This document shows, piece after piece, positions 1-64,000 of a stretch of 64,000 nucleotides of DNA. How positions within the stretch are numbered: the stretch's first letter is position 1; the number at the start of each line of letters is the position of its first letter. The position numbers and the translations under genes are program-made. The DNA comes from Candidatus Thorarchaeota archaeon. GTDB taxonomy: Archaea; Asgardarchaeota; Thorarchaeia; Thorarchaeales; Thorarchaeaceae. The notes under the pieces were generated by a model. The model searched no databases. It saw nothing but the letters and a program-made list of their open reading frames with translations, and was not told the DNA's origin. The DNA lies in the NCBI GenBank assembly GCA_046482545.1, contig JAWOEX010000019.1, positions 1 through 64,000 of the forward strand. Reading direction: 5' to 3'.

Positions 1-629
1 CTCCTTCTGATACTCCAGCTTTGTCTCATTAATTTTTGTACCCGTTTCAGAGCCATTTACGGAGTTGGTCTCAATCACCGATAAGAGGTGATTAGAATAT
101 GATTGATTGGCGAATTTGAGAGAATAGTCGATAGTGTAATTGAGAGTCAAATCATCTACCGAATGTATTCTCTGAGTAGGGAGGTCCTCCATAAAGATGT
201 CTGTATTGAGCACGCTCGGTTCGTAATTTACCAGGATAATATTAACGGTCCAATGGCGTCTAATTTGTTCATTGCCTTGTGCCAAATGATACCGGTTGGC
301 GAGATTCGAGTTGTGGCTAGGACACGACGGCCACTGAATCAATGATATTGTCATTACTAAGAGGATTAGTAAGTCACGACGCATAGATACATTCACACCT
401 CTTCGGATATTAACCCAGTGATAATTCAAGTACCCCCAACTGATACTGAAGCTAGGTTTGAACTTGTTTCCAGTTGAGAAACTCATGAGTAGATACGATA
501 GTAACGTAAGTTATTCTAAGATTCAACGCCCAAAAAGAATTTCTGTTAACCCTCCAGAAGGTTCGGGAAGCGAGCAACTAATGCGCTAGCACTACAGTAT
601 TTATGGATTGATACAGTCTTTCTACTACC

Positions 630-1757
630 ATGCCCAAGTGCTATGAAGACTACATCCTCCAAGTAGAGAATCTGAAAGCGTATTATACTTCGAAGAGAGG
701 GCTTCTCAAAGCTGTCGACGATGTATCTTTCGGAATCAAACGTGGTGAGGCGGTCGGTCTGTTTGGCGAATCAGGTGCTGGGAAGACCTCTGTTGCCCTT
801 GCCATTCTTGGTATTTTTGATAGGCTTTCTAGGTACTACGCGTCTACTTCTGGACATGAGGAGAACAAAGATCTATGGAAAATGAGGGACGAAGCAAGAG
901 AGAAGGGACTCAATTCAAATGACCTGGGGCGCGAGCTTCCCGGAGTTGAAGGCCATATCTGGTTCAAGGGAGAAGACCTTGTGGGACTTGATGAGAAAGA
1001 ATACCGGGAGATACGTGGGGATGACATCACATATGTGCCGCAGGGCACGAGAAAATCAATGAATCCATATACACAGATAGAGCTTCAGACAGCCGAAGCC
1101 CTTTGGGCTCATGATGAAGATGAGATTCTATTTGAATACGAAGTTGCCCGAAGAGTGCTGGAAGTTCTGGATCTCGTCGAGCTAGCAGACCCAGATATGC
1201 GTAAGAGTCTGAAGCCCAGTGAGTTTTCGGTAGGTGAAGACCAACGTATTCTAATAGCAATGGCACTTGTAACAAAACCCTTACTGCTTATCGCGGATGA
1301 ACCGACTACTTCTGTGGACGTTGGGATTCAAAACCGTATACTTGAAGCCATTAGACTTGCACAGGAAAAGCTGGATCTCTCTATGCTGCTCATCAGCAAC
1401 GATCAAGGGTTGATTGCTGACACCAGTGACAGGGTAGCCGTAATGTCAGCTGGGAGAATCATGGAGTTTGGAGATACAGAGAGAGTATTGAAAACACCAG
1501 GGCATCCGTTTACACGGGCGTTTATCATGAGCAATCCGCCATTAGAGATGATGAGGCGTATAAGAGAAAAAGGAATGCGTATACGAGGAATCCCCGGTAA
1601 ACCCCCAGATATGACCAATCCCCCTTCGGGTTGTCCATTTCATCCTCGCTGTAAATACAGCAAGGACATATGCGAGGAACAAGTTCCAGAGTATAGGGAG
1701 GTGGAGCCGGGATATTGGATATTCTGCCACCGCTACGAGGAACTACCGGAGTTCTGA
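630..1757 (+). CDS. Oligopeptide/dipeptide ABC transporter ATP-binding protein (OppD/DppD-like)
   Basis: Walker A GESGAGKT, Walker B LLIADEPT, C-terminal GCPFHPRC..C..C Fe-S motif; degenerate signature FSVGEDQR. Confidence 0.9.
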   Translation: MPKCYEDYILQVENLKAYYTSKRGLLKAVDDVSFGIKRGEAVGLFGESGAGKTSVALAILGIFDRLSRYYASTSGHEENKDLWKMRDEAREKGLNSNDLGRELPGVEGHIWFKGEDLVGLDEKEYREIRGDDITYVPQGTRKSMNPYTQIELQTAEALWAHDEDEILFEYEVARRVLEVLDLVELADPDMRKSLKPSEFSVGEDQRILIAMALVTKPLLLIADEPTTSVDVGIQNRILEAIRLAQEKLDLSMLLISNDQGLIADTSDRVAVMSAGRIMEFGDTERVLKTPGHPFTRAFIMSNPPLEMMRRIREKGMRIRGIPGKPPDMTNPPSGCPFHPRCKYSKDICEEQVPEYREVEPGYWIFCHRYEELPEF

Positions 1758-1778
1758 GTCGAGTCAATGGGCACCAGT

Positions 1779-3005
1779 TTAATCCTCAGATTCCGGTTTT
1801 TCTAGTGTCTCTAATTCATATTCTCTAGACCCAAGACCCATCTTCTCTGCATGAGAAAGCTGTATATCGGCAAGACGCAATAGTTCACCGGTGTCATCGT
1901 CTTTGCATTCGTGTACATGTGCAAACTTAGGCTCACCACATTCGAGGTCGGCCGCGTCAGACTCTGGGTTCGGTTCTGCGTCGTTTATGGCATCGAGACT
2001 CGCTTGGTCTACAGCTACGGGGTCCTTGGAGCCGAATATTCCAATATCGTGTACCAGAAGCGGCGCACCAACATTCCAACAGTCACATTTGTCGGAAATG
2101 TCAATTGCAAGATTGATATAGTAGAACCTGTCTCGCCCAATTGAATCTACAACACCAAGGGCATTTTCAACAAATCGAGGGGACTGTTCAGGATTTGGTC
2201 GCCATTTGACCTTGACTGCTTTGGCTTCAACCACATTCGAGCATACAGACCGGCAATGGCCACATGAAATGCATTCCGCAGTATCAATCACAGCTGTTTC
2301 TCCATCCATAGTGATACAACGTGGAGGACAGACTTCGATACACTCGCCACACTCAGGGCCCAAGCATTTCTCAGGGTCTATCGATACTTCGCCCATGTGG
2401 TGCATAGCCGCCTTACCCCTTTTGCCAACAAGACCAATTCCGAGGTTTTTCAGCGAACCACCTATGCCGCTGAGCCCATGCCCTTTGGCATGAGTTAGCA
2501 TAATCACGATGTCGGTGTCAAACAATGCGGCTGCAACGTCTACTTCTTTGACAAATTCGCCATCTATTTCTACCGTGTGAACATCTGTTCCCCAATAGCC
2601 GTCGGCCATAATCATAGGAGCTCCTACTGTGGCTGGGCTATAACCGTTCTTGAGAGCCATCCCCAAATACTCTACTGCGGTTGTCCTTCCGCCATAGATT
2701 CCGGCTGTACCATATCCGAGTCCACAGGTCTCAGCCACGAAGGGGATACCACCGCTTTCCCGCACCAACTCCACAACCTTTCGGACGTAGGCTGGACGAA
2801 TGTAGTTAGTATTGCCATATTGGCCGAAGTGTGTCTTCACCATGACTTTGCTTCCGTTTTCGATGGCATCATCAAGCCCTAAGAACCGGTATATCTGCTC
2901 AAGCTTATCGAGCATATTGTAGTCAGAAGTCGCTTTTCGATCAGTAAAGAGAACTTGAGATTTGGACAATCGCATTCCCACCTTGTTCGGTCTGAATTTT
3001 ATCAA
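1779..3005 (-). CDS. DUF362 family Fe-S protein with 2x[4Fe-4S] ferredoxin domain
   Basis: VKTHFG, HAKGH..GGSLKNLG, CxxCxxxCP and CISCGHC motifs, CDC near C-terminus; true start probably slightly downstream. Confidence 0.85.
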   Translation of the reverse strand: MIKFRPNKVGMRLSKSQVLFTDRKATSDYNMLDKLEQIYRFLGLDDAIENGSKVMVKTHFGQYGNTNYIRPAYVRKVVELVRESGGIPFVAETCGLGYGTAGIYGGRTTAVEYLGMALKNGYSPATVGAPMIMADGYWGTDVHTVEIDGEFVKEVDVAAALFDTDIVIMLTHAKGHGLSGIGGSLKNLGIGLVGKRGKAAMHHMGEVSIDPEKCLGPECGECIEVCPPRCITMDGETAVIDTAECISCGHCRSVCSNVVEAKAVKVKWRPNPEQSPRFVENALGVVDSIGRDRFYYINLAIDISDKCDCWNVGAPLLVHDIGIFGSKDPVAVDQASLDAINDAEPNPESDAADLECGEPKFAHVHECKDDDTGELLRLADIQLSHAEKMGLGSREYELETLEKPESED

Positions 3006-3079
3006 CCCCTCATTAACTCATCGGTAAGCGATATGTTACCTTAGTCAATACCGTTTTAATGTCAGAGTAACCCATTCTG

Positions 3080-4171
3080 ATGTTTATGGTGCATACCATG
3101 CCCAACGACGATGTGCTGCTTCGTGTTGAGAACCTTAGAGCCTACTATCCTTCGAAGAAGGGGCTCATTCGTGCGGTTGATGATGTCTCATTCGAAGTGA
3201 AAGAAGGTGAATGCCTTGGTCTATTGGGTGAGAGTGGATGTGGAAAATCGTCCCTCGCTCTAGCAGTCTTGGGGCTGTTTGAAAAGATAGCAAGATTCGA
3301 AGCTGGTGCATCGAACATTCCCGGGTTGCGAGAAAGATTTGATGAAGAAGGTAACGAGAGATCAGGAGTCCATGGGAAGGTATTCTTTAGGGGCAAGGAG
3401 CTAACAGCCCTCCCTGAAGATGAATTGGTCAAGATTCGTGGCGAAGAGATAACACTCATCCCTCAAGGTCTTGGTCATGCTCTTAATCCTCAATATAGCG
3501 TCGGCATGCAGGCAGGTGAACCAGTTGAAATCCATAAAGAAGACGTGAGACTTCCTGAGCTCAAGAAGCAGGTGCTTGAGTGTCTCGACTTGGTACAGCT
3601 CCCAGACTCAGGGACTCGATTCGTACTTGACCCAGGTAGCTTCAGTGGTGGAGAAGCTCAGAGAATACTTATCGCTATGTCCATAATTTCCGGTCCGTAC
3701 CTTGTCATTGCAGACGAACCAACATCTGCACTCGATGTGACTATTCAGCGGCAGATTCTTGATGTTCTCGAGATGATTCGCGACGACTTTGATGTCTCCA
3801 CCCTTCTGATTAGTCATGATGCCGGTGTGATAGCAGACTTGGCTGATCGGGTGGCCGTGATGTACGCAGGAAAGATTATGGAACTGGGTGATGCAGTTCA
3901 AATATATCATGAACCCGCCCATCCATATACGAGGGGGCTGATGGCGTCATATCCAAGAATAGCTATGATGCAGATGAAAGAGGGAAAAGAAAGGCCAAGG
4001 CTTCGTGGAATACAGGGGAATCCACCGGAACCAACCAACATACCTTCGGGTTGTCCCTTTCATCCGAGATGCGAATTTGCAATTGGCCAATGCAGCACAG
4101 ATGTGCCAGAGTATCGTGAAGTAGAACAAGGACATTTTATTCGATGCATACGCTGGGAAGAACTGAATTGA
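3080..4171 (+). CDS. Oligopeptide/dipeptide ABC transporter ATP-binding protein (OppD/DppD-like)
   Basis: GESGCGKS, FSGGEAQR, IADEPTSALD, GCPFHPRC. Confidence 0.9.
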   Translation: MFMVHTMPNDDVLLRVENLRAYYPSKKGLIRAVDDVSFEVKEGECLGLLGESGCGKSSLALAVLGLFEKIARFEAGASNIPGLRERFDEEGNERSGVHGKVFFRGKELTALPEDELVKIRGEEITLIPQGLGHALNPQYSVGMQAGEPVEIHKEDVRLPELKKQVLECLDLVQLPDSGTRFVLDPGSFSGGEAQRILIAMSIISGPYLVIADEPTSALDVTIQRQILDVLEMIRDDFDVSTLLISHDAGVIADLADRVAVMYAGKIMELGDAVQIYHEPAHPYTRGLMASYPRIAMMQMKEGKERPRLRGIQGNPPEPTNIPSGCPFHPRCEFAIGQCSTDVPEYREVEQGHFIRCIRWEELN

Positions 4172-4182
4172 AATGAAAAGGT

Positions 4183-4205
4183 GTGGGCGCCTGCCAAGCG
4201 CCCAC
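4183..4205. terminator. GC-rich hairpin, probable terminator
   Basis: GTGGGCGC-ctgccaa-GCGCCCAC 8-bp stem just after the 4171 stop; followed by a short T run on the minus strand. Confidence 0.55.
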
Positions 4206-4232
4206 GTTAGCACAAATAAGAGAGCCAGTTAT

Positions 4233-4352
4233 CTAGCGGTTGGAGAATAGTGGACATCCACCTCTTGTAACATAGCCAAGACACGCTTCTAAAGCTGTGA
4301 TAATCCAGCACTCCGTTGCGCCAACCAATTTCCGTCTCCCGGCGGTTCTCAT
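4233..4352 (-). CDS. Candidate 39-aa Cys-containing small protein
   Basis: ATG..TAG ORF MRTAGRRKLVGATECWIITALEACLGYVTRGGCPLFSNR; TATA-like TATATAT ~20-25 nt upstream and hairpin downstream. Confidence 0.3.
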   Translation of the reverse strand: MRTAGRRKLVGATECWIITALEACLGYVTRGGCPLFSNR

Positions 4353-4535
4353 AAATATCATATATTCAATATATACGTTTTACTCGCATATCATTGAAAT
4401 TCTGTAAAACGCGCCAATCAGATTCTACAATGAATTCAAGTGCATCTAGTATTCCGCAGTAACGGACTTAAGGTCATCTTTTTGAGCCTACAAATATCCT
4501 CCGTATAGCATAAGACCGATTCAGAGTGTGGTACA

Positions 4536-5393
4536 TTGTCAAGTGATTACCTATTCACAAAAAAGGCAATTCGTGAATTCGAAAAGGAACATGGCATAGA
4601 AATATCGCTGAAGGGTCAGAGGCTCCAGCAAATTCAGAAAGAAGACAAGACCTATCTGTCGGTAGGAGAACTGAGAAATTTACTCCATTACACCAATGAA
4701 AGACCCCTCAGCCGTTACGTCACTGAGATGTCAAAACTGCTACAGCCAATATCGCTATCTCTTTTTGTTGTCAATGACGCACTTTGGAAAATAATGGAAA
4801 AAAAGAAACAGCACGCAGACAGGATGAATCCGATGATAACATTCCCATGGTTCCACTGGGATATGGATTCGGGGGAAGGAGACAAACATACTCAAATCAT
4901 CAGAAATGGTAAGTCCAGTGGAATAGAAGCCCTTACAGCAAAAGACAATGTGCTCACTATTGCGGGTATGGCGGGGGATTTTGCGGGCGTCTTGGAAGAA
5001 CGTATAGTAAAAGAAAATAATCGAAGGCGGCCCATCTTGATGCCAACTGGCTTTGGTTCACGAGATTTGATATCGAAGTATAATCTCGAAGCAATTGAAA
5101 TGACTGTGAACTTGAATCTCTGCGATGCACAGCTATATCCGACACCCGACCTGATTTTCGACTACCGATTCTCTGAAAACCCAGAAGATATTCACAACCA
5201 TGGACTGAAGATATCTTCAATTGGCGAAGGGGTAACTCTAAGCACAGGAGGTAAAGCGCCCGTTTCCCTTCAAGGAGCGGTTACAATATTTCTGTGTAAG
5301 CCCATGAAAGATCTTCATGATTCATCAATTCCTCTGAAATACCATCTCTGGATGATGGGTTTGTATGAGATAATAGAAAGAGCAGCTGATTGA
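4536..5393 (+). CDS. Hypothetical protein
   Basis: 285-aa ORF filling the gap; no motif recognised. Confidence 0.7.
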   Translation: MSSDYLFTKKAIREFEKEHGIEISLKGQRLQQIQKEDKTYLSVGELRNLLHYTNERPLSRYVTEMSKLLQPISLSLFVVNDALWKIMEKKKQHADRMNPMITFPWFHWDMDSGEGDKHTQIIRNGKSSGIEALTAKDNVLTIAGMAGDFAGVLEERIVKENNRRRPILMPTGFGSRDLISKYNLEAIEMTVNLNLCDAQLYPTPDLIFDYRFSENPEDIHNHGLKISSIGEGVTLSTGGKAPVSLQGAVTIFLCKPMKDLHDSSIPLKYHLWMMGLYEIIERAAD

Positions 5394-5539
5394 CTCGGAG
5401 AGGTGAACGCAATTCTCAGGCTTGAGTTTGTATAATTTCGACAATCAAAGGTCCTTGTTGCGTTCCACATCTTTATAGGAATCTCTAAAGCATCAGACAG
5501 TAGAGAGATAGTAAGGTTTCTCCGGAAGGCAACAAGACA

Positions 5540-6382
5540 ATGGAAGTTGCTCTGGCCCTATTCTTCACCGGGTGTTATGTACTTGTGCTTGCGATATGGA
5601 GATCAATGAAGCTCAACTCCTATTCCCAACTCCTCTCCCATTTTGAGGACCATTTCGATTTTGATAAGCTAAATACATCTGATAATGCCGAATATACAGA
5701 ATGCTTCTCTCACAGATGGGTAATGAAAGAAATCATGACACCACATCCAGGTAGGCTTACCGGCCTATTCCAAGACTATGTAAGAGAAAACACGCTCTCA
5801 GCATCACTCGCAATTGGCTTCATTCTTGCTTCGAGTTCTATGATTCTTGTTCTAATCCTCCTGGGAGTTGTCAGGGCTCTCGGATTTGCACTTCCTGTCT
5901 TTGCGATTGGGATGGTATTATCCTTGGGCTCGACCAGTCTGAATGAATCGGAGCAGCTTTTGAACGAGGTTCAATCGGTTTTTCCATCAGATATTGTCGT
6001 GGAAGACTATCCTTATGTTAAAATCGCATATGATACTCTAAGAAGGTGGGTTATGCTATCCGCTGCTATAGGTGTAGGTCTGTTGGTGATTTCACCTTTT
6101 GGGGAGTATGTACCAACTGTCATGGCATACATTGTTGCTCAGGCCACTCGTTTCGTTTTATGGGAACCTGCTCTCTTCTTGCTTAAGTATTCAGTAGTCC
6201 TAGCAATACTTCACCTAGCTTGTGGGATAGTCATGATTTCGTATCTGATTGTCAGGATACTCCGAGTGATAGTGTCGTTATTTGCAGGGATTCATAAACT
6301 AGCAATCAGTAAACCAATACAAGACCTATCGGAACAGAATACCCAAGAGGTAGAAAACGCCAGCCAAGAGGGCAATGAATAG
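5540..6382 (+). CDS. Hypothetical multi-pass membrane protein
   Basis: 280 aa with about 5-6 hydrophobic segments. Confidence 0.75.
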   Translation: MEVALALFFTGCYVLVLAIWRSMKLNSYSQLLSHFEDHFDFDKLNTSDNAEYTECFSHRWVMKEIMTPHPGRLTGLFQDYVRENTLSASLAIGFILASSSMILVLILLGVVRALGFALPVFAIGMVLSLGSTSLNESEQLLNEVQSVFPSDIVVEDYPYVKIAYDTLRRWVMLSAAIGVGLLVISPFGEYVPTVMAYIVAQATRFVLWEPALFLLKYSVVLAILHLACGIVMISYLIVRILRVIVSLFAGIHKLAISKPIQDLSEQNTQEVENASQEGNE

Positions 6383-6673
6383 GGAAGCAATGAGAGCTTT
6401 TTTTCCAATAAGTGCCCGGCTCCAAGAATCAACGGGTTTCCCCTCGGAATCGTATCTGTCTTCCTCCCGCAGTGGTTGCCGCCCCATCAGACATCCGCCT
6501 ACGACAAGCATGACACCGAATTCCAGCAATAGAAGATTTGAGACTCCGTAGAAGTATCCCTTCATCCCAATGAACAGGAACGGGAAGAGGGTGCAAAGGA
6601 TTGTCGCAACAGACAAAAAGGAAGCCCAAGCTATCGCTTCCAAAAACTCTTCTTTCATCGCTGTATCTATCAA
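6326..6673 (-). CDS. Small membrane protein
   Basis: Three hydrophobic segments; tandem with 6693-6902. Confidence 0.7.
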   Translation of the reverse strand: MIDTAMKEEFLEAIAWASFLSVATILCTLFPFLFIGMKGYFYGVSNLLLLEFGVMLVVGGCLMGRQPLREEDRYDSEGKPVDSWSRALIGKKALIASLFIALLAGVFYLLGILFR

Positions 6674-6692
6674 ATTGCTACCCCGTGAAATG

Positions 6693-6902
6693 CTACGGAA
6701 TTAAGGACACAAGACCAATGGCAACTAAAACTGTTACAAAAAGTGCAATGATAAGCGGGAGAAAAATCGTCTGCAAAGCTGCTATGAAGAGAGCCACATA
6801 ATCCTTACCCTCCAAAGAGACATCTCTTTTTCGGTGTTCTTCTCTGCGTACGTAGTCGTCCCAGTCGATTTCGCGTTCCGACTCTTGCTTCTCATCGTCC
6901 AT
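6693..6902 (-). CDS. Small membrane protein
   Basis: Charged N-terminus plus hydrophobic C-terminus (LEGKDYVALFIAALQTIFLP). Confidence 0.7.
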   Translation of the reverse strand: MDDEKQESEREIDWDDYVRREEHRKRDVSLEGKDYVALFIAALQTIFLPLIIALFVTVLVAIGLVSLIP

Positions 6903-6969
6903 GCGGGCACAGCCTTTGTAATGTCGCCAAGAGTAACCCTAGTGTTCTGTTTGAGTAATGCATGAGCGC

Positions 6970-7992
6970 TCAAGAACTTTGCTCTGCCTTGGCAAATCTC
7001 TGTTGAGCGCTTACTCCAAATTCCAAATCTGGAGCAAAATGGCATTTAACGAGATGTCCGTCACCAACATCACGTAGCTCTGGCTCCTCCTCTTTACAAA
7101 TATCCTTAGCGAATTCACAGCGTGGATGAAAACGACAGCCCTTCGGTGGACTGATAGGAGTCGGCACTTCTCCTTTGAGTATCTGAGCTCGACCTGCATA
7201 TTCGGGGTTAGGTATAGGTACTGCTGACACTAGAGCAAACGAGTATGGATGCAAAGGATTTCTGAAGATGTCTCTGGGAGTCAGTTCCACTATCTGACCC
7301 AGATACATAACGGCGATTCTATCGCTCATATGTTTCACAACTGAAAGATCATGAGAGATGAACATATAGGTCAGATCAAACTCTTTCTGCAAATCTTTCA
7401 TCAGATTCAAGGATTGCGCCTGAACAGATACGTCAGTGCTAGACGTTGGTTCATCCATGACAATGAAATCAGGATTCAGTGCAAGTGCCCTAGCTATACA
7501 AATCCTCTGACGCTGGCCACCACTAAACTCGTGAGGAAATCGATTCAGGTGGTCTTCTGTTAGACCCACCTTTCGGAGCAGCTCGAGCACCATGTCTCGC
7601 ATCTTTGGTCCCCGTGCGATACCATTCACAACAAGAGGTTCACCAACGGAATTCTTTATGGTAACGCGGGGGTCAAGTGAAGCCATAGGATCTTGGAAGA
7701 CAATACCCATCTTGCTTCTAAGCTTACGCAAATCTCTTCCGGAGATGTGAGTTATGTCTTCACCTTGAAATATGATTTTGCCTCCGGTCGGCTCAATGAG
7801 ACGCAACATCGTTCTTCCAAGTGTGGTCTTTCCACAGCCTGATTCACCAACAAGACCCATGGTCTCTCCTTTCTTTATCTCAAAGGAAACACCATCGACC
7901 GCGTGAACTTGGCCTACAACAGAACGGAAAACACCGCCTGTTAGGGGGAAATACTTTTCGAGGTCTTCGACTTCAATGAGTGTTTCAGTCAT
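6970..7992 (-). CDS. oppF: Oligopeptide ABC transporter ATP-binding protein OppF/AppF
   Basis: [31 protein letters not shown]; start taken at MTETL, 2 nt after the upstream stop. Confidence 0.9.
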
Positions 7993-7993
7993 T

Positions 7994-9166
7994 CTATTTC
8001 TCCTCCTGTTGGTCTTCCAAAGGATGATGACAAGCAACCCAGTGGTCAGGTCCAAGTTCCCGAAGCTCTGGTTTCTCTTGTCTACAAATTTCAGTAGCAT
8101 AGTCACATCGAGGGTGAAAACGACATCCCGGCGGTGGCTCAATCAGATTTGGAACTGTTCCTGAAATCTGAGGTAGTCTTTCACGATCTTCGTGGAGCTT
8201 AGGAATCGCCTTCAGGAGCCCGGTTGTATAAGGATGAAGAGGATTCTCAAAAAGCTCTTTTGTGCTGGCGGTTTCAACGGTATTGCCAGCATACATAACG
8301 GTAACCCAGTCACAGGTTTCGGCCACGACACCCAAGTCGTGAGTTATTATGATGATGGAAGATCCAATCTCTTTCTTGAGATCATTGAGCAAATCGAGCA
8401 CTTGAGCCTGAACCGTGACATCAAGCGCTGTAGTAGCTTCATCGGCAATGAGGATGCTCGGATTGCATGATATAGCCATAGCAATAAGTGCTCTCTGACG
8501 CATCCCACCAGAAAGCTCATGGGGGTATTGATTAGCCACTTTTTCAGGGCTCGGTATTCTTACTATCTCTAGTATCCTAATGGCTTCTCTCTTTGCAGCC
8601 TTCTTGGCATCCTTTTCATCCGGTTCTGGAGGGTCATCTAGCTGCGATTCATAATGTTCTATTTTCGCTTTGATTTCAGAGCGCCTCTCATCTGGAATGT
8701 CGCCCTCAAGAGCTTCCTCTAAATTCTCGATCTTCATTTCCAGAACATCGCGTGAAAGGTCCTGATGCAGGTTGACTACTTCGGCTATCTGGTCGCCTAT
8801 TCGAAAGACTGGATTCGGAAAAGTTGCCGGGTCCTGAAATACAATAGCAATCCTTCTACCGCGGATTTTAAGCATTTCATCGCTAGCGAGGTCAAGAATA
8901 GGTATCTCTGTTATTTCTCCCGTTTCCTTATCTTTGTCGTAGAACCGCACTGAACCTTCTTCGATTACGCCAGGCGCTTCCACAATCCGGAGAATGGATC
9001 GTGCAGTAACCGATTTTCCACAGCCAGTTTCGCCCACAAGTCCCATGGTATCTCCCCTTCTCAGGAACATCTCAACACCATCTAGAGCTTTTACGACTCC
9101 TTCGTATGTATAGAAATTGGTCTTCAGATTACGAACTTCAAGTACTAGGTCATGAGGTGTCGTCAT
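7994..9166 (-). CDS. oppD: Oligopeptide ABC transporter ATP-binding protein OppD/DppD
   Basis: GETGCGKS, LSGGMRQR, IADEATTALD; ~50-aa helical insertion. Confidence 0.9.
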   Translation of the reverse strand: MTTPHDLVLEVRNLKTNFYTYEGVVKALDGVEMFLRRGDTMGLVGETGCGKSVTARSILRIVEAPGVIEEGSVRFYDKDKETGEITEIPILDLASDEMLKIRGRRIAIVFQDPATFPNPVFRIGDQIAEVVNLHQDLSRDVLEMKIENLEEALEGDIPDERRSEIKAKIEHYESQLDDPPEPDEKDAKKAAKREAIRILEIVRIPSPEKVANQYPHELSGGMRQRALIAMAISCNPSILIADEATTALDVTVQAQVLDLLNDLKKEIGSSIIIITHDLGVVAETCDWVTVMYAGNTVETASTKELFENPLHPYTTGLLKAIPKLHEDRERLPQISGTVPNLIEPPPGCRFHPRCDYATEICRQEKPELRELGPDHWVACHHPLEDQQEEK

Positions 9167-9170
9167 TGTC

Positions 9171-10505
9171 CTACCTCCGTCTCAGCTTAGGATCAAGAAT
9201 GTCTCTAATACCGTCACCCACTAGATTGAAAGCTAATGACGTTATTAGGATGGCCATGCCTGGGAAGAAAACAGGCCATATATTCGAAGTGAAATACAAT
9301 TGTCCAATCGAAATCATATATCCCCACTCAGCTACCCCAGCAGGTGGACCGAACCCAATAAACGAAAGACCAGCGGCTGTCAGAAGTACTGCACCAGTAT
9401 CCATTGTAGCTTGCACAATCAGGGGTTGAATGGTATTTGGAATAATATGAAACAGTATGATTCTGGTGTCACGGGCACCCACAGACCTAGCCGCTTCGAC
9501 ATAGAGTTTTTCTCGTTCAGCTAGTACCTGACCCCGTACTAGGCGAGCGTAGGTGGGCCACCACGTAGCCATGAGAGCAATTGAGATATTGGTCATGCTC
9601 CGCTCTCCCATCGCCATGACGATTGCCATTGCGAGAACCAATCCAGGAAAAGCAAAGAAAATATCTGTTACTCTCATGATGACTTCGTCTATGGCTCCTC
9701 CGAAATAACCCGCAATTGCACCCAGACCAACACCAACAATTATAGCGACAAAGACCACAGTAATGCATATTGTAAGGTCCAGTTGCGCCGCCCAAAGAAT
9801 CCGACTGAAGATGTCTCCTCCGGTATCGTCAGTTCCCCAGAAATGTACAGGTCGATTAGACAAAGTACTATCAGACATTGGAGGCAGATTGGTATCTGCC
9901 CAAATGCGCTCCTCAGGACCGTATGGTGCGAGCCAAGGAGCAGCTATAGCCCCAGAGACGATAATGATGATTACAACCAGGCCAATCAAAACAAGGGGGC
10001 TCTTTCTGATTAGGTGAAGACTGTAACGAAACTCTCTCAATCGAGGTTTCATATCTTCAACGAAGCTTGGAATCCAGAATCTCCTCACTTCAGGCTGGAA
10101 TAACGAGAGGATAGAAACAGCTGCGAGGATAGCGAGATACGCACCTAATGGAAAAGGAAGTGTCAGAAAGATAACTACCAAGATGATGTTGACATATAGG
10201 CTAGTTGAAAATGGCCAAACCTCTTTTTCTAAGAGATTAACTGCTACGCTGGTACCCACGATGCCCAAACCAAGAGAAATCACTCCTTGGATTGCCCAAG
10301 CCGCAAACAACGGGTCACCTCTTTCAGTTACTAGTAGTCCCGTGAAATAGGCAGTTAGCTGCGTAACAACAATGATGCCACCGAGCATGAGAGCAGTAGA
10401 CGCCAGAATCATCTCAAAGATACCAGCCAGCTGAAACTGCCTGCTAAGTTCACCAAACTTTACTTTCTCGAGTGGCTTATTCTGATTCTCATTCATTGAT
10501 TCCAT
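9171..10505 (-). CDS. oppC: Oligopeptide ABC permease OppC/DppC with N-terminal membrane extension
   Basis: HFWGTDDTGGDIFSR, EAARSVGA loop, GDGIRDILDP. Confidence 0.9.
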   Translation of the reverse strand: MESMNENQNKPLEKVKFGELSRQFQLAGIFEMILASTALMLGGIIVVTQLTAYFTGLLVTERGDPLFAAWAIQGVISLGLGIVGTSVAVNLLEKEVWPFSTSLYVNIILVVIFLTLPFPLGAYLAILAAVSILSLFQPEVRRFWIPSFVEDMKPRLREFRYSLHLIRKSPLVLIGLVVIIIIVSGAIAAPWLAPYGPEERIWADTNLPPMSDSTLSNRPVHFWGTDDTGGDIFSRILWAAQLDLTICITVVFVAIIVGVGLGAIAGYFGGAIDEVIMRVTDIFFAFPGLVLAMAIVMAMGERSMTNISIALMATWWPTYARLVRGQVLAEREKLYVEAARSVGARDTRIILFHIIPNTIQPLIVQATMDTGAVLLTAAGLSFIGFGPPAGVAEWGYMISIGQLYFTSNIWPVFFPGMAILITSLAFNLVGDGIRDILDPKLRRR

Positions 10506-10516
10506 ATTCTCAAAAC

Positions 10517-11551
10517 CTATCCATATCTGATTCTAGGATCTAATGCACCATAGACCAAATCAACAATCAAATTAGCTGAGACGAAAATGAGGGCTACGAG
10601 CAGGGTGAAACCAGTAATAGCTGCCATATCCGAAGTAAGTATTGCACCCGTTGCCCACCGACCAAGACCAGGCCAGCTAAATATGCTTTCAGTCAATACT
10701 GCTCCGGTAATAAGGCTTCCAAATGCAAGACCTATGACAGTAACTGTTGGGATGAGGGCATTTCTCAATGCATGTTTATAGATGACAACCCTTTCAGACA
10801 AGCCCTTTGATCGTGCTAGAGTAATGTAGTCTTCTCTCAAAACCTCTAGCATACTTGACCGCATCATTCTTGTGATGATTGCTAAAGTAAGATAACCCAG
10901 GCAGAATGCAGGCATTATGAGATGAAGCAGTGCATCCACGAACAAGCGTATATTGTGAGCAAATAATAGGGAATCAATGAGCAAGAAGCGCGTGACATAA
11001 TCGAAATCCCGAAAGACGACTGGATTATATCGCTTGTCACCCGGAAGATGGGGAAGACCATTAATAGCGAGCCAATAGAAGAATACATATTTTAACATCA
11101 GGGCAAACCAGAAGATAGGCATAGACACTCCTGCCAATGAAAAGACTCGGGTTGCGTGATCAACGGGTTCATCCTTTCTCGTCGCAGATACAATCCCTAA
11201 GGGGATTCCTAATGCAATTGCGATAATCATAGCAAAAATCGAGAGCTCGATAGTTGCGGGGAGTTTCTTAGCAATTACTTCTAGGACGGGATTGTAGCTT
11301 GCTGAGGTGCTAATGCCCCAGTCTCCTTTGAACAAGTTCAATATGTACAGAAAATACTGCACGTATAACGGGTCATTGAAGCCGTGTTGTTCCCTGATTC
11401 CCTCTATCGCGCTTGCAGGCGTATTATCATTGATGTACATCACTACGGGGTCTGCAATCACGTGGGATAGGAACCAAACGATTGTGATAACACCAAAGAT
11501 TACTGGGATGGCAAGAATCACACGCCTTATGACAAAATCCCTTAGTTTCAT
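10517..11551 (-). CDS. oppB: Oligopeptide ABC permease OppB/DppB
   Basis: LPATIEL, ARSKGL, HALRNA, LDPRIR. Confidence 0.92.
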   Translation of the reverse strand: MKLRDFVIRRVILAIPVIFGVITIVWFLSHVIADPVVMYINDNTPASAIEGIREQHGFNDPLYVQYFLYILNLFKGDWGISTSASYNPVLEVIAKKLPATIELSIFAMIIAIALGIPLGIVSATRKDEPVDHATRVFSLAGVSMPIFWFALMLKYVFFYWLAINGLPHLPGDKRYNPVVFRDFDYVTRFLLIDSLLFAHNIRLFVDALLHLIMPAFCLGYLTLAIITRMMRSSMLEVLREDYITLARSKGLSERVVIYKHALRNALIPTVTVIGLAFGSLITGAVLTESIFSWPGLGRWATGAILTSDMAAITGFTLLVALIFVSANLIVDLVYGALDPRIRYG

Positions 11552-11895
11552 TGTTGATTCCCTCTATATGATTTGTACATGTTCAAGTACATATTTATCT
11601 GACTACGTACGCATCATATATTCCAAATCATTTTGCCGTCTAATCTGATACTTAAGGGTTTGGTTCAATGGAGGGAATCTTTGTTCTACGAGAGACGTTT
11701 CGTTGTGATTCTCTGGTCGTACTTCCATCGAATATGTCATCGTACGTGAGAAAGTCCAATTCTAGCGGTATATCCTGCGAATTAATTTGATGCATAACTT
11801 ATATTAGAGGCAATTCTGTTGTCATAACTATCGCGACTCCAAAATGGACATGAAGCGTAAACCACTTGTCCAAAACGCGAAAGAAGGAGGAAAAA

Positions 11896-13755
11896 ATGGA
11901 GAGAAACTACATAATAGCAGTAGTAGTCATTGTTATTATTGCAGGTGCAGCAGGTGCGTATATCCTGATGCAACCAGCAGCTCCAACCGGACAGACTGTT
12001 GTGTGGGAAACAATTGGTAACCCCAATTATATGGACCCACATGTCAACTATGAGTCGTTCGGTTCTTGGATTCATTACAATGTCTATGAAACGCTATATA
12101 CATACGAATGGGATAGTGTGGACACAGAGCCTACTCAACCGCTCTTGGCTACAGACTATACTGTATCAAGTGACGGCCTGAACTACACGTTTACACTGCG
12201 AGAAGGTGTGACATTTCATGATGGCACTCCGTTTAACGCCTCGTGTGTGAGATACAACTTTGAACGTGTACTGGCTGTATTTGACACTGGCGGTCCTGCA
12301 TGGATGCTGGCTGAACCCATATTGGGTGGCCAAGCCATTGAAGATGCAGCATATGCTTATGGAGCTGGAAGTCCACAGCACGAAGGAAACTTCACCGAAT
12401 GGCAGGAAGCCAATGAGGATGGTACAGGAGCCATCATCGTCATGGATGAGTACACTGTGAGAATCAGGCTCGCATATCCATACGCAGCATTTCTACCCGC
12501 AATCACCTACGAAGTTGGCGCAATGATCAGTCCGACTTTTGTTGAGAATAATGGCGGGATAGAAGTAGGTTCCCACAACGAAGTCCTTGACGAGGAGACC
12601 TGTGGTACCGGACCATACATGCTTGACGAATGGGAAATTGACGATCATATTACCCTCGTCCAGTATGACAACTACTGGAGACGATCTATTGCCAAGTCTC
12701 AGTTCCCGAATGCAGGTGCAGTTGAAACCATCATTATCAACACAGTTGATGATGTCAACAGCAGAATCCTGAATATCGAAGCGGGAGAGTCCGATGTCTG
12801 TTATTGGCCAACCAGCCATTCTGAGGACATATACCAAGAGGTAGATGATTTGCCTCCGTTCTCCGAGAACGATGGCACTCTTCAGAGTCAGGATGACAAT
12901 CTCAAGGTATGGGCGAAGTACCCAGGATACAACTTAGCATCGATACACTTCCTCATGTCCGAGACCTATAATAAGTCAGGAGATGTCCTACTGAACCCAT
13001 TCTACCTCAAGAATCTGAGACAAGCAGCCAGCTACGCCTTCGACTATCAAACCTTCATCGACACAGTGATTTATGGTCACGGCGTACAAGGGCGAGGCCC
13101 TGTTCCTATAGGGATGTTCGGTCACGATGACGATGCCTTCCAGTACAACTACAGTATCGATGATGCTGTAACAAAGTGGGACGCTGCCATGGCAGACGGT
13201 TTGGGTGATATCCTAGACAACTGCTCCTATACAATCGACCTCTACTACAACAGCGGTAACGAGGTTCGTAGGAAGGGTATGATGCTGCTCAGAGATGGCC
13301 TCTATGAAGTGCTAAATGAGACCACAGAAGCGCCTGCGGAAGATGTCAGTATCAACGTTCAGGGAGTTGAGTGGTCAACATACATTGGTCGGTTGATCAG
13401 TGGTGACATGCCCGCCTTCATGATTGGATGGGCGCCAGACTACGCTGACCCTGACAACTATGTCGTACCGTATGTCAGCAGCTGGGGCACCTATTCCGGT
13501 TTCCAGCGCATTGCGGACTCACCAGGCTGGGATGCCGAAAAAGTCGATGGCTGGATTACCGATGCAGCTCAGTCTCAGGATGATGAAGAGCGTATCGGGT
13601 TCTATGAGGACATTCAGGCAGAAATCATCGAGCATGCTGCCTATATCTGGGTATACCAGTCAACAGTATTCCATGTTGAGCGTGCTGAAATGAATGGGTA
13701 CCAGTACAACCCAATGCATGACGCATATCTCTTCCACTACTGGAAGTCAGAGTGA
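11896..13755 (+). CDS. oppA: ABC transporter peptide-binding protein (family 5, OppA/DppA)
   Basis: N-terminal anchor, LREGVTFHDGTPFNA, GTGPY, GWAPDYADPDNY; SD GGAGG upstream. Confidence 0.92.
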   Translation: MERNYIIAVVVIVIIAGAAGAYILMQPAAPTGQTVVWETIGNPNYMDPHVNYESFGSWIHYNVYETLYTYEWDSVDTEPTQPLLATDYTVSSDGLNYTFTLREGVTFHDGTPFNASCVRYNFERVLAVFDTGGPAWMLAEPILGGQAIEDAAYAYGAGSPQHEGNFTEWQEANEDGTGAIIVMDEYTVRIRLAYPYAAFLPAITYEVGAMISPTFVENNGGIEVGSHNEVLDEETCGTGPYMLDEWEIDDHITLVQYDNYWRRSIAKSQFPNAGAVETIIINTVDDVNSRILNIEAGESDVCYWPTSHSEDIYQEVDDLPPFSENDGTLQSQDDNLKVWAKYPGYNLASIHFLMSETYNKSGDVLLNPFYLKNLRQAASYAFDYQTFIDTVIYGHGVQGRGPVPIGMFGHDDDAFQYNYSIDDAVTKWDAAMADGLGDILDNCSYTIDLYYNSGNEVRRKGMMLLRDGLYEVLNETTEAPAEDVSINVQGVEWSTYIGRLISGDMPAFMIGWAPDYADPDNYVVPYVSSWGTYSGFQRIADSPGWDAEKVDGWITDAAQSQDDEERIGFYEDIQAEIIEHAAYIWVYQSTVFHVERAEMNGYQYNPMHDAYLFHYWKSE

Positions 13756-13786
13756 TTCATGCTCAGCAGTGACTTAGTTTAATACT

Positions 13787-13819
13787 GCAGAGGGTATTGC
13801 CCTCTGCTCCTTTTTTTTT
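13787..13819 (+). terminator. Hairpin plus U-tract terminator
   Basis: GCAGAGGG-tattg-CCCTCTGC followed by T9. Confidence 0.75.
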
Positions 13820-13902
13820 GAACCGTTTTCGAGATTACTACAATACCGGAGGAACACTCACCGATTTTCATCCTGCGTAGTAGAGATGACTTAAAATCAG
13901 AT

Positions 13903-14802
13903 ATGATTAATTGGTTACGAAGAGATGGGGCTACAATGAAAATGAGCGAAAAGCCAAGCCTTGCTAATATGGACTTATTCGATATGTTTGGCCTTTGGTG
14001 GGATGTAGCATGGGTACGGTATCTCGTACTTTCGCTTATTCCGATCGGAGTTATCGATGGCATCTATACATCGCTTCTATTTGCAGCTCATGGGCCTGAA
14101 CATGAATACAACCTGCTGGTTCGGTTGGCGTTCATGAATAATTTGGGTATGGTCTGGGTTATTGTGAACATCGTGTCATTTGCCATGTTCGCAATGCTCG
14201 CGGGATCATACTATTTGCACACACGAGAGAATGTTTTTGGAAATAAAACACGATGGCTTTCACTGCTGATCAGTATCAGGGTTGGCGGAGCACTCTACAA
14301 CATATTCGTCTACTATTGGATATGGCAAGCAGGCTTCCTCGCTATGCTCGGAATGTTTCTAGTATGTATCGGGATGAACACTCTTTTGAGCCAAGATGGG
14401 GATGTATCAATGGAGAGATTCAAGAGATATTTCAGAGCAAGATATGATAGATTTCATGATGCTTTGTTAACGAGGGGCATCGATCAAACACCTGAAGAGA
14501 AGGTGCTTATTATGAATGAAGAAGACAGCAACAAGAAGACGGATAGGGCAAACACTTGGCCTAAGCGGACAGCATACATGCTCATCGCAGTTTTGGTTTT
14601 TGTTAGCATCCCATTCATCTTAACTGAGATTGCACGTCTAACCGGAGCGTTAGATTGGACTGGAGTGTTTGGAGGTACATTCTACTGGAATTACATTTCT
14701 GGCCCCACATTCATGATTGGGTTTATCATGGTTATCGGAGTGGTTGCTTTAGCAGTCTATCTCATGTTCAAAGCATTTGATACAAGTAAAGGCGCCTGGT
14801 AG
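13903..14802 (+). CDS. Hypothetical membrane protein (DUF5658-like N-terminus possible)
   Basis: Multiple TM segments; D..YT.....EYNLL motif; start may be 13936 or later. Confidence 0.7.
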   Translation: MINWLRRDGATMKMSEKPSLANMDLFDMFGLWWDVAWVRYLVLSLIPIGVIDGIYTSLLFAAHGPEHEYNLLVRLAFMNNLGMVWVIVNIVSFAMFAMLAGSYYLHTRENVFGNKTRWLSLLISIRVGGALYNIFVYYWIWQAGFLAMLGMFLVCIGMNTLLSQDGDVSMERFKRYFRARYDRFHDALLTRGIDQTPEEKVLIMNEEDSNKKTDRANTWPKRTAYMLIAVLVFVSIPFILTEIARLTGALDWTGVFGGTFYWNYISGPTFMIGFIMVIGVVALAVYLMFKAFDTSKGAW

Positions 14803-14855
14803 ATTCGGGCATTTTTTCAAATCTGATTTCGTGTGATTTCTTGTCTAGCTCAGGA

Positions 14856-15128
14856 TATAACCTGTCTCTTACAGCTGTAGCAACTGCTTGAAACTTCTGT
14901 GTTCCGCCCTTCTTCTGCCAGCGTTACCGCCCCCAAGATACCCGTAGGCCCTTGAGTCAGCAGGGGCTTCGGCCGCGTGCTTCGTGACAGAACACTAGCC
15001 CCCTTCTCTAGTCCTGCTGGGACGAAGTTCCGTACTGAGCCTAACAAACTCCCCTCGTCTGTGGTCAGGAAAGGAGTTGCAGGAAATCTTACACTGCTCT
15101 ACCCTGGTTGTTTAGGATTCTGTAAGCT
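14856..15128 (-). mobile_element. Structured non-coding repeat element, copy A (short form, ~273 bp)
   Basis: Reverse complement aligns to both ends of copies B and C but lacks their 266-nt internal module; flanked by degenerate direct repeats at 14839-14855 and 15128-15143. Confidence 0.85.
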
Positions 15129-15293
15129 CTTGGTTATTCAGGAAACCTACATTTAATATTGTTAAGGTGATAGCTCTGTGTTAGAATACCCAAATGTGAA
15201 GTAGGTATCTTGGTCGTAGAAACCTAACTTCACAGCAAGGGACAGAATAGAAGTTAACAAAAGTATTAGATTGTTCGAAGATGGAGGTTTACT

Positions 15294-16055
15294 ATGCTCG
15301 ACAGATACAGCAAATTAACTGATTTTGAGGTGTTCACTGAAGAAGAAAAACTAGGCGAAATCCACGATATCTATTTTGAGGACGGTGATTGGCAGGTGAG
15401 GTATGCTATCATCGAGTCGGGCGATTGGCTTCTCGGTGAAAGATTTATCATCGCAATGGAAGCCCTCGGTAAACCCAACTGGGAAAACAAACGGATTGTC
15501 GCTGACGTATCGAGGGAAGACATAGAAAGCAGACCCAAAATTGATTTTGCTAAACCTGTTTCACGGGACAGACTAAGTGAGCTACATCAGCATTACCAAT
15601 GGGCACCAGTCATGCCATCTAGTGCACCACCAGGATCGCCAATCGTTGGACCATATCCGATTCTACCACCAACCGCTGATATAACAGAGCGGAGAAAGCT
15701 ACTTGATGAGGCAGAGGAAGGAGAGAGCAGTCTTCGAAGTGCGCAAGAAGTGGGAGGATATGAAATCGAATGCGAGAATGACTGCATAGGCTCGGTAGAG
15801 GATTTCTTCATAGATGAAGATGGTTGGATAATTCGCTACCTTCTGATAGACATCCGAAGATGGATTAAAGAGAGAAGAGTAATAGTATCTCCGGACTGGG
15901 TTTCGGAAATCGATTGGCTGGGAGAAGAGATTGAAGTTGACCTCACAAAGAACCAAATCGAAAACAGCCCTGAATTTGACCCTTCAGAAGCACCTACAAG
16001 GAAATATGAAACAGCCCTCTATGATTTTTATCATCAGCCGGGCTACTGGCTCTGA
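15294..16055 (+). CDS. Tandem PRC-barrel domain protein
   Basis: Two repeats of G.I/V.D..F/I.D..W..RY; SD GGAGG. Confidence 0.85.
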   Translation: MLDRYSKLTDFEVFTEEEKLGEIHDIYFEDGDWQVRYAIIESGDWLLGERFIIAMEALGKPNWENKRIVADVSREDIESRPKIDFAKPVSRDRLSELHQHYQWAPVMPSSAPPGSPIVGPYPILPPTADITERRKLLDEAEEGESSLRSAQEVGGYEIECENDCIGSVEDFFIDEDGWIIRYLLIDIRRWIKERRVIVSPDWVSEIDWLGEEIEVDLTKNQIENSPEFDPSEAPTRKYETALYDFYHQPGYWL

Positions 16056-16088
16056 AGACGGAACAAAAGCGAATTGAAAACCTGAGCG

Positions 16089-16115
16089 GAGGAAGAGGGT
16101 ATTTCCCTCTTTCTC
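16089..16115. terminator. Hairpin between convergent genes
   Basis: GAGGAAGAGGG-tattt-CCCTCTTTCTC. Confidence 0.6.
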
Positions 16116-16127
16116 AGCAAACGTCAA

Positions 16128-17156
16128 CTACTGAATGGCCATAGTAAGAGCCATCAATGCTTTCTGTACGTGCAGCCTGTTTTCAGCAACATCATAGACG
16201 ATTGATTTAGCACCGTCAACCACTTCGTTGGTGACCTCTGAGTTCCTGTCGACTGGACCGCAGTGTGTGAAGAAGGCATCATTGGTTAGCTCCATTTTCT
16301 CACTATCGCAAATCCATGCATCATACTGAGCTGCTTGTTCTATTTCTAGTTGCTTTGCTTTTTCCACGCCATGTTTCTTTACGCGATCATAGAACTTGGG
16401 GGACATCCAATTCCGTGAATAAACAAAGTCTGCATCCTTGTAAGCCTCTTCCAAATCATCGGTAACTTCAAAATCGGAATCGGCTTCATCCGCATTCTCT
16501 TCGCACCACTTCATGACCTCGGGGTCAAGGTCATAGCCTTCCGGGCGAGCAAGAGTTACATCAAGCCCCAGTCTGCTGTTTATCAAAATGCTCTCCTGAA
16601 CAGAACACCATGATCTGACAAGGGCACCCTTTCCCCAGACTTGCAGTATCTTCTTACCCTTCAAATCTTCGCCAGCATGTTCTCTCATACCCATAACATC
16701 TGCAAGTCCTTGACATGGGTGGAACCTATCATGAGCCATGCTTATGATTGGGACGTCTGCGTACTTCACATATTCCTCAAGTAAATCATGCCCCTGACCG
16801 TATTCTTCAATGGCAGTCTCAAGGATACGTATACCTATTCCAGCTGCGTATCTACTCATAACATTAGCTGCATCCTGAACCGTCTCCCCCGCAGATTTCT
16901 CAGTCTTGAGACGCATTGTCTTTGGTGTCAAGAATTGAGCATGTCCACCTAGTTCGGTAGCGGCGCATTCGAATGATTGCCGAGTTCGGACGCTGGGATT
17001 ATAGAACATCATGAAAAATGACCTGTGGTCCAGACAGTTATTCAGCCTATGATCAAAACGTTTGGCTTTCAACTCCTTGGCCAATTCCAAGGTCTTCTCT
17101 ATTTCATCAATACTCCAATCCTGCGTGCAAAGCAGGTCACGACCGTAGAGACTCAT
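16128..17156 (-). CDS. Ornithine-type carbamoyltransferase family protein
   Basis: FYNPSVRT, HPCQGLAD, HCGP (variant of HCLP), AENRLH. Confidence 0.9.
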   Translation of the reverse strand: MSLYGRDLLCTQDWSIDEIEKTLELAKELKAKRFDHRLNNCLDHRSFFMMFYNPSVRTRQSFECAATELGGHAQFLTPKTMRLKTEKSAGETVQDAANVMSRYAAGIGIRILETAIEEYGQGHDLLEEYVKYADVPIISMAHDRFHPCQGLADVMGMREHAGEDLKGKKILQVWGKGALVRSWCSVQESILINSRLGLDVTLARPEGYDLDPEVMKWCEENADEADSDFEVTDDLEEAYKDADFVYSRNWMSPKFYDRVKKHGVEKAKQLEIEQAAQYDAWICDSEKMELTNDAFFTHCGPVDRNSEVTNEVVDGAKSIVYDVAENRLHVQKALMALTMAIQ

Positions 17157-17427
17157 ACTAATTTGGAAGGCTGCCTTGCCCTTAAATCTTCATGTCTTCG
17201 GACAAAAGAGCAAATTCTGTTTCAGTTGAATTCCACTTAGATTGCCTTTCACCAGTCATCTAGTACGAATAAGAACAGGCGCAAAAGAGCTCTCAAGCAG
17301 AAAATTCTATGAATAGTGTTCATTTATCTGTTAAACATGGAACAGAGTTTAGTTTTACATTAAACAATGGCAGAAATGAAGCCCTGTTATGAAGCAACTT
17401 GATGCACTAGAGATATACTAAACGCGC

Positions 17428-17486
17428 AAAAAAAAGAGGAGAAAGGGGGGTCGGGCATTGAATAGACCTGATAATGTTCTGACCCC
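17428..17486 (-). terminator. Long hairpin plus U-rich tract
   Basis: GGGGTCAGAACATT...AATGCCCGACCCC on the minus strand, then pyrimidine/T8 run after the 17509 stop. Confidence 0.6.
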
Positions 17487-17508
17487 GGAAATGACAGCCT
17501 TACATATG

Positions 17509-18561
17509 CTATCTCATGGTAAGAGACATGACGGCTTTCTGACCATGGAGCCTGTTCTCGGCCTGATCGAATACAACAGATTGTGGGCCATCAATAACGG
17601 AATTCGCAACTTCAAAGCCCCTGTCTGCAGGTAGGCAATGCATATACTTTGCCTGGGGTCCAGCAATTTCCATCATTTCGTCGTTGCAAATCCAATGCTT
17701 GTTCTTATCAAAGACTTCCTGCGACTTCTCCAGTTCGACCTTGTCATTGAATGGCGGGATGTACTCCTTGCAGGTCCAAGCCTTTGGATACACAACATCT
17801 GCTCCTTCAAAGGCCTCTTCCATGTCATACATGATTTCGAAGTTCGAATCATTTTCCTCAGCCATCACCTCGCATTCTTTGATCACGTTGTCATCGAGTT
17901 CCATTCCCTTCGGATGGGCCAGTACTGTATCCATTCCCATCTTTGTGGCTGCTATAACAGCGCTCTGAGGCACTGCCAATGGTTTGTGAACTGATGGAGA
18001 ATAAGCCCAGCTCATCACGAACTTGACATCCTTGAAACTGCCAAACTTTTCCTTCACCGTCAGTATGTCAGCTAGACCTTGGCACGGATGATACACATCA
18101 TCCTCCATGTTTATGATTGGACAGTCTGCCCAGTAAGCGAAGTTTTCAAGCATCTTGTTTGCTTTCCCATAATGCCAACCAACTGGATCTCCGTAACATC
18201 GGATTGCTATGGCTTCACCCATCCGCGAAAGCACACGGGCAACATCGGATACCCGTTCGGTTGAGTAAGCTTTCTCATCTCCCTCAAGTGCGGGGGCATA
18301 AATCTTGTCAGTGTCCAGAAAATGTGCGTGTCCGCCAAGCTGGGTCATTCCCGCTTCAAAAGAGTTTCTGGTACGAAGGCTGCTATTATAAAAAATCATG
18401 AATAGCGATTTTGCATCCAGAAGCTTGTGGGGTTCACCCATCGCATATCTTCGTTTCAAATCAAGTGCTACATCAAGAAGAGTTTCAATTTCTTCCTTCG
18501 AATAATCAAGCAAGGTTAGGTAATCCTTTCCTCGAAAGGTATCAGTTTTTACCATTGTCAC
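17509..18561 (-). CDS. Ornithine-type carbamoyltransferase family protein (knotted YgeW/AOTCase-like features)
   Basis: FYNSSLRT, HPCQ, WAYSPSVHKPLAVPQ, HCLP, QAENRLH. Confidence 0.9.
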   Translation of the reverse strand: MTMVKTDTFRGKDYLTLLDYSKEEIETLLDVALDLKRRYAMGEPHKLLDAKSLFMIFYNSSLRTRNSFEAGMTQLGGHAHFLDTDKIYAPALEGDEKAYSTERVSDVARVLSRMGEAIAIRCYGDPVGWHYGKANKMLENFAYWADCPIINMEDDVYHPCQGLADILTVKEKFGSFKDVKFVMSWAYSPSVHKPLAVPQSAVIAATKMGMDTVLAHPKGMELDDNVIKECEVMAEENDSNFEIMYDMEEAFEGADVVYPKAWTCKEYIPPFNDKVELEKSQEVFDKNKHWICNDEMMEIAGPQAKYMHCLPADRGFEVANSVIDGPQSVVFDQAENRLHGQKAVMSLTMR

Positions 18562-18759
18562 TCACACTATTCAGATGGCTATTCAGCTATAGAAAAACCT
18601 TGCTAACGGGTCAATACGAACCAAAAACCACAAGACATCCTTGGTTCGGATGAAAATCTTTATTCCGAGTACTGCATTGGTGTCATCACACAGGGGAGAG
18701 CTTTTATCAGCCGGTTCCAGAGATTGTAAACATCAGCTTCAACAAGGTGGCCTTAGAGA

Positions 18760-19950
18760 GTGCATAAAGAAATTGTGGATGGAGTGCATTATGTTGGTGT
18801 GGATGACCATCACACAGAGCTATTTGAAAATATATGGCGTATTCCTTACGGCATCTCCTACAACAGCTATCTCATTGTAGACGAAAAAATTGCAATTATT
18901 GACCTGGTCAAGGAACCATGGGCCGAAAAGTGGCTCAACAATATTCGAGAGATTATTGACCCTTCGGAGATAGACTATATCATAATGAACCACATGGAGC
19001 CAGATCATACTGGAGCTTTGCCTGAACTTGCTAGGATAGCACAAAATGCAACAATGGTATATACTGATAGGGCAGCAGATATTCAGGAGTCGTTCTATAA
19101 TGTGGAATTGGAGGAACATACCGTCGATGACCTAGAAGAGATATCTCTTGGAAACAAGACACTCCAGTTTGTACATGCACAATTTCTTCACTGGCCTGAA
19201 ACCATGTTGACTTATTTGAAAGAAGACAGGGTTCTCTTCGCTTGTGATGCCTTCGGGTCATATGGCGCACTCAATGGAAAAATCTTCGATTCAGACTGGA
19301 ACCTTAATGTGATAGAAGAAGAAAGCCGGAGATACCTATCATCAATTATCACAAGCTATCTGAGATTTATACAGCGAGGTATTGAGAAGGTCCGCGACCT
19401 AGGAATAGAAATCGATGTCATTGCACCGAGTCACGGTCCGATATACAATGAAAAACCAGAATGGATTATTCAGAAATACGATGAATGGAGTAGTCCAGAA
19501 TTAGAAGACAACGTAGCTATTGTCTATGGCTCGATGTACGGATACACACAGAGATTGGCCGTCAATCTCAAGAAGCAGCTGCTCGAGCAAGATGTTGAAG
19601 TTAACATGCATAATGCCTCCTACTCAGACATGAGCAAAATTCTCGTAGATGCTATGAGAGCAGGTGTGCTTGTAATTGGTTTGCCAACCTACGACGCATT
19701 CCCGTTCCCACCAATATGGTCGTTCCTCAATGAGGTGGAAGGGAAGAGACTACCCAAGAGACCAATCGGGTTGTTCGGTACATATGGCTGGGGTGGAGGC
19801 GGAGTACGCAAAACTAAGAAGAAGCTTGAAGACATGAGGTTCAATATCCTGGAGCCCGTAATTCGAGTTCAAGGTTTACCATCCGACGCAGAGTCGGCTC
19901 AAACCAAGAAACTTGCAGACGCAATAAAAGCTCATCTAGAAAACAAGTAA
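18760..19950 (+). CDS. fprA: Flavodiiron protein (FprA, A-type flavoprotein)
   Basis: GISYNSYLI, NHMEPDH, HWPE, PSHG, flavodoxin YGSMYGYT. Confidence 0.92.
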   Translation: MHKEIVDGVHYVGVDDHHTELFENIWRIPYGISYNSYLIVDEKIAIIDLVKEPWAEKWLNNIREIIDPSEIDYIIMNHMEPDHTGALPELARIAQNATMVYTDRAADIQESFYNVELEEHTVDDLEEISLGNKTLQFVHAQFLHWPETMLTYLKEDRVLFACDAFGSYGALNGKIFDSDWNLNVIEEESRRYLSSIITSYLRFIQRGIEKVRDLGIEIDVIAPSHGPIYNEKPEWIIQKYDEWSSPELEDNVAIVYGSMYGYTQRLAVNLKKQLLEQDVEVNMHNASYSDMSKILVDAMRAGVLVIGLPTYDAFPFPPIWSFLNEVEGKRLPKRPIGLFGTYGWGGGGVRKTKKKLEDMRFNILEPVIRVQGLPSDAESAQTKKLADAIKAHLENK

Positions 19951-19972
19951 GTCCTCGAATTACACACCAGTT

Positions 19973-21301
19973 TCAGGTGTCCGAGAAACTTCCGAGACTG
20001 CCAACCAGAGAATCCCATGATTGGAAAAGCCTCGCTACGGGAAAGGCTTCATTGAAGTATTTGTTATGCTCCAAATCAACATACTGTGCGTGCCGTGCTA
20101 ACTGTTCGCATATCCGTCGTGTGTCACTTGAGCATAAAATCGCCGCTGCCCCCAAACTAGCTCCATGATCTCTCGCTACATGCTTCGTATTTTCGAAATC
20201 TGGGAGCATGCCTATCCTTCTTGCAGCTTCGATATCCAGCGAGGAGCCAAATGAACCTGTTGTGTGGACCTGACTAACTTGCGATTCAGTGATTTCAGCC
20301 TCTCTCAATAGGGCAACTACCCCGGCCGCCACTGCGGATTTGGCAAGCTGTAATGCTCGAATTTCGGGTTGAGTTATGTAGATTGCTTCACCCGTGAGAG
20401 TCTCTTCTTTGGTGGCAACGGTGTAGTAGTATATTGACCCTGACGCTTTGATTTGACCACTATCCGAATCACGGTTCAACGTACCTGTTCTATTGAGCAA
20501 ACCTGTTTGCAGCATCTCTGAAAGTAAAGAGATTACCCCGGACCCGCAGATGCCCGAAGGTTTGTTCCCATCGATAACACTGCATTCCGTGCTGAGGGTG
20601 TCAGGTTCTATGTGAATTCCATCAATCGCACCGGGAGATGCCTCAGCTCCACATTCGAGTGACATGCTTTCGAAGGCGGGGCCAGATGCTACCGAAGCAG
20701 CCCATATCTTCGCTCCGTCCCACATCAGTAGCTCAGTATTTACTCCAATATCCATGATTAAAACTGGCTTCTTACGTTCCCAGACTCTCGCTGCAGCAAC
20801 ATTCGCACAGGAATCAGCTCCAACAAATGCGTCTATTAGTGGAGGAGAATAGAGCAATGTAGAAGATGCAGAGGTTAGCCCTGTATCTCGGGCAGTGGTT
20901 GCTATAGGGGCACATGAATAGGGGGTATAAGGAGTGTCAAGAAGCGAACCGAGTTCGAGACCATAGAAGAGGTGATGCATTACCGTGTTACCTACCAAAA
21001 CTATCTCTCCTAGATCCTCTGTCTTGACTTGGTTGCGTTTCATTATGTCCTTTAATGTGAAATCAATAGTTGCGACTGTGACTAATCGCAATTTTTCTGT
21101 TTGCATTGGTGATGATACAGCATATCTGGCACGAGATATGATATCGAGGCCTGCAAATGATTGAGGATTAGGTACTACTCGCTCAGCAAGAGGGGTGCTA
21201 TCACCACAACTAACAAGTCTGAAAACTATGTTAGATGTGCCAATGTCCACGGTCAATCCAAGCATTGCCAACGCAACCTTGTAATTCAGGGTGCTATCCA
21301 A
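19973..21301 (-). CDS. ASKHA-domain protein (DUF4445; RACo/RamA-like corrinoid activator family)
   Basis: DIGTS, GNTVMHHL, FVGAD, DIGVNTE, GPAFE, GICGSG. Confidence 0.85.
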   Translation of the reverse strand: MDSTLNYKVALAMLGLTVDIGTSNIVFRLVSCGDSTPLAERVVPNPQSFAGLDIISRARYAVSSPMQTEKLRLVTVATIDFTLKDIMKRNQVKTEDLGEIVLVGNTVMHHLFYGLELGSLLDTPYTPYSCAPIATTARDTGLTSASSTLLYSPPLIDAFVGADSCANVAAARVWERKKPVLIMDIGVNTELLMWDGAKIWAASVASGPAFESMSLECGAEASPGAIDGIHIEPDTLSTECSVIDGNKPSGICGSGVISLLSEMLQTGLLNRTGTLNRDSDSGQIKASGSIYYYTVATKEETLTGEAIYITQPEIRALQLAKSAVAAGVVALLREAEITESQVSQVHTTGSFGSSLDIEAARRIGMLPDFENTKHVARDHGASLGAAAILCSSDTRRICEQLARHAQYVDLEHNKYFNEAFPVARLFQSWDSLVGSLGSFSDT

Positions 21302-21320
21302 AGCAAGACCAAATGAATAT

Positions 21321-21770
21321 CTATCTCACAAGCATAACTGGACATTTTGCATGGTTGGTGACCTTATCGCTTATAGAACCAACAAAGAACCGCTTGATAC
21401 CACTAAGGCCCCGTGAACCCATTATGATAATATCTGCGTCTTTCTCATCCGCAATTTCAATGATGCGGCTTGCGGGGTCACCATGATCAAGCAAATCAGT
21501 GACTTCACAACCAAGATTAGAAGCAAGCGTCTTAGCTTTTGTCAATATATCCTCACCTACCTTTTCGAGCGCAAGAAACGGCTGGTCTGACACAGTATCT
21601 TGATAGGGAGTTGCTGATACAAGCATCGGAACCACATGAAGGAGAATCACTTCTGCATCCATACTAGGTCCTATTGAGCAAGCATACTGCACCGCCTTGT
21701 CTGAGTGTTCTGATCCATCAACTGCGACAACTATTGTCTCTATATCAACTGGCTTTACTTCCTCACTCAT
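21321..21770 (-). CDS. Universal stress protein
   Basis: VAVDGS, GSRG....FVGSIS..V...AKCPVMLV. Confidence 0.92.
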   Translation of the reverse strand: MSEEVKPVDIETIVVAVDGSEHSDKAVQYACSIGPSMDAEVILLHVVPMLVSATPYQDTVSDQPFLALEKVGEDILTKAKTLASNLGCEVTDLLDHGDPASRIIEIADEKDADIIIMGSRGLSGIKRFFVGSISDKVTNHAKCPVMLVR

Positions 21771-21871
21771 CGGACATCCTCTGGCTCCTTTTTAGCTGCA
21801 TACCTTATCTCTCTTTCCGATAGAGATAAGTTTGGATCTTCCCTATATTGTTATGTTGTTGGTGAAAGAAA

Positions 21872-22105
21872 TTGAGAATAGCAGGAACTAGGTATTCCAT
21901 GAGTCGGGAAGGAGATGCAATAGAGCTCAAAAAACAGGGACAAAGAGTTCAAACATTCGACGTCAAAGAAAAAACAGCTACAGAAATTGCTGAAAACATC
22001 CAGATGACATTACGAAGAAAAGGTGTCATTGTGCAGAAGTCACTGCTGGAGGATAATATCCGCGAATTTTTCCCGAATGCCCGTAAATACGGAGTCCTAA
22101 AATAG
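21872..22105 (+). CDS. Small hypothetical protein
   Basis: 77-aa ORF filling the gap; start uncertain. Confidence 0.6.
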   Translation: MRIAGTRYSMSREGDAIELKKQGQRVQTFDVKEKTATEIAENIQMTLRRKGVIVQKSLLEDNIREFFPNARKYGVLK

Positions 22106-22109
22106 GAAA

Positions 22110-23639
22110 TCAGTTCTCATTTTCAAGTAGTACTTGGAAATCCTTCTTCCCTTGAACCAAGTCAGTGAGTACCGAAACCAATTCATCTCTATGCCTGCGA
22201 ATCTGTTTCATGCTTTCGATTTCGCGTATCGTAACAGTTCCGTCTTCAAGCGTATCATAGTCTATAGTTACACAGAATGGCGTACCAATCTCGTCTTGCC
22301 TTCGATATCTCCTGCCGATTGAACCACTATAGTCAAACTGGCAAATCAGACCGCTTTCAGAAATATCTTCATAAATCTCCTTGGCCGGTTTCATCAGTTT
22401 GTCTTTGCTCATCAGTGGAAATACAGCTACTTGGACAGGTGCAACCTCCGGCTTGAATTTCAACCACACACGCTTACCGTCCTTTCTATAAGCATTGTCG
22501 ATAAGACAATACAACGGTCGTTCCACACCAAAAGCTATCTCAAGCACGTTCGGTACAACCTTCTTGTCACCGACATTCACAGTCATGGTTTCACCAGAAT
22601 ACTCTTGATGACGCTTCAAATCGTAGTCGCCACGATCATGGACGCCGCAACACTCAATCCAACCGAAGCTATCTGTATGAATCTCGACGTCCCATGCGTC
22701 CTTTGCATAGTGAGCCCGTTCATCAGGCAGATGCTGGCGCAATCTCATATTCGAATTGGTGAATCCCATACCGCTGAATATCTCATAGGCGAGGTAAACG
22801 CACCATGCATATGCTTGGGTTTCGAAATATCCGCTTTCTTTAGCTTCTGCAACCTTTGTCATCGATACCTCCGCGTTAGTATTCTCAAGCTGAGCTTCTG
22901 CAGGTAGCAAAGGAATCTCGATATCATCGATTTCTTCATAATCCGCCCAGTCCTTCTCATCTTCCTCAGTAATGAAAATCTGGCCCTCAACTTGAGTGAA
23001 CTCTCTCAGTCTGAGAAGTCCCTGTCGAGGAGATATCTCGTTTCTGTAGGCCTTTCCTATCTGGAAGACTGAAGCTGGTAGTTTGTCCCGGAAGAAAGTC
23101 ATCAGCCGTTTGAACAAGAGATATGTTGTTGTTGCTGTTTCCGGTCTCAAGTAAGCCTCTTGAGCCAGTCCAAGCCGCGTTTTGAGCATGAGATTGTACG
23201 ATTCGACTTCTCCGAACGGACCAGAACATGACGGGCATTCGAGTTCAAGTTCTCGAATAGTATCCGACATCTCTTCAAGGCTCATACCCTCGACTTTGAT
23301 ATCTGGCGCTTCTTCTTTAATCAGAGAATCAGCTCGATAGGTTTGATCACACTTCTCGCAGGTGACTATAGGATCAATGAAACCTTCAAGATGACCAGAA
23401 GCCTCCCATACTTCTCGCGGGGCTACTGTTGGGCTTTCGATTTCCCAAAAATCAGCCTTGACAAATTCCTTACGAATTCCGCTCTCAAGACGATTCTTGA
23501 GAAGTTTGCCAAGGGGACCCAAGTCGTAAAAGCCGGAGCTTCCACCATAGATTTCGGGAGATGGACCCCAAAAAAATCCTCTCTTAATTGCTAGAGCGGA
23601 AATAACGTCGCTGAAATCTTTGTCTCCGGACATGAACAA
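22110..23639 (-). CDS. glyS: Glycine--tRNA ligase (archaeal/eukaryotic alpha2 type)
   Basis: LRPETA, RNEISPRQGLLRLREF, ERAHYA, SIGRRYRRQDEIGTP. Confidence 0.95.
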   Translation of the reverse strand: MFMSGDKDFSDVISALAIKRGFFWGPSPEIYGGSSGFYDLGPLGKLLKNRLESGIRKEFVKADFWEIESPTVAPREVWEASGHLEGFIDPIVTCEKCDQTYRADSLIKEEAPDIKVEGMSLEEMSDTIRELELECPSCSGPFGEVESYNLMLKTRLGLAQEAYLRPETATTTYLLFKRLMTFFRDKLPASVFQIGKAYRNEISPRQGLLRLREFTQVEGQIFITEEDEKDWADYEEIDDIEIPLLPAEAQLENTNAEVSMTKVAEAKESGYFETQAYAWCVYLAYEIFSGMGFTNSNMRLRQHLPDERAHYAKDAWDVEIHTDSFGWIECCGVHDRGDYDLKRHQEYSGETMTVNVGDKKVVPNVLEIAFGVERPLYCLIDNAYRKDGKRVWLKFKPEVAPVQVAVFPLMSKDKLMKPAKEIYEDISESGLICQFDYSGSIGRRYRRQDEIGTPFCVTIDYDTLEDGTVTIREIESMKQIRRHRDELVSVLTDLVQGKKDFQVLLENEN

Positions 23640-23776
23640 CTACCATTTCCCACGCAGTATTCTGATTGTCTTAAGTCTAACGAAGCATCATCTCTCATCT
23701 TTTATCATATGGGACATCCTTCCACCCCCAGCACTCTTATTAGGATAGAGACTTTGCGGAAATGTGCGGTGGTAAT

Positions 23777-25042
23777 ATGGTCGATGATTCAAGGTTATCT
23801 GGTTTCTACAATCTTCCCCGAGAAGAAAGAATCAACAAACTCATGAAATTAACCGGTCTAGATGGAGAAGCTCTTGGCCCACTGATAGATCCGGGTCGAG
23901 TTGAGATGGGTATTCTGGACCATATGATCGAGAATGTAATTGGTTCAATGACACTTCCACTTGGAATCGCAACCAACTTCAAAATCAACGGCTCTGACTA
24001 CTTGGTTCCAATGGCAATAGAAGAACCTTCAGTAGTTGCCGCAGCAAGCCATGCAGCCAAGATTGCTAGGGTCCATGGTGGTTTTACGGCAATCCAAAGA
24101 GACTCAGTGATGATTGCTCAGATTCAAGCAGTTAACGTTCCATCACCCCATTCCGCAAGAGTTGATGTATTGAATTCTAAGGATGAAATACTTGAGCTTG
24201 CAAATGAACAAGACCCGATTCTTGTCAAATTGGGTGGAGGAGCCAAAGATTTGCGGACCCGTGTCATTCATACTTTCCGTGGGCCAATGATGATCACCGA
24301 GCTCCTAGTAGACACGAAGGATGCCATGGGAGCAAATGCAGTTAACACAATGGCTGAAGCAGTAGCTCCTCTCATCGAGAGGATTACAGGCGGAAGAATC
24401 CTTTTGCGCATACTTTCAAATCTTGCTGACAGAAGGTTGGTCCATGCTAGCGCCAAATTTGATGCAGAAGAATTGGGTGGAGAAGAAGTTGTTGATGGGA
24501 TTCTTGATGCTTGGGCATTTGCAGAAGCAGATCCGTACAGATGTGCGACACATAACAAAGGAATCATGAATGGGATAGACGCAGTTGTAATCGCTACAGG
24601 CAACGATTTTCGAGCCATTGAGTCTGGAGCACATAGCTTCGCATCAATAGGGGGGTACAGTAGCCTCACAAAATACGAGAAAGCTGAAGATGGTAACTTA
24701 ATTGGCTCTATAGAACTACCTCTGGCACTGGGTCTTGTTGGAGGAGCAACTAAAGTACACCCCGTTGCAAGAACATGCGTTGACATCTTAGGTGTCGAAA
24801 GCGCACGAGAGCTTGCAGAAGTAACCGCAAGCGTAGGATTAGCCCAAAATCTTGCTGCTCTACGAGCCTTGGCTTCTGAAGGTATACAGGAAGGTCACAT
24901 GGCTTTGCACGCGAGAAATGTTGCAGCAACGGCTGGGGCGTCTGGTGAAGAAATTCAAAAAGTAGCGGATATTCTTGTAGAAGAAGAAAAAATCAACACT
25001 GAAAGAGCAACCGAGATTCTTCAAGAATTGCGCAAATCATAG
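23777..25042 (+). CDS. mvaA: Hydroxymethylglutaryl-CoA reductase, class II
   Basis: MIENVIG, EEPSVVAA, DAMGAN, THNKGIMNG, GIQEGHMALHA. Confidence 0.93.
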   Translation: MVDDSRLSGFYNLPREERINKLMKLTGLDGEALGPLIDPGRVEMGILDHMIENVIGSMTLPLGIATNFKINGSDYLVPMAIEEPSVVAAASHAAKIARVHGGFTAIQRDSVMIAQIQAVNVPSPHSARVDVLNSKDEILELANEQDPILVKLGGGAKDLRTRVIHTFRGPMMITELLVDTKDAMGANAVNTMAEAVAPLIERITGGRILLRILSNLADRRLVHASAKFDAEELGGEEVVDGILDAWAFAEADPYRCATHNKGIMNGIDAVVIATGNDFRAIESGAHSFASIGGYSSLTKYEKAEDGNLIGSIELPLALGLVGGATKVHPVARTCVDILGVESARELAEVTASVGLAQNLAALRALASEGIQEGHMALHARNVAATAGASGEEIQKVADILVEEEKINTERATEILQELRKS

Positions 25043-25231
25043 AGCGTGACTAGATAAGCATTAGAAAGAGAAAACTCGTCAGTATGAAATCTCAAAATGC
25101 GGGGCCACCATAATCGTGTGTATCTGTCGAAATGGTTCATCAACACAACATATTTCTGTTACTCAAGCAACCATAATAACGAGTATGGGCTCTTGCCATA
25201 ACCTAATGGAGCCCACCCAAACGGGGTTAGA

Positions 25232-25990
25232 TTGAATATGGAACAGGATTGTAGCCAGTGGGAACGGCTAGCCGGTGAGTTTGCTGAAGTTGAGAAGTTC
25301 TATCAGGCAGCCAATCAGTATGAACAGGCCGCAGCATGCTATCTTGATAGGGTCGAGGAAATGACTCGAAATTCAGCTGAAAACTATCACATCTACGCAG
25401 AGGTAAGCCTAGAAAAAGATGATCATAAGTCTGCAGCTCAAGGATATTTCGAAGCAGCAACTCAATACAGGCAAATTAGCGAGCACGATACAGCCCTTAC
25501 GCTTTTTGAGAATGCCGCCAAAGAAGCACTTCTGGAAAGAATGACTGAAACCGCTGCTCAGGCGTATCTATGGGCAGCATATGCCTGCCACAAGTTGGGC
25601 AACAAGGAATACTTCTTAACATGTGCCAAGAATATGGGTAATCTGTACAAGGAAGCGGCAAAGAAAGCACTTGACGCGGGTAAAGCGGAGAGAGCCGTCA
25701 TTGATCTCTCGCTGGCGGCAATGGGATTTGCGACCATTGAGCGTATGGAAGACGCCCGCGAAGAAATAGAGAAAGCCCGTCGAATCATTGGCAAGACTAG
25801 ATGGGTTTGGCTCAAGACACTATTGCAATTCAGCGATGCGCTAACTGAGAATAATCTGGATAAGGCAGATGAGCTTCTTGAAAATTTCGATGAAGAAAAG
25901 ACAATTCAAGAGGTTATGGGCGCATGCCTGAACATCCGTGAAGAAATAGAAAGAAGAAGAAGGAGAGAAGAACTGGCTGCAGAGTCGTGA
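25232..25990 (+). CDS. Alpha-helical repeat protein, alpha-SNAP/TPR-like
   Basis: Repeating AAxxY/FxxAA helical pattern. Confidence 0.7.
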   Translation: MNMEQDCSQWERLAGEFAEVEKFYQAANQYEQAAACYLDRVEEMTRNSAENYHIYAEVSLEKDDHKSAAQGYFEAATQYRQISEHDTALTLFENAAKEALLERMTETAAQAYLWAAYACHKLGNKEYFLTCAKNMGNLYKEAAKKALDAGKAERAVIDLSLAAMGFATIERMEDAREEIEKARRIIGKTRWVWLKTLLQFSDALTENNLDKADELLENFDEEKTIQEVMGACLNIREEIERRRRREELAAES

Positions 25991-25992
25991 TA

Positions 25993-27255
25993 TCAGTCCA
26001 CAAATACCTGCAGCGTTTCAGAGGCTAAGACTTCTCCTTCAGCATCTCGAACGAATACAGATGCTCTTTCTTGTCCCTCAGCTGCACCCCGCAGATAAAG
26101 CTGGAATCTCATTTGTTCACCTACTCCAACGAAATTGATTGATTTGCTGTTGCTCCCAACTGCAACTTCAATGCCAGGAGAGGTCTCGAAAACCAAATCA
26201 ATATCGTTAGCCGGGCCAGAGCCTTCGTTACTAAGTGTGATATCGAACACTACTTCTTCGCCCAAACCACAAGAGACTTCTTCGGGGTGGATATCAATGT
26301 CTAGGCTCGGAGGCGCAGGTGCGATTCTGAAAGAAATCTTATTGCTCCGTTTATGAACCAAAACCTCTTCTCCTTCCAAAGTCATTCTCACTGGACCGAG
26401 AGAACCATCACCACTTAGAGTCGGCTCAACCCTTAGAAGCCAGGACTTCTGTTTCGAAGGTGGTCGTTCAATTTCGGGCTCGTTTGAGAGTCGGATACTA
26501 TTGGACAACGAGAAGCGATAATCCGTTACCTTCACTGGCACAGGACAGGTGTAATGAATCTCAAATTCCAGTTCTTGCTTGGCTCTGACTTCTCTTTGTG
26601 CGGGACCTGCCCATTCTAATAACAAATCAGTATCGCTTGCGTACTTGAAGGAACTAGATAGAAAACTAATGGCTTCTTTTTCCTCTGAAGCCAATCCGGA
26701 TTTCTTAAGAAATCGAGAAAATTCCTTCTGGTCAGCACTTTCACCTTCAAAAAGAACAGAAACGCACAGACGAGCCAATCTGAATGATGCCAAGTCAGAG
26801 GCTAAGTTCGGGGTAATTCTCTTTTCAGCCTTTCTAAGAAGATTGACAGCTGTATCGAAATTCCGGGACAAAAGGCGGCAAAGAATCGCCATGGATATCG
26901 TTCGACCAGAGCCTTTGGCATGCCCTCCACGGTTGAAATGATCGGACGTTTCCGAATAGAGAACAGCTGCTTCATCATATCTCTTATCACGAATAAGCGC
27001 TTTAGCCGCCGTCCGTTTAAGATGGCCAACCCGCTTGTGATTGTCCATTTCCAATGAACAATAAGCTGCTTCTCGGAAATACTTGATTGCAAAATCAATC
27101 TCATCTGCTTTAAGGAAAAGATTGGCTGCCTTCTCATATTCGGTGCTGGCATAATCGGGATAATTCTGCTCCCATTCTTCTATTGCCCGATCAATATGTT
27201 TCTTTGCTCGATCAACCGGGTCTCTATTCAGAATTTTGTCAAGGAAATCAAACAT
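25993..27255 (-). CDS. Alpha-SNAP/TPR-like solenoid fused to two Ig-like beta domains
   Basis: N-terminal A..Y..AA repeats; C-terminal beta-rich region with ITLSNEGSGPA CARDB/Ig-like motif. Confidence 0.7.
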   Translation of the reverse strand: MFDFLDKILNRDPVDRAKKHIDRAIEEWEQNYPDYASTEYEKAANLFLKADEIDFAIKYFREAAYCSLEMDNHKRVGHLKRTAAKALIRDKRYDEAAVLYSETSDHFNRGGHAKGSGRTISMAILCRLLSRNFDTAVNLLRKAEKRITPNLASDLASFRLARLCVSVLFEGESADQKEFSRFLKKSGLASEEKEAISFLSSSFKYASDTDLLLEWAGPAQREVRAKQELEFEIHYTCPVPVKVTDYRFSLSNSIRLSNEPEIERPPSKQKSWLLRVEPTLSGDGSLGPVRMTLEGEEVLVHKRSNKISFRIAPAPPSLDIDIHPEEVSCGLGEEVVFDITLSNEGSGPANDIDLVFETSPGIEVAVGSNSKSINFVGVGEQMRFQLYLRGAAEGQERASVFVRDAEGEVLASETLQVFVD

Positions 27256-27331
27256 CGATTCTCTTCTCCGTGCCTTCCGTTACATTCGAATAGTCATACC
27301 GTTTTATGGATTACGCCTCAGGTGGATAAAC

Positions 27332-28546
27332 ATGAAGGAACTACCGCCGTATTGGACCGATCCGTATAAAGCTCATTTCGAAATAACTATTCTAGACGTA
27401 CGAGAAACGAAAAGAGTCACTGAAATAACTATCAAGGAGCCAGTAGTACGATCTGCTGGGGGCGGCCAAGCTGGTGACAGGGGTATTTTGTATACTGAAG
27501 AACAGGACATCCAGTTTCTGGACACTAGAAAACATGGAGAAAATACTGTATTGATTGCAGATCAAGCTCCTCTAACGGGTCAGAAACACAACTTGGCGAT
27601 TGACTGGGAGTGGAGATATGGGATGATGAAGAATCATACTGCAGAGCATCTTTTTGTCGCCCAGTTGCTAAAGATGCATCCAGATATTTTGGTCTCTGAA
27701 CTATGGATTGATGGTGAGAACGGAAGCATTGTACTCGACGAAGCTGATTTTGAAATCAAGGATTTGCTGATAGCGGAAAATGAAGTTCAGAAGATGATTG
27801 AACGGAGTATTCCGATATCAACGGAATTGGTCGAATCCCAAGCGGTGGATGACGAAGTAAGAGTAAGGAAAGGAGCACTTGAAAGGCATGACGAACTACG
27901 CGTTGTCAGAATTGGTGAGCATGATAAGTCAGCCTGCTCAGGAACGCATGTGAAGAATACAGAGGAAATTCGAGCTTTCAAGATCGTTGATTATCAAATA
28001 TCAGAAAGCTCTGTTCATGTAGAGTTTGTAACGGCCGCTAAGGCTATTGGCATTCTATCGAGAACCTACAACGCCGCACTGCGGAGGAAACACACCGTTC
28101 CATTTGAGATGGAACAACTGGGACACATCCTAGACAAGTATTGTGCTTTGCAATCTAATCACCAAAGAATGACGGAAAAAATCAAATCAGTAGTTCCGGA
28201 CTTAGTTGAAACCGTTACAAGTGGAGAGACTAATATCCTTCATGATGTATTACCCGGATTTGATACCAAGGCATTAAGGGACGCTGCATTGAATCTTAAT
28301 CCCGCTAAGCCAGCACTGATAATTCTTTTCTCACCAGGGGATACATCACATGTCGTTGTTCGATCAGTAGGATTAGAACGAGAAGCGAAATTCTATGTTG
28401 AAGGTATTGTTGAATCTTTAGGAGGTAAAGGTGGAGGTGGTGGAGATATTTATACCGGCGGCTTCAGCTCTTCTGAAGACCCCTATTCAGTCTATGACAA
28501 TCTTGTTTCCAAAGCAATAAAGAAAATGCGAAAGAGTGCCAATTAA
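27332..28546 (+). CDS. alaX: Alanyl-tRNA editing protein AlaX with C-terminal DHHA1-like domain
   Basis: GGGQAGDRG, HTAEH, CSGTH zinc motifs, GGKGGGG. Confidence 0.88.
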   Translation: MKELPPYWTDPYKAHFEITILDVRETKRVTEITIKEPVVRSAGGGQAGDRGILYTEEQDIQFLDTRKHGENTVLIADQAPLTGQKHNLAIDWEWRYGMMKNHTAEHLFVAQLLKMHPDILVSELWIDGENGSIVLDEADFEIKDLLIAENEVQKMIERSIPISTELVESQAVDDEVRVRKGALERHDELRVVRIGEHDKSACSGTHVKNTEEIRAFKIVDYQISESSVHVEFVTAAKAIGILSRTYNAALRRKHTVPFEMEQLGHILDKYCALQSNHQRMTEKIKSVVPDLVETVTSGETNILHDVLPGFDTKALRDAALNLNPAKPALIILFSPGDTSHVVVRSVGLEREAKFYVEGIVESLGGKGGGGGDIYTGGFSSSEDPYSVYDNLVSKAIKKMRKSAN

Positions 28547-29019
28547 TCTAGGTTATGCTTCTGAGCTATTTCAGCCCAGAATTTCTTCACAGCCCACGGC
28601 ACAGCTAGGAACTCTGCTCTGAATGCATCGAAATTCAGTCCCTGCACCATCATTTCCTGCGATGTCCCTATAACCTCTTGATCCTCATCAAAATCAAAAC
28701 AGACTTCTGCATACTTCCTGTTTGCTGCTAGAAGATCTTGTAATACTTCGCTTTTCTTATCATCTGAAATTTGGTCAAGCGGATATACGTCACAGTACAC
28801 CTGAACCCATTTTTCGGTCAAGAGCACATTGATCTTGTAGCGGAAGTGATCCTCTTCCTCCGTGACCATAGGACTAGCTGGAATCTCATCCTTCCGTTCT
28901 TTGAAGACCAGCTCAAAGACATTTTTTTCTTCGTTCCAATAATGTTTCATATCAAGAAGGTCTAAGTAGGACTCGACCTGTTCTTTAACCCAGATAGCCT
29001 TCGACTTGTTTTCATTCAT
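28543..29019 (-). CDS. Hypothetical protein, YbjN/chaperone-like fold possible
   Basis: 158 aa; LL.AN......F..D pattern. Confidence 0.6.
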   Translation of the reverse strand: MNENKSKAIWVKEQVESYLDLLDMKHYWNEEKNVFELVFKERKDEIPASPMVTEEEDHFRYKINVLLTEKWVQVYCDVYPLDQISDDKKSEVLQDLLAANRKYAEVCFDFDEDQEVIGTSQEMMVQGLNFDAFRAEFLAVPWAVKKFWAEIAQKHNLD

Positions 29020-29212
29020 GAGTTGCCCGCCTGAGTCTTAATTAAGGTCTCTTATGATTAAAGGTTTCCGCGGTATATGCATGCATAATACTTTCGGTAC
29101 ACCCCCTCCACGCAGTCTTTGTAGGTTTACATAGAGAAAAAGGTTACAGAATCCAAATAGAAGATCTCGTTGGTGAATAGACGTAGATCCACCCCAGTAG
29201 GGACGAGTCTCT

Positions 29213-30340
29213 ATGTCAACAGGTCAGACCCTTCAAACCCAGATTCATGTTGACCCGGTCCAAGGTAAGAAAGATATCAGGCTTTTTACCCCGCCGGGCA
29301 TCCTTATCGAATCTCGTAGATATCCTACTGTTATAGCCAGCGTATTGGCATCATCATCCCCCTCCGAGCATATAGCTCTCTTTAATCATCCGGAGTCCTG
29401 GGAAGGACTCGACAAAACTACTATTCTCTCGATGAGGAGACGCTTGTATCGCTTGCAGATTCCCCTCAATGCCAGACGTATGGAACCATATGAAGCCGTG
29501 CACAAACTCCACCAGATAGCCCTGAGTGTCTCGCCTGTCGCAGTAGAGATAAGAAGTCAGGGCCTTCCTCATTCTAACTTAGTTACAAACCCGGGACAAC
29601 TACCATGTGGGACAGAAGTTCCTGCTGAATCACTTGAAATCATATCAAATACAGAAACCAGCAGAGTCGCAAAAACAATAACCGAGAAAGATATTCCCGC
29701 TGCACAGGGAGTTTGGCAACTACTTGAATACGACTATTCACTTGATCAAGCGGCACGTCTCATGGCGGTAGGTCTTCTCGGGAAGATTGGAAACCGAAGA
29801 ATCATCACAACCCGTGGGGCATACAAAGCGGCAATTGATGCTTTCATTGGCCGAACAATAATTGAGCTAGCTGAAAGACCGTTGGCAAATAGAAGAACAG
29901 TATTCTCTGCCAACTTGTTCAACGACGATTTCACTGTGTTCCTACAGCCAGGTGAGCCAGCAGTTGACTACGTGAGAATGGATATCAGGCCATCGGGCAC
30001 AAGTCAAGGATATTCATTTGAGCGAGAAAATGGTTCCGCTTCTGATGCCAAGTCCTCACTTTACGCTGACCATGCCCGATACTCAGCTTACAGGCATCTC
30101 TTAGCAAATCAGCTGAAAGCACATATTACGATTTTTCACTGCTCCAAAACACCTAGGAATAATCTTCTGGGTCCATGGATTGCTAGAGCTGGTGTGGAGA
30201 AAGCGCTTTCATCAGGACCCAGACGTGTAGGTACGGGTCAATCGGATTCAGATCTTCTCAACGGAATCCTTTCACCAAACTTGAAAAAATGGACTCACTC
30301 GCTTCCGTTCAAGAATAGGCAAGTTTTACAAAAATCCTAA
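29213..30340 (+). CDS. Divergent Nre-family (DUF650/651) DNA repair protein
   Basis: TPP.....YP, HPESW, QIALS..PV.VE, GLLG....R.IITTR follow Nre motif order; the stop codon is supplied by repeat copy B. Confidence 0.75.
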   Translation: MSTGQTLQTQIHVDPVQGKKDIRLFTPPGILIESRRYPTVIASVLASSSPSEHIALFNHPESWEGLDKTTILSMRRRLYRLQIPLNARRMEPYEAVHKLHQIALSVSPVAVEIRSQGLPHSNLVTNPGQLPCGTEVPAESLEIISNTETSRVAKTITEKDIPAAQGVWQLLEYDYSLDQAARLMAVGLLGKIGNRRIITTRGAYKAAIDAFIGRTIIELAERPLANRRTVFSANLFNDDFTVFLQPGEPAVDYVRMDIRPSGTSQGYSFERENGSASDAKSSLYADHARYSAYRHLLANQLKAHITIFHCSKTPRNNLLGPWIARAGVEKALSSGPRRVGTGQSDSDLLNGILSPNLKKWTHSLPFKNRQVLQKS

Positions 30341-30875
30341 AGAATCCGAGTGGAAGAGTGTAAACTATCTGTAAGAGTTCCTGTAAGTGCTACTGTGACC
30401 GAGGGCGATAGGACTTTATTAGGCCCAGTAAGAAATTTCGTTTCAGTAGGACTAGGCAAGTGGGCTAGTGGTGTAACACGACGCACGCGGCCGAAAGCTG
30501 CAAGGAAGACTCGTTCTTCTAAACAGAAGTCCCCACTCTCCAAACAAGGGGCCTCATCGAGCTCTGGAGAGTCCGCGGCTGTTCACCTTGTCCGTAATGG
30601 ACCTCCTCAGTTACGGCGACAAGGCTGAGGTGGGTGATCATGACCACGCCGTGGTAAGAACTGTGGAAGACCTCGCTGTCGCCGGGAGTGTGACCCGGAC
30701 AACGACAGGAGACAGAAGCCAGGACCGCAGGAGGAATTCCATTCCGATGAACGCGGACAAAGCCCCTGCTGACTCACGGAGCCACTGGGTAACCTTGGGG
30801 GCGGCGACGCTGGCAGGGGAAGGGTGGAACACAGAAGTTTCATGCAGTTCCTAGAACTGTAAGAAATGGGTTATA
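30324..30875 (+). mobile_element. Structured non-coding repeat element, copy B (long form, ~552 bp)
   Basis: Colinear with copy C over nearly its whole length; flanked by TCAAGAATAGGCAAG (30309-30323) and TCAAGAAAAGGAGG (30876-30889). Confidence 0.88.
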
Positions 30876-30908
30876 TCAAGAAAAGGAGGTAGTTGCCGAT
30901 TCCATGAG

Positions 30909-30935
30909 AGGGTGCTCATTGTGATTGAGCACCCT
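30909..30935. terminator. Hairpin between convergent genes
   Basis: AGGGTGCTCA-ttgtgat-TGAGCACCCT perfect 10-bp stem. Confidence 0.65.
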
Positions 30936-30983
30936 TTCTATGGCGCCTAAGTAGAAGAACAGCTATCAAATAGTGAAAAAGAA

Positions 30984-31568
30984 TCAATCAGTATCTTCTG
31001 CTTGCTCAGCGAAACTACGACATCTTTCCGCTTCTCTTTTCTCTCCTCGATTTTCATGGAGATTTGCGGCTATTCGATAGGACCTAGCAACCTCATCCCA
31101 TTTTTGCTTCGCATCAAAGCAGAGAGCTAGCGCTTTCCAAGTGCTGGGATCAGAAGAATCAGATTTCAGAGCTTCTTTGTAGGCCTTTATCGCACCATCG
31201 ATTTGCATCATGCTTTCGAGTGCCCCAGCTTTCTTCTTCCAGAGTAGAGCCGCATGACCATTATTTGATAGCCCTTCTTTGCTAGTCTTCAACGCATTTT
31301 CAAAATCACCAATGCTCAGATATGCTTCTGCTTTGTTTGCATGCGCATCTGGATTTTGAGGAGCTAGACCTATTGCCTTATCGAAGTCTCGGATAGCTTC
31401 ATCTTGCCTGCCAATCAGTATCTTTAGGCGCCCCATCTCATTTAGTGCTTGGATGTCTTCAGGATTGCTCTCGAGATGTTGCTCATAGGCTTCAATGGCC
31501 TTTCGATTTTCACCCCGATTCTTAAGCTCCCGAGCTTCCCTTAGATGGGCTTTAGGCTTCGTATTCAT
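30984..31568 (-). CDS. TPR repeat protein
   Basis: About 5 TPR units. Confidence 0.85.
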   Translation of the reverse strand: MNTKPKAHLREARELKNRGENRKAIEAYEQHLESNPEDIQALNEMGRLKILIGRQDEAIRDFDKAIGLAPQNPDAHANKAEAYLSIGDFENALKTSKEGLSNNGHAALLWKKKAGALESMMQIDGAIKAYKEALKSDSSDPSTWKALALCFDAKQKWDEVARSYRIAANLHENRGEKREAERCRSFAEQAEDTD

Positions 31569-31717
31569 AATGGTATTTCTCCATTTGGAGATTTAATGCT
31601 TATTCTTCCGTAATGGATTTCAAAAATCATCTTACGGACCAATCCAATATCACATTGATAACAAGTATTTTAACGGGCACGTAAACTAAAATTCACACCA
31701 ATAGAGAGGAGAATCTA

Positions 31718-32221
31718 ATGAGTTCAAAGCAAAATCCCCCTCAAGATAATAGTCAAATCGGGGATGACATCGAGTCCGAAGAGGAGAGAAATCACGATGA
31801 GTATGCTGGAATGGAGCCATCTTTCTTCAAAAATCCTTGGCCAAAAACGGTGCTTTTTGTAACATTGATTGGCCTTGGTATTGTTCTCCTGACACCAGTT
31901 GATGTGTGGTCAGTCTGGAATTACACCCTGCTGGGCACATACGGCTTGGTCATAATTGCCTCTGTTGGTACGATTATTGGCCTTCGAATATGGTTCACAA
32001 CAGAGGGGTCTCGACTGAAATACGGTGGTATTGCAAATGCCATAGTTGTTATCATATGCGCTGTGGTGGGAACTCTAGATACTGCTTTCTGGGTGACCCT
32101 TGGCAGATCTTTCATCCCTCAGGTTTCAGATAGTCCCTTTCTATCATTTCTGCTAGTCATTCAGGTCTTTTGCCTATATAGCATCTGGCTGCTACGGCGT
32201 GTCATTCGTGGCGAAGATTAG
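31718..32221 (+). CDS. Hypothetical membrane protein
   Basis: Four TM segments; SD GAGGAG. Confidence 0.75.
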   Translation: MSSKQNPPQDNSQIGDDIESEEERNHDEYAGMEPSFFKNPWPKTVLFVTLIGLGIVLLTPVDVWSVWNYTLLGTYGLVIIASVGTIIGLRIWFTTEGSRLKYGGIANAIVVIICAVVGTLDTAFWVTLGRSFIPQVSDSPFLSFLLVIQVFCLYSIWLLRRVIRGED

Positions 32222-32229
32222 GCTTCTAG

Positions 32230-32610
32230 GTGCTCTGTTTGCCTCAGAATGAGCCAACCCTGAGCGAAATCCTCAATATAATACGTGAATTTGTAAGAGA
32301 ACGCGATTGGGAACAGTTTCACCAGCCACGTTCTCTTGCTATCTCAGCAGCTGTTGAGATGGGCGAGCTTCTGGAGCTGTTCCAGTGGCTCAGCAATGAG
32401 GAAGTAGAACAAGCTCTCAGTGAGGACAACTATCGGATAAAGATATCACATGAAATTGCCGATGCCATGATTTATCTCCTGCGGTTAGCTGATGTTGCCT
32501 CAATCGATCCGTCAAATGCTATTATCTCCAAAATGGCAGTTAACCGAGAGAAATATCCTTCCAACGAGGTAGAGGGAAGGCGGCCTAAAGATCCGCGTCA
32601 TAAGCAGTGA
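32230..32610 (+). CDS. MazG-like nucleotide pyrophosphohydrolase (dCTP pyrophosphatase-like)
   Basis: ERDWEQFH.P, E.GELLELFQW, EIAD, KM..N..KYP. Confidence 0.88.
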   Translation: MLCLPQNEPTLSEILNIIREFVRERDWEQFHQPRSLAISAAVEMGELLELFQWLSNEEVEQALSEDNYRIKISHEIADAMIYLLRLADVASIDPSNAIISKMAVNREKYPSNEVEGRRPKDPRHKQ

Positions 32611-33409
32611 CTCTTGAATACAGGCTAGGTTTTCTGTCCTTAAGCACATGATTTCGGTCGGTAATCATTTTGTTATCAGCTTCAGTTGGATTTATGTCAA
32701 TGAAAGCAACGCCTGTTTCCTTTTCTTCAAGAGACACAAGGACTTCTCCCTTGGGAGTGGTGATTTGTGATTGCCCTGAAAAAGACACCCCTCGCTCTTC
32801 ACCGACACGATTTGCTGTTGCTGTAAAGACCCTATTCTCAATAGAACGCGTAATCATCGCCTTCTGACAAAATGGAAGCACCAAGTTAGCAGGGTGCAGA
32901 ATGACCTGTGCATTCTTGAGTGCGAGTATCCTTGCAACCTCAGGGAATGCCCAGTCGAAGCAAATCATCATTCCATATCTGAAATCAAGATGATTGATAA
33001 CAGGTGGTTCTTTGGCCCCTGCGGAGAAAATATCCAGTTCATTATCGAACAGGTGGATTTTTCTATACTTTCCGATCATTTTACCATTTCCAAAGCCTAC
33101 AGCAGAATTGTAGAGGTCGTCACCATCTCGTTCACAAATACCGCATACTATCAGCCTATCTTTTCTGGACCACTCGCGAAGTATCTGCGAGGTCTCACCT
33201 CCGGGTATTTCTTCGCTACTTACCATTGCCTCTTGCCTATCATTGAATACGTAACCGGAGTTTGCCAGTTCAGGAAGAACCAAGATGTCTATGTTGACCG
33301 AGGCAGATGCATCCAGCGTCTTCTCGATTTTTTTCAGATTGGCCGTGGTTTTTGGTACAACTGGTTGAATTTGCCCAACACCTAGTCTGATACCATTTGT
33401 CTCTTTCAT
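32585..33409 (-). CDS. Carbon-nitrogen hydrolase (nitrilase family)
   Basis: LPEL..SGY, YRKIHLF, ICFDW.FPE catalytic triad. Confidence 0.92.
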   Translation of the reverse strand: MKETNGIRLGVGQIQPVVPKTTANLKKIEKTLDASASVNIDILVLPELANSGYVFNDRQEAMVSSEEIPGGETSQILREWSRKDRLIVCGICERDGDDLYNSAVGFGNGKMIGKYRKIHLFDNELDIFSAGAKEPPVINHLDFRYGMMICFDWAFPEVARILALKNAQVILHPANLVLPFCQKAMITRSIENRVFTATANRVGEERGVSFSGQSQITTPKGEVLVSLEEKETGVAFIDINPTEADNKMITDRNHVLKDRKPSLYSRVTAYDADL

Positions 33410-33540
33410 CGGAATTCGTCTCTCAGTAAGGGTATGCTATCTATGATACTGAGAGATTTCTTTCTTTTGTACTATTCGAGGGATGTATAGAAAAGACCAT
33501 ATCTGTCCGTTTCAAACATTCAATCAAGGGTGATTCTGAA

Positions 33541-33675
33541 ATGTCGGAATCAGAAGAGTCCAATCCCAAAAAAACAAAATCCAAACCTGTGGTTGACGAG
33601 ACTTGGGATGATGTTGAGCTTCCTGAAGAGTATTGGGATGATGAGTTCGAAGAAGATGAGTTTGAAGCGTGGTGA
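33541..33675 (+). CDS. Candidate 44-aa acidic Trp-rich microprotein
   Basis: MSESEESNPKKTKSKPVVDETWDDVELPEEYWDDEFEEDEFEAW*; SD-like GGGTGA upstream; below the ORF-track cutoff. Confidence 0.6.
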   Translation: MSESEESNPKKTKSKPVVDETWDDVELPEEYWDDEFEEDEFEAW

Positions 33676-33750
33676 AATCTATCATTCAATTCATGTGGCG
33701 TTCTACAAATGAATCTTCAAGTGCACCCAGTTTGTTAGTTGCAGGTCTTT

Positions 33751-34584
33751 CTACCTGCTAGATTTGATATACTTCTTTACTCTGAGAAGCTTGTTGTAGC
33801 TGCTGTGGATTTCCTTCTTGGCATCTACTCCCCACATTCTGTGAAGGAGAGCATACTTCGTGCGCATCCGCTTTATCTGGTTTCGGAGGCCCGAATAGGT
33901 TGATTTCAAGCTCTCTATCTTGGTCCCAGAATTTTTGGAACGCTCACTTAACCGAGCGATTCTCTTGTTGAGTCTTTTCAGTTCAGCTCTTGATGCAGAA
34001 GCAATCAGCCTTTCAAGCACATCATTGCTCTTTGTCCCCAATGGTCGAAGTCTTGCCCAACGTGAAACGGGAACCCCTGCCTTGCTTATGCTCTCTGAGG
34101 TTCTCTTTGCATCTAGCAACCCAGTTTTGTTGCCCTCGGAATAGAAACGCTTGTGTTCTCGCTTTCGCAGGTGGGGAAATAGAAGTACACCTCTTTGGAT
34201 TTTGAGCCCACCGGATTTCTCACAGAGTCTTTGAACCCTCTTTCTTTGTTGCACAGTTGATTTGGGGAGTGAGTAAGCCACGATTTTGTATGCTCGAAAT
34301 TCCCCCTCTGAATCGTCATCGTTCTCCTTTGGTATTTGACGAGCCCCCGTCAAGATAATATGAGAAATGTCTGCTAGCAGATCCCTGAGTCTCCTTGGAC
34401 TGCCACGTACAACATAGACTCCAGTTACCTGTTTCTTGAGGGCAAAGTTGGATTTCAGAAATTTCCCTATCTTTTTGTGATGTTCTTCTCGTTTCGGTAA
34501 AAGAAGGAGATAGCGTTTTCTCTTATGTTTGACCTTAGTGCCTTCGTCGCCCTCATCACTCATATTCAAATCGTGTACTGTCAC
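33751..34584 (-). CDS. Very basic protein with PaaX-central/ChrB-N (Cas2-like fold) motif and C-terminal coiled coil
   Basis: IVAYSLP....QRKRVQRL....GGLKIQRGVLLFP resembles the PaaX/ChrB pattern; K/R-rich. Confidence 0.55.
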   Translation of the reverse strand: MTVHDLNMSDEGDEGTKVKHKRKRYLLLLPKREEHHKKIGKFLKSNFALKKQVTGVYVVRGSPRRLRDLLADISHIILTGARQIPKENDDDSEGEFRAYKIVAYSLPKSTVQQRKRVQRLCEKSGGLKIQRGVLLFPHLRKREHKRFYSEGNKTGLLDAKRTSESISKAGVPVSRWARLRPLGTKSNDVLERLIASASRAELKRLNKRIARLSERSKNSGTKIESLKSTYSGLRNQIKRMRTKYALLHRMWGVDAKKEIHSSYNKLLRVKKYIKSSR

Positions 34585-34866
34585 GGCATATCCTCCTACC
34601 AGTTAGTGTTTAAACAGTTTCTCTTGGATATCTTTCTTCACGGTGTCAGTAGTGACAATTATGGGTCTTTCTCATATTCCTTTTTCTGGGTTATAATCGG
34701 CTTCTATGTTCTTCAGAGGCGATATCGACGTGGATAAACCCTTTTTTCCTTTGTTTTTCGAATTCTTATCCGTATTCTATTTTTACTGCACTCATAAAGT
34801 AGTTGGTCGCCGACCGTAAGCTTAACTCAATTATTGGACAGCAACTTCCTAGGTGAAACATCGTTG

Positions 34867-34962
34867 ATGCGTTTCGATGAAGATTGGGACGAAGACGAAG
34901 ACTGGGACGAAGACGACGATTGGGACGAAGACGAAGACTGGGACGAAGACGACGATTGGTAA
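34867..34962 (+). CDS. Candidate 31-aa hyperacidic (DWDEDE)n microprotein
   Basis: MRFDEDWDEDEDWDEDDDWDEDEDWDEDDDW*; SD AGGTGA at 34851-34856. Confidence 0.6.
   Translation: MRFDEDWDEDEDWDEDDDWDEDEDWDEDDDW
34882..34959 (+). repeat. 18-bp tandem repeat (perfect 36-bp higher-order duplication)
   Basis: GA(T/C)TGGGACGAAGACGA(A/C) x4 plus partial unit. Confidence 0.95.
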
Positions 34963-35058
34963 ACATCTCCCAGTAATGAATCTAAGTCTCGCGTCCAAGT
35001 GAGATATTGAAAAATGATTGTGAGCCTTGATTTTTTGGCTCACAATCCTCTGTTGTCT

Positions 35059-35919
35059 TTAGAATAGAGCATTAGACATCGCAGTCTGACAGTCACAACT
35101 AGCCTCTTCAGGGATCCTCGGTATCAATTCGTAGGTGAGTTTCCTGACTCGCTCAATGTTGTCAGACATCGTCTTGAGGACTTGCTCATGTGTTACATGA
35201 CTCTCCCCGTAGACATCTTTGTCAGTGGGCATAGCAATGGACACAAAACAGATTCCAGCTTCCCGTGCCAGCGATGTCTCCGGATAGGCAGTCATACCAA
35301 CAACATCAAAGCCTTGTTTGTGATAGAAAATCGATTCTGCGTAGGTTGAAAATCTTGGCCCATTGATGCAGACATAGGTTCCCTCTTCGTGCACCTTGTA
35401 GTCCAGGTGCTTGGCCGTCTCAATAGTCAACTCGCGCATTTCTGGACAGTATGGATTTCCGAATGGCAGGTGGGCAATGGTTCCTCCATCGAAGAAGGTG
35501 TCTTTTCTTTGACCGAACGTTCTGTCGAAAATCTGGTCTGCTATTACAAATTCGCCCAGATCGATTTTTTCGGGTTGTAGGCTACCGCATGCACAGGGGC
35601 TTATGATTCTCTTCACACCGAGGCTCTTCATTCCCCATACATTGGCTCGATAGTTTATCTTATGCGGTGGTAAATGGTGATTTCTTCCATGCCTTGCCAA
35701 GAATGCAAGACCTTTACCCTTTACCTCACCAACAATGAAATTGTCAGAAGGGGAACCATAGGGGGTGAAAACCTTGACTTCAATCGGGTTTTCTATGACT
35801 GCGGGGTCATAATTCCCGCTACCACCAAAAAGCCCGATTTCAATGGGCATTAGATTTTCCAAATCTTCTCTCTTATCCGCGTCCACCGGAACAAGTGACG
35901 GTTCAACTTCGAAGGCCAT
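35059..35919 (-). CDS. mtnP: S-methyl-5'-thioadenosine phosphorylase
   Basis: GGSG, TPYG.PS, RHG.HH.PPH.INYRAN, GPRFST.AES, GMT..PE..LARE. Confidence 0.92.
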   Translation of the reverse strand: MAFEVEPSLVPVDADKREDLENLMPIEIGLFGGSGNYDPAVIENPIEVKVFTPYGSPSDNFIVGEVKGKGLAFLARHGRNHHLPPHKINYRANVWGMKSLGVKRIISPCACGSLQPEKIDLGEFVIADQIFDRTFGQRKDTFFDGGTIAHLPFGNPYCPEMRELTIETAKHLDYKVHEEGTYVCINGPRFSTYAESIFYHKQGFDVVGMTAYPETSLAREAGICFVSIAMPTDKDVYGESHVTHEQVLKTMSDNIERVRKLTYELIPRIPEEASCDCQTAMSNALF

Positions 35920-35982
35920 GTATAATCAACTCTTCTTTTCTATGACGGAAGCTCCGTTCATCCCATAAATAGATGACGAGTT

Positions 35983-36651
35983 TCATTCCTTGAGTCGCCA
36001 TCTCTTGTCCAATGGGTATTCGATGATGTCAAGATCTCCCATGTGCTGTTTGACTTTGGAAAGGCGTTCATCGGAGAGAACAATGTTGTTGTACTCACGC
36101 AGTTGCTTCTTGAGCTGTTGAGTGCTTAATTCGTCGGTTCCTTCTCCATCAAATATCTTTTTAACCAATGAAGTTAAATCCTCAAAGAAGTTCCATGGAA
36201 AAATTTCCCAGGCCCAATTAATGGAAATTCCGTAAAAATCAGGCTCGAATTCTGAACCCTGGATATGCATGAGGGTTGCAGATTTGACGTCCTTAGCGTT
36301 GCCTTCTTCCTTGACGTGATTGACAGCCAATGTAAGGCTTTGCCCTGTATCAGTAATATCATCTACTACTAGAACTTGCTTGCCTTCGAGATCAACTTTT
36401 ATTGGACAGGTTAGCTTGGCCTCGCCGTCCTTCGTGGCTGTAACTCCCCAATGATCGATTTTGACGCTGTAGAGTTCCTTCACTGCCAAGAAATCGCACT
36501 GTAACCTAGCGTGGACCCATCCCCCTCGTGCAACACCGACAACCGCATCTGGCCGCCATCCCGATTTCTTGATTTTTTGGCTTGTCTGATATGCGTATTG
36601 ATATATATCATCAAAGTCAAGCAGATAGCAGAGTGGTCCTTTTAATTTCAT
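35983..36651 (-). CDS. Purine phosphoribosyltransferase (type I PRTase)
   Basis: VGVARGG, VLVVDDITDTGQSL, W..FPW. Confidence 0.9.
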   Translation of the reverse strand: MKLKGPLCYLLDFDDIYQYAYQTSQKIKKSGWRPDAVVGVARGGWVHARLQCDFLAVKELYSVKIDHWGVTATKDGEAKLTCPIKVDLEGKQVLVVDDITDTGQSLTLAVNHVKEEGNAKDVKSATLMHIQGSEFEPDFYGISINWAWEIFPWNFFEDLTSLVKKIFDGEGTDELSTQQLKKQLREYNNIVLSDERLSKVKQHMGDLDIIEYPLDKRWRLKE

Positions 36652-36756
36652 TATGGATTACCGGGTATGGAATCACTAGCTGTCAGTTAAAAGCTTGATG
36701 TCCGCTCCATAACAGTATTGTGAAAGACTTGGGGAAATAATCCAAGTCTAGTATCC

Positions 36757-37665
36757 TTACTTGAGTTGCATTTCAAGTGTGTCGACATGACCCGGCATAT
36801 ATGAAATATGGACCCTCACCACATCCCCCTCAGAGACGCGTTTTGCAGTATCGAATGAAAGGAAAAGATGTCTCCACCCGTCATCCATGTGTAGAGTGAC
36901 TTCCTCATCGACTGCGACCTCAAAATACCCCACTACCCCTGTTAGGGGGTCATCATCTTGGATGCGGAACTCGAGTATCTTGTCAACCCGCTCAGGAGGA
37001 TCTTGTCTTGAGAAATCGAATTCAGCCAGGAGTTTGGGTTCGCTTAGTGGTGTAAATTTATCAGGTCCCACAGTCTGGGGAACTCTTGGAAAGCTAAGTT
37101 GATTCCATCTGAATCTCTCCAGCAAAGAAGGGCATGTTGCAGGGGCAATATAGACTCGAGCATTGTGTGGTAAAATCGTCCCTCCACTTCTCAACAAACT
37201 TGAAACAGCATGATAGCAGGCTGTCACTTGCTGTTCTACCAGAAGCATTGATGATAGCATCTCGCAGATAACCACATCAGCCTTCTGTTGTGGTTTGAAA
37301 CTGAGGTAGTGCGATTCTACGAATTCAACTCTTTCCTCTAACCCATTGATCCTCGCTGCTTCTTTGGCGTAAGCAATAGAATCGGGGTTGATTTCCACAC
37401 CTGTTACTTTCTTTGCTCCAGCTTTGGCCGCGATAAGTGAAAATAGCCCTGAACCCGATCCTAGTTCAACAACATAATCACCGTCAGCAACATGGGTTTT
37501 GATTGCACAAGCAAACTTGTTTATCCTTGCTTTTTGGGCTAGCAGGCTCGCAGCATGAAGTTTTTCAAACGGGGTAGCATACTCAAGGGGGGACATAAGA
37601 TTCAAGCTGCCATAAACTAATCTCTTTATAATCCGATTGAACATTACACTTACAAGAAAAACCAT
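36757..37665 (-). CDS. SAM-dependent methyltransferase, PRMT-like architecture
   Basis: VVELGSGSG, ADVVICEM......E double-Glu loop, beta-barrel-like C-terminus; likely start 37596. Confidence 0.8.
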   Translation of the reverse strand: MVFLVSVMFNRIIKRLVYGSLNLMSPLEYATPFEKLHAASLLAQKARINKFACAIKTHVADGDYVVELGSGSGLFSLIAAKAGAKKVTGVEINPDSIAYAKEAARINGLEERVEFVESHYLSFKPQQKADVVICEMLSSMLLVEQQVTACYHAVSSLLRSGGTILPHNARVYIAPATCPSLLERFRWNQLSFPRVPQTVGPDKFTPLSEPKLLAEFDFSRQDPPERVDKILEFRIQDDDPLTGVVGYFEVAVDEEVTLHMDDGWRHLFLSFDTAKRVSEGDVVRVHISYMPGHVDTLEMQLK

Positions 37666-37716
37666 CTGGATTCTCAGCCAGCATGGGAACTAGCAATTAG
37701 CGGGGCATTAGAACAA

Positions 37717-38877
37717 GTGACTTCCGAAACGATAGAGCATGCAAAGCACGCACTCGCTGAGTGTCGCTTTGAGGATGCTATAGCTCTTCTTGAGGAAAAC
37801 CTTGAGAAAGATGATTCGGATCCTGATACACTTGTTCTTCTTGGAATTGCATACGTCCAGTCCGAGCAAGCTAAGAAAGCCGTCAATGTGTTGAGAAAGG
37901 CGGACGAACTGCTGGAAGAGCATTGTGTGGTTTCTCTTTTTCTTGGTCGAGCTCTTGAGGCTCTCGGTGAGCTTGAGGAGGCAGAAATACATTTGCGGCG
38001 CGCAATTCGCCTCGATCCAGATGAGCCAGAAGCCTGGAGAGATGTTGGCAGAATTCTGCTGTCACAGAAACGCTATACTGAACTGATTGAAACTGTTCGT
38101 GATGCTCTCAGCCGTTTTTCCGATAGTGCTTATTTGAGGAGTCTCTATGCTATTGGCCTTTACAGATTAGGAGATTGCACAGGCGCTTGTCGGCAGTGGT
38201 ATGAAGTATACAAGCTACGACCTGAATCCCTCTTGGCCTTGTCGAATTTCACGTACATGCTCCTTAGGCAGGGTCGTGTTCGAAAGGCCGTAACATATGT
38301 GGAACAGGCTTCCAACCTTAATCCTCAGGATTCTCGGACGCTGTTCTTACAAGGAGAATTGCACCTCCATCAGGAAAATTACGAAAAAGCGCGATTCTTA
38401 TTTGAGCAAGCACTAGCCGAGCAACCCACCAATCTAACGATTTTATCCCGATTAGCGGTCATAGCCCATCACGAGAATAAACCAGATGAGCGGAACGATT
38501 TGATCGATCAAATCCGTGATATGGGAAAGAATAACCCTCATTCATGGAAGGCACTCTCATACATCTACGAGAATCTTGGCCAATATGAAGAACTCATTGA
38601 TTGTATGCTTGACTTTGTGACTGAATGCCAGTGTTCAGCTGCACTCTGGGTAAAACTGGCTACAGCATATGAGGCCTTAGGATTATCAGACGAAGCTGAA
38701 CATGCTTGGACTATGTCTTTCAAGCTTCGGAGGTATGTTAAGATTCACTGCAGGCACTGCGGAACGTATCTTCGATTACCTTATGAAAAGCAGAATGGTT
38801 TCGATATTCACAGAGACAGAAACTGCCTGGAATGCAATTCTGTCATCCCGATGCCTGATTCCCTTGCTGAAATGTGA
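37717..38877 (+). CDS. TPR protein with C-terminal Zn ribbon
   Basis: Multiple TPRs; CRHC...CLEC. Confidence 0.85.
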   Translation: MTSETIEHAKHALAECRFEDAIALLEENLEKDDSDPDTLVLLGIAYVQSEQAKKAVNVLRKADELLEEHCVVSLFLGRALEALGELEEAEIHLRRAIRLDPDEPEAWRDVGRILLSQKRYTELIETVRDALSRFSDSAYLRSLYAIGLYRLGDCTGACRQWYEVYKLRPESLLALSNFTYMLLRQGRVRKAVTYVEQASNLNPQDSRTLFLQGELHLHQENYEKARFLFEQALAEQPTNLTILSRLAVIAHHENKPDERNDLIDQIRDMGKNNPHSWKALSYIYENLGQYEELIDCMLDFVTECQCSAALWVKLATAYEALGLSDEAEHAWTMSFKLRRYVKIHCRHCGTYLRLPYEKQNGFDIHRDRNCLECNSVIPMPDSLAEM

Positions 38878-38895
38878 TTCTTGGGGGTGACGATT

Positions 38896-39348
38896 ATGGG
38901 GTCTCGAGAATATTCATCACAAGCACTTGTGGGGGTTGGAGCGATTGTGGTTGGTCAAAGAGGACTTTTACTCGTAAGGCGTGACAAGGATCCAGGTGAG
39001 GGACGCTGGAGCATCCCTGGAGGACTCATTGAACTGGGAGAAACACAAATAGAGGCTGTTAGTCGTGAAGTCCACGAAGAGACGGGTATTAGTGTTGACG
39101 TGCTGAATCTGCTAAGCACGGCAGACGTCATCATTCGCGATGATGACGACCGAATCAAGTTTCACTACGTTTTGAATCACTACCTTGCAAGAGCACTAGA
39201 CGAAGATACTAGGCCAGAATACCCCAAAGCTGAAGTTGACTGGTTTTCCTTTTCGGACTTACAATCGCTGGATGTCCCTGAGATGATTCATCAGCTCCTT
39301 AGAAAGCATAGTTTAGCCATTGATACTACTTATGACAAATACTACTGA
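38896..39348 (+). CDS. NUDIX hydrolase (ADP-ribose pyrophosphatase-like)
   Basis: PGG.IELGET..EA..REV.EETG Nudix box. Confidence 0.92.
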   Translation: MGSREYSSQALVGVGAIVVGQRGLLLVRRDKDPGEGRWSIPGGLIELGETQIEAVSREVHEETGISVDVLNLLSTADVIIRDDDDRIKFHYVLNHYLARALDEDTRPEYPKAEVDWFSFSDLQSLDVPEMIHQLLRKHSLAIDTTYDKYY

Positions 39349-39604
39349 GAATCAGATTTGAGAATGCCTTAGCGGGTATCGAAAGCTCTGTGGAAAGTCA
39401 TATCAAGATATCGGAGTGATTCATGTTTTTGTTTCTGCTTGTTAGTATCTGTGCATTTGAATAGCGAATTGACGACTCATTTGATTTTATAACAACAATA
39501 TCGTCAACTTTTTCAATAGTGATGGTGCCGACTCAAGGTATATAAAAGTCTACAGAAGAATACCTATAGAACGATTCTAGAATACACGGAGATGTGAAGG
39601 AATA

Positions 39605-40069
39605 ATGCCATTCAGAACAATCACGGCCTTGATAATCGCCCTCGTTGTGGCGATTATTATTGGTGCGTTTCAGATTCTTGGACTAAGTATTGAACAGATT
39701 CAGATAATTCTAAATTCGGGAAATATAACGGGTGAACTGGAGATATTGGGGGCTCTCCTGTTTGGTCAACTGGTGTTTCCTTATACATTCGCTACTGGTG
39801 GTGCATACGGACCTTTAGTTGCACTGGGCGTAGCAGGATTCATTGCTGGACTGATATCAAAGAGCGGTGTGAGGATGCTTTTCGTATCCATCATTTCGAT
39901 GGTCCTCTTCTTTCTAGGTTACACCATTCTTACACTGGGCCTTGGCCCAAGTTCTGTTGAGCTGCTTATAGATATCGCGAGGAACATTCCAATAGATCTT
40001 GCTGTAGCCTTTGCTCTTCTATTCGTACCCGGTATAATTGGGGCAAGGTTGACAGCTGAGAAGTATTAG
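39605..40069 (+). CDS. Hypothetical membrane protein
   Basis: Hydrophobic, 154 aa. Confidence 0.75.
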   Translation: MPFRTITALIIALVVAIIIGAFQILGLSIEQIQIILNSGNITGELEILGALLFGQLVFPYTFATGGAYGPLVALGVAGFIAGLISKSGVRMLFVSIISMVLFFLGYTILTLGLGPSSVELLIDIARNIPIDLAVAFALLFVPGIIGARLTAEKY

Positions 40070-40111
40070 ATTAGCAGTGGAGGGGTGTAACCCTCCTCCT
40101 CTTTCTCTTTT

Positions 40112-41593
40112 TTAGACTAGTTTTTTACTGAGGTTTCTGGACACCAAATCTAGATATTCCTCTAACCTATTTGGCTGAATAAATGCACCAGCCGCCATTG
40201 GATGGCCTCCTGCTTCAACAACAAGTGCATCGTATTTCGTGTTGAGGCATTCACCACAATGAACAAACGTCTCCTTTAGATTGATTCCTCGGTTTACCAG
40301 TCTTCTGCAAGTTCTCCCAGAAAGCTTTGCTAGGCTGCTCTTCTCTGAAGTATTGGTAGTGACGCCAATAACTGGCTTATCATCGGGCAAAATCCGGGAT
40401 GACTGAGCCATACCAATGACAATACCAATGATGGTGTCTTGTATCTCAGAATCCTGCACTAGATACATCCCTTCTCTTTCGTCGAAACCGTGCGTCTCAA
40501 TTCTTCGAAGGGCGGTAGCTAGGTTTCTTCTGTGCTCTCTCAGTAGAGTCCTTCCTTCTTGGTATGCCTCCTGATTTCCCAGACAGATTTTGACTCCAAC
40601 TTTTGCTCTTCTGTTCCGTCCGCAGGCATTGAGCAGGGTTGAGAACTCCTTGGCACTTCGGAGTTCAGATCTCTCGGGTCTATTCAGTAATGTTATGACA
40701 TCGCCAACTATCCCTTGCGCCTTTCGAGCATCTTGATAGGATTGAAGAATGAGACTCATCAGATGTTGAATTACAACTTGTTTTTCCTGTGTATTGAGAT
40801 CCACCCATCGTCGCCATCTTTCGTTTACCTTCATTGGTATTCCGAGGGCTTCAAAGAACTCAAAGGATGCGTCCCGATTCCCAGTAATACCGGGAATGTA
40901 TGGATCGGTTGCATATTCTAGAAGAAACGGTAGTGGTCTAGTATTGATTCCGAAGAATGTGAGGTCGCGGTCTAATCGAACCATTCCACTTTCCACCCCT
41001 GTTTCGAGTATTTGGCGGTTCACGCCAGAGAATCCTTTGCCATAATACCTTTGCAGGTCGCCTGTGGCACCAACTACAGCCAGCTCGCTCAAATCTGCAT
41101 TCTTTCCGGATACCTCGTAGGCCAAGAGAAATGCAGTTCCTGCTCCGGAGAGGTCAGAGCTTCCACTTATGCCGTGGTGGCATGGATTAACTTCGATAAT
41201 AGGACTGTTTGCATGCTTCTGCAAATACCCTTCCGTATTATTCTGGGGAAGATGGTGATCCAACACAATGATGCTTTCAAGAGATTCCTGCTTTCCGAGT
41301 GCCTCGATAATTAAAGGCATCTGCCCAGTTCCCAAATCACTGAAAATAACCGTATCTGGTCTCTTCTCAGAAACGAGCTTCCTTACATCTCGAATGGTCT
41401 CCGAATTAAGCTGATGGATGTTTCTCCACAAAGGGCTCTTTTTCAATCTTCTAAACATCCGGCATACGATAGCGAGTGCAGTGATACCATCCGTATCGAT
41501 GTGAGAAATAGCGAGAGGGCGCCTTGCAGCTTTGACTCGATTTGCGGCTCGCTCGAGTTGATTTCTCATTTGTTCAGGTAAATCGAAGTGCAA
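40112..41593 (-). CDS. DHH phosphoesterase, archaeal RecJ/Cdc45 family
   Basis: HIDTDG, DLG, LDHH, GATGD, LLNACGR, GGHPMAAGA. Confidence 0.9.
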   Translation of the reverse strand: MHFDLPEQMRNQLERAANRVKAARRPLAISHIDTDGITALAIVCRMFRRLKKSPLWRNIHQLNSETIRDVRKLVSEKRPDTVIFSDLGTGQMPLIIEALGKQESLESIIVLDHHLPQNNTEGYLQKHANSPIIEVNPCHHGISGSSDLSGAGTAFLLAYEVSGKNADLSELAVVGATGDLQRYYGKGFSGVNRQILETGVESGMVRLDRDLTFFGINTRPLPFLLEYATDPYIPGITGNRDASFEFFEALGIPMKVNERWRRWVDLNTQEKQVVIQHLMSLILQSYQDARKAQGIVGDVITLLNRPERSELRSAKEFSTLLNACGRNRRAKVGVKICLGNQEAYQEGRTLLREHRRNLATALRRIETHGFDEREGMYLVQDSEIQDTIIGIVIGMAQSSRILPDDKPVIGVTTNTSEKSSLAKLSGRTCRRLVNRGINLKETFVHCGECLNTKYDALVVEAGGHPMAAGAFIQPNRLEEYLDLVSRNLSKKLV

Positions 41594-41666
41594 GAACGTG
41601 TGACCTCATAATAATCTACAAGCTTGTGGAATATAAGTAGACACCTCTTCGGTGACGAGATATTCC

Positions 41667-42026
41667 TTAGTCTGAACCCCTTGCAACTCTGGACAAAGCT
41701 AGGAAGACAACCAGAAATACACTTGCTACTGCAGCCAATCCTTTTGCGATTTTCTGCCACATTGTCAGTGGTACTTCAATCTCTTTTAGCTCATTCTTGA
41801 CTCTCTTCAGGTAGATTCGTTGTTCATTATAGAGAGAACTAGAATCATCGTATTGATCGGAAAATTCGGACCAGCTCGAATAGAAGGGCGGTTCAGGTTT
41901 GCTTGCTACCCACTCATCCCACAGAGCTAGTATATCTGACTTGTGAGGCTCTGGAAATTCTTGTATTGTTGCAATGATTTGTCTTTCCGTCTCTCTTGAT
42001 AATCCCAATCTATGCACCCGCATCAA
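41667..42026 (-). CDS. Hypothetical protein with C-terminal TM anchor
   Basis: 119 aa, hydrophobic tail. Confidence 0.65.
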   Translation of the reverse strand: MMRVHRLGLSRETERQIIATIQEFPEPHKSDILALWDEWVASKPEPPFYSSWSEFSDQYDDSSSLYNEQRIYLKRVKNELKEIEVPLTMWQKIAKGLAAVASVFLVVFLALSRVARGSD

Positions 42027-42110
42027 TCAGTATCTGTTATTCTCTATACGTTGTAGCCTTCTTAAGGCTTGAGCTTGCATGTTGGTTAACCTTACTCTTG
42101 ACTGGGAGTC

Positions 42111-42629
42111 TTATTCCTTTGCCTGTATTTCGTCAATCCAATCGCGTATATCTGCCTTCAATTTCCTAACATCGTTTGGGTTGACACTATCTACTCTGCT
42201 GTAGGTTTTCAGAATACGCCGCCACCTATCCATTTTAATCGTTAGAGACCCAGAGCCAATTGCTTTTTCCACGGTATCGGACGCCTCAGAAATACGCTCA
42301 GCTAGCTCACTGGCAATTGCTCCCTCCTTAACCTGTATTTGGAGATTCTCCAGAACTGACCTTGCATTAGATACTCCTTGTTTTCCTTTCACTTTTGTCT
42401 TCTCTTCGCCCACAGGTTTTTCTACCGGCTTTTGCGTGGCAGCGAGCTTGAGTTCATCCAGCTTCTCTCGGTTTGCTGCTACCTCAAGCCTTAGCTCCCC
42501 GATTTCATCCCGCACTTCCGAAATGATAGAAATGACATCCACCATTTTGTTCACGGTTTCAGTTAGGCGCTCTATGGACTTGTTTATTTCAGTGAATTTG
42601 GCTCGGATATATGTGCTGTCGTCATTCAT
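42111..42629 (-). CDS. Hypothetical coiled-coil protein
   Basis: Heptad pattern in the N-terminal half. Confidence 0.75.
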   Translation of the reverse strand: MNDDSTYIRAKFTEINKSIERLTETVNKMVDVISIISEVRDEIGELRLEVAANREKLDELKLAATQKPVEKPVGEEKTKVKGKQGVSNARSVLENLQIQVKEGAIASELAERISEASDTVEKAIGSGSLTIKMDRWRRILKTYSRVDSVNPNDVRKLKADIRDWIDEIQAKE

Positions 42630-42838
42630 TTAGTGCATTCTCCCTTACGGCTACTGGGAGTAAACCCCGGGATTCATACTCACATCTATTCGTTTCCGAT
42701 TCAAGATTAAGCTTTTTGTCACCAATAGTTTTCTCAGAATATCATTCGATTGGCATATCCTACAGCTGAATCCTTTTATCGGAGGCCATTTATTCAATCC
42801 ATTGAAAATCCACACTCCAGTGAGTCTTACGAGGTCGA

Positions 42839-43198
42839 TTGAAGTTGTATATAACGAACTACAAGGAAAGGGAGAAAATCGAGGTTACTTTAGAAGGCAG
42901 CAAGAAGACCACCATGCGATGGCTCGTAGGAAGAAGAAGCGGTGCCAGAACTTACGCAATGCGTTGGTTCAAGATTGAGCCCGGTGGAATTATCCCCTCA
43001 CATACTCATCCCGAAGAGCATGAGATTTTTGTACTCAGTGGTGAAGCCAAAATGCTCGGAGATCTTGAGGGTAAGACCGCTAAGAAGGATGACATCATTT
43101 TCATAGATCCAAACAAACCACATGGCTATGACAACACGGAGGGCACAGAGGACTTTCGCTTCATATGCGTCATACCGCTTCTTGATAAAGAAGATTAA
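42839..43198 (+). CDS. Cupin domain protein
   Basis: PSHTHPEEHE..V..G, PH.Y.N. Confidence 0.88.
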   Translation: MKLYITNYKEREKIEVTLEGSKKTTMRWLVGRRSGARTYAMRWFKIEPGGIIPSHTHPEEHEIFVLSGEAKMLGDLEGKTAKKDDIIFIDPNKPHGYDNTEGTEDFRFICVIPLLDKED

Positions 43199-43254
43199 CC
43201 CTGCTTTCTCGGTTTACACCGGAAAGCTATCAAAGCAAAATTTTCACAAAGACG

Positions 43255-44079
43255 GTGTTAGTAATGGAGCTTAATGAGAAATCACTCTGGCTATTTGATG
43301 TTGACAATACACTGATACAAGACGTAGAGCATCCAACTCCCTTTCCAGGTGCTATAGAATGCTGCCGAACTCTCGAAGATGCTGGTAAACAAATTGGTAT
43401 ACTAACAAATGTTGGCCGACTTTCAGCTAGGCAAGTCCACTCAGCAGTAGAGGGGGCTGGTTTTCCATTTTCACGAGAGGCGGTATTCACTGCGGGGGCA
43501 GCCACGGCAGCCTATGTCTTCAACAGAAATCCTGATGCTAGATGCTTTGTAATAAGCGAAGGTGGAGCCACTGAAGATTTCATCGCAAAAGGTCTGAACG
43601 TAGTCAATAATCCCCCAATCGATTTTGTTGCTATTGGTGCGGATCGAGATTTGAGCTTTCAGCGTTTGAATTTCGCAACCAAATGTGTTAGGGATGGAGC
43701 CGAATTACTCTGCATTAGTGGTAGTAGAGATTATCCTGGCATCTATCTAGGAAAAGAGGATGTGTATCTGGGTGAGCGTTCCATAACTGCTGCAGTTGAG
43801 GATGCAACAGGAGAGAAGGCAACAATAGTCGGAAAGCCATTACCTGAGATTGTTGTTGAAACAGTGAAAACTATGGGCTATAATTGTGATGATGCCGTAA
43901 TGATTGGCGATAATCCAGCTTCAGATATTGCAGGGGGAAATGCGGCGGGTTTGTATACTATTCTAGTTAAGCGAAATCCTGATGATATTGTCGCGTATGA
44001 AGCAGACGGGCTCGATACGAATCCAGATGTGATGATTAACAGCTTGGAAGAGCTCCAATTGCTTATCAGCGAATGGTAG
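43255..44079 (+). CDS. HAD-IIA family hydrolase (NagD-like)
   Basis: FDVDNTL, LTN, GKP, MIGD...DI. Confidence 0.9.
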   Translation: MLVMELNEKSLWLFDVDNTLIQDVEHPTPFPGAIECCRTLEDAGKQIGILTNVGRLSARQVHSAVEGAGFPFSREAVFTAGAATAAYVFNRNPDARCFVISEGGATEDFIAKGLNVVNNPPIDFVAIGADRDLSFQRLNFATKCVRDGAELLCISGSRDYPGIYLGKEDVYLGERSITAAVEDATGEKATIVGKPLPEIVVETVKTMGYNCDDAVMIGDNPASDIAGGNAAGLYTILVKRNPDDIVAYEADGLDTNPDVMINSLEELQLLISEW

Positions 44080-44237
44080 ATCTCTTTATTCTGCCTAGGT
44101 CTGTCCTCATTATTATTCACTAACATTTTTCCATATCCCGCACGGACGGGTTTACAGGGCAAACCAAATCTTACATGCTGGTCTAATAGTGCTGTAATGG
44201 CCATAACCTTGAAGACTCATGGTGTCATAGCTTAATT

Positions 44238-44948
44238 ATGAATGCAGAGACTAGGTCATCAAACACTCCACTTGGTGAGATTGACGTATGCTTTGAAGTT
44301 CGGAGGACTAACGTATCCTTAGCGGTTATTGAGCTCTACAATGTGGAAGTTTCTCCTGTGCAGGATTCTTTTCTAGAGTACGAATCCGAGGTATTCAAGA
44401 AGATCAGAGAGCAGTATTCACGTGATGACTTGAAAAACGATGAAATCCTGAGTGCATTCCGTGACTTTTACTGGTCCTTTGGCATGGATCCTACCAAAAC
44501 GAGGGTGTCCAGTGAGGCACTTCTCCGGCGAATTCTTCGCGGTCACGGTCTCTGGAGGATATCAAATGTTGTAGACATTGCCAATCTTGCTTCAGTTTCT
44601 CATAGATTTCCTATTGGTTTGGCTGATACTTCAGGAATTGAGGGGTCACTCCGTGTTAGGACTGCAAGGGACGGAGAGGTATTCGAGAGAATAGATGGTG
44701 AAGAGATAGAATGTAGAGAGCGTGATATTGTTGTTGCGGATGAACAGCGAATAATCTGCTTCGGATATGCAACACATGATTCAAAATATACTAGAATTCG
44801 TGACGATACAGAAACAGCACTTGTTATGGTCTATTGTGCACCGGAAATCAAGGCGAAACTCTTCTCTGAAGCAGCAAAGAGCACCCGTGACATGTATGAC
44901 CGGTGGGTCAAATGTGAAGTTGGTGCCACTAAATTCTTCCACTCTTAG
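44238..44948 (+). CDS. Stand-alone B3/4 (PheRS-beta editing-like) domain protein
   Basis: FR.FYW..G.DPTK.R.SSEAL.RR, VD..NL.S. Confidence 0.85.
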   Translation: MNAETRSSNTPLGEIDVCFEVRRTNVSLAVIELYNVEVSPVQDSFLEYESEVFKKIREQYSRDDLKNDEILSAFRDFYWSFGMDPTKTRVSSEALLRRILRGHGLWRISNVVDIANLASVSHRFPIGLADTSGIEGSLRVRTARDGEVFERIDGEEIECRERDIVVADEQRIICFGYATHDSKYTRIRDDTETALVMVYCAPEIKAKLFSEAAKSTRDMYDRWVKCEVGATKFFHS

Positions 44949-46867
44949 TCGATTTCAAACTCAAGAAAAGGCTTGCCGAGCGCAATCCTTTCAATCATAT
45001 TGTTCTTCTTCGCTGTGTTGACCACGTGTAGGAATGTGTTTTCTAGCCTCTCCATATCGAGGTATTCGGGATTCTTTATGCCCATACTCTTGGCTACCTT
45101 CTCGACCGCTTGTTCAAAATCGAAGATAATGTGGGGTTCCATGCGTCCACCATGCCGCTCCACGGATTTCTTCTCTTTTCGCACAAATCCGTGTTTGATG
45201 ACGCTACGGGTTTCGGTCAGGTAGTAGACGAGAGATTTTTCGTAATTGAGTTCTCCTCTTTTGATTAATTCACGTAGGAAGTTGAGGCCATGAGTTGTGC
45301 GTGCAACTTTTTCAATACGCGCAATGAGTCCGTTAATGATATCGTCGTAGGAGACCCTCTCCGTTTTTCCTTTCGTTTCAATTACCTTTTCATCATCATC
45401 TGCCTTGGCAAGCTTCGCTTTCTTAGCGGCAATTTCTTGCTGTTTTTTCTTGCGTTGTTCTTCCAGCTCTTTCTGACGTTCCCGTTCTTTCCTCCTTTTC
45501 TCAGCTTCCTTTCGCTTGGCCTCTTCCCGTTTCTTCCGTTCCTGTTCCATCTTCGCAAGGATTTTTTTCCTTCTCTCTACGAGTTCCTTCATATGCCTCT
45601 CGACGTCTTTCTCGGTCAATGTCACGTGCTTCGTAAGGAGCCATCTGACACCTATCTGATTGACCTTTGGTCTGAGGTCCGCCGAAGAGAAGACGAAATT
45701 TGCCGTCTGTTGTCCCGGTAGTGAATCTATGATTCTCTCAGCAGCTCGTTCTCCTGCAATAGGCTCAAGAATCCGTTCGAGGACTTTCAGAGACTGTTTG
45801 CTGCTGATTCTGCCCGAGGCGATGGTGTTGAATTGCTCAAACGCCTTGTAATCGATGTCTTTGGGGCTTTGCGTAGCAATCAAACATTCTACCCCGTACT
45901 TCCTGGCTTGTCGGAAGAGTAGGAGAAATGTTTCTTTTGGCCCGGGTGATTTCATCCCTGCAGGAATGAATGGGGCCGCCTCGTCTTGGAAAAGAATCAT
46001 TCTGGGATCCTCACTGTATCCTTGCCTTAGCATCCAAGAATACAGTTGGTTTAACACGATAGAAATGAAGAAGTGTTTTTCCTCCTCGCTTCGTAGTGTC
46101 TTCAAGAAAAGAACATTGATTGGGGTCTTACCATCGACATCCTTGGTCATATAGTCAAAATCAATTTGACCTGCTTCTTTGAAGAGGAGTTGTGAAGAAC
46201 CAACAGTCAAGCTTCTAATTGATGTAGCAAGCTTCTGTCGTTGTGAAGCTTTCATGTAAGGGTTCAAATCCACTCCTACCTCCTCTTTGTCCGCTTCAAG
46301 CATATCTGCCAATTCAGCTAGAGATCCAATCTCCTTTTCATCATCCTCCCAAACTGCACGCAGAAGCTCGTATACAGCAGCGAATGACTTGGCTTCCCAC
46401 GAGCTAGATAGCCCAGCAACCTTGGCTAGGACTTTGACAAGGGTTCTTGCTGAGTTGTCCAGCAATCTGATAACATCATCTTGATCTGCTTTCTTGTCAG
46501 GCAATTTTAGTGGATTGATAGATACCGGCAAACCCTTGCTGCTCGCGGGGGTAAAGACACGGACGATTACTTTTTCCATGTATTGTTCCAGTCGTTCTGG
46601 GGGCACTCCTTTCTCTTCAAGCTCCTCTGGATCACCCGGAAGCATCAAGGATGCTATATCCCCTTGAGGATCGAAAGCCAGCACAGGAATTCCTTCGAGT
46701 GCGGCTTCTTCTATTATGGCCTTGCTCAATACGGTCTTTCCAGAACCTGTGGACCCGAAAACTCCCCCATGTCTGCGTAGAAGATCGACGCTTATCTCAA
46801 ATCTCCTATCGGTTTTCTGCCCTTCATCATCTAGGTACCTTCCTAGCCATAACTTGTCGTCTGTCAC
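44945..46867 (-). CDS. HerA/FtsK-superfamily ATPase (DUF87/DUF853-like) with charged coiled coil and C-terminal domain
   Basis: GSTGSGKT, FDPQGD, FQDEA, RKYG, ATQ.P. Confidence 0.85.
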   Translation of the reverse strand: MTDDKLWLGRYLDDEGQKTDRRFEISVDLLRRHGGVFGSTGSGKTVLSKAIIEEAALEGIPVLAFDPQGDIASLMLPGDPEELEEKGVPPERLEQYMEKVIVRVFTPASSKGLPVSINPLKLPDKKADQDDVIRLLDNSARTLVKVLAKVAGLSSSWEAKSFAAVYELLRAVWEDDEKEIGSLAELADMLEADKEEVGVDLNPYMKASQRQKLATSIRSLTVGSSQLLFKEAGQIDFDYMTKDVDGKTPINVLFLKTLRSEEEKHFFISIVLNQLYSWMLRQGYSEDPRMILFQDEAAPFIPAGMKSPGPKETFLLLFRQARKYGVECLIATQSPKDIDYKAFEQFNTIASGRISSKQSLKVLERILEPIAGERAAERIIDSLPGQQTANFVFSSADLRPKVNQIGVRWLLTKHVTLTEKDVERHMKELVERRKKILAKMEQERKKREEAKRKEAEKRRKERERQKELEEQRKKKQQEIAAKKAKLAKADDDEKVIETKGKTERVSYDDIINGLIARIEKVARTTHGLNFLRELIKRGELNYEKSLVYYLTETRSVIKHGFVRKEKKSVERHGGRMEPHIIFDFEQAVEKVAKSMGIKNPEYLDMERLENTFLHVVNTAKKNNMIERIALGKPFLEFEID

Positions 46868-47049
46868 TAGTTACACCACCTGCATAAACACAGAGGAGCT
46901 TGGGTCTTCACTGGTTGGGTGAAGTTCGGAAAAGGTGTTATGTATTTATCTCCTCTGTTATTTTCTGTAGACTCTCAAGTGCCTGAAGAATGATAGATAC
47001 TTTCAAAGAAATCGAGAAGGGGGCTGCTAACCCCCGTATTCTTATGCTG

Positions 47050-47658
47050 TTATTCACCGACGGGTTCGTATCTTCTTCCAAGCGCGATACCCATTGTTAG
47101 GACAAGGCCCACTGCAAAGGCGCCTAGTGCAACTGCAGCCCACTCGTAGCTGCCTACTGAAATCCTAATCCAGTCCAAACCTACCATGAGGCCTGCCATT
47201 AGTGAACCAAGTAACAATGAAACGAGCATGAATCGCGAAGTCATCTCCTTTACTTGACTGATATCTGCTCCTTCAGTGATTGTAGTGCTGAAGTAGCTGA
47301 AAATGAATAGGAACACGTATGCAATGACTATCATCGATGCCATCTCGAAAACCGTATCTTGAACGGCAGTGTTGAATATACCGTAGATCAAAATTGTCGC
47401 GATTGCCATCAGGAACACGAATATGTTACTCATGAGCTTGTCTTCTGGATGCACAAAACCAGTTAGCTCAGTGAATGTGCTTATGAGCGAGAACACAACC
47501 ACCAGAATCATGAGGGCCGCACCGACTACCCACGTGATAAAAGGCGTATTCTCCTGTGCGGGTACACCTTGAAGCAGGTATTTCAGGATTACAGAGAATC
47601 CTAAGATTGTAAGCCCGATTCCAGCGATTATATTGCTAAGCGTTGTCAATCTCACCAT
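47050..47658 (-). CDS. Hypothetical six-TM membrane protein
   Basis: Hydrophobic, 202 aa. Confidence 0.75.
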   Translation of the reverse strand: MVRLTTLSNIIAGIGLTILGFSVILKYLLQGVPAQENTPFITWVVGAALMILVVVFSLISTFTELTGFVHPEDKLMSNIFVFLMAIATILIYGIFNTAVQDTVFEMASMIVIAYVFLFIFSYFSTTITEGADISQVKEMTSRFMLVSLLLGSLMAGLMVGLDWIRISVGSYEWAAVALGAFAVGLVLTMGIALGRRYEPVGE

Positions 47659-47729
47659 TATTAATCTCCCCTAACGGAGTTATTGTGTGAGTTTCGCAAG
47701 GCCGTTATTAACCTTTGCTGAGCACCCAA

Positions 47730-49534
47730 TCACGGCAATTCGGTCTTTTCTTCATAGATTTCAGGCAGGAAATAGGTTCCAATAATGGCAACTGCTATCA
47801 TTATGGCTATCACAACTGTAAGTCCCGGGAGATTATAGGGGGAAAGGCAAAACCCCCAACTGCTGGTCCAATTAGCATACCAGAGCCGAAGAAAATGCTA
47901 TGCACTCCCATGGTAGCACCCCGTGTTTCTTCCTCAGACACATCGGTAAGATAAGCCATGGATGCTGGTGGTATATACCAGCGAGATATCCAAGAGCTGG
48001 TAGAAGCGGCCATTTCGACCAAAGTGCGCTGATATTATCAGAATTTGCTAGCAGCAGATATGCAAGCACACCAAAACCCAAGAGACCGCTAATAATGAAT
48101 GGCCGACGTTTTTTCAAGCAATCGGATAGATACCCATGGCGATGATGCCCAGAAGCAAGGCTCTTCTAAGCATTCCGAACAGAATTATGAACTCGATGGC
48201 TGTGATGTAGAATTCGCTTTCGATAATACGCTGAGCATATCCAATGAGAAGACCGTACATTGAAATGATTGGCACGTAGAATAGTATCATCTTCTGAATT
48301 CTGCGGTCACTAGCTACTTCTTTTACAAGATCTGAAACACTCATTTGGACTTGAATATCCGTTCGGGTTTCCGAAAACCCGATATTTGCTATGAGTCCGC
48401 TAATAAGACAGGCTTAACCTGTAATTCCCAGAATGAGAACCGGCATGAAACCAAACTCCAGCAGAATGGCTCCCATTCCATAACCACTGATGAGCCCCAT
48501 CAGTGTTGAAAGATTGTAATAGCTCATGAGATTTGCCCCATTGTCCTTCGCTGACATGTCTCGTATCATAGATAGGGCTGTTGACCCCTCCCAAGCGGCT
48601 CCTAAACCAAAGATGACTGATGCAATCAAAAGAATTGGGACGTTCGGAGTAAAAGCAAAGCTAAGTGCAGCAAATCCCGTTATGAAGAGGCTTGTAATCA
48701 GAATGGGGTTTCTTCCGATTTTGTCACTATATGATCCGAAGAATGAGACTGACGTCAATTCTGCTACGGGATAGACTAGCATTACTGCTGCTATCTCCAG
48801 CACATGTGTTCCTCCACCCATGTATGAAGAACTCTGGAGTGCTCGGAATTTTACAAAATCCTAAATAAATCGGCACATAGAAGTGTAAGATTTCTGTAAG
48901 ATGTGACGTGAACCGATGGACCCGTCCAAAACGGTGTGTTTACCTTCTCTCTTCTCGAGCACTAGGGGGCTCTATTCCCTGCAGTACGAAACAACTCTAC
49001 AGTAGGACTAGGCAAGTGGGCTAGTGCTCTGTCACGAAGCACGCGGCCGAAACCCTAAGAGAAGACTCTGCTTCTCGACGGAAGTCCTCACTCTCCATAC
49101 AGGACCTTCATTCAAGGTCCGGAGAGTCCGCGGCTGTTCACCATGTCCAGACGGACCTCCTCAGCGGCGGCGACAAAGCTGAGTCGGGTGATCATGACCA
49201 CGCCGTGGCAAGCACTGTGGAAGACCTCGCTGTTGCCGGGAGTGATGACCCGGGATGACGACAGGAGAAGGAAGCCAGGACCGCGGGAGGAATCCCATTC
49301 CGGTGAACCCGGACGAAGCCCGTGCTGACTCAAGGGTCTACGGGTATCTTGGGGGCGGCGGCGCTGGCAGGGGAAGGGTGGAACACAGAAATTTCATGCA
49401 GTGTACGCAACTGTAAGAAACAGGTAATGTGAATTACTGCGATACTGATGTAGAAGGATGCCCGTACTATGATAGTGAATGTGTAAAGTGCAATGAGATT
49501 CAGGGTATGTTCTGAGGATTTAAGGCCTCTTCAT
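47730..49534 (-). pseudogene. MFS transporter pseudogene interrupted by repeat copy C, with several frameshifts
   Basis: TM1 (LNLIALYTFTIIVRASFYISIAVI) lies at 49430-49520; the rest (QSSSYM..GSYSDKIGR; DVSEEETRGATMG) lies at 47730-48840 in several frames. Confidence 0.85.
48849..49429 (+). mobile_element. Structured non-coding repeat element, copy C (long form, ~581 bp)
   Basis: Colinear with B; inserted inside the MFS gene; degenerate flanking repeats at 48835-48848 and 49430-49443. Confidence 0.9.
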
Positions 49535-49601
49535 TTAATCTCCTGTTTCTGCTCGTGTGAATCACTCTCTTTTTATAAGCTCTGGTTAGACTACGCTTAC
49601 C

Positions 49602-49964
49602 ATGTCCACTGAGAAACCATCATCGGCTACGGGATCTCGGGAGTATGTCTATCTGACCCTGTACCGACTGAAAGATCTCACAGACAAAGAGAAGAGAGAC
49701 TGGTTTGAGAAGTGGTCTGAAATCCGGAATTCTTTGCCTGAAGGAATCCGTATTGTCACAGAGGCGGGGAATGCTTTCGGTACTGATTTCACAGGCTTCA
49801 CCGTTTTTGAAGGCCCATTTGAAGCATTTGGCCAGCTCATGTCTACCTTAGAAAGGCATGCAGGAGCGCTTGTTGAGAAAACATATACTATAATCGGTAC
49901 CAAGGGCCTATTTGATCCCTATTATGGTATCAAGCAAATAATGGAGAAAAGACCAATTGACTGA
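49602..49964 (+). CDS. Hypothetical protein (dimeric alpha/beta-barrel-like possible)
   Basis: 120-aa ORF with TATA-like TTTATAA upstream. Confidence 0.7.
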   Translation: MSTEKPSSATGSREYVYLTLYRLKDLTDKEKRDWFEKWSEIRNSLPEGIRIVTEAGNAFGTDFTGFTVFEGPFEAFGQLMSTLERHAGALVEKTYTIIGTKGLFDPYYGIKQIMEKRPID

Positions 49965-50051
49965 ACATTGTATCTCTTCTATCATTGCCGCAGTGCCCCC
50001 CTTTTTAGAGGGTTAATCTGCGAGAACACATAGGAATATACGCGCCGAGGG

Positions 50052-51821
50052 ATGCATTTGTCGTACCGTATATCGAAAAAGACTGTCATCGTTTTGACAA
50101 TCGCCCTTGTTGCTGGCGTTGTGAGTTATCATATTGCTCCCACTGACATACGCCCCGGCAATTACCAAGCTACTCTGACTATAGATTCGCCCGAAATCTC
50201 TCTTGAACACTCAATACCTATTGAAGTAGTTGAGAGTGGTGAGATTGAACAAAGCACAGTGTTCCTGATAGGGGATTCAACAAATGTGAGTATGACCGCC
50301 AGAACGGTTTTGCCAATCAACACGGATACGCCGTTCCGTTTTGTGGTTCAGTACGCAGGGGAGCCTTTGAAAGCAAGTGAAATCTTAGTTAGGATAACCA
50401 ACAATGCAGGGTATAATCAAACGGTGAGACCAACACTACAACGTGATAACGAATTCATCATTGAGCATCAACCTCTCGTTCATTCAAAAGCCGCTGTTGC
50501 AATACTTACTGTCGTAGGGATATTGTGGTTTACTGAAGGTATTAGTCTCGTTGCTACTTCAATAATGATTCCAGTCATGGTTATCCTAGCCAACATCAGA
50601 ACCCCTACAGAAGCACTGAATCCGTTTTTTGACCCTTCTGTGGCACTAATCCTTGGTGGATTCTTGATCGGGCGTGCACTTAGCAAATACGAATTAGACA
50701 AACGTCTTGCCTTAATGATCCTTTCTCGAAGTGCAGGCAGTGGCTCAAGTCTCGTACTGACTGTTATGGGTGTTAGTGCGTTCCTTTCTATGTGGATTAG
50801 CAATACTGCTTCTGCTGCAATCATGATTCCGATTGCGATTGCAATTATATCCAAAATTGAGAGCAAGGAAACCAGAAACATGTATGGAAAAGTACTGGTT
50901 TTGGCCGTAGCATATTCCGCCACGGTGGGTGGAGTAGGAACTCTTGTAGGCTCTCCTCCGAATCCACTTGCAGCAAAATATATCAACTCATTTCTTGGCA
51001 TGGAATTCAGTTTCATTGACTGGATTCCTTACGGGCTACCAGTTGTTATTATCATGCTTCCAATCATCTGGCAATGGTTGATGTTTCGTTTCGACTTGCC
51101 AAAAGACATCGAAGAGATTCAGAACTTGAAGACGGTTTCTAAGGAAGAATACCTTCGACTAGGATCGATGTCTACACAACAGAAGCTTGTTGTAGCGGTT
51201 TTCTCGGGCGTAGTTGTTTTCTGGCTTACAGAACAGATTCCTGATGTGCTTGCTAATGCGATAGGTTGGTCAGGCCACGGAATATCGAGTTCGGTTACTG
51301 CCTTGGGCGGCGGCCTATTGCTACTGATTCTTGGTCTCTTGGATGAGAAAGATGTCTCCCACGAGATTAGCTGGTCGTCTCTTTTGATTCTGGGAAGTGG
51401 TATTGTACTTGGTGGTGCTATGATTGATACTGGTCTTTCAACCTACATCGCAACGCAGATGGATGCACTGGGAGCTTTGCCTCAATTGCTCGTGATTATC
51501 ATAATAGGTGCCGTAGCCATTATCATCACCATGATTGCCTCCAATACGGGTTCTGCAGTTATTCTAATACCTATTGCAATACCCTTGGCCACAGGACTTG
51601 AGATTGACCCATTACTGATTACGATGGTAATCGCTATAGCCGTATCAATGGACTTCGCTCTACCTACAGGCACACCTCCGTCGACGATAGCTTACAGTAC
51701 AGGGAAAGTAGAAATGCGAGAAATGGTGACAACCGGTGTCATTGTTGACCTGATTGCTTTGCTCATAGTTACCGTTGTAGTTGTCTATTTGTGGTCACTG
51801 GTAGGGTTAGTGGTATTATGA
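50052..51821 (+). CDS. SLC13/DASS family anion:sodium symporter with N-terminal extracellular extension
   Basis: LSMWISNTAS, GTLVGSPPN, SNTGS, LPTGTPP. Confidence 0.9.
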   Translation: MHLSYRISKKTVIVLTIALVAGVVSYHIAPTDIRPGNYQATLTIDSPEISLEHSIPIEVVESGEIEQSTVFLIGDSTNVSMTARTVLPINTDTPFRFVVQYAGEPLKASEILVRITNNAGYNQTVRPTLQRDNEFIIEHQPLVHSKAAVAILTVVGILWFTEGISLVATSIMIPVMVILANIRTPTEALNPFFDPSVALILGGFLIGRALSKYELDKRLALMILSRSAGSGSSLVLTVMGVSAFLSMWISNTASAAIMIPIAIAIISKIESKETRNMYGKVLVLAVAYSATVGGVGTLVGSPPNPLAAKYINSFLGMEFSFIDWIPYGLPVVIIMLPIIWQWLMFRFDLPKDIEEIQNLKTVSKEEYLRLGSMSTQQKLVVAVFSGVVVFWLTEQIPDVLANAIGWSGHGISSSVTALGGGLLLLILGLLDEKDVSHEISWSSLLILGSGIVLGGAMIDTGLSTYIATQMDALGALPQLLVIIIIGAVAIIITMIASNTGSAVILIPIAIPLATGLEIDPLLITMVIAIAVSMDFALPTGTPPSTIAYSTGKVEMREMVTTGVIVDLIALLIVTVVVVYLWSLVGLVVL

Positions 51822-51872
51822 CATCGCATCAGTTTTAAAGCATAGTTTCACCAGAATTGAAATAGGTGACAA

Positions 51873-52634
51873 ATGATGAACTGGATTACCAAGATGGTGA
51901 AAGGCAACCCAGATGAATTTGCCCATGCGCAGTTGGTTAAGTACGGACTAGGGACTCACCCCGGCCCGAGAGCTGAACTCCGCTTTACCAGCAAGAAAAT
52001 ATGGTTCAAGGGTGATTTGGGCACGGAGAAGATATTTCTGAGAGCCTATCTGAAAGGTGTACCAGAGGGTAGTCAGAAGGTCAATGGCTATATTGTCACC
52101 TATGAGAACAGACAAGAAGATTTTGACCGGATAACTGCTCCACTCATTTTTAAGGAGAAGTCAGGCAAGACTGCAACCACTTACAAGGCTCCATTCAAAG
52201 AGGTTGTTCCTTTATCTCATCTGAAGGAGCTTATGGAGGTAGATGGTCCAACGACGTTCTTTATGCTTTCTATTAAACCCAAGAGCGGCGAGAAAGCTTG
52301 GAAGATCGACATTAAGAAACGGTTCCCTAAAGGAAGGAAGCGTACCGATGATGAGAAAGCTCCAAATTTTGTGAAAGGAAGTCTAAAGCACCTCCCTGAG
52401 CTTCGTGAACATCTGATTGAACAGCTATTTCCTGAGATGAAGGATGAAATTCCTGAAGATGTTGGGAAAATCGAGCTTGACACGGACCTAGTTATTGAAG
52501 ACATAGAAATTCCCAAGGATCCAGATATGTCCTTTGCAGAAAAACGGAAGACTGCAAAGAAGTCTGGGAAACTTGTCAGGATCGTAACGATTGATGGTGA
52601 AGATCACGAGTTCGAGACTGAATTCTACGTCTAG
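51873..52634 (+). CDS. Hypothetical protein
   Basis: 253 aa; SD AGGTGA. Confidence 0.75.
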   Translation: MMNWITKMVKGNPDEFAHAQLVKYGLGTHPGPRAELRFTSKKIWFKGDLGTEKIFLRAYLKGVPEGSQKVNGYIVTYENRQEDFDRITAPLIFKEKSGKTATTYKAPFKEVVPLSHLKELMEVDGPTTFFMLSIKPKSGEKAWKIDIKKRFPKGRKRTDDEKAPNFVKGSLKHLPELREHLIEQLFPEMKDEIPEDVGKIELDTDLVIEDIEIPKDPDMSFAEKRKTAKKSGKLVRIVTIDGEDHEFETEFYV

Positions 52635-52705
52635 TCTTCAACCGTGATGTTTAAATTCGCCTTACCGTGGAAGTGCATCAGAAAACAGCGAGGAAGCCAA
52701 AAGAA

Positions 52706-52930
52706 ATGCAGGAATGGTTTGACTGGATTGAACAGATTACCTTAGAGGGGTCATTCATCTACATATCGATATTGTTCTTTGTGATGGGATTATTTGCTTT
52801 CGGATGGCTCGCTGTACACGTAGAGCATGGTCGACACTTCTCGAACTCTAGGGTGTTCTTTGCTACTGTTTTAGGTTCGCTTCTTCTTGGTTTCGCATTT
52901 CATTTTCTCTTGTTAGCCTATGGAATGTAG
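52706..52930 (+). CDS. OST5/TMEM258-like small two-TM protein
   Basis: G.F...W....; SLLLGFAFHFLLLAYGM resembles the TMEM258 C-terminal helix (recalled SLFMGFGVLFLLLWVGIYV). Confidence 0.65.
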   Translation: MQEWFDWIEQITLEGSFIYISILFFVMGLFAFGWLAVHVEHGRHFSNSRVFFATVLGSLLLGFAFHFLLLAYGM

Positions 52931-53011
52931 GTGGGCAGTCTGCCCATACTGGCTAGGAATCCATCATTTCGTTGAATATCGAAGAACCATTCGTTATTTC
53001 GTTAATTCTGA

Positions 53012-54301
53012 GTGATTTCGCCACACTATGAACGCACAACATCTATTTATCAAATAAGGAAGACGAGAGATGTCTTGGTTCCGATACCTCATGCTAGATG
53101 CCAAACAGGGGTCCTACAGTTGCTAATTGATTCCGAGATGGAGAAGGTTGCTCTTAAAAGCCGCAAGAGGCTGATCGACGAATTTCGGGAACGGTATACA
53201 ACCCTTCAGAGAAATGTTGATAGAGTTCCAATGGACCGAGCTCGTCAGATTGCAGATGAGATGAATTGCCCGCTCCAAATTGCTATGGTTGCACTTTATC
53301 TCCATATGGAAGGAATCGTGTCGTGTAAGGAAGCTATTAGATTATTGAGCAACGAACTCAGTAGAAGAGCTGAGGTTGGCACTGAGGTTCCCAATCTACC
53401 TGGTAACGTGATGGACTTTGCCCTCTCTGAGGGACGCTGGATTCAACACATATATGACACATTCAATAATGAGATGGAGCGAAAAGTCCGGCAGATGGTC
53501 AACCTGGAGAATACACTGGAAGATGAATCTTTGACCGTGGAGAAAGTAATTTCGGTTCTGAAACGGAGGGCGGAAATAGCGGAAGCTTACGCCACACCTG
53601 TACTTGAGACATGGATTCAGGAGCATCCGCAATCGAACGCTTATGATGCGCTTATGGCTTTTGCTCCCGCAATCACGAAGTGGAAGCCAGCTACTATTGA
53701 AGGCAAGCTGAAATTCAAGCGTAGACAGACCCAAGCATTCTTCAGAAAACTCCATCATGCTCTTGCGCCGATTTCAGATTCAGCTACGATTGATATATCG
53801 GTTGATAAGATTCTAGAGCTGATAGAGAGTCTTGAGGTCGATTTTCGAGAAATGCAAGTTGTAGCTACTTGTCACTTGCTTTTGCATATGGCTCCACGTC
53901 CATCAACCCGTGGGGATCGTTCTAGCTATATTTCTAGAGGAACGTCCAGCACTAGAGGTGGGAAAAGCGAACCGGACATGGAAGGGCCCGTAGACTATCT
54001 TGAGCGTGATGTGAGACTTGCTAAGAGGCGCCCTTCTGATGAACGGAAGGAATACCTAGAGGAAAAAATTGACAGGGTCCTTCGTGTACTAACGCATCTT
54101 GGGAAATCGTCCTTCGGGGCTCTCAATGATTGTCTAATTGAATTGAACAGTAGACTGAATATCGATATGAATTTGGAACCCCTTCTCGATACTGCTAAAG
54201 AGAAATTGAATGGCGTATCTGGTGACCAACAGGAGGCAATTGCCGTTGAAACCGTGTTTAGATTTCTAGATGCCAATTTTTTGGGTGGAGATGAAAATTG
54301 A
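53012..54301 (+). CDS. Hypothetical helical protein
   Basis: Long ORF; true start probably near 53119-53138. Confidence 0.75.
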   Translation: MISPHYERTTSIYQIRKTRDVLVPIPHARCQTGVLQLLIDSEMEKVALKSRKRLIDEFRERYTTLQRNVDRVPMDRARQIADEMNCPLQIAMVALYLHMEGIVSCKEAIRLLSNELSRRAEVGTEVPNLPGNVMDFALSEGRWIQHIYDTFNNEMERKVRQMVNLENTLEDESLTVEKVISVLKRRAEIAEAYATPVLETWIQEHPQSNAYDALMAFAPAITKWKPATIEGKLKFKRRQTQAFFRKLHHALAPISDSATIDISVDKILELIESLEVDFREMQVVATCHLLLHMAPRPSTRGDRSSYISRGTSSTRGGKSEPDMEGPVDYLERDVRLAKRRPSDERKEYLEEKIDRVLRVLTHLGKSSFGALNDCLIELNSRLNIDMNLEPLLDTAKEKLNGVSGDQQEAIAVETVFRFLDANFLGGDEN

Positions 54302-55068
54302 AAACTCCGACCCCTATGTACTGGCTGTTAGATGTGGAAGCCTACGATTTTGATATAGGCGTTTTTGATGGGTGTAAGATGAATGGCAAGGCTCTCATTG
54401 TATCTCGCCAGCTTTGGTCTATCATACGTGGAGAGGAGGTTTTCTCTGCACTTATTGGACCCGGCATATTCAAGGGGCAGGGTGTTGAAGGCAGGCGAAC
54501 TGCAGAAATCCTTGAACCCCTTAGTGCTCTGATTTTTAATCCGTCTGAGCTTCGTCCTGACAAGCCAGTTCCTTTGGTTGACATAATCACCCCTGAAGTA
54601 ATCGATCCTTTGGCCCAGTCGGAGAGCGAAGAAATCATGGCTATGATTAAGTCCCTGCTTGTTGAGAAAGGAAACATTCTACCTGTTGGAGCCATAGCAA
54701 CTGTACGGACGCAAAGCAACATCCCTACAACTGTGCACTGGGATGAAGAGGTGAAGAAAATATCTATCACACACGTATCTGGAACAACACGTGCACGTTT
54801 CATACTCGGAGGCACTAATTCTCCTCTTTATAGACCATTTTCAGAGAGCTTTCGGAATCTACGGTTTAGCGATCCTGACAACTCTAGGATTCTTTCTACC
54901 ACTTCTGGACAGTTTCTGGAATTTGAGAGAAATGATTTCCTAGATACATGGATAATTGTCGAAAAAGCTGACGAGGGCTCTGGCAGTGGATATGAGGACG
55001 TACGAGAGGAGTATCTAAAGGTATACACAGAAATGGTAAAGCATGAAGAATCGTTCATTCTCGAATAG
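54298..55068 (+). CDS. Hypothetical protein
   Basis: 4-nt overlap with the upstream gene (translational coupling). Confidence 0.75.
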   Translation: MKTPTPMYWLLDVEAYDFDIGVFDGCKMNGKALIVSRQLWSIIRGEEVFSALIGPGIFKGQGVEGRRTAEILEPLSALIFNPSELRPDKPVPLVDIITPEVIDPLAQSESEEIMAMIKSLLVEKGNILPVGAIATVRTQSNIPTTVHWDEEVKKISITHVSGTTRARFILGGTNSPLYRPFSESFRNLRFSDPDNSRILSTTSGQFLEFERNDFLDTWIIVEKADEGSGSGYEDVREEYLKVYTEMVKHEESFILE

Positions 55069-55177
55069 CGACTAAACCACAAGAGTCTTTTCTGCAGCTC
55101 TCAGGTCTTCGTGTGAGGCACCTGTTCTGGAAGTTGCTGCTGCTGATATTCGCAATAGGCTCAAGAAGTCATATGCA

Positions 55178-57745
55178 TTGGTTCTGCGAGCAACCAAGCA
55201 GGAGTGGACACTCCGTGTAGAAATATTTTCAGATGTGCTCAGAGATAGGCAACTTGCTTCTTTTTCGGGAAGGATAGAATTTGGGCATAAGCAATCGGGA
55301 CTACTAGAAATACGCAAGTCTTGGTTCGTGAAATACAACAAGCCGGTATACATTCGACCCAAGAACTTTCGGGATATTCTTCGAAAAGCTGAGCATATTA
55401 TTATTCCGCGCCAACAACAGCCTTCCTTTGTTTCTGAACTTGGGGGCTACCTTGAGCGGATAGAAGCACCTGCTCTAAAAACGCTGCCCGTTTGTGAAAG
55501 CTGTCTACGTGAAAAACGCCTTACAGTTTTGTCGAGACGGAATGCTGTGAAGACATCGTCTGAACAAGTCATGTGTTTGGCATGTGCAGGAAGGGAGTTG
55601 AAGCTCGATATCAGCAGCCTTGGGATTGACCTGTCAAAGGGGATGGAACAGTATCTCTTGAATCGCTTGGGAAAAACGAAATCGGTTCCAGACATAATGA
55701 GACTGATGTCTCCTGGTTTCGATCCAGCCAGTGATCCGAGTCTGACCAAGGTTGATGAATTGGAAGCTGGAGAAGTAGTTGAAGGAAGAGCGATTGACGA
55801 GCTACCGATTCCGGACGAGCTCAAAGCCGTATTGAAGAAGCAAGGATTGAACAATCTTCTACCTGTCCAAGAAATCGCAGTCAGGGCTGGTCTGTTTGAA
55901 GACGAAGACATGATGATTGTATCTTCCACCTCGTCGGGCAAGACTCTTATTGGGGAACTTGCAGGAATTCCAAAAGCTCTTACAGGAAAGAAGCTACTTT
56001 ACCTTTCTCCCCTCGTTGCACTCACAAACGAAAAATATGAGCGATTCAAACACAGGTATCGCCAACTTGGCTTGCGAGTAGGCATACGAGTAGGCATGTC
56101 CAGAATCGAAGTTGGAGATGAGGGGAAGATTATAGTTGATACTGATATATCAAGATCAGACGTCATCTCTGCAACCTACGAAGCCTTAGACTTGATTTTT
56201 CGTTCTGGGAAAGCAGAAGAGCTAGGTGATATTGGTACAATCATCATAGACGAGATACAAAATCTTGCCGAACCGGAGCGCGGGCCAGAGCTTGATGGTC
56301 TCTTAAATCGTCTAGAGATGTATGCCCCCAAAGCCCAGAAATTAGCCCTTTCAGCAACTGTAGGAGCACCGTCGTCACTCGCAGATGAGCTTAGACTGAA
56401 GTTAGTAGAGTACACCGGCCGGCCAGTTCCTTTGGAAAGACATCTTGTGTTCGCAAGGGATGATAAAGACAAATGGCGAATCGTGAGAAGGCTTGTCAGC
56501 AGCGAATTCAGGACTACCAGTAGCGCAGGCAAGAAAGGACAATCAATTGTGTTCACATTCTCCCGCAAAAGGTGTCATAGGATATCCGATTGGCTTAATG
56601 AGCATGGGGTTTCTTCAGCAGTATATCACGGCGGGCTATCCTACTACGAACGACGGCGAATCGAGAAATCATACACCAAGCAGCGCTATGCATGTGTTGT
56701 GACAACAGCGGCACTTGGTGCGGGGGTAGACTTACCTGCGTCTCAGGTGATTTTCGAATCTCTAGCTATGGGAGCTAGATGGCTATCGACTGCTGATTTT
56801 GAACAGATGCTGGGAAGGGCTGGCAGGCTTGGCAAACACGATAGAGGAAAGGTGTACTTGGTAGTGCAGCCGGAACGCAAGTACCACGGGGGCCAGGAGC
56901 TAACAGAGGATGAAATTGCATCGGATTTGTTTCGGGGAGAAATAGAGGAAGTAGAACCTTTTGCCAATATGGAGCGGAGCGCTGAGCAGATTCTTGCAAC
57001 GATTTGTTCTTCAGGGGGTATGGAACTGAAGACCGCGGCGAAGCACTACAGCCAGCTTCTTTCTGCGTCAGTTCCCCCGTCCGATGCTCTCAAGCATCTA
57101 GTAAAGAAGCGCATGATACGTGTGAGTGAAGGGAAAGCGATTCCGACCGACTTGGGAATGGCAACTTCTGTGTCCTTCTTAACCCCGAGCGAAGGGATAG
57201 AAGTGCTAAGGATGTCCGAAAGGATGGAACCCTTGGAAATTGCTGTATCGTTGGAACCTTTCGAAAACATCTATTTCAGCAAGAAGGTACAGAAGGAGAT
57301 TAATTCAGCTTTTAGAACTCATATGCCCACGAGATTCTTTTCAGGCGTCTTTCTCGACATCAGCGATGTTGGCGCAGAACATGGTGGTGCAAGTCGCCTT
57401 TCGCGATGGATGTTTGAACTGTTCGGACGATGGACTAGAGATTTCTTCAAGTGCAAGTGTCCTGACGCTCCAGAATGTGGCCATCCCAAGATAGAATTTG
57501 GCAAGTGGGTTGTAGAAAAAAGGAAGAAGGGGCTGAACCCCTCAGATATTACGCGAAAGCTTCTGAAAGAATATGAGTTATGGGTCTATCCTGGCGATAT
57601 GCTTTCTTGGCTTGATACAGTAATTCATAATCTGAAAGCCGTACAGCGTATTTCCAAGGTCGCTGGTAAGACAGACTTGGAGTCTGCCATCCAAGATCAA
57701 ATTGCTCGGATAGAACAGCCCTTGGAAGAGGATGACACCAGCTAG
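55178..57745 (+). CDS. Archaeal SF2 DEAD/DEAH-box helicase (DUF5814/COG1202-like)
   Basis: SSTSSGKT, IDEIQ, LSAT, QMLGRAGR, N- and C-terminal Cys clusters. Confidence 0.88.
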   Translation: MVLRATKQEWTLRVEIFSDVLRDRQLASFSGRIEFGHKQSGLLEIRKSWFVKYNKPVYIRPKNFRDILRKAEHIIIPRQQQPSFVSELGGYLERIEAPALKTLPVCESCLREKRLTVLSRRNAVKTSSEQVMCLACAGRELKLDISSLGIDLSKGMEQYLLNRLGKTKSVPDIMRLMSPGFDPASDPSLTKVDELEAGEVVEGRAIDELPIPDELKAVLKKQGLNNLLPVQEIAVRAGLFEDEDMMIVSSTSSGKTLIGELAGIPKALTGKKLLYLSPLVALTNEKYERFKHRYRQLGLRVGIRVGMSRIEVGDEGKIIVDTDISRSDVISATYEALDLIFRSGKAEELGDIGTIIIDEIQNLAEPERGPELDGLLNRLEMYAPKAQKLALSATVGAPSSLADELRLKLVEYTGRPVPLERHLVFARDDKDKWRIVRRLVSSEFRTTSSAGKKGQSIVFTFSRKRCHRISDWLNEHGVSSAVYHGGLSYYERRRIEKSYTKQRYACVVTTAALGAGVDLPASQVIFESLAMGARWLSTADFEQMLGRAGRLGKHDRGKVYLVVQPERKYHGGQELTEDEIASDLFRGEIEEVEPFANMERSAEQILATICSSGGMELKTAAKHYSQLLSASVPPSDALKHLVKKRMIRVSEGKAIPTDLGMATSVSFLTPSEGIEVLRMSERMEPLEIAVSLEPFENIYFSKKVQKEINSAFRTHMPTRFFSGVFLDISDVGAEHGGASRLSRWMFELFGRWTRDFFKCKCPDAPECGHPKIEFGKWVVEKRKKGLNPSDITRKLLKEYELWVYPGDMLSWLDTVIHNLKAVQRISKVAGKTDLESAIQDQIARIEQPLEEDDTS

Positions 57746-57770
57746 CGTATCACGGATTGGCTAAATTGGT

Positions 57771-58016
57771 CTAATCCATGCATTCCATTGACACTCTAAG
57801 ATTCTGCATATCATTCTCGGTTAGGCTGTCGATATTCAGGTCAAGCCAGCGGTGGAGTTGCTTGCGGAGTTCCTCTTTCGCCGAAAGGTTGCTCATTACG
57901 TCTGTTGCATCCTGAGACACAAGCTGGAAGTGGGTGCTTCCACAACTGCATGCGCCATCCAGGACCATGTCGATGTCAGTTGATGTTTTCCCGCAGTTAC
58001 GACATTTGAAAATCAT
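57771..58016 (-). CDS. Small Zn-ribbon protein (DUF2072-like)
   Basis: CRNCG...GACSCG..F. Confidence 0.65.
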   Translation of the reverse strand: MIFKCRNCGKTSTDIDMVLDGACSCGSTHFQLVSQDATDVMSNLSAKEELRKQLHRWLDLNIDSLTENDMQNLRVSMECMD

Positions 58017-58192
58017 TGAAAATCCTCTACCATCATCTACCTCGTTATATCTATAGGGATTGGTAACGCCACGGTATTACTCACTAGGTATTACCCATCA
58101 AGTAATGAATAGCAGTTTTGAGGAGCTTCCAATGGAAGGGGGGCTAGATTTATTTGAATCAAAATAACCGATTGTAGACGGGGCTTATGTGA

Positions 58193-58498
58193 ATGCCCAA
58201 GTCTTGTTCACTCTGTAGCAAAAAGACAAGTCTTCGATGTGACCGTTGCGGAAATGAATTCTGCATTGACCATGCGGTGAAATGCCGTTCGTGCGGCATG
58301 ATAATATGCATCAGAGGCCTGCGCCATAGAATCAGCTGTCCTACCTGTGGAGAACCACTAGATATCTGTCCTGAGTGTCTAATCAACGGAAAGGTTGTCC
58401 GAACCATTCCTGGAACGAAAGTATGTGCCGAGTGTGGCTGGAATGGAGGAGAATCAAAAGAACATCAGCAAATACAACAGAATAGCCGCGATGGCTAA
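58193..58498 (+). CDS. Small multi-CxxC zinc-finger protein
   Basis: Six CxxC pairs plus CxxH (AN1/B-box-like start). Confidence 0.7.
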   Translation: MPKSCSLCSKKTSLRCDRCGNEFCIDHAVKCRSCGMIICIRGLRHRISCPTCGEPLDICPECLINGKVVRTIPGTKVCAECGWNGGESKEHQQIQQNSRDG

Positions 58499-58708
58499 TA
58501 TCACTGCTATTGTTTTACCCTTTTCTCCAAAGCCCCAGACAATTGGAATTGGGCCAAGGAGCAGGATCCCTTTGCTCTTGACTTCGCTTTCACTTTGCTG
58601 AGTTTTCGAACGCCAGATAAGTCCCAGAATCATTAGTGCAATTCCCGTTACGATAAGGGAAATCGCTATGAGATAGTAGTCAGGAGCAATTTGCATCATG
58701 ATACTCAC
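58454..58708 (-). CDS. DUF131/TIGR00304-like membrane protein
   Basis: GILLLGPIPIVWG motif. Confidence 0.8.
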   Translation of the reverse strand: MSIMMQIAPDYYLIAISLIVTGIALMILGLIWRSKTQQSESEVKSKGILLLGPIPIVWGFGEKGKTIAVILAIAAILLYLLMFF

Positions 58709-59292
58709 CTATCACTCTTGGCGGTGGTATCGAATCTCTCGCTTGGCAACTCAAATTCCATTCGTTCGTAGCCTCCAACTTCCTGTCCATCCAAGGCCCA
58801 GAGGACGATTTTGTCGTTATATATCTCATAATCAAGCAAAGTATCGACATCAACTACTTGAGTCCCTACTGGGAAGCGCCAAATAATCTCGAAATCATAG
58901 GGCGCTGTTTCTTCTTCAATCCATGTTTCAATTCGATTAAGCCCAGTCTCCAAGTGACCCGCAAAATCTATGAGATATACTACGCTGACGACTTCGGTAT
59001 CCCCCTTGGTGAAGATATCAACGTAATTTACGACTGACTTCACCTTCTGTCCGTTTATCTCCACTCTTTCTTTATCGAGGAAGTACTGCATATTTCCTCC
59101 AAGTTTCTCAGCTTCGCTTCTAAGCAAATCATCATCTCTAAGCACTCCTTTGTAGTAGCCTTCTGGATCATCGTACTCGTAGGTAAGCATCTCATGTACT
59201 TCTCCCGAGGTGGAGACAGAGAAGAAGGAAAAAGCATGAACTGGTCTTACCATTTCAGATCTTATTCTTTCCAATTCTTTCATTGCTACCAC
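58705..59292 (-). CDS. Hypothetical protein
   Basis: Operon-coupled 195-aa ORF. Confidence 0.75.
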   Translation of the reverse strand: MVAMKELERIRSEMVRPVHAFSFFSVSTSGEVHEMLTYEYDDPEGYYKGVLRDDDLLRSEAEKLGGNMQYFLDKERVEINGQKVKSVVNYVDIFTKGDTEVVSVVYLIDFAGHLETGLNRIETWIEEETAPYDFEIIWRFPVGTQVVDVDTLLDYEIYNDKIVLWALDGQEVGGYERMEFELPSERFDTTAKSDR

Positions 59293-60297
59293 CTATTCAA
59301 GCGGAACTGCTTCAACACCATTTTTGCTAAGGTGGTCCGCAAGAGTTTTTCCGTTTTCAGTAAAACAGTATGTAAGTCTAGGATTTACATTCTTGGCAAA
59401 GCGAATCAACCCAGGGAAATCTGTATGAGCACTGAGAGGAAATCCCTTCTCTCGGTATTTCCCAAGGGTCCAACCCGAAAGGGAAAGCACAGCCATCTTC
59501 TTACGTAATTCTCTGCCTACGTTGTGATCTATTCTTTTTCTCACATTGCCTAGCGTATACCGGACGGATGAGCTTACGACAACGCTCTCTCGCGTGAGTA
59601 GTTCCGGTGTCTTTTCGTCATTGAGTCTGAAATGCTGAAGCTTCTTTCCGTGCCTAGCATACATGTCGCAAACAGCATCTATGCTATAATTACCAGTGAT
59701 GACATCTATACCCGCCCTGTTAAGAAGCGCTATGGCTTCCTGCGCCTTACCGAGTGAATATGCTTTGAGGACAGGTATCTTTCCTTTTTCCTGTAATCTA
59801 TTCACCTCTAAGATGATATCGTCGTACACCCGTTCTCTATCCGGGAAAACCCAGGTTGGTTCGCCGTATGTTGCTTCTGTTACGAGAACATCAGCGTCGG
59901 TTGTATCTGCACCCACATGAACCAAGCTATCAACAGTATTGAAGTCCCCCGTGTATAGAATTGATGGTCCATTTCCAACTTCAATCTTGAACATACTTGA
60001 GCCAAGGACGTGGCCTGCGTTCAGAGCTGTGATTCTGAGTTGATCAATTGCATATGATTCACCATAGCCTATGGTCAATTTTCTTCCGCGAACAGTCCCT
60101 CCTCTTGCCTTTAGTGTATCGAATGTCCCAGCAGTAGCAACCACGAATCGCGCAGATTTGAGACCTCCGACATGGTCCATGTGCGAATGCGAGAGTAGCG
60201 TTGTTCCACCTTCGAAGCCTGTATCAAGTCCTAGCTTCCTTCTTCCATAGCGTAAGAGAAATCCATCCCCATGCTTTCTAACGCTGACGCTTGACAT
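59293..60297 (-). CDS. Metallo-beta-lactamase / beta-CASP-type nuclease
   Basis: SHSHMDH, AGHVLGS, YTGDF, EATYG, LGKAQE, LSAH. Confidence 0.88.
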   Translation of the reverse strand: MSSVSVRKHGDGFLLRYGRRKLGLDTGFEGGTTLLSHSHMDHVGGLKSARFVVATAGTFDTLKARGGTVRGRKLTIGYGESYAIDQLRITALNAGHVLGSSMFKIEVGNGPSILYTGDFNTVDSLVHVGADTTDADVLVTEATYGEPTWVFPDRERVYDDIILEVNRLQEKGKIPVLKAYSLGKAQEAIALLNRAGIDVITGNYSIDAVCDMYARHGKKLQHFRLNDEKTPELLTRESVVVSSSVRYTLGNVRKRIDHNVGRELRKKMAVLSLSGWTLGKYREKGFPLSAHTDFPGLIRFAKNVNPRLTYCFTENGKTLADHLSKNGVEAVPLE

Positions 60298-60353
60298 CCG
60301 TTGCCCTATCTCCTATCAGGTTGGACTTAAGAAAAGGATTTCCACATACCCTT

Positions 60354-61244
60354 TCATAGGATTTTGCGAAAGACTGTATATTCATTCACCTCTGGTTGAA
60401 CCCCCAAACTCCTTTTGATTGCTTCAACGAATTCCTTCTGTTCGGGTGGAATCATTGCTAATTCTAGATTTCTGAGTTCTCGTCTAGAGAGATATGCCAA
60501 GAAATCTTGAGCAAGTACATCGATGTTAATTTCATCCACTTTCCACTCTATTGGTCCAAGTATGATCCGTTCTTCTATACGCATGATTTGCCCAACTGCA
60601 ACAACTTCTGAATCTTGGGATAGGGCATGGACTGTTGTTACATCCGGTGATAGCGATATCATTGGTACAAAATGGGTGTGAATAAGATGTCGATCTTGCT
60701 TCGAACCCGGGTCAAATGTTCGGCCATGAGATCGACTTGTGGTGACTTCATATTCGCTGCTTTTGGAATCATTTTGTATTTCCAAACCGGGGAAGACGTA
60801 ATGATTTATTCCTGATGCAGTTTTGAAACCCAGCTGTTTCAAAGAGTTGTTCACCCATGACGGAATGCCGCTTCGCAGAGGAAATGGCAAAATATGTTCA
60901 CTTGCTTCAGGATTAACCAAAGCGGTTACAGACTCTATGGATTGGCTGCGAAACCATGGCAAAGAAGACTTGATAAGCTGAAAAAGAAGGTGCCCACGAA
61001 ATTCACGGTCCAGTCTTACAGATACAAGAGCTAGGTCATGCAGGAGATTGTTGTGGTATACAATGGTTCCTCCTACTCTCTGATCTGCTATTGATGAAAC
61101 ATAGCTAATTGATTTAGGAAGACGTAAGAACCAAGTTAAACGGGCATCATCTCCCGCCACCTTTGGATTGTCATGGGGTAAGCTAAGCCAGTCCGCCACT
61201 TCGGCTTGTCCTAGTCTCCTACATAGAACTGTTCTATCCTGCAT
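60354..61244 (-). CDS. Hypothetical protein (GNAT-like fold possible)
   Basis: Start trimmed to MQDRTV to avoid overlap with mer. Confidence 0.6.
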   Translation of the reverse strand: MQDRTVLCRRLGQAEVADWLSLPHDNPKVAGDDARLTWFLRLPKSISYVSSIADQRVGGTIVYHNNLLHDLALVSVRLDREFRGHLLFQLIKSSLPWFRSQSIESVTALVNPEASEHILPFPLRSGIPSWVNNSLKQLGFKTASGINHYVFPGLEIQNDSKSSEYEVTTSRSHGRTFDPGSKQDRHLIHTHFVPMISLSPDVTTVHALSQDSEVVAVGQIMRIEERIILGPIEWKVDEINIDVLAQDFLAYLSRRELRNLELAMIPPEQKEFVEAIKRSLGVQPEVNEYTVFRKIL

Positions 61245-61273
61245 TGCTTCTACCTCAAATGGAAGGAATCTCT

Positions 61274-62278
61274 TTAAGTAATCTGTGGGATGATTTCCTC
61301 TCCTATTCTTCCTATCGTTTCTTGTTTTTTTGTTCCTATTGGTGAACCGACGACGAACTGGTCGATTCCAACTTTTGCCAGCTCTCTTATTCGCGATATA
61401 CATTCGTCAGGAGACCCTACAACAGCAAATGACTCAATCATATCTCCGGTGACAGCTTTCGTGGCAGAGGCATAATCGCCCTTTTGCAGGTTGGTTTTGA
61501 TAGCCTTTTTCTTCCCAACATCTATTCCATGTCGTTCTAAAACCCGTTCTGAACTACCGGCTACAATATACGCTACAACAACTCTTGTTTCCAATGGTAT
61601 CTGCTCTTCTTCATTCAGCAGGCAAAAAGATGAATAACAAACAAATTTGAGAGATTCCGAATCGCGGTTGCCTTCTTGTAGAACTGCAGTTATTATTTTT
61701 CTAGCAGCTTCCACATCACGAGGATGACTGGCATTCAGTAAAATACCGTCTGCAATCATAGACGCGGTCTTCAGCATCTGAGGGCCTTGAGCACCCACAT
61801 AGATATCTATACCACCATCCCCGATTGTCTTGAGTTCAAGATTCAATCCTGCATTGTTGGTGGAAAATACAGAGCCTTCTTTGGTAACCCTTTCTCCACT
61901 AAGAAGATGTCTGATTATTTCTACTGCTTCCCTGATTGCCGTTACGGGTCTCCGTCTTGTAATGCCTATGGATTCAAGAGTAGATTTGTCACCTGCACCA
62001 AGACCTAAGATAGCTCTTTCTTGGCTCATTTCTTGAATAGTGGCAATCGATGATGAAATAGCACACGGATTCATTGTATAGGGGTTGGTCACACCAGGCC
62101 CCAGTAGTATATTACTAGTTCTCAAAGCGATAGCACTCAATATAGGCCACACTCCATGGTGGTTGTAGTGATCGGTAATCCATACGTTGCTGAATCCATT
62201 TTGCTCTGCTACTAGAGCCAGCTGAACTGCTTTGTCAGCTTGCTTGTCTGGTACGATTTCAAGCGCCATCTCTTCCAT
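61274..62278 (-). CDS. mer: F420-dependent methylenetetrahydromethanopterin reductase
   Basis: WITDHYN, LGPGVTNPY, GLGAGD, GAQGPQML, INASHP-like LNASHP, GSPIG. Confidence 0.88.
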   Translation of the reverse strand: MEEMALEIVPDKQADKAVQLALVAEQNGFSNVWITDHYNHHGVWPILSAIALRTSNILLGPGVTNPYTMNPCAISSSIATIQEMSQERAILGLGAGDKSTLESIGITRRRPVTAIREAVEIIRHLLSGERVTKEGSVFSTNNAGLNLELKTIGDGGIDIYVGAQGPQMLKTASMIADGILLNASHPRDVEAARKIITAVLQEGNRDSESLKFVCYSSFCLLNEEEQIPLETRVVVAYIVAGSSERVLERHGIDVGKKKAIKTNLQKGDYASATKAVTGDMIESFAVVGSPDECISRIRELAKVGIDQFVVGSPIGTKKQETIGRIGEEIIPQIT

Positions 62279-62444
62279 ATCAAGACCTCGTAGATAGTAG
62301 TGTGAGTTCCGTGCTGACCTCTACGCTCTTATCATGCTATATGTCCTTGGAATTCGTTAATCGATTTTTCATGTCTTTCATGCTCGTATAGTACTATCGA
62401 AGGATTTATGCTTCTGTGGAACGATTGATTATAGCAAGGAAAGG

Positions 62445-63443
62445 GTGTGTTTAGTGCAATCACTTGTCTTAACACAGGACGGGCTGCAACTTGCCGATGT
62501 TCCGAGCCCTCCGGTCATGCCGGGTGAAGTGAGGATTGAGGTTCGTGCCGTTGGCATTTGTGGGACTGACATCGAGATTTGGCGAGGGGACAAGGATGTT
62601 TCGTTGCCCTTGGTACTTGGCCACGAGATTAGTGGTGTTGTTCACAAGAGCTCGGTCGATGAAATTGAAAAGGGCACGATGGTGACAACTGAAGTTGATT
62701 TGTCTTGTGGTCGATGCTGGTACTGCAAGCATGATCTTACTCGTATGTGTTCAAAAAGGAAGACTCTAGGAATCGATGTAGATGGGGGCTTGGCTGAATA
62801 TGTAAGCGTGCCAGCATCGTTGATACACCCATTGCCAGAAGACGTAAGCATACAGAAAGGTATTTTTACGGAACCACTTGCATCAGCAATAGCGACTGTT
62901 AGAGCCACTGGTATTGAAGCCGAAGAACCTATAGCTATTATCGGTAGTGGACGATTAGGACTGTTGATTGCTCAAGTTTACGATGCATACGGTGCCGAAG
63001 TCTATCTCGTTGGTAGGAATAAATGGCAGCTTGGTCTTGCGAGGCGATTGGGACTCAGGAATACGTTGCTTACATCAGAGAACAATTGGAGAGAAACTAT
63101 CGCTGATGTAACTCAAGGGGCAGGACCTCGGGTTGTTGTGGAATGTACCGGAAATTCTCTTGGCCTCCAAATGGCTCTTGAGATAGTCCGAAGCCGCGGC
63201 ATGGTCGCTCTGAAAAGCTTGCATGGAAAGAAGGTAGGTATAGATACAGATCAAGTGGTGGCGAATGAATTGAAAATCGTTGGGTCAAGTCATGGGCCAT
63301 TTGATGAAGCACTTGATATGCTCCAAAAAGGGAGAATTGAGGTAAAGAGACTGATATCGAAAGAGTTTCCGCTGGAAGAGGGCGAAGAGGCATTTCGCTA
63401 TTCAAACAAGCCCGAGGCCACGAAGGTCATAGTGAGGATATGA
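62445..63443 (+). CDS. Zn-dependent alcohol dehydrogenase (MDR family)
   Basis: GICGTD, GHE, CGRCWYC..C, G.G.LG. Confidence 0.92.
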   Translation: MCLVQSLVLTQDGLQLADVPSPPVMPGEVRIEVRAVGICGTDIEIWRGDKDVSLPLVLGHEISGVVHKSSVDEIEKGTMVTTEVDLSCGRCWYCKHDLTRMCSKRKTLGIDVDGGLAEYVSVPASLIHPLPEDVSIQKGIFTEPLASAIATVRATGIEAEEPIAIIGSGRLGLLIAQVYDAYGAEVYLVGRNKWQLGLARRLGLRNTLLTSENNWRETIADVTQGAGPRVVVECTGNSLGLQMALEIVRSRGMVALKSLHGKKVGIDTDQVVANELKIVGSSHGPFDEALDMLQKGRIEVKRLISKEFPLEEGEEAFRYSNKPEATKVIVRI

Positions 63444-63451
63444 AATTCTAA

Positions 63452-64000
63452 ATGACGAGCTTATTTGACACTGATTTGCATCTCCATTCTTCTCATTCAA
63501 TCGGTGTGAGTCCGCGAATGTCAATTCCTAACATGGCACTCGCAGCCCAGAAAAAGGGTCTAAACATTCTAGGAACGGGCGATGTTACTCAACCGGATTG
63601 GAAGGAGCACTTGCAAAAGAATCTCACTTATGAATCTGGGGCCTTCAGACATGAACAAATCGCGTTTGTTCTAACCACTGAGCTCGAAGATGAGAACTCT
63701 GTACACCATCTTGTGCTCCTACCTGATTTTGATGCTGTAGATGAACTCGTTGGTCTTATTCAACCTCACACTCCAAATATTAATGATGAATGGACCGGTC
63801 GCCCCCGAGTCAATTCCAGTGCTGAAAGGCTGGCGGGAATTGTACGAGATGTTGGAGGAATGATTGGCCCTGCCCACGCCTTTACGCCTTTCCGGTCAAT
63901 CTTCAGACAAGGTCAGAATGAAAACCTTCGTGATTGCTACGGTGCTGAAAGTGATAACATCAAGTTCTTGGAGCTCGGGCTCTCTGCCGATACAGCTTTA
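63452..64000 (+). CDS. Endonuclease Q / TIGR00375 PHP-domain protein (partial, runs off the window)
   Basis: MTSLFDTDLHLHSSHS, GTGD, VHHL, GPAHAFTPF, ELGLSAD. Confidence 0.85.
   Translation, partial: MTSLFDTDLHLHSSHSIGVSPRMSIPNMALAAQKKGLNILGTGDVTQPDWKEHLQKNLTYESGAFRHEQIAFVLTTELEDENSVHHLVLLPDFDAVDELVGLIQPHTPNINDEWTGRPRVNSSAERLAGIVRDVGGMIGPAHAFTPFRSIFRQGQNENLRDCYGAESDNIKFLELGLSADTAL

Follow-up and report, generated by a model that had tools for sequence, protein, structure and literature searches.

The three homologous segments dispersed over this stretch of a Candidatus Thorarchaeota genome are DNA MITEs, not SINE-like elements and most probably not introns, and they are very probably deletion derivatives of a Thorarchaeota aCas1-TnpB transposon, with aCas1 integrating them in trans and with the RNA that they carry representing a TnpB omega-RNA. 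The common ends, the duplicated target hexamer, an empty site, the gene content of the parent elements, the Cas1 fold and the covariation of the RNA were observed directly; the aCas1 fusion protein is the putative integrase and TnpB the putative nuclease. The MITE family is real and well defined, and belongs to a predicted Cas1-TnpB transposon.

Mini-elements of the window and their genomic family

The window, that is, the whole 64,000-nucleotide stretch that was analysed, is the start of contig C10 in an assembly of 3.05 Mb that is 98.9% complete. A sequence-only reading had described three homologous segments in it, present in both orientations and in one case inside a gene, as copies of a non-autonomous, MITE- or SINE-like mobile element with a folded RNA. 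The homology was borne out, copies B and C being 83% identical over 452 nt (E 8e-124) and copy A, which lacks ~270 nt of the middle and lies on the minus strand (B and C on the plus strand), matching both in two blocks of 75-84% identity; all of the shared motifs listed in that reading were found in the copies. The segments are real, but their limits had to be corrected to those given here, which are defined by the flanking hexamers.

14850-14855: right target hexamer of copy A, TCCTGA (element strand)
14856-15137, minus strand: copy A, an internally deleted mini-element of 282 bp with both ends kept, between flanking hexamers
15138-15143: left target hexamer of copy A, TCCTGA (element strand)
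30309-30314: left target hexamer of copy B, TCAAGA
30315-30875, plus strand: copy B, a full-length mini-element of 561 bp between two TCAAGA hexamers
30315-30390, plus strand: left end of copy B, with ~10 variable bases, TTTTACA and three TGTAAR repeats, an end shared by the 8.2-kb parents
30415-30421, plus strand: TATA-like box TTTATTA of copy B (putative promoter), 34 nt 5′ of the conserved RNA start and after a purine-rich stretch
30449-30875, plus strand: structured RNA of copy B, ~430 nt (predicted TnpB omega-RNA scaffold), the first ~260 nt being a decayed tnpB 3′ end
30838-30875, plus strand: right end of copy B, with a short hairpin, CTGTAAGAAA and terminal GGTTA(TA)
30876-30881: right target hexamer of copy B, TCAAGA, the duplication
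47715-49545, minus strand: MFS transporter gene interrupted by copy C (antisense insertion), limits approximate
48833-48838: left target hexamer of copy C, TCTGGA, as in the empty site of two congeners
48839-49427, plus strand: copy C, a full-length mini-element of 589 bp between flanking hexamers
49005-49427, plus strand: structured RNA of copy C
49428-49433: decayed right hexamer of copy C, TGTGAA (2 mismatches), 3′ of which the host gene resumes

Copy B, which is 94.7% identical to its nearest copy, is missing from the orthologous site in two congeners and has replaced the last codons of the ORF at 29213-30340. Its TGTAAR repeats start at 30359, 30370 and 30382, with a spacing of 11-12 bp, and are putative transposase binding sites; CTGTAAGAAA at its right end is the inverted counterpart of the left-end motif. 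A strong hairpin at 30905-30942, directly downstream of B and between convergent genes, is probably a terminator. Copy C, which has 62 nt of its left end in common, without a difference, with the 8.2-kb parent of contig C20, does lie inside a gene, as had been read from the sequence. Two congeners have an unbroken version of the MFS gene that it splits, in which one TCTGGA marks the insertion point; here the gene has since acquired stops and frameshifts. Copy A and a copy on contig C22 share one deletion junction, yet each has its own flanking hexamers, which implies that the full RNA is unnecessary in cis for movement.

Many more copies had been extrapolated from the three in the window, and an nhmmer profile built from 19 copies gave 104 matches at 98 loci of the host genome, amounting to 33 kb or ~1.1% of the assembly; 9 of 90 contig ends fall inside an element. 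The commonest intact form is the full mini-element of ~560 bp (33 copies), accompanied by shorter, internally deleted copies of 282-287 bp and ~150-180 bp that retain both ends. The assembled full minis are at most 95% identical to each other, which gives no sign of very recent activity. In an alignment of all ends, the left end has ~10 variable bases followed by TYTTACA and by as many as three TGTAAR repeats in phase, and the right end has the consensus TGTAAGAAAnnGGTTA. The minis have imperfect inverted ends (TCTTACA/TGTAAGA), and both ends adjoin a hexamer with the consensus TCNNGA. Of 32 paired ends, 19 have two identical flanking hexamers (shuffled pairs: 3.2, maximum 10 in 2000), and a longer duplication of 14-16 bp was not above shuffled pairs. 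The stagger of the cut would be 4-6 bp, because the outer T and A are attributable to target or element alike. Removing an element together with one hexamer in silico restored ORFs of 240-703 codons at several loci, and the element was absent from all five orthologous loci fetched. Minis of other genera likewise have hexamer duplications, their end motif being TGTCAGA, altered at both ends jointly as expected of a protein-binding site. These insertion scars show that the predicted transposon family really moves. The MITE-like character proposed in the sequence-only reading therefore stands, the elements being short, non-coding and multi-copy, with inverted ends, a target duplication and an autonomous partner with the same ends. 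Two unusual arrangements were also seen: at C22:202871-204529 a left end, ~1.1 kb with a 195-aa PAS-like ORF and a full mini lie within matching TCGAGA hexamers, an arrangement that resembles a composite element with a host gene as cargo, and at C20:181316-182445 two minis stand back to back with their left ends abutting, one inserted at the other's end.

That the RNA might be a self-splicing, IStron-like intron, or that the element moves via RNA as a SINE does, is hardly credible. The RNA has a large multi-branch structure and an invariant GGACU/AGUCC helix that recalls P7 of group I introns, but in Rfam searches without the group I subclass models no intron matched in the window (E<=1, no match of any kind overlapping A, B or C) or in seven related loci (E<=5). 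Of the clean insertions in long ORFs, 3 have the sense and 4 the antisense orientation, a small sample, and the gene struck by copy C is decayed and hit antisense; splicing rescue of host genes was rejected on these same two observations, the lack of orientation bias and the decayed MFS gene. The SINE-like alternative is further contradicted by the lack of any reverse transcriptase (PF00078) match in this 98.9% complete genome, by the retention of both ends, by internally deleted copies with their own duplications, and by limits that are not defined by the RNA, since the elements include DNA ends and a putative promoter upstream of it.

Parent elements, the aCas1 fusion protein and TnpB

A search for longer copies with the same ends, which the sequence-only reading had proposed, found parents of 7.6-8.3 kb that encode TnpB and a Cas1-fold protein, two in this genome and two in relatives.

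Contig C20, this genome: 8.2 kb, both ends, hexamer TCTGGA
Contig C28, this genome: 8.3 kb, both ends, hexamer TCAGGA
A relative: 7,654 bp, hexamer TCTGGA, with only two ORFs of at least 180 aa (1709 and 544 aa)
A relative: 8,187 bp, hexamer TCCAGA

The order of the full form is left end, a large aCas1 fusion gene on the opposite strand, tnpB, the ~430-nt RNA and right end. The sole long ORFs of the 7,654-bp parent are the aCas1 fusion and tnpB, and in the C20 and C28 parents tnpB is head-to-head with a gene of 1410 or 1655 aa that has no Pfam match; the ORFs of two parents gave no match to Pfam polymerases. At all six further loci looked up the fusion gene adjoins tnpB, head-to-head in five, and copies that match from the RNA onward are preceded by an ORF of 545-560 aa matching TnpB profiles. 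The earlier statement that the segments contain no conserved ORF thus holds for the minis as genes, but the first ~260 bases of the RNA are the decayed last ~85 codons of tnpB. The sequence-only reading had recognised no known family, but the minis derive by deletion from aCas1-TnpB elements, a group whose presence in Asgard archaea had been predicted, and their RNA occupies the position of a TnpB omega-RNA.

Among 41 genomes searched, the elements are confined to one family, in which the RNA occurs in 18 and aCas1 in 17 of 24 genomes (both in 16, the kin not being independent); neither the RNA nor the aCas1 fusion was found in 16 genomes outside it, and most of the 39 homologues of the fusion protein bear the name of Ca. 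Thorarchaeota. Several other aCas1-TnpB loci showed no left end, which has probably decayed there or is of another type. Some worn-ended aCas1-TnpB loci sit against tRNA genes, recalling casposon targets (L003:10229-10303, L053:1068-1142 and L071); at some of them tRNA-Gly stands directly 3′ of the RNA, and L071 has a tRNA 3′ fragment past its right end, with tRNA-Ala on the far side of the left. Another set of aCas1 fusions, adjacent to TnpB-like genes of ~650-720 aa and without the 430-nt RNA (L067, L069, L078, L080, L082 and L083), may be the second published group. RadA/RecA-like genes directly adjoin the fusion gene at L063 and L067, and a winged-helix and nucleotidyltransferase gene pair, by eye an AbiE-like toxin-antitoxin, is located just upstream of a tnpB copy at C34:112000-114400.

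The fusion protein is 1400-1900 aa long across the family, with an N-terminal Cas1 fold followed by a PD-(D/E)xK motif. Pfam detected no Cas1 match in the genome, the protein being too divergent, and it was a fold search that detected it. In a predicted model of the first 620 residues (pLDDT 72.6) the Cas1 fold occupies residues 9-242, and the top 11 matches in a VIA search of 48,161 chains were all Cas1 or casposase; the best Cas1 match (Z 13.2, rmsd 3.6, 178 residues aligned) and casposase 6opm (Z 10.6, rmsd 3.9, 192 aligned, helical catalytic domain) match the model over the helical catalytic part of Cas1 only. In Foldseek the first 14 rows were Cas1, though at E>=0.006. Residues E79, H174, D181 and D184 are conserved with Cas1-like spacing in at least 90% of 29 homologues, and E369, D382 and K408 of the PD-(D/E)xK motif are invariant. 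Residues 575-1410 yielded no assigned fold (pLDDT 60, best Z 5.4), a result that excludes nothing. Since Cas1 is matched in its helical part alone and ~830 C-terminal residues are without an assigned fold, we infer, rather than observe, which domain catalyses integration.

DDE elements typically combine a 6-bp duplication at a palindromic site with inverted ends that are imperfect, and a different enzyme, either a DDE transposase acting in trans or a domain hidden in the C-terminal 830 aa of the fusion, might move the element while the Cas1-fold domain does a different job. The genome does contain five DDE_Tnp_1 genes and one Y1 gene. We nevertheless regard this alternative as decidedly unlikely, because the DDE elements have different terminal repeats of their own, the genome has no match to IS630, resolvases or tyrosine integrases, the 7.65-kb parent holds the fusion and tnpB only, and the Cas1 active-site residues are conserved in the fusion. 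The sole Y1 gene is outside any pair of ends. Contigs C4, C9, C18 and C29 carry an unrelated ~1.1-kb DDE_Tnp_1 IS family, which has terminal repeats of the sequence GGCTCTGTAAAATAAT and duplications of its own.

The TnpB of the parents has the aspartates of RuvC-I and RuvC-III and a C4 zinc finger; a glycine takes the place of the RuvC-II glutamate, for which VPExWTS offers an alternative glutamate, so that retention of an active site (D, alternative E, D) is plausible from its residues. Such a rearranged TnpB site is described as probably active in the published account of Asgard loci (PMC10691335).

The 430-nt RNA

Conservation across genera begins at GGACTAGG, which encodes G-L-G immediately downstream of RuvC-III, and continues for ~430 nt to the right end, the RNA thus overlapping the 3′ end of tnpB. 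A consensus from 43 sequences (71% mean identity) has 93 pairs, 54 of them with compensatory changes. Over 90 pairs, 95.7% of alignment cells are paired, compared with 40-47% when partners are slid, a measure that is favoured by deriving the structure from the same alignment; double changes occur in 53 of the 90 pairs against 32 in shuffles. Helices beyond the tnpB stop also covary. Copy B folded alone was not better than shuffles on either strand (z -0.69), the structure therefore being visible in the alignment only. The position of the RNA across the tnpB 3′ end, together with this covariation, makes it most likely the scaffold of a TnpB guide (omega-RNA); at ~430 nt, it is longer than the TnpB omega-RNAs known to us. 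The sequence-only reading of a non-autonomous element with a folded RNA is in this respect upheld, as it is by the hexamer duplications and the empty site.

The motif GTTCACTCA is present downstream of tnpB in both intact parents of this genome and in 23 of 70 right ends of the genome, and is absent from A, B and C. The stretch before it is variable, 8-12 nt long and forms one arm of a terminal hairpin. GTTCACTCA may pair with the 5′ region of the RNA, a candidate long-range pairing of 5′ GUGG with 3′ UCAC being conserved in 36-39 of 39 sequences nearly without covariation. Many minis, including A, B and C, may consequently be poor guides. At L043 and L058, in two genomes, similar sequence follows the RNA end of TnpB loci directly, which suggests an old fixed insertion or a conserved guide.

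The RNA of the minis could be a dead passenger, its structure having been shaped in tnpB-bearing parents and merely inherited by DNA MITEs of the aCas1-TnpB transposon. The covariation was counted on an alignment that mixes minis and parents, the deleted copies (282-287 bp and ~150-180 bp) retain both ends, and GTTCACTCA is missing from most right ends, all of which would fit this explanation. It is possible, though in our view unlikely, since in minis of several genera tnpB is cut away at nearly the same point, the conserved RNA start, the ~560-bp form is the commonest intact one, and a TATA-like box is found 28-35 nt upstream of the RNA start, in two different spacings. This box, a pattern chosen after inspection of the data, is present in 24 of 32 minis of this genome, 15 of 18 minis of relatives and 4 of 21 tnpB-bearing copies. 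We favour minis whose RNA would serve as a TnpB scaffold.

Proposed mechanism and comparison with known systems

In the mechanism that we propose, the aCas1 fusion, supplied in trans, would bind the TGTAAGA repeats and insert the DNA at TCNNGA, the staggered cut duplicating up to 6 bp, and its PD-(D/E)xK domain may free the ends by cutting at a set distance; this would account for a left end whose outer ~10 bases differ in sequence but not in length. Minis would have lost tnpB and gained or kept a TATA-like promoter, so that each could transcribe the scaffold with its own right flank as a guide and borrow TnpB in trans to cut element-free alleles; recombination would then copy the element into the cut allele, a route that has been shown for IS605 elements. 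When right flanks are taken as guides, 7 of 45 have a second 16-mer match at one mismatch in the genome, a count without a chance control. The duplication leaves the hexamer and flank at the filled site too, and self-avoidance by TnpB would therefore need an upstream motif. The only hint of such a means is position -3, which, by a post hoc comparison, is a purine in 20 of 23 targets and never T, whereas the filled junction has T.

RNA and TnpB might instead help aCas1 to choose its targets, or aCas1 might write guides into the variable stretch that precedes GTTCACTCA. In favour are the size and high conservation of the RNA, the constant adjacency of the fusion gene and tnpB, and the internal spacer-like region suggested in the main text of PMC10691335. 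Targets, on the other hand, share the hexamer alone, of which the genome has 16,765 sites, and no match to an internal segment of the RNA was seen; TnpB retains a plausible active site; the variable stretch is only 8-12 nt and an arm of the terminal hairpin; and left-end bases resemble the right flank no more than they do in shuffled pairs (p 0.12). This alternative is highly improbable. Scarcely more probable, and still very unlikely, is a broader version in which the aCas1 fusion, TnpB and the 430-nt RNA form one machine, the RNA not only guiding the cutting of empty sites but also steering or licensing Cas1-type integration, and the promoter-bearing minis constituting a genome-wide guide library written by transposition; if true, it would be an RNA-guided Cas1 transposon that connects casposons functionally with type V CRISPR-Cas. 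On the reading that we prefer, aCas1 integrates and the RNA serves TnpB.

A literature search on Thorarchaeota Cas1 and TnpB found nothing beyond PMC10691335 and a review. The main text of the former (Altae-Tran et al. 2023) describes Asgard aCas1-TnpB loci with flanking repeats and the GTTCACTCA motif, predicts aCas1 to be the transposase, names the groups Cas1H-Asgard-1/-2 and credits aCas1 to Makarova et al. 2020. The element analysed here belongs to this group by every feature tested, that is, the adjacency of a divergent Cas1 to tnpB, the Asgard host, flanking repeats and GTTCACTCA downstream of tnpB, and solo derivatives mobilised in trans are also common to both. Neither a target site, a duplication nor an empty site is given in that main text, nor an RNA structure or minis without proteins, and the internal spacer-like region that it proposes is here only 8-12 nt within a hairpin.

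With casposons (A. boonei casposase, PMC5137440) the element shares a Cas1-fold protein with conserved E/H/D, inverted ends and a target duplication and, in some cases, a Cas4-like nuclease. Despite its Cas1 fold it is not a casposon: casposons encode PolB and make a 14-15-bp duplication at a tRNA-linked site (PMC5137440), whereas the Thorarchaeota element has no polymerase gene, duplicates at most 6 bp at dozens of TCNNGA sites, has a Cas1 domain that is part of a fusion protein of 1400-1900 aa, and carries TnpB and RNA. Its resemblance to IS200/IS605 elements lies in the tnpB 3′ end overlapping a structured RNA that extends as far as the right end, and in protein-free, non-autonomous copies that keep the RNA, as in the PATEs proposed to retain omega-RNAs for use in trans (Meers et al., 10.1101/2023.03.14.532601). 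IS605 itself differs in its Y1 transposase, single-strand route and scarless donor joint, compared with inverted ends, a duplication and a Cas1-type partner here. Archaeal DNA-transposon MITEs are short, non-coding and multi-copy, with inverted ends, a target duplication and an autonomous partner with the same ends; unlike the usual ones, the present minis carry a conserved folded RNA and a probable promoter, and their predicted partner transposase is of the Cas1 type. New here are the 6-bp multi-site duplication unlike that of casposons, the large RNA structure and the promoter-bearing minis.

Cas1 is thought to derive from a transposase, and the mobile Cas1 elements known so far, the casposons, are large, seldom found and tied to specific sites. 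The present family places a Cas1-fold protein inside an element that has spread to ~100 sites of one genome with a short palindromic duplication, breaking host genes and occupying ~1% of the genome. For an uncharacterised TnpB clade it provides a candidate scaffold of 430 nt backed by covariation, and defined ends, a target and a natural two-gene element make the published suggestion that Asgard aCas1 is a transposase directly testable. One transposon here pairs ancestors of the CRISPR integrase and of the Cas12 effector.

Follow-up and report, generated by a model that had tools for sequence, protein, structure and literature searches.

A six-base-pair TCnnGA repeat flanks short copies of a repeated element in an Asgard archaeal genome

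Short copies in the window and their parent elements

The window analysed here, a stretch of 64,000 nucleotides, is contig C10 of a 3.05-Mb genome assembled in 45 contigs (G000); relatives used for comparison are labelled G001, G002 and G005. Three copies of one element, A, B and C, are located in the window (Table 1). Insertion of copy B truncated a Nre DNA-repair gene, and copy C interrupts a gene for an MFS transporter on the minus strand. Elsewhere in the window, an 18-nt tandem repeat located between annotated ORFs (34876–34965) would specify an acidic peptide of DEDWDE type, and two neighbouring minus-strand ORFs of 390 aa (6970–9166), whose repeated DNA has diverged, are probably tandem paralogues. 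The layout across aligned copies is a TCnnGA hexamer, a variable tip of 7 nt, a conserved left end, the body, a right end that closes with GGTTA and again a hexamer. The motif containing TTACA/TGTAA in the left end of copy B is also found at the right end. Stable DNA hairpins were not detected in left ends (z 0.1, −1.2, 1.5 and 0.5), that of copy B included, and a hairpin near the right end was evident in copy B only (z −2.6).

A census of the family in G000 yielded approximately 89 right ends, 57 left ends and 32 full copies of ~550 bp, and the family was matched in 18 of the 24 same-family genomes searched. Pattern scans of public collections returned nothing, or only seven isolated matches in unrelated bacteria that are probably due to chance. 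Once aligned, the 32 full copies look like patchworks of alternative blocks, which suggests that copies often recombine with or convert one another; mixing during assembly may also contribute to this pattern. An extra TA between right end and hexamer occurs at eight right ends from several lineages, including copies A and B, and is possibly a footprint of the joining step.

Table 1. Position of the element copies and their parts in the window
Feature	Position	Strand	Remarks
Copy A	14850–15143	−	280-bp internal-deletion derivative
Hexamer TCCTGA of copy A	15138–15143 and 14850–14855	−	extra TA at right junction (14856–14857)
Nre DNA-repair gene	29213–30340		truncated
Copy B	30309–30881	+	mini-element copy
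Left hexamer TCAAGA of copy B (6-bp core)	30309–30314	+	within 3′ end of Nre gene
Left-end tip of copy B	30315–30321	+	element-borne; common to 8 unrelated loci
Left end proper of copy B	30322–30390	+	one forward and two reverse copies of the TTACA/TGTAA-containing motif
tnpB 3′ tail, covarying structured RNA and right end (ends GGTTA) of copy B	30449–30873	+	RNA a putative TnpB omegaRNA scaffold
Internal TCnnGA site of copy B	30563–30568	+	same site elsewhere: inversion breakpoint (G000 C41) and 5′ start of two truncated copies
Extra TA and right hexamer TCAAGA of copy B	30874–30881	+	TA at 30874–30875; flank of another insertion site (partner left end on contig C6)
Copy C	48833–49433	+	older full mini-element
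Hexamers of copy C	left TCTGGA 48833–48838, right TGTGAA 49428–49433	+	right one decayed

The short copies contain no conserved open frame; their partial frame is the tail of tnpB. Besides this tail they keep the left end and a covarying region of ~430 nt, for which the alignment gave 79 pairs with 95% of cells paired (39–45% in slid controls) and 274 double changes compared with 89 in shuffled alignments. The signal is obtained from the alignment only, single-sequence folding of copy B giving none (z −0.7), and a search of Rfam returned no match. Judged from its sequence, the region is a candidate for the scaffold of a TnpB omegaRNA. Just upstream of tnpB, a conserved two-hairpin cassette was seen at L013 (~2815–2900, minus strand) and at up to eleven other tnpB loci. 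It usually lies between two TATA-like boxes, shows partial complementarity to the 3′ motif of the RNA and is possibly a second small RNA.

For copies that match from model position 144, the sequence upstream runs on into tnpB. Full parents with the same left and right ends and identical hexamers were found on contigs C28 (8.3 kb) and C20 (8.2 kb) of G000 and at L049 of G001 (7.6 kb). They carry a gene for a protein of 1400–1960 aa divergent from tnpB, an arrangement that occurs at four loci in G000 and at five in relatives. The content of the 8-kb elements is limited to this giant frame, one small frame and tnpB, without a Pfam match. In G000 the giant frames represent four aCas1 paralogues, 25–32% identical; homologues carry the name Thorarchaeota or Lokiarchaeota, the second of which is the label of the same-genus genome G001. 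One of the parents (G000 C20:228522–236741) carries another aCas1 paralogue and, at the left end, 500 bp left over from the C28-type gene; thus, parents swap cargo.

The first 250 residues of the giant protein are predicted to fold as a Cas1 catalytic domain (pLDDT 94.8), in which E, H, D and D are conserved. The top 12 matches of a structure search with the N-terminus were all Cas1 (best Z 13.5, rmsd 3.4, 177 residues aligned), and comparison with the casposase 6opm gave Z 10.6 and rmsd 3.6 over 186 residues. Foldseek found Cas1 only at E 0.01, and the protein was missed by Pfam Cas1, by sequence and profile searches of the PDB, by the protein atlas and by atlas fold searches. A putative PD-(D/E)XK-like motif follows the Cas1 domain. 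Modelling further suggests a RecA-superfamily fold at approximately residues 650–960 (Z 11.5, rmsd 3.9–4.2, ~200 residues aligned), whose Walker A is degenerate. A fold search with residues 380–1450, which barely covered the C-terminal parts, was filled by matches to this RecA-type domain and no other fold surfaced. The accompanying TnpB has the D of RuvC-I, a G for E exchange in RuvC-II with an E downstream, and the D of RuvC-III; a TnpB of rearranged RuvC type is described in a passage of Altae-Tran et al. 2023 (PMC10691335). Close to the right end, parents and many copies contain the motif GTTCACTCA, in place of which copies A–C have a shorter loop. Copies A–C are very probably gene-less, non-autonomous internal-deletion derivatives of these ~8-kb aCas1-TnpB elements, and it is reasonably likely that the giant aCas1 protein mobilises the mini-copies in trans.

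As for other enzymes, G000 (98.9% complete) gave no match to serine recombinases (PF00239) or tyrosine recombinases (PF00589), the latter being present in all 14 control genomes. Neither an IS110-type DEDD recombinase (PF01548) nor a reverse transcriptase (PF00078) was matched in three genomes (for the latter, G000 and two relatives). The only match to a Y1 transposase in G000 lies beside no element end and has a frame that continues into unrelated sequence, and five DDE_Tnp_1 matches are located away from the elements.

The flanking repeat is a 6-bp hexamer

The first-pass annotation had described a degenerate direct repeat of 14–16 bp on either side of each copy and taken it for a long target-site duplication. 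A direct repeat within each locus is real, and the strings quoted for it are present; its length, however, is 6 bp. We compared left and right flanks of 50 complete copies (36 in G000 and 14 in two same-genus genomes), with the anchoring blind to the right flank. The hexamers were identical at 23 loci compared with 4.6 in shuffled pairs, and their two variable central bases matched in 73 of 100 cases compared with 34 (p = 0.0002). Over positions 7–16 there were 155 matches out of 500 (142 shuffled, p = 0.09), and at positions 11–16 the count (83 of 300, 82 shuffled, p = 0.47) was at chance level. Loci with at most one mismatch in the hexamer showed no excess of matches over the next 4, 7 or 10 nt (p = 0.18–0.33). 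Perfect runs of at least 12 bp occurred at no locus, not even in the youngest copies, for which the long-duplication claim had predicted perfect repeats. A wider count over 52 loci, which permits re-registering of the left flank by 1 nt and a TA shift of the right flank, gave identical hexamers at 30 loci and at most one mismatch at 39.

Past position 6, identity within loci exceeds that of shuffled pairs in one respect only. Runs of 10–11 bp between tip and target were present at 4 of 31 exact loci compared with 0.74 after shuffling (p = 0.0015, post hoc and with copy B re-paired), or at 3 of 30 with copy B as assembled (p = 0.02); this statistic was picked after inspection of the data, and the summed matches at positions 7–16 of these loci show no excess (p = 0.19).

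Flanking repeats had also been said to differ between loci. The 15-nt left string of copy B, however, recurs on contigs C16 and C24 and, with one change, on C18 of G000, and its first 13 nt are also present in two relatives. Because the string recurs at unrelated loci, its bases 7–15 belong to the tip of the element. The left end is hypervariable over its first 7 nt. The suspected target preference was confirmed and takes the form of the TCnnGA consensus. There is an additional bias upstream, since T at position −3 was found in none of 68 left flanks compared with 29% of genomic TCnnGA sites.

Empty sites gave the same length. At each of five orthologous empty sites the net duplication is 6 bp and in register, contrary to the long repeat for which this comparison had been proposed. 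The empty site of copy C contains a single hexamer, from which the right flank continues in register; the repeat first aligned for this copy was 2 nt out of register with this site. Excision of copy C plus one hexamer restores the MFS transporter frame, in register with two relatives. Likewise, two insertions in G002, taken without the element and one hexamer, align free of gaps to empty sites in G000, and an open frame reappears once 6 bp are excised together with the 8.2-kb C20 element. Counting restored frames gave a weak signal (6 vs 1 vs 2 loci), and for copy A the relative was too divergent for comparison. Taken together, the flanking repeat is the 6-bp TCnnGA hexamer, and we regard a target-site duplication of 14–16 bp as refuted with near certainty.

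The left and right strings originally paired for copy B derive from two insertion sites. Its left flank, the Nre gene, continues beside another copy on contig C30. When the Nre flank and the C30 flank were joined at the hexamer, relatives matched up to the stop codon with 26–28 of 39 nt, compared with only 7–8 of 39 nt for copy B's own right flank against the same Nre ends. The right flank pairs with a left end on contig C6, and this site is empty with one hexamer in G001. The C6 end has a stretch of 30 nt in common with copy B, beyond which the DNA looks foreign, and the end of contig C30 lies within the element; copy B is therefore probably an assembly chimera of two sister copies, a real recombination being less likely. 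In either case, these repeats are the site of at least one mis-join or rearrangement in the 45-contig assembly. The foreign-looking DNA (C6:1–352) is GC-rich and directly abuts the left end, a junction that likely represents an assembly chimera or contamination. Copy B thus serves as a warning that, where a metagenome assembly contains repeats, a comparison of flanks can bring together sequences from two separate sites.

Behaviour of the hexamer and possible mechanisms

The bases of the hexamer tend to follow the lineage of the element. Closest disjoint pairs of left ends share its variable bases in 14 of 21 cases compared with 3.9 after shuffling (p = 0.0003), an effect that is equally strong if the tip is disregarded in choosing the pairs, and the right ends of pairs share the core in 7–8 of 23 cases compared with 3.3 (p = 0.006–0.03). 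This is unlike a plain duplication, in which the free bases depend on the target alone. The left hexamer also fits the consensus better than the right one at 14 loci and worse at 5. Inheritance of the core is not absolute, because four left ends in G005 with near-identical tips carry four different central dinucleotides. Shared cores could alternatively result from lineage-specific preferences of the aCas1 paralogues or from bursts of insertion near the parent.

At G000 C41:25040–25602, a copy has its 5′ half in inverted orientation, with breakpoints precisely at the left hexamer and the internal TCnnGA site and no bases gained or lost; reversing the inversion gives a whole copy of 558 nt. Both junctions read the element's own core, and the internal site of the nearest sister differs from it at both central bases. 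This is a single event, for which prior mutation of the site to a perfect 6-bp inverted repeat could be an alternative. Two 5′-truncated copies begin at the same internal site. Neither a circle nor a clean excision junction was seen.

Three further arrangements involve the ends. From C18:5191 of G000 onward, ~20 nt of a right flank are similar to the left end of the element itself; this flank is either a homology-favoured target or the remnant of an older copy. At L087:1470–1520 (G001 C118), a right end is joined via the hexamer to the start of a left end lacking its tip. Finally, two head-to-head copies of opposite orientation have one hexamer in common at G000 C20:181321–182440.

On balance, we lean towards a mechanism in which the Cas1-fold enzyme exchanges strands across a 6-bp core that is carried by the donor and favoured by homology, as opposed to plain duplication by fill-in. 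The aCas1 protein would make cuts staggered by 6 nt across the hexamer in both donor and target, and the donor end would bring its own hexamer strand, so that targets with a matching hexamer are favoured. Mismatches would be tolerated as heteroduplex and later resolved by replication or repair. The C41 junctions might both read the element's own core because staggered exchange with a heteroduplex resolved by replication predicts such an outcome. The hexamer would then act as a crossover core on Cas1 chemistry, comparable in function with Tn916 coupling sequences or with the overlap used by site-specific recombinases. A RecA-type domain of the same protein may, speculatively, assist pairing, and TnpB with its RNA would probably serve retention at emptied sites, as the literature proposes for other TnpB transposons. 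A broader version, with aCas1 performing conservative homology-sensing strand exchange in integration, excision and inversion, aided by its fused RecA-type domain and with short programmable targeting set by the element end, we put forward as tentative. The data agree better with a side remark of the first-pass annotation, that mismatched flanks might reflect recombination at sites of partial homology, than with its long duplication.

The main alternative is a classical 6-bp target-site duplication, in which aCas1 or a DDE transposase acting in trans joins both ends over the palindromic TCnnGA and the gaps are filled. We consider it possible, though on present evidence doubtful. The agreement of left and right hexamers in the wider count (30 of 52 loci, 39 within one mismatch), the uniform net gain of 6 bp at empty sites and a palindromic target lacking T at −3 are what it leads one to expect. 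Cas1 enzymes are known to create duplications (PMC5137440), DDE transposases are present in G000, and the four cores on near-identical G005 tips suit this reading as well. Lineage bias would have to come from paralogue-specific preference or from few expanded lineages. It gives no reason to expect the observed level of core sharing between disjoint sister pairs, the asymmetry of left and right in their fit to the consensus or a conservative inversion bounded by hexamers, and the hypervariable first 7 nt of the left end are unlike DDE terminal repeats.

Peel-and-paste transposition of the IS200/IS605 type by a Y1 enzyme in trans, with one hexamer as target and TnpB TAM and the other as terminal sequence of the element, would involve no duplication at all. 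Empty sites would present the same picture, heritable target choice is typical of IS200/IS605, and TnpB with its RNA at the right end, the right-end hairpin of copy B and the one Y1 gene of G000 would suit it. That gene, however, adjoins no element end and enters unrelated sequence, left ends have no stable hairpin, no rule of base pairing between tip and core is visible, and both hexamers co-vary within loci even against the norm of the lineage (outer pair on C22), so that we hold this reading to be improbable. Equally heritable cores would arise if TnpB or aCas1 used the element RNA, read through into the right hexamer of the donor, as a short seed. Heritability of the right hexamer, retention of the whole structured RNA by mini-copies and the RuvC residues of TnpB are consistent with this. 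Sister right flanks are, however, unrelated by eye past the hexamer, heritability is greater on the left, and extended matches track the left tip and not the right flank of the donor, which leaves RNA-guided targeting little probability.

There remains the long duplication itself, by a casposase-type or target-primed retro mechanism. The Cas1 fold of the parent protein, the four loci with runs of 10–11 bp and the ~20-nt likeness on C18 speak for it. Against it stand chance-level matching at positions 11–16, the lack of any run of at least 12 bp, the youngest copies included, a tip common to several loci, the five empty sites, copy B flanks from two sites and the lack of a reverse transcriptase match, and we rate it as exceedingly improbable. 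Target-primed retroposition, which the first pass had considered, is therefore abandoned with the fixed 6-bp repeat. The proposed casposase link survives in part, as the parent encodes a Cas1-fold protein and the repeat is not the 15 bp of casposases (PMC5137440).

Comparison with known systems

Failure of the long duplication removes the link to retroposition and to the 15-bp casposase signature. Elements of the aCas1-TnpB type are known from computation only, and the copies described here supply exact ends, a target consensus and a substrate of 280–560 bp. Should the donor indeed carry the 6-bp repeat as a core, an enzyme of the Cas1 family would behave as a site-specific recombinase; to our knowledge, no characterised Cas1 works like one.

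Asgard aCas1-TnpB loci (Cas1H-Asgard-1/-2) were predicted by Altae-Tran and co-workers (PMC10691335), whose passages on these loci attribute aCas1 to Makarova et al. 2020 and propose it as transposase, mobility and mechanism being computational predictions there. As described in these passages, the loci have in common with ours a Cas1 variant beside tnpB, an Asgard host, flanking repeats and GTTCACTCA downstream of tnpB. Target consensus, duplication length, gene-less copies, core inheritance, inversion and a RecA-type domain do not appear in the same passages.

Target-primed retroelements combine a reverse transcriptase with variable long duplications, whereas here the repeat has a fixed 6 bp and PF00078 is not matched. 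TnpB transposons of the IS200/IS605 and IS607 groups resemble our elements in a tnpB gene with structured RNA over its 3′ end to the right end and in gene-less derivatives. In contrast to these, the elements here have no Y1 or serine recombinase and no left-end hairpin, and their RNA measures ~430 nt and their repeat 6 bp. Coupling-sequence recombination of Tn916/CTnDOT (PMC5812530) is a functional likeness only, with a short junction sequence carried by the donor and heteroduplex tolerated. It depends on tyrosine recombinases, of which PF00589 found none here, and our cores usually match and follow a palindromic consensus.

Casposons (PMC5137440, PMC9939771) likewise have a stand-alone Cas1-fold protein in a large element and a sequence-specific target. 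They differ in a repeat of 15 bp (PMC5137440) as against 6 bp, in PolB, which is missing from the gene content found here, and in terminal inverted repeats, in place of which we find only a short subterminal inverted motif and a hypervariable left tip. Casposons use a tRNA or aEF-2 site, whereas the targets here are dozens of scattered sites. With the casposase, the giant protein shares only the helical catalytic domain of Cas1, which appears to be fused to nuclease-like and RecA-like domains in an element that also carries TnpB.

Follow-up and report, generated by a model that had tools for sequence, protein, structure and literature searches.

Does a short repeated element lying within a host gene of a Candidatus Thorarchaeota archaeon encode a folded RNA, and if so, to which system does this RNA belong? 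The locus (48990-49420) was found in the window, by which we mean the whole 64,000-nt stretch of contig JAWOEX010000019.1 that was analysed, and a sequence-only reading had proposed that selection acts there on RNA structure, on one strand, in a molecule resembling a ribozyme or a ribonucleoprotein (RNP) scaffold. The region sits within a repeat that is present three times in the window: copy A (14856-15137, minus strand) is internally deleted, lacks 266 nt of the RNA and has a TCCTGA duplication; copy B (30315-30875, plus strand) is a full-length gene-less element with an intact TTTATTA box and a TCAAGA duplication (30309-14, 30876-81); copy C (48839-49427, plus strand), also gene-less, holds the locus itself. 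The deletion junction of copy A, which lies at a short microhomology, recurs identically at a different locus of the same genome (G000 C22:210907-211210). Across this genome there are ~70 copies, and ~100 element pieces, including 74 right ends and 54 left ends, make up 1.2% of the DNA. Within the family, 55 of 86 genomes contain the RNA body, and a DNA-level search of 201 genomes of the phylum returned no matches outside one family.

The folded RNA is real and well supported, and the earlier observation is largely confirmed. The copy set comprised 196 full-length copies, on average 70% identical. So that prediction and test would not be circular, we derived the structure from 42 copies of the genome itself and then tested it in 147 sequences belonging to other genera or to metagenomes. 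On the tree branches of the 147 sequences, 360 double changes from one Watson–Crick pair to another were counted, compared with 20–43 when the pairing partners were slid by 1–3 columns; 45 of 129 pairs underwent three or more such events (2–5 in the slid controls), and 20 of the 21 column pairs with eight or more compensatory events fell inside the structure. The helices named by the sequence-only reading, fixed beforehand and counted in 82 sequences, of which 80 came from other genomes or from metagenomes, were 88% paired and contained 369 double-change cells, against 114 after shuffling and 51–111 after sliding; RNAalifold, which that reading had suggested as a check, found a double change in 63 of 93 pairs. 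Single-sequence folding gave no signal on either strand, one copy being no better than shuffles (z −0.93), and a strict family-wise APC-G test against a conservative, rate-weighted tree null of our own passed 1–2 pairs. We judged the APC-G test underpowered and relied on the register-controlled event counts instead; the evidence for the fold is the summed, register-specific compensation.

The motifs originally quoted for the fold are all present in the copies, on the minus strand in A and on the plus strand in B and C, and differ in their worth. A GNRA loop had been named as retained, and at 49358-49361 it is kept in 193 of 196 copies, one of the three exceptions being copy C itself, which reads GCGG. 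The UNCG tetraloop did not hold up as a family trait, cUNCGg being found in just 34 of 196 copies (16 of 42 from the genome itself), nor did the G-C to C-G swap in the terminal hairpin, as this pair lies beside the triloop and is mismatched about as often as it is paired (5 C-G, 5 G-C and at least 9 G-A or C-A). The proposed helix CTGTGG:CCGCGG is 85% paired with zero double changes, and CTGTG (49215-19) with CACAG (49384-88) reaches 99.5% pairing, four of its five pairs showing double changes.

The functional strand had been chosen by its tolerance of G-U pairs, and this choice was upheld in counts made on pairs predicted from the minus strand, where G-U numbered 1174 vs. 441 A-C (76 pairs vs. 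18). As the G-U excess persists although the pairs were predicted from the other strand, the plus strand is functional and the excess is not an artefact of the folding rules. The preference for single-stranded RNA over DNA cruciforms is supported as well, the G-U and GNRA patterns being unexplained by DNA hairpins. Pairing in single-stranded DNA that an HUH (Y1) transposase would read, the arrangement known from IS200/IS605, was weighed on the same evidence: the genome does have one Y1 transposase gene, and TnpB, which is linked to this RNA (see below), is common in such elements, but the G-U bias runs over 20 helices and 425 nt, GNRA loops are present, the elements have a 6-bp target duplication, which Y1 elements do not make, and the sole Y1 gene sits outside the elements. 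On the last two counts IS200/IS605 was rejected, and we regard a single-stranded DNA function as extremely unlikely.

In copy C the RNA is laid out on the plus strand in four domains. The first (49004-49088) is a junction with two stem-loops, closed by the helix 49004-09/49083-88, and its start corresponds in the parent elements to the tnpB codons for GLGKW; the second (49090-49127) is an ACTCTCC/GGAGAGT stem with an inner variable stem and is 97% paired. The third (49128-49208), a multi-way junction with hairpins at 49145-56 and 49157-86, contains the strongest compensatory pairs (49169-49174, 49146-49155 and 49147-49154) and a second GNRA loop (49170-49173), kept in 186 of 196 copies. The fourth (49215-49388) is closed by CTGTG/CACAG and has hairpins at 49226-67 and 49289-49301, followed by a junction (49319-73) which combines a variable stem-loop with the GNRA loop at 49358-61. 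Downstream lie the terminal hairpin and the right end (49391-49427), with the motif TGTAAGA and the terminal bases GGTAA, where the family has GGTTA or GGTCA; the loop motif of the family, GTTCACTCA, is lost in all three window copies. One lineage (L048, L049, L158, L159 and L161) has the right end TGTCAGA in place of TGTAAGA, with the 5' arm of the terminal hairpin changed to match.

The position of the RNA points to its partner. A tnpB gene lies directly upstream in 104 of the 196 full copies, and the RNA, on the sense strand, overlaps the 3' end of tnpB and ends with the right end of the transposon; the tnpB reading frame extends 259–330 nt or more into the RNA. Six tnpB genes above the Pfam cut-off, intact or near-intact, lie against the RNA in this genome; five of them are intact (544–623 aa), each overlapping the RNA, and a broken tnpB was found inside one 1.8-kb copy. 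The protein matches PF07282, the RuvC triad and the Zn finger were both found, and D243, D438 and the rearranged-site E404 are invariant in 10 of 10 sequences; the rearranged RuvC site (RIIr) is as described in PMC10691335. TnpB is thus most likely the partner of the RNA, and in this sense the expectation of an RNP scaffold was right. We conclude, with a probability of about 85%, that the RNA serves the TnpB nuclease of a Thorarchaeota aCas1-TnpB transposon as its omega RNA (reRNA) scaffold, and that a non-autonomous mini-element carries it here. The element class is already known, and the RNA is not a new ribozyme.

The other half of the original suggestion, a ribozyme, found no support. A self-splicing or self-cleaving RNA, group I intron or IStron-like, might remove the element from host mRNA, as could be thought from its ~430 nt, multi-way junctions and GNRA loops and from the several copies within genes. 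Insertions within genes show no preference for the sense orientation, however (three sense and four antisense, one mis-paired row having been removed), and copy C too is antisense; the RNA body has no Rfam match at the gathering score or at E up to 10, and the left end lies outside the structured part. Group I introns have a U at the end of the 5' flank and a G at the intron end, whereas here both the 5' flank and the element end in A. The position at the tnpB 3' end and at the right end explains the RNA without catalysis, and we consider a ribozyme very unlikely. The Rfam covariance models of HEARO and sotRNA did not match the RNA either.

The TnpB frame is open for ~100 codons into the RNA (tnpB 3' ends L074-L153), with indels in multiples of three, i.e. 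dual coding. The conservation could then reflect the C-terminal coding tail of TnpB and common ancestry rather than RNA structure, a view which the open frame with its triplet indels and the z of −0.93 for a single folded copy would suit. No third-position codon periodicity was found in the overlap, though, the compensation continues past the stop codon (49319-73), and register-specific changes between Watson–Crick pairs run about tenfold above the slid controls; this alternative is already largely refuted and we give it next to no weight.

The omega RNA assignment gains its genomic setting from complete parents in the same genome, of 8.2 kb and 8.3 kb, which have inverted end motifs, 6/6 duplications and the same ends as the gene-less copies. 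For example, copy C (48851-48902) and the intact 8.2-kb element on contig C20 agree in their left ends at 52 of 52 positions. The fold, its strand and position, these shared ends, the 6-bp TCNNGA duplication and the intact parents are direct observations. The parents carry a divergent giant gene encoding 1400–1960 aa, which adjoins 44 of 70 tnpB loci, and relatives of the protein linked to the RNA carry the label Ca. Thorarchaeota. Pfam and PDB sequence searches with this protein gave no matches and Foldseek was weak (E 0.1), but for a model of the N-terminus (pLDDT 89) the 12 top structural hits were all Cas1 or casposase chains (Z 9.1–12.7), the best having Z 12.7, rmsd 4.0 and 178 aligned residues, casposase 6opm scoring Z 11.0 and the next unrelated chain Z 6.9. 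Residues E95, H185 and D195 are invariant, and we take their spacing to be that of Cas1. From the modelled fold and the motif alone, the N-terminus likely has a Cas1 fold. Behind the Cas1 domain, the giant proteins P0001, P0003 and P0004 (G000 C28, C23) have a PD-(D/E)xK-like motif and more than 1000 residues that do not match Pfam.

Insertion duplicates a 6-bp target, TCNNGA, as seen from the flanking hexamers, which were the same on both sides (6/6) in 19 of 32 elements, the central dinucleotide agreeing in 23 compared with 4.5 by permutation. Copy C lies antisense within an interrupted and decaying MFS-type transporter gene (47730-49534, minus strand, outer limits approximate), the empty site of which is preserved in two genomes of the same genus (G077 and G078) as open frames of more than 430 codons with an MFS motif-A-like GSYSDKIGRR; these two genomes have a single colinear TCTGGA, whilst copy C is preceded by TCTGGA (48833-48838) and followed by TGTGAA (49428-33), a right duplication decayed to 4/6. 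The empty site of copy B was looked for in relatives, where the flanks are too diverged. The left end of copy C (48839-48905) has a subterminal TTACA motif, which inverts the TGTAAGA of the right end, and carries TGTAAGA itself twice as a direct repeat (48884-48890 and 48895-48901), and upstream of the first RNA helix lies TCTATTC (48971-48977), a decayed TATA-like box and putative promoter. Mutations affect the box, the GNRA loop, the right end and the duplication of copy C, which is probably a decaying gene-less derivative and likely dead. The covariation is a record of selection on its active ancestors.

The gene-less elements have the ends of the autonomous element and many dispersed copies, but no gene. 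TTTATTA or a close variant precedes the first helix by 33 nt in most gene-less copies of this genome, and the AT-rich box keeps the same place (−33 to −27 from the first helix) in gene-less copies of different genomes, where the upstream sequences clearly differ; the strict TATA-like pattern was found in 20 of 37 own-genome copies and in 0 of 104 tnpB-linked copies. Selection on pairing was also visible within tnpB-free clades, 34 of which appear on a poorly resolved tree, with a G-U/A-C ratio of 3.0 and a paired/unpaired rate of 0.42 on internal branches and a weaker signal (1.7 and 0.68) on terminal branches, as expected if many copies decay after insertion. The recurrence of the box in different upstream sequences suggests that guide-only elements may have been selected to express their own RNA.

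We propose that the giant Cas1-fold protein of the parents would act in trans on the TGTAAGA repeats at the ends of the mini-elements and so mobilise them, and that the AT-rich box ~33 nt upstream would let a mini-element transcribe the RNA itself. The transcript would read through the right end into the flank, which would become the guide; TnpB, supplied in trans, would bind the scaffold and cut the element-free allele, and repair from the occupied allele would then retain or spread the element. The TnpB biology behind these steps is described in PMC10055086 and PMC13565253, and the proposal fits the AT-rich boxes of the gene-less copies and the selection on pairing in tnpB-free clades.

For copy C the predicted guide is the right duplication with the adjoining host flank (49428-49445, plus strand), a role assigned by analogy with TnpB systems; conservation stops at GGTTA/GGTCA, and free variable sequence starts directly after it. 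The duplicated 6 bp would form the start of such a guide, in contrast to the scarless IS605 or IS607. At three bases before the target hexamer T was found in 0 of 45 left ends (13.2 expected), the preference there being otherwise weak; the usual right end has T at −3, and a few copies end in GGTTATA. The exclusion of T is possibly a candidate TAM or a preference of the integrase itself. The segment before GTTCACTCA is suggested as a possible guide in the main text of PMC10691335. In our copies this segment is semi-conserved, and 58 of 86 variants pair better with the right end downstream of them than with other right ends. Searched within the element, it had no target (best matches 10.65 vs. 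10.43 for shuffles), and the segment after GTTCACTCA had none in the promoter or left end of its element (11.7 vs. 11.6 shuffled). As these matches equal those of shuffles, we rejected a guide located before or right after GTTCACTCA that would target the promoter or left end of the same element.

In other lineages (L116, L106, L112, L115 and L139), the first 9–11 bases of the right flank recur 1.8–8.3 kb upstream, hinting at longer target duplications with putative ends. Three unrelated loci (L036, L037 and L150) have a common 16-nt right flank resembling a tRNA T-arm and diverge thereafter, and two tnpB elements (L018 and L093) end beside the 3' end of an antisense tRNA; these tRNA-like flanks are possibly fixed guides or a sign of tRNA targeting. 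Among 49 right ends, AA is far commoner than TT as the target centre, though TCNNGA is palindromic.

Copies that are nearest relatives share the central dinucleotide of the target in 18 of 49 right ends, compared with 8.0 by permutation (p 0.0002), which might reflect a carried core, targeting specific to each paralogue or a short seed in the guide. On the last of these meanings, the long RNA would also join TnpB and the giant aCas1 in one complex, the first guide bases biasing Cas1 integration; if true, nature would have an RNA-assisted Cas1 transposon that belongs to neither the Tn7 nor the IS110 family and acquires a new guide with every jump. A complex of this kind would fit the four domains and unusual length of the RNA, and also a weak extra likeness of the left end to the target beyond 6 bp (84 vs. 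71 matches, p 0.027). Sister flanks, however, show no extra likeness past 6 bp (p 0.25–0.3), palindromic TCNNGA targets are typical of protein read-out, a copy without 266 nt of the RNA still has a perfect duplication, and the dinucleotide is explicable by different aCas1 paralogues in the genome or by a carried core. We consider an RNA-assisted integration improbable.

Transposons pairing aCas1 with TnpB have been described as the groups Cas1H-Asgard-1 and -2 by Altae-Tran et al. 2023 (PMC10691335), whose main text reports flanking repeats and GTTCACTCA after tnpB. The present elements share with these groups the Asgard host, a tnpB beside a gene of Cas1 fold, the flanking repeats and a conserved region with GTTCACTCA after tnpB, which we found within two mismatches in 141 of 192 family copies. 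The main text of that paper is silent on RNA structure and length, on a target duplication and on gene-less derivatives; to a group described there from proteins and a short motif, our analysis adds the RNA, the ends, the target motif and gene-less satellites, and the proposed transposase role of the Asgard aCas1 and the guide position of TnpB become directly testable. A literature search for publications combining TnpB and Thorarchaeota found none.

With the omega RNAs or reRNAs of ISDra2, ISGst and Sulfolobus TnpB7, the RNA shares the sense overlap with the tnpB 3' end, a covarying structure, and a scaffold ending at the right end with the variable flank as guide. The omega RNA of ISDra2 measures roughly 150–250 nt; unlike it and the TnpB7 RNA, the RNA here has ~425 nt in four domains and no Rfam entry or model matches it. 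To our knowledge, an omega RNA of this size and make-up would rank among the largest TnpB scaffolds known. A mapped archaeal reRNA, that of TnpB7, has ~176 nt (PMC11043419), and as our RNA is more than twice that length, parts of it may serve something other than TnpB.

Standalone omega RNAs acting in trans are known (PMC10055086; PMC10691335). Like these and PATE-like elements, the gene-less copies combine ends and an omega RNA with no gene, in many copies, and would depend on a transposase and TnpB in trans; unlike PATE-like elements, they have a Cas1-type parent, and their lineages differ in upstream sequence with the AT-rich box at the same distance. The partner also differs from those of IS605-type (Y1) and IS607-type (serine TnpA) elements in being Cas1-like and in the 6-bp duplication made on insertion. 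With casposons the elements share a Cas1 fold as the likely integrase, inverted end motifs and target duplication, and they differ in the short duplication, in the 1400–1960 aa fusion with a PD-(D/E)xK-like motif and in carrying TnpB and its RNA; no DNA polymerase gene was seen in the elements. IS607 was rejected as there is no match to the serine recombinase PF00239 in the 98.9% complete genome, and an IS110/IS1111 bridge RNA as there is none to the IS110 recombinase PF02371. No tyrosine recombinase (PF00589) was detected in this 98.9% complete archaeal genome either, which is unusual.

Three further observations concern other DNA. At L001:200-410 (G000 C2 start), an rRNA match starts in protein-coding-like DNA joined to a 16S fragment; this is probably a chimeric assembly, and the protein-coding-like part resembles what we take to be a monomeric isocitrate dehydrogenase. 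The window contains diverged direct repeats ~1 kb apart (families D3 and D7) at 7064-9055, probably adjacent paralogous genes, and an 18-bp tandem repeat at 34876-34965 that encodes acidic DEDWDE units.

What the first reader, a model, noticed from the sequence alone, without database searches (positions are those of the whole stretch)
47730..49534. Copy C splits an MFS transporter gene; removing it restores the reading frame
Seen on the minus strand. SD AGGAG plus ATG at 49534 leads, after a 1-nt frameshift, to KSSEHTLNLIALYTFTIIVRASFYISIAVI ending at ~49430. Beyond the element the protein resumes QSSSYMGGGTHVLEIAAVMLVYP..GSYSDKIGR (MFS motif A). Deleting the element plus one flanking repeat gives ..ATC GCA GTA ATT CAG AGT TCT TCA TAC ATG.. 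in frame. The remainder has accumulated several frameshifts, so the insertion is old and was not rescued by splicing. This is direct evidence that the element moves and is associated with gene inactivation.
Basis: seen in the sequence. Interest (0 to 1): 0.85.

Follow-up and report, generated by a model that had tools for sequence, protein, structure and literature searches.

The report
Guide-RNA mini-transposon splitting a transporter gene
A 595-base, protein-free jumping element sits inside a transporter gene of an Asgard archaeon; it is a stripped-down copy of a larger element that pairs an RNA-guided nuclease with a giant Cas1-type protein, and its insertion sites give real evidence that this so far only predicted kind of transposon moves and how it picks its sites.

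Summary
Observation confirmed. Copy C (48833-49427, 595 bp) splits an MFS gene; removing it restores the frame, and syntenic orthologues in two same-genus Thorarchaeia genomes are intact with one TCCAGA hexamer at the site. It is not an intron. It is one of 87 copies (47 near full length) of a non-autonomous derivative of an 8.2-8.3-kb element with the same ends, encoding TnpB plus a giant protein with Cas1-fold, PD-(D/E)xK and RecA-fold domains: the computationally described Asgard aCas1-TnpB kind. Copy C keeps the left end and a covarying ~425-nt omega-RNA running to the right end. What I could not find in the papers: both ends abut a TCNNGA core whose central bases match across a copy (28/42; chance 6) and are inherited with the end subfamily, unlike a plain target duplication; and no tyrosine, IS607-type serine or IS110 recombinase was found in five genomes carrying the family. 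The giant protein is the likeliest mover (inferred, untested); an IS607-type enzyme is the main rival. Whether the insertion killed the gene or hit a dead one is undecided. This scan has met the parent element before in other genomes.

The parts
49540..49544 (-). Shine-Dalgarno-like AGGAG of the MFS gene
   Evidence: sequence
49428..49534 (-). 5' piece of the MFS pseudogene (codons 1-33), with a 4-nt insertion after the ATG
   Evidence: codon alignment to intact orthologues L033 and L034
49428..49433 (-). right-end-side core hexamer TTCACA; differs at 2 positions from the orthologues' TCCAGA; would be the start of the presumed guide
48833..49427 (+). copy C: 595-bp non-autonomous element, counted with one core hexamer
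49411..49427 (+). right end, consensus CTGTAAGAAAYRGGTTA, here ending GGTAA
   Evidence: 83 such ends in the genome; same end on the 8.3-kb parent
49398..49413 (+). terminal hairpin; in the parents its loop holds the GTTCACTCA motif reported for aCas1-TnpB loci, here a short-loop variant
49002..49427 (+). structured RNA, presumed omega-RNA scaffold; its first ~250 nt overlap the last ~83 codons of tnpB
   Evidence: 87 consensus pairs, 47 with compensatory change, 0/500 shuffles as high, slid controls 41-45% paired against 95%; homology to tnpB codons 468-550
48970..48977 (+). decayed TATA-like box (CTCTATTC); TTTATTA within one mismatch in 38 of 46 short copies but 1 of 8 parents
48905..49001 (+). 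linker; its first part is shared only with copy C28:23979 (92%)
48839..48904 (+). left end with three TTACA/TGTAA motifs (48849, 48884, 48895); first 60 nt 98% identical to the left end of the C20 parent
48833..48838 (-). left-end-side core hexamer TCCAGA, identical to the orthologues' empty site
47730..48838 (-). 3' piece of the MFS pseudogene: stop at 48416-48414, 1-nt deletions near 48131, 47973, 47844
30309..30881 (+). copy B of the same family, TCTTGA core on both sides, extra TA at the right end
14850..15143 (-). copy A, internally deleted, TCAGGA core on both sides, extra TA at the right end

Best explanation
Copy C is a non-autonomous guide-RNA cassette derived from an Asgard aCas1-TnpB transposon: left end, promoter region, omega-RNA and right end, with both protein genes deleted (shown by homology). 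It was inserted into the MFS gene at a TCNNGA site (shown by empty orthologues). Family-wide, the hexamer behaves as a 6-bp core that travels with the element and is matched to the target, not as a freely chosen site that is then duplicated (shown statistically). The likeliest mover, acting in trans, is the parent's giant protein (inferred). Proposed steps, all inferred: its PD-(D/E)xK nuclease frees or trims the ends so that the hexamer is exposed, its ATPase-dead RecA-fold domain pairs that hexamer with a similar target, and its Cas1 domain does the strand transfer. The cassette's RNA would load TnpB made by the parents and take the flank beyond the right end as its guide (inferred from IS605/IS607 biology). 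The MFS gene has since decayed.
For: Same two ends bound 8.2-8.3-kb parents at C28:133391-141693, C20:228523-236754 and G001:C133; the tnpB plus giant-gene pair recurs at unrelated sites, and the giant's N-terminal domain is found in 50 of 86 family genomes. That domain folds at pLDDT 93.5 and its top 12 structural matches are all Cas1 (Z 8.9-12.7, rmsd about 4, 149-200 aligned; next unrelated Z 6.1), with E, H, D, D, R conserved in 90% or more of 95 sequences. The middle part matches RecA/RadA/Rad51-paralogue folds (Foldseek E 3e-5; Z up to 11.2) and has invariant D, K, Q, Y nuclease motifs. TnpB keeps D243, D438 and the glycine plus alternative glutamate RuvC-II arrangement. Cores identical on both sides in 23 of 42 copies (chance 4.2), central NN in 28 of 42 (chance 6.2). 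Left ends with identical terminal 9-mers share NN in 15 of 19 pairs, against 11% for unrelated ends. Right-side cores fit the consensus worse than left-side cores in 14 copies against 0 (p 1e-4). An inversion at C41:25044-25286 runs exactly from a left-end core to an internal hexamer, and two head-to-head copies at C20 share one core with about 400 bp of a ThiF gene deleted between them. No tyrosine integrase, IS110 or IS607 transposase found in G000, G001, G002, G003, G018; one broken, unlinked Y1 remnant in G000.
Against: No experiment links the giant protein to movement. It lacks the N-terminal beta domain by which Cas1 dimerises (alignments start at chain residue 82-113). In other genera similar giant genes ride in elements that carry an ordinary IS607 transposase, so the giant may be cargo. 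The genomes are draft assemblies, where repeats are often missing. End subfamilies are related by descent, so the pair counts overstate independence. A third of copies have mismatched NN. The two available hints at the TnpB target motif disagree (see full report), so the homing role is unsupported for most sites.
Confidence: 0.65

Rival explanations
1. The ends are IS607-type ends moved by a serine recombinase in trans (gene lost, unassembled or too divergent); the giant Cas1-like gene is cargo.
For: IS607 tnpA lies at the far end of aCas1-giant elements in other genera, e.g. G081:C21, G010:C18, G021:C7, G070:C20. Phased xxACA motifs resemble those left ends. IS607 TnpA can leave non-matching cores, with the left-end core following the donor (10.1101/2023.11.20.567912).
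Against: Those elements have a different left end (GG core, GGACA repeats), no match to this omega-RNA, and at most a weak match to this TnpB. No IS607 or resolvase gene found in the five genomes above, 90-99% complete. Left/right mismatches spread over core positions 2-5 (8, 8, 10, 12 of 42), not a 2-bp core.
Confidence: 0.2
2. The hexamer is an ordinary 6-bp target-site duplication made by staggered Cas1-type attack on TCNNGA; mismatches come from later mutation and from recombination between copies.
For: Palindromic consensus; 23 of 42 exact matches; one hexamer at empty sites. In copy C and C9:326599 the left-side hexamer is the host's and the right-side one could simply be mutated.
Against: A plain duplication gives no reason for NN to follow the end subfamily across loci and species, nor for decay on one side only (14 against 0). 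Known casposase duplications are about 15 bp (PMC9939771).
Confidence: 0.2
3. The MFS gene was already dead when the element arrived; the insertion is a passenger, not the cause.
For: Five other lesions and 10.8% loss at invariant residues, while the left end is 98% identical to a parent.
Against: One change in 70 nt is compatible with about 5% decay (my estimate: 3.4 expected, P of 1 or fewer about 0.15); the rest of the copy is 78-97% identical to its nearest relatives; other copies split long ORFs that are open on both sides.
Confidence: 0.35
4. The insert is a self-splicing intron or an SRP/Alu-like retro-element.
For: Large structured RNA inside a gene; one weak U6atac-like Rfam hit (E 2.3).
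Against: No Rfam match near any gathering score; the RNA is antisense to the MFS message; it is the 3' part of tnpB loci; DNA-type ends are shared with protein-coding parents.
Confidence: 0.02

Closest known systems
aCas1-TnpB loci of Asgard archaea (TnpB groups Cas1H-Asgard-1 and -2; Altae-Tran et al. 2023, PMC10691335; aCas1 from Makarova et al. 2020, not readable here)
   Same: TnpB beside a divergent Cas1 homologue in Asgard archaea, flanked by repeats, with the GTTCACTCA motif downstream of tnpB.
   Different: The paper's main text gives no end sequences, target core, empty sites or protein-free derivatives, and suggests the guide lies upstream of GTTCACTCA; here that stretch is the stem of a terminal hairpin and the variable flank starts after GGTTA. 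Its supplement was not readable.
PATE-like, omega-RNA-only derivatives of IS200/IS605 elements (Meers et al. 2023, PMC10055086)
   Same: Protein-free copies that keep both ends and the omega-RNA, presumed to be moved and loaded in trans.
   Different: Those depend on a Y1 transposase and hairpin ends; here no linked Y1 gene, a palindromic 6-bp core at both ends and an RNA of about 425 nt.
IS607 family and IStrons (10.1101/2023.11.20.567912)
   Same: Core present at both ends, repeated subterminal motifs, right end overlapping the omega-RNA, left-end core following the donor.
   Different: IS607 uses a GG dinucleotide core and a serine recombinase; neither was found for this family; no intron.
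Casposons (review PMC9939771)
   Same: A Cas1-fold protein as the only candidate integrase; some parents abut tRNA genes.
   Different: No PolB in the bounded parents, no terminal inverted repeats (only subterminal 8-bp ones), 6-bp core instead of about 15-bp duplication, TnpB present.

Membership tests
Asgard aCas1-TnpB element (parent of copy C) | Cas1-fold protein encoded beside tnpB | tested here: met
   top 12 structural matches are Cas1, Z 8.9-12.7; divergent pair in all full loci
Asgard aCas1-TnpB element (parent of copy C) | Asgard host | tested here: met
   related loci titled Candidatus Thorarchaeota; element found in 17 of 24 family genomes, 0 of 16 outside
Asgard aCas1-TnpB element (parent of copy C) | GTTCACTCA motif downstream of tnpB | tested here: met
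   present in parents and many copies; copy C has a short-loop variant
Asgard aCas1-TnpB element (parent of copy C) | placement in TnpB clade Cas1H-Asgard-1 or -2 | not testable with these tools
   the paper's cluster files are not held
Asgard aCas1-TnpB element (parent of copy C) | aCas1 is the transposase | not testable with these tools
   needs an experiment; inferred from no other recombinase being found
TnpB omega-RNA | conserved structured RNA overlapping the tnpB 3' end and reaching the right end, on the tnpB strand | tested here: met
   one-sided changes are mostly G-U on the plus strand
TnpB omega-RNA | expressed, bound by TnpB, guides cleavage | not testable with these tools
   no RNA data; TATA-like box decayed in copy C
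IS607 family | serine recombinase tnpA inside the ends or in the genome | tested here: not met
   none in the bounded parents, none found in G000-G003 or G018; draft genomes
IS607 family | GG dinucleotide core | tested here: not met
   core is TCNNGA
IS200/IS605 PATE | Y1 transposase with the same ends in the genome | tested here: not met
   one truncated Y1 remnant at C24:6161, no element ends near it
Casposon | family B DNA polymerase gene in the element | tested here: not met
   bounded parents hold only tnpB, the giant gene and at most one small ORF
Casposon | terminal inverted repeats and about 15-bp target duplication | tested here: not met
   match between flanks is confined to 6 bp, with a weak excess at -7 to -12
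Group I or II intron | match to intron models on the strand of the host message | tested here: not met
   Rfam search to E 10 gave none; RNA is antisense to the MFS gene
Major facilitator superfamily | MFS_1 domain and motif A | tested here: met
   PF07690 E 3e-14, above cut-off

The most novel reading that the evidence does not exclude
A Cas1 catalytic domain fused to a Cas4-like nuclease and an ATPase-dead RecA-fold domain acts as a new kind of transposase that picks targets by pairing a 6-bp core carried on the element, so that the central bases of the target are set by the donor; it moves dozens of protein-free cassettes, each with its own promoter and guide RNA for a TnpB supplied in trans.
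Probability: 0.35. Interest if true: 0.88.

Novelty: new variant of a known kind. Interest (0 to 1): 0.6.

Why it matters
Asgard aCas1-TnpB elements have been predicted to be transposons but never tested, and I found no published ends or target rule. This locus and its sisters supply filled and empty sites, exact ends, a natural 595-bp mini-substrate and a core rule that makes a sharp prediction (change the donor NN, the target NN should follow). If the giant protein is the mover, it is a Cas1-based mobility route without a polymerase and with homology-checked target choice, relevant to how Cas1 integrases and RNA-guided nucleases came together. The family also shapes its host: at least 26.6 kb of a 3.05-Mb genome, several split genes, a deletion and an inversion. 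The split MFS gene on its own is an ordinary insertion pseudogene.

Tried and rejected
Rfam on 48500-49700: only three chance-level hits, including U6atac at E 2.3. Single-sequence folding of copy C is not better than shuffles on either strand (z -0.8 and -0.6); the evidence for structure is covariation only. Pfam finds nothing in the giant protein, PF01867 Cas1 does not hit the genome, and a sequence search of solved structures finds no Cas1; only the fold shows it, and Foldseek alone was not significant (best E 0.1). The PD-(D/E)xK part was barely tested structurally (one Cas4 row, Z 7.2, rmsd 7.6). Atlas searches of the giant's C-terminal part and of the 224-aa ORF gave nothing. I first read the right-side hexamer as the target's and the left-side one as foreign; orthologues of copy C and of C9:326599 show the opposite, and the ThiF case is confounded by a deletion, so I make no general claim on which side is the host's. 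I first read the absence of T three bases before the core as the TnpB target motif; the promoter-aimed guide implies T at that place, so I dropped it as a claim. Presumed right-end guides have no convincing second match in the genome. No closer strain or empty site in the metagenome collection, no copy in viral contigs. Makarova et al. 2020 and the PNAS supplement were not readable; four paper searches found no later description.

Full report
Observation. The window is G000:C10:1-64000; related loci are titled Candidatus Thorarchaeota. On the minus strand the SD, ATG, 4-nt insertion and first 33 codons are as described, then 589 bp of foreign DNA between the hexamers TTCACA and TCCAGA, then the rest of an MFS gene. 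Removing 595 bp restores the frame. Orthologues in the two same-genus genomes are intact, syntenic, insert-free and carry a single TCCAGA. The window copy has one in-frame stop, three 1-nt deletions and losses at 15 of 139 invariant residues, which I convert to roughly 5% neutral decay (estimate).

The element is a large family. A profile of its conserved part finds 87 places in the genome, 47 near full length, 26.6 kb in all; 83 right ends and 50 left ends are found by motif. It occurs in 17 of 24 genomes of the family and in none of 16 outside it. Exact removal of other copies restores long ORFs at C16:12132, C24:3114, C34:61300, C37:2273 and C16:8260, and removal of an 8.2-kb full-size copy restores a GNAT gene at C20:228523. 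A paralogue gives an empty site for C36:7323. Mobility is therefore shown by comparison, not only suggested.

The parent. The same two ends bound 8.2-8.3-kb elements at C28:133391-141693, C20:228523-236754 and G001:C133. They encode a 545-560-aa TnpB (PF07282) with intact RuvC-I and -III aspartates and the glycine plus alternative glutamate RuvC-II arrangement, and a divergent 1400-1960-aa protein with no Pfam match. Its N-terminal 250 residues fold with high confidence and match only Cas1 proteins at the top of a wide structural search, but without the Cas1 beta domain; a PD-(D/E)xK motif set and a RecA/Rad51-paralogue fold lacking the Walker A lysine follow. This fits the aCas1-TnpB loci of PMC10691335, including their GTTCACTCA motif. 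Earlier notes of this scan reached the same name in other genomes.

Anatomy of copy C, on the plus (tnpB) strand: core, left end 48839-48904 (98% identical to the C20 parent over 60 nt), linker, RNA region 49002-49427 whose first part is tnpB codons 468-550, terminal hairpin, right end, core. In 41 copies from several genera the RNA region shows 87 pairs, 47 with compensatory changes, above all shuffles and slid controls; copies are related, so this is strong support but not a probability. Fifty-one of 87 hits start at the same 5' boundary, and 38 of 46 short copies have TTTATTA (within one mismatch) about 30 nt upstream, against 1 of 8 parents. I infer that the short copies are kept as transcribable guide cassettes; in copy C the box has decayed.

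The core. Both ends abut TCNNGA. In 42 paired copies from three genomes the hexamers are identical in 23 and share NN in 28 (chance 4.2 and 6.2); the match hardly extends beyond 6 bp. NN follows the end subfamily across loci and species (15 of 19 pairs with identical termini, 11% of unrelated pairs). Right-side cores fit the consensus worse than left-side cores in 14 copies against 0 with equal freedom of register. Where an orthologue gives the empty site of a mismatched copy (copy C; C9:326599), the left-side hexamer is the host's. Two rearrangements end exactly at a left-end core: an inversion at C41 and a deletion of about 400 bp of a ThiF gene between head-to-head copies at C20. I read this as a core carried by the element and matched to the target; a plain duplication with later damage is the alternative.

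The mover. No tyrosine integrase, IS110 or IS607 transposase was found in G000, G001, G002, G003 or G018, 90-99% complete. IS607 TnpA can leave unmatched cores, so this rival stays open at about 0.2. The giant protein is the only candidate inside the ends, and a RecA-fold domain would give a natural way to test short homology; this is inference.

Unexplained. In 63 insertion sites the third base before the core (tnpB strand) is never T (purine in 54; p 5e-10). Yet all 7 parents examined carry, in the tnpB leader, a second right-end-like unit followed by a 12-15 of 16 match to their own promoter, and that target is preceded by T(A/C)AT (first noted in earlier findings). If that is the TnpB motif, the guide starts one base after GGTTA and most empty sites could not be cut, so a homing role for the cassettes is not established. 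Nine right ends have an extra TA beside the core.

Verdict. Observation confirmed; reading partly supported. Copy C is a protein-free derivative of a predicted but untested Asgard Cas1-TnpB element. The gene split is ordinary; the defined ends, empty sites and inherited core are the part worth testing. Interest 0.6; new variant of a known kind.

Noticed in passing
L018:2780-3000, L019:2830-3000, L020:8230-8420, L140, L027, L030, L141 (tnpB leaders): A second right-end-like unit followed by a 12-15 of 16 nt copy of the tnpB promoter, whose target is preceded by T(A/C)AT: a candidate self-repressing guide.
   Followed up: partly
G000:C41:25044-25600: A copy whose left end, promoter and first 110 nt of RNA are inverted between the left-end core and an internal hexamer.
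   Followed up: partly
L023:810-1950 (G000:C20:181316-182445): Two head-to-head copies share one core; about 400 bp of the ThiF/MoeB-like gene between their two sites is deleted.
   Followed up: yes
L020:10229-10303, L142:1711-1785, L060, L091: Some parents end beside tRNA-Gly(TCC) genes or tRNA 3' halves.
   Followed up: no
L123-L132, L137, L138: A separate subgroup of giant Cas1-like genes rides with an IS607 serine transposase and GG-core left ends.
   Followed up: partly
L018:3467-4138 and 3290-3440: A 224-aa ORF of no known family overlapping the giant gene's start, preceded by a short tandem repeat array.
   Followed up: partly
whole genome G000 and four relatives: No PF00589 tyrosine recombinase at all was found, so no XerA-like gene, in genomes 90-99% complete.
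   Followed up: no
G000:C28:231784-231840: Fold-back junction: two right ends joined through the terminal hairpin.
   Followed up: no
window 34876-34965: 18-bp tandem repeat coding acidic (D/E)5-W units.
   Followed up: no
window 6970-9166: Two tandem 390-aa ORFs share repeated DNA (families D3 and D9): probably paralogous ABC-type ATPase genes.
   Followed up: no
L092:1474-2214 (G000:C24): Truncated IS200-type Y1 transposase fused onto the front of a membrane-protein gene.
   Followed up: partly
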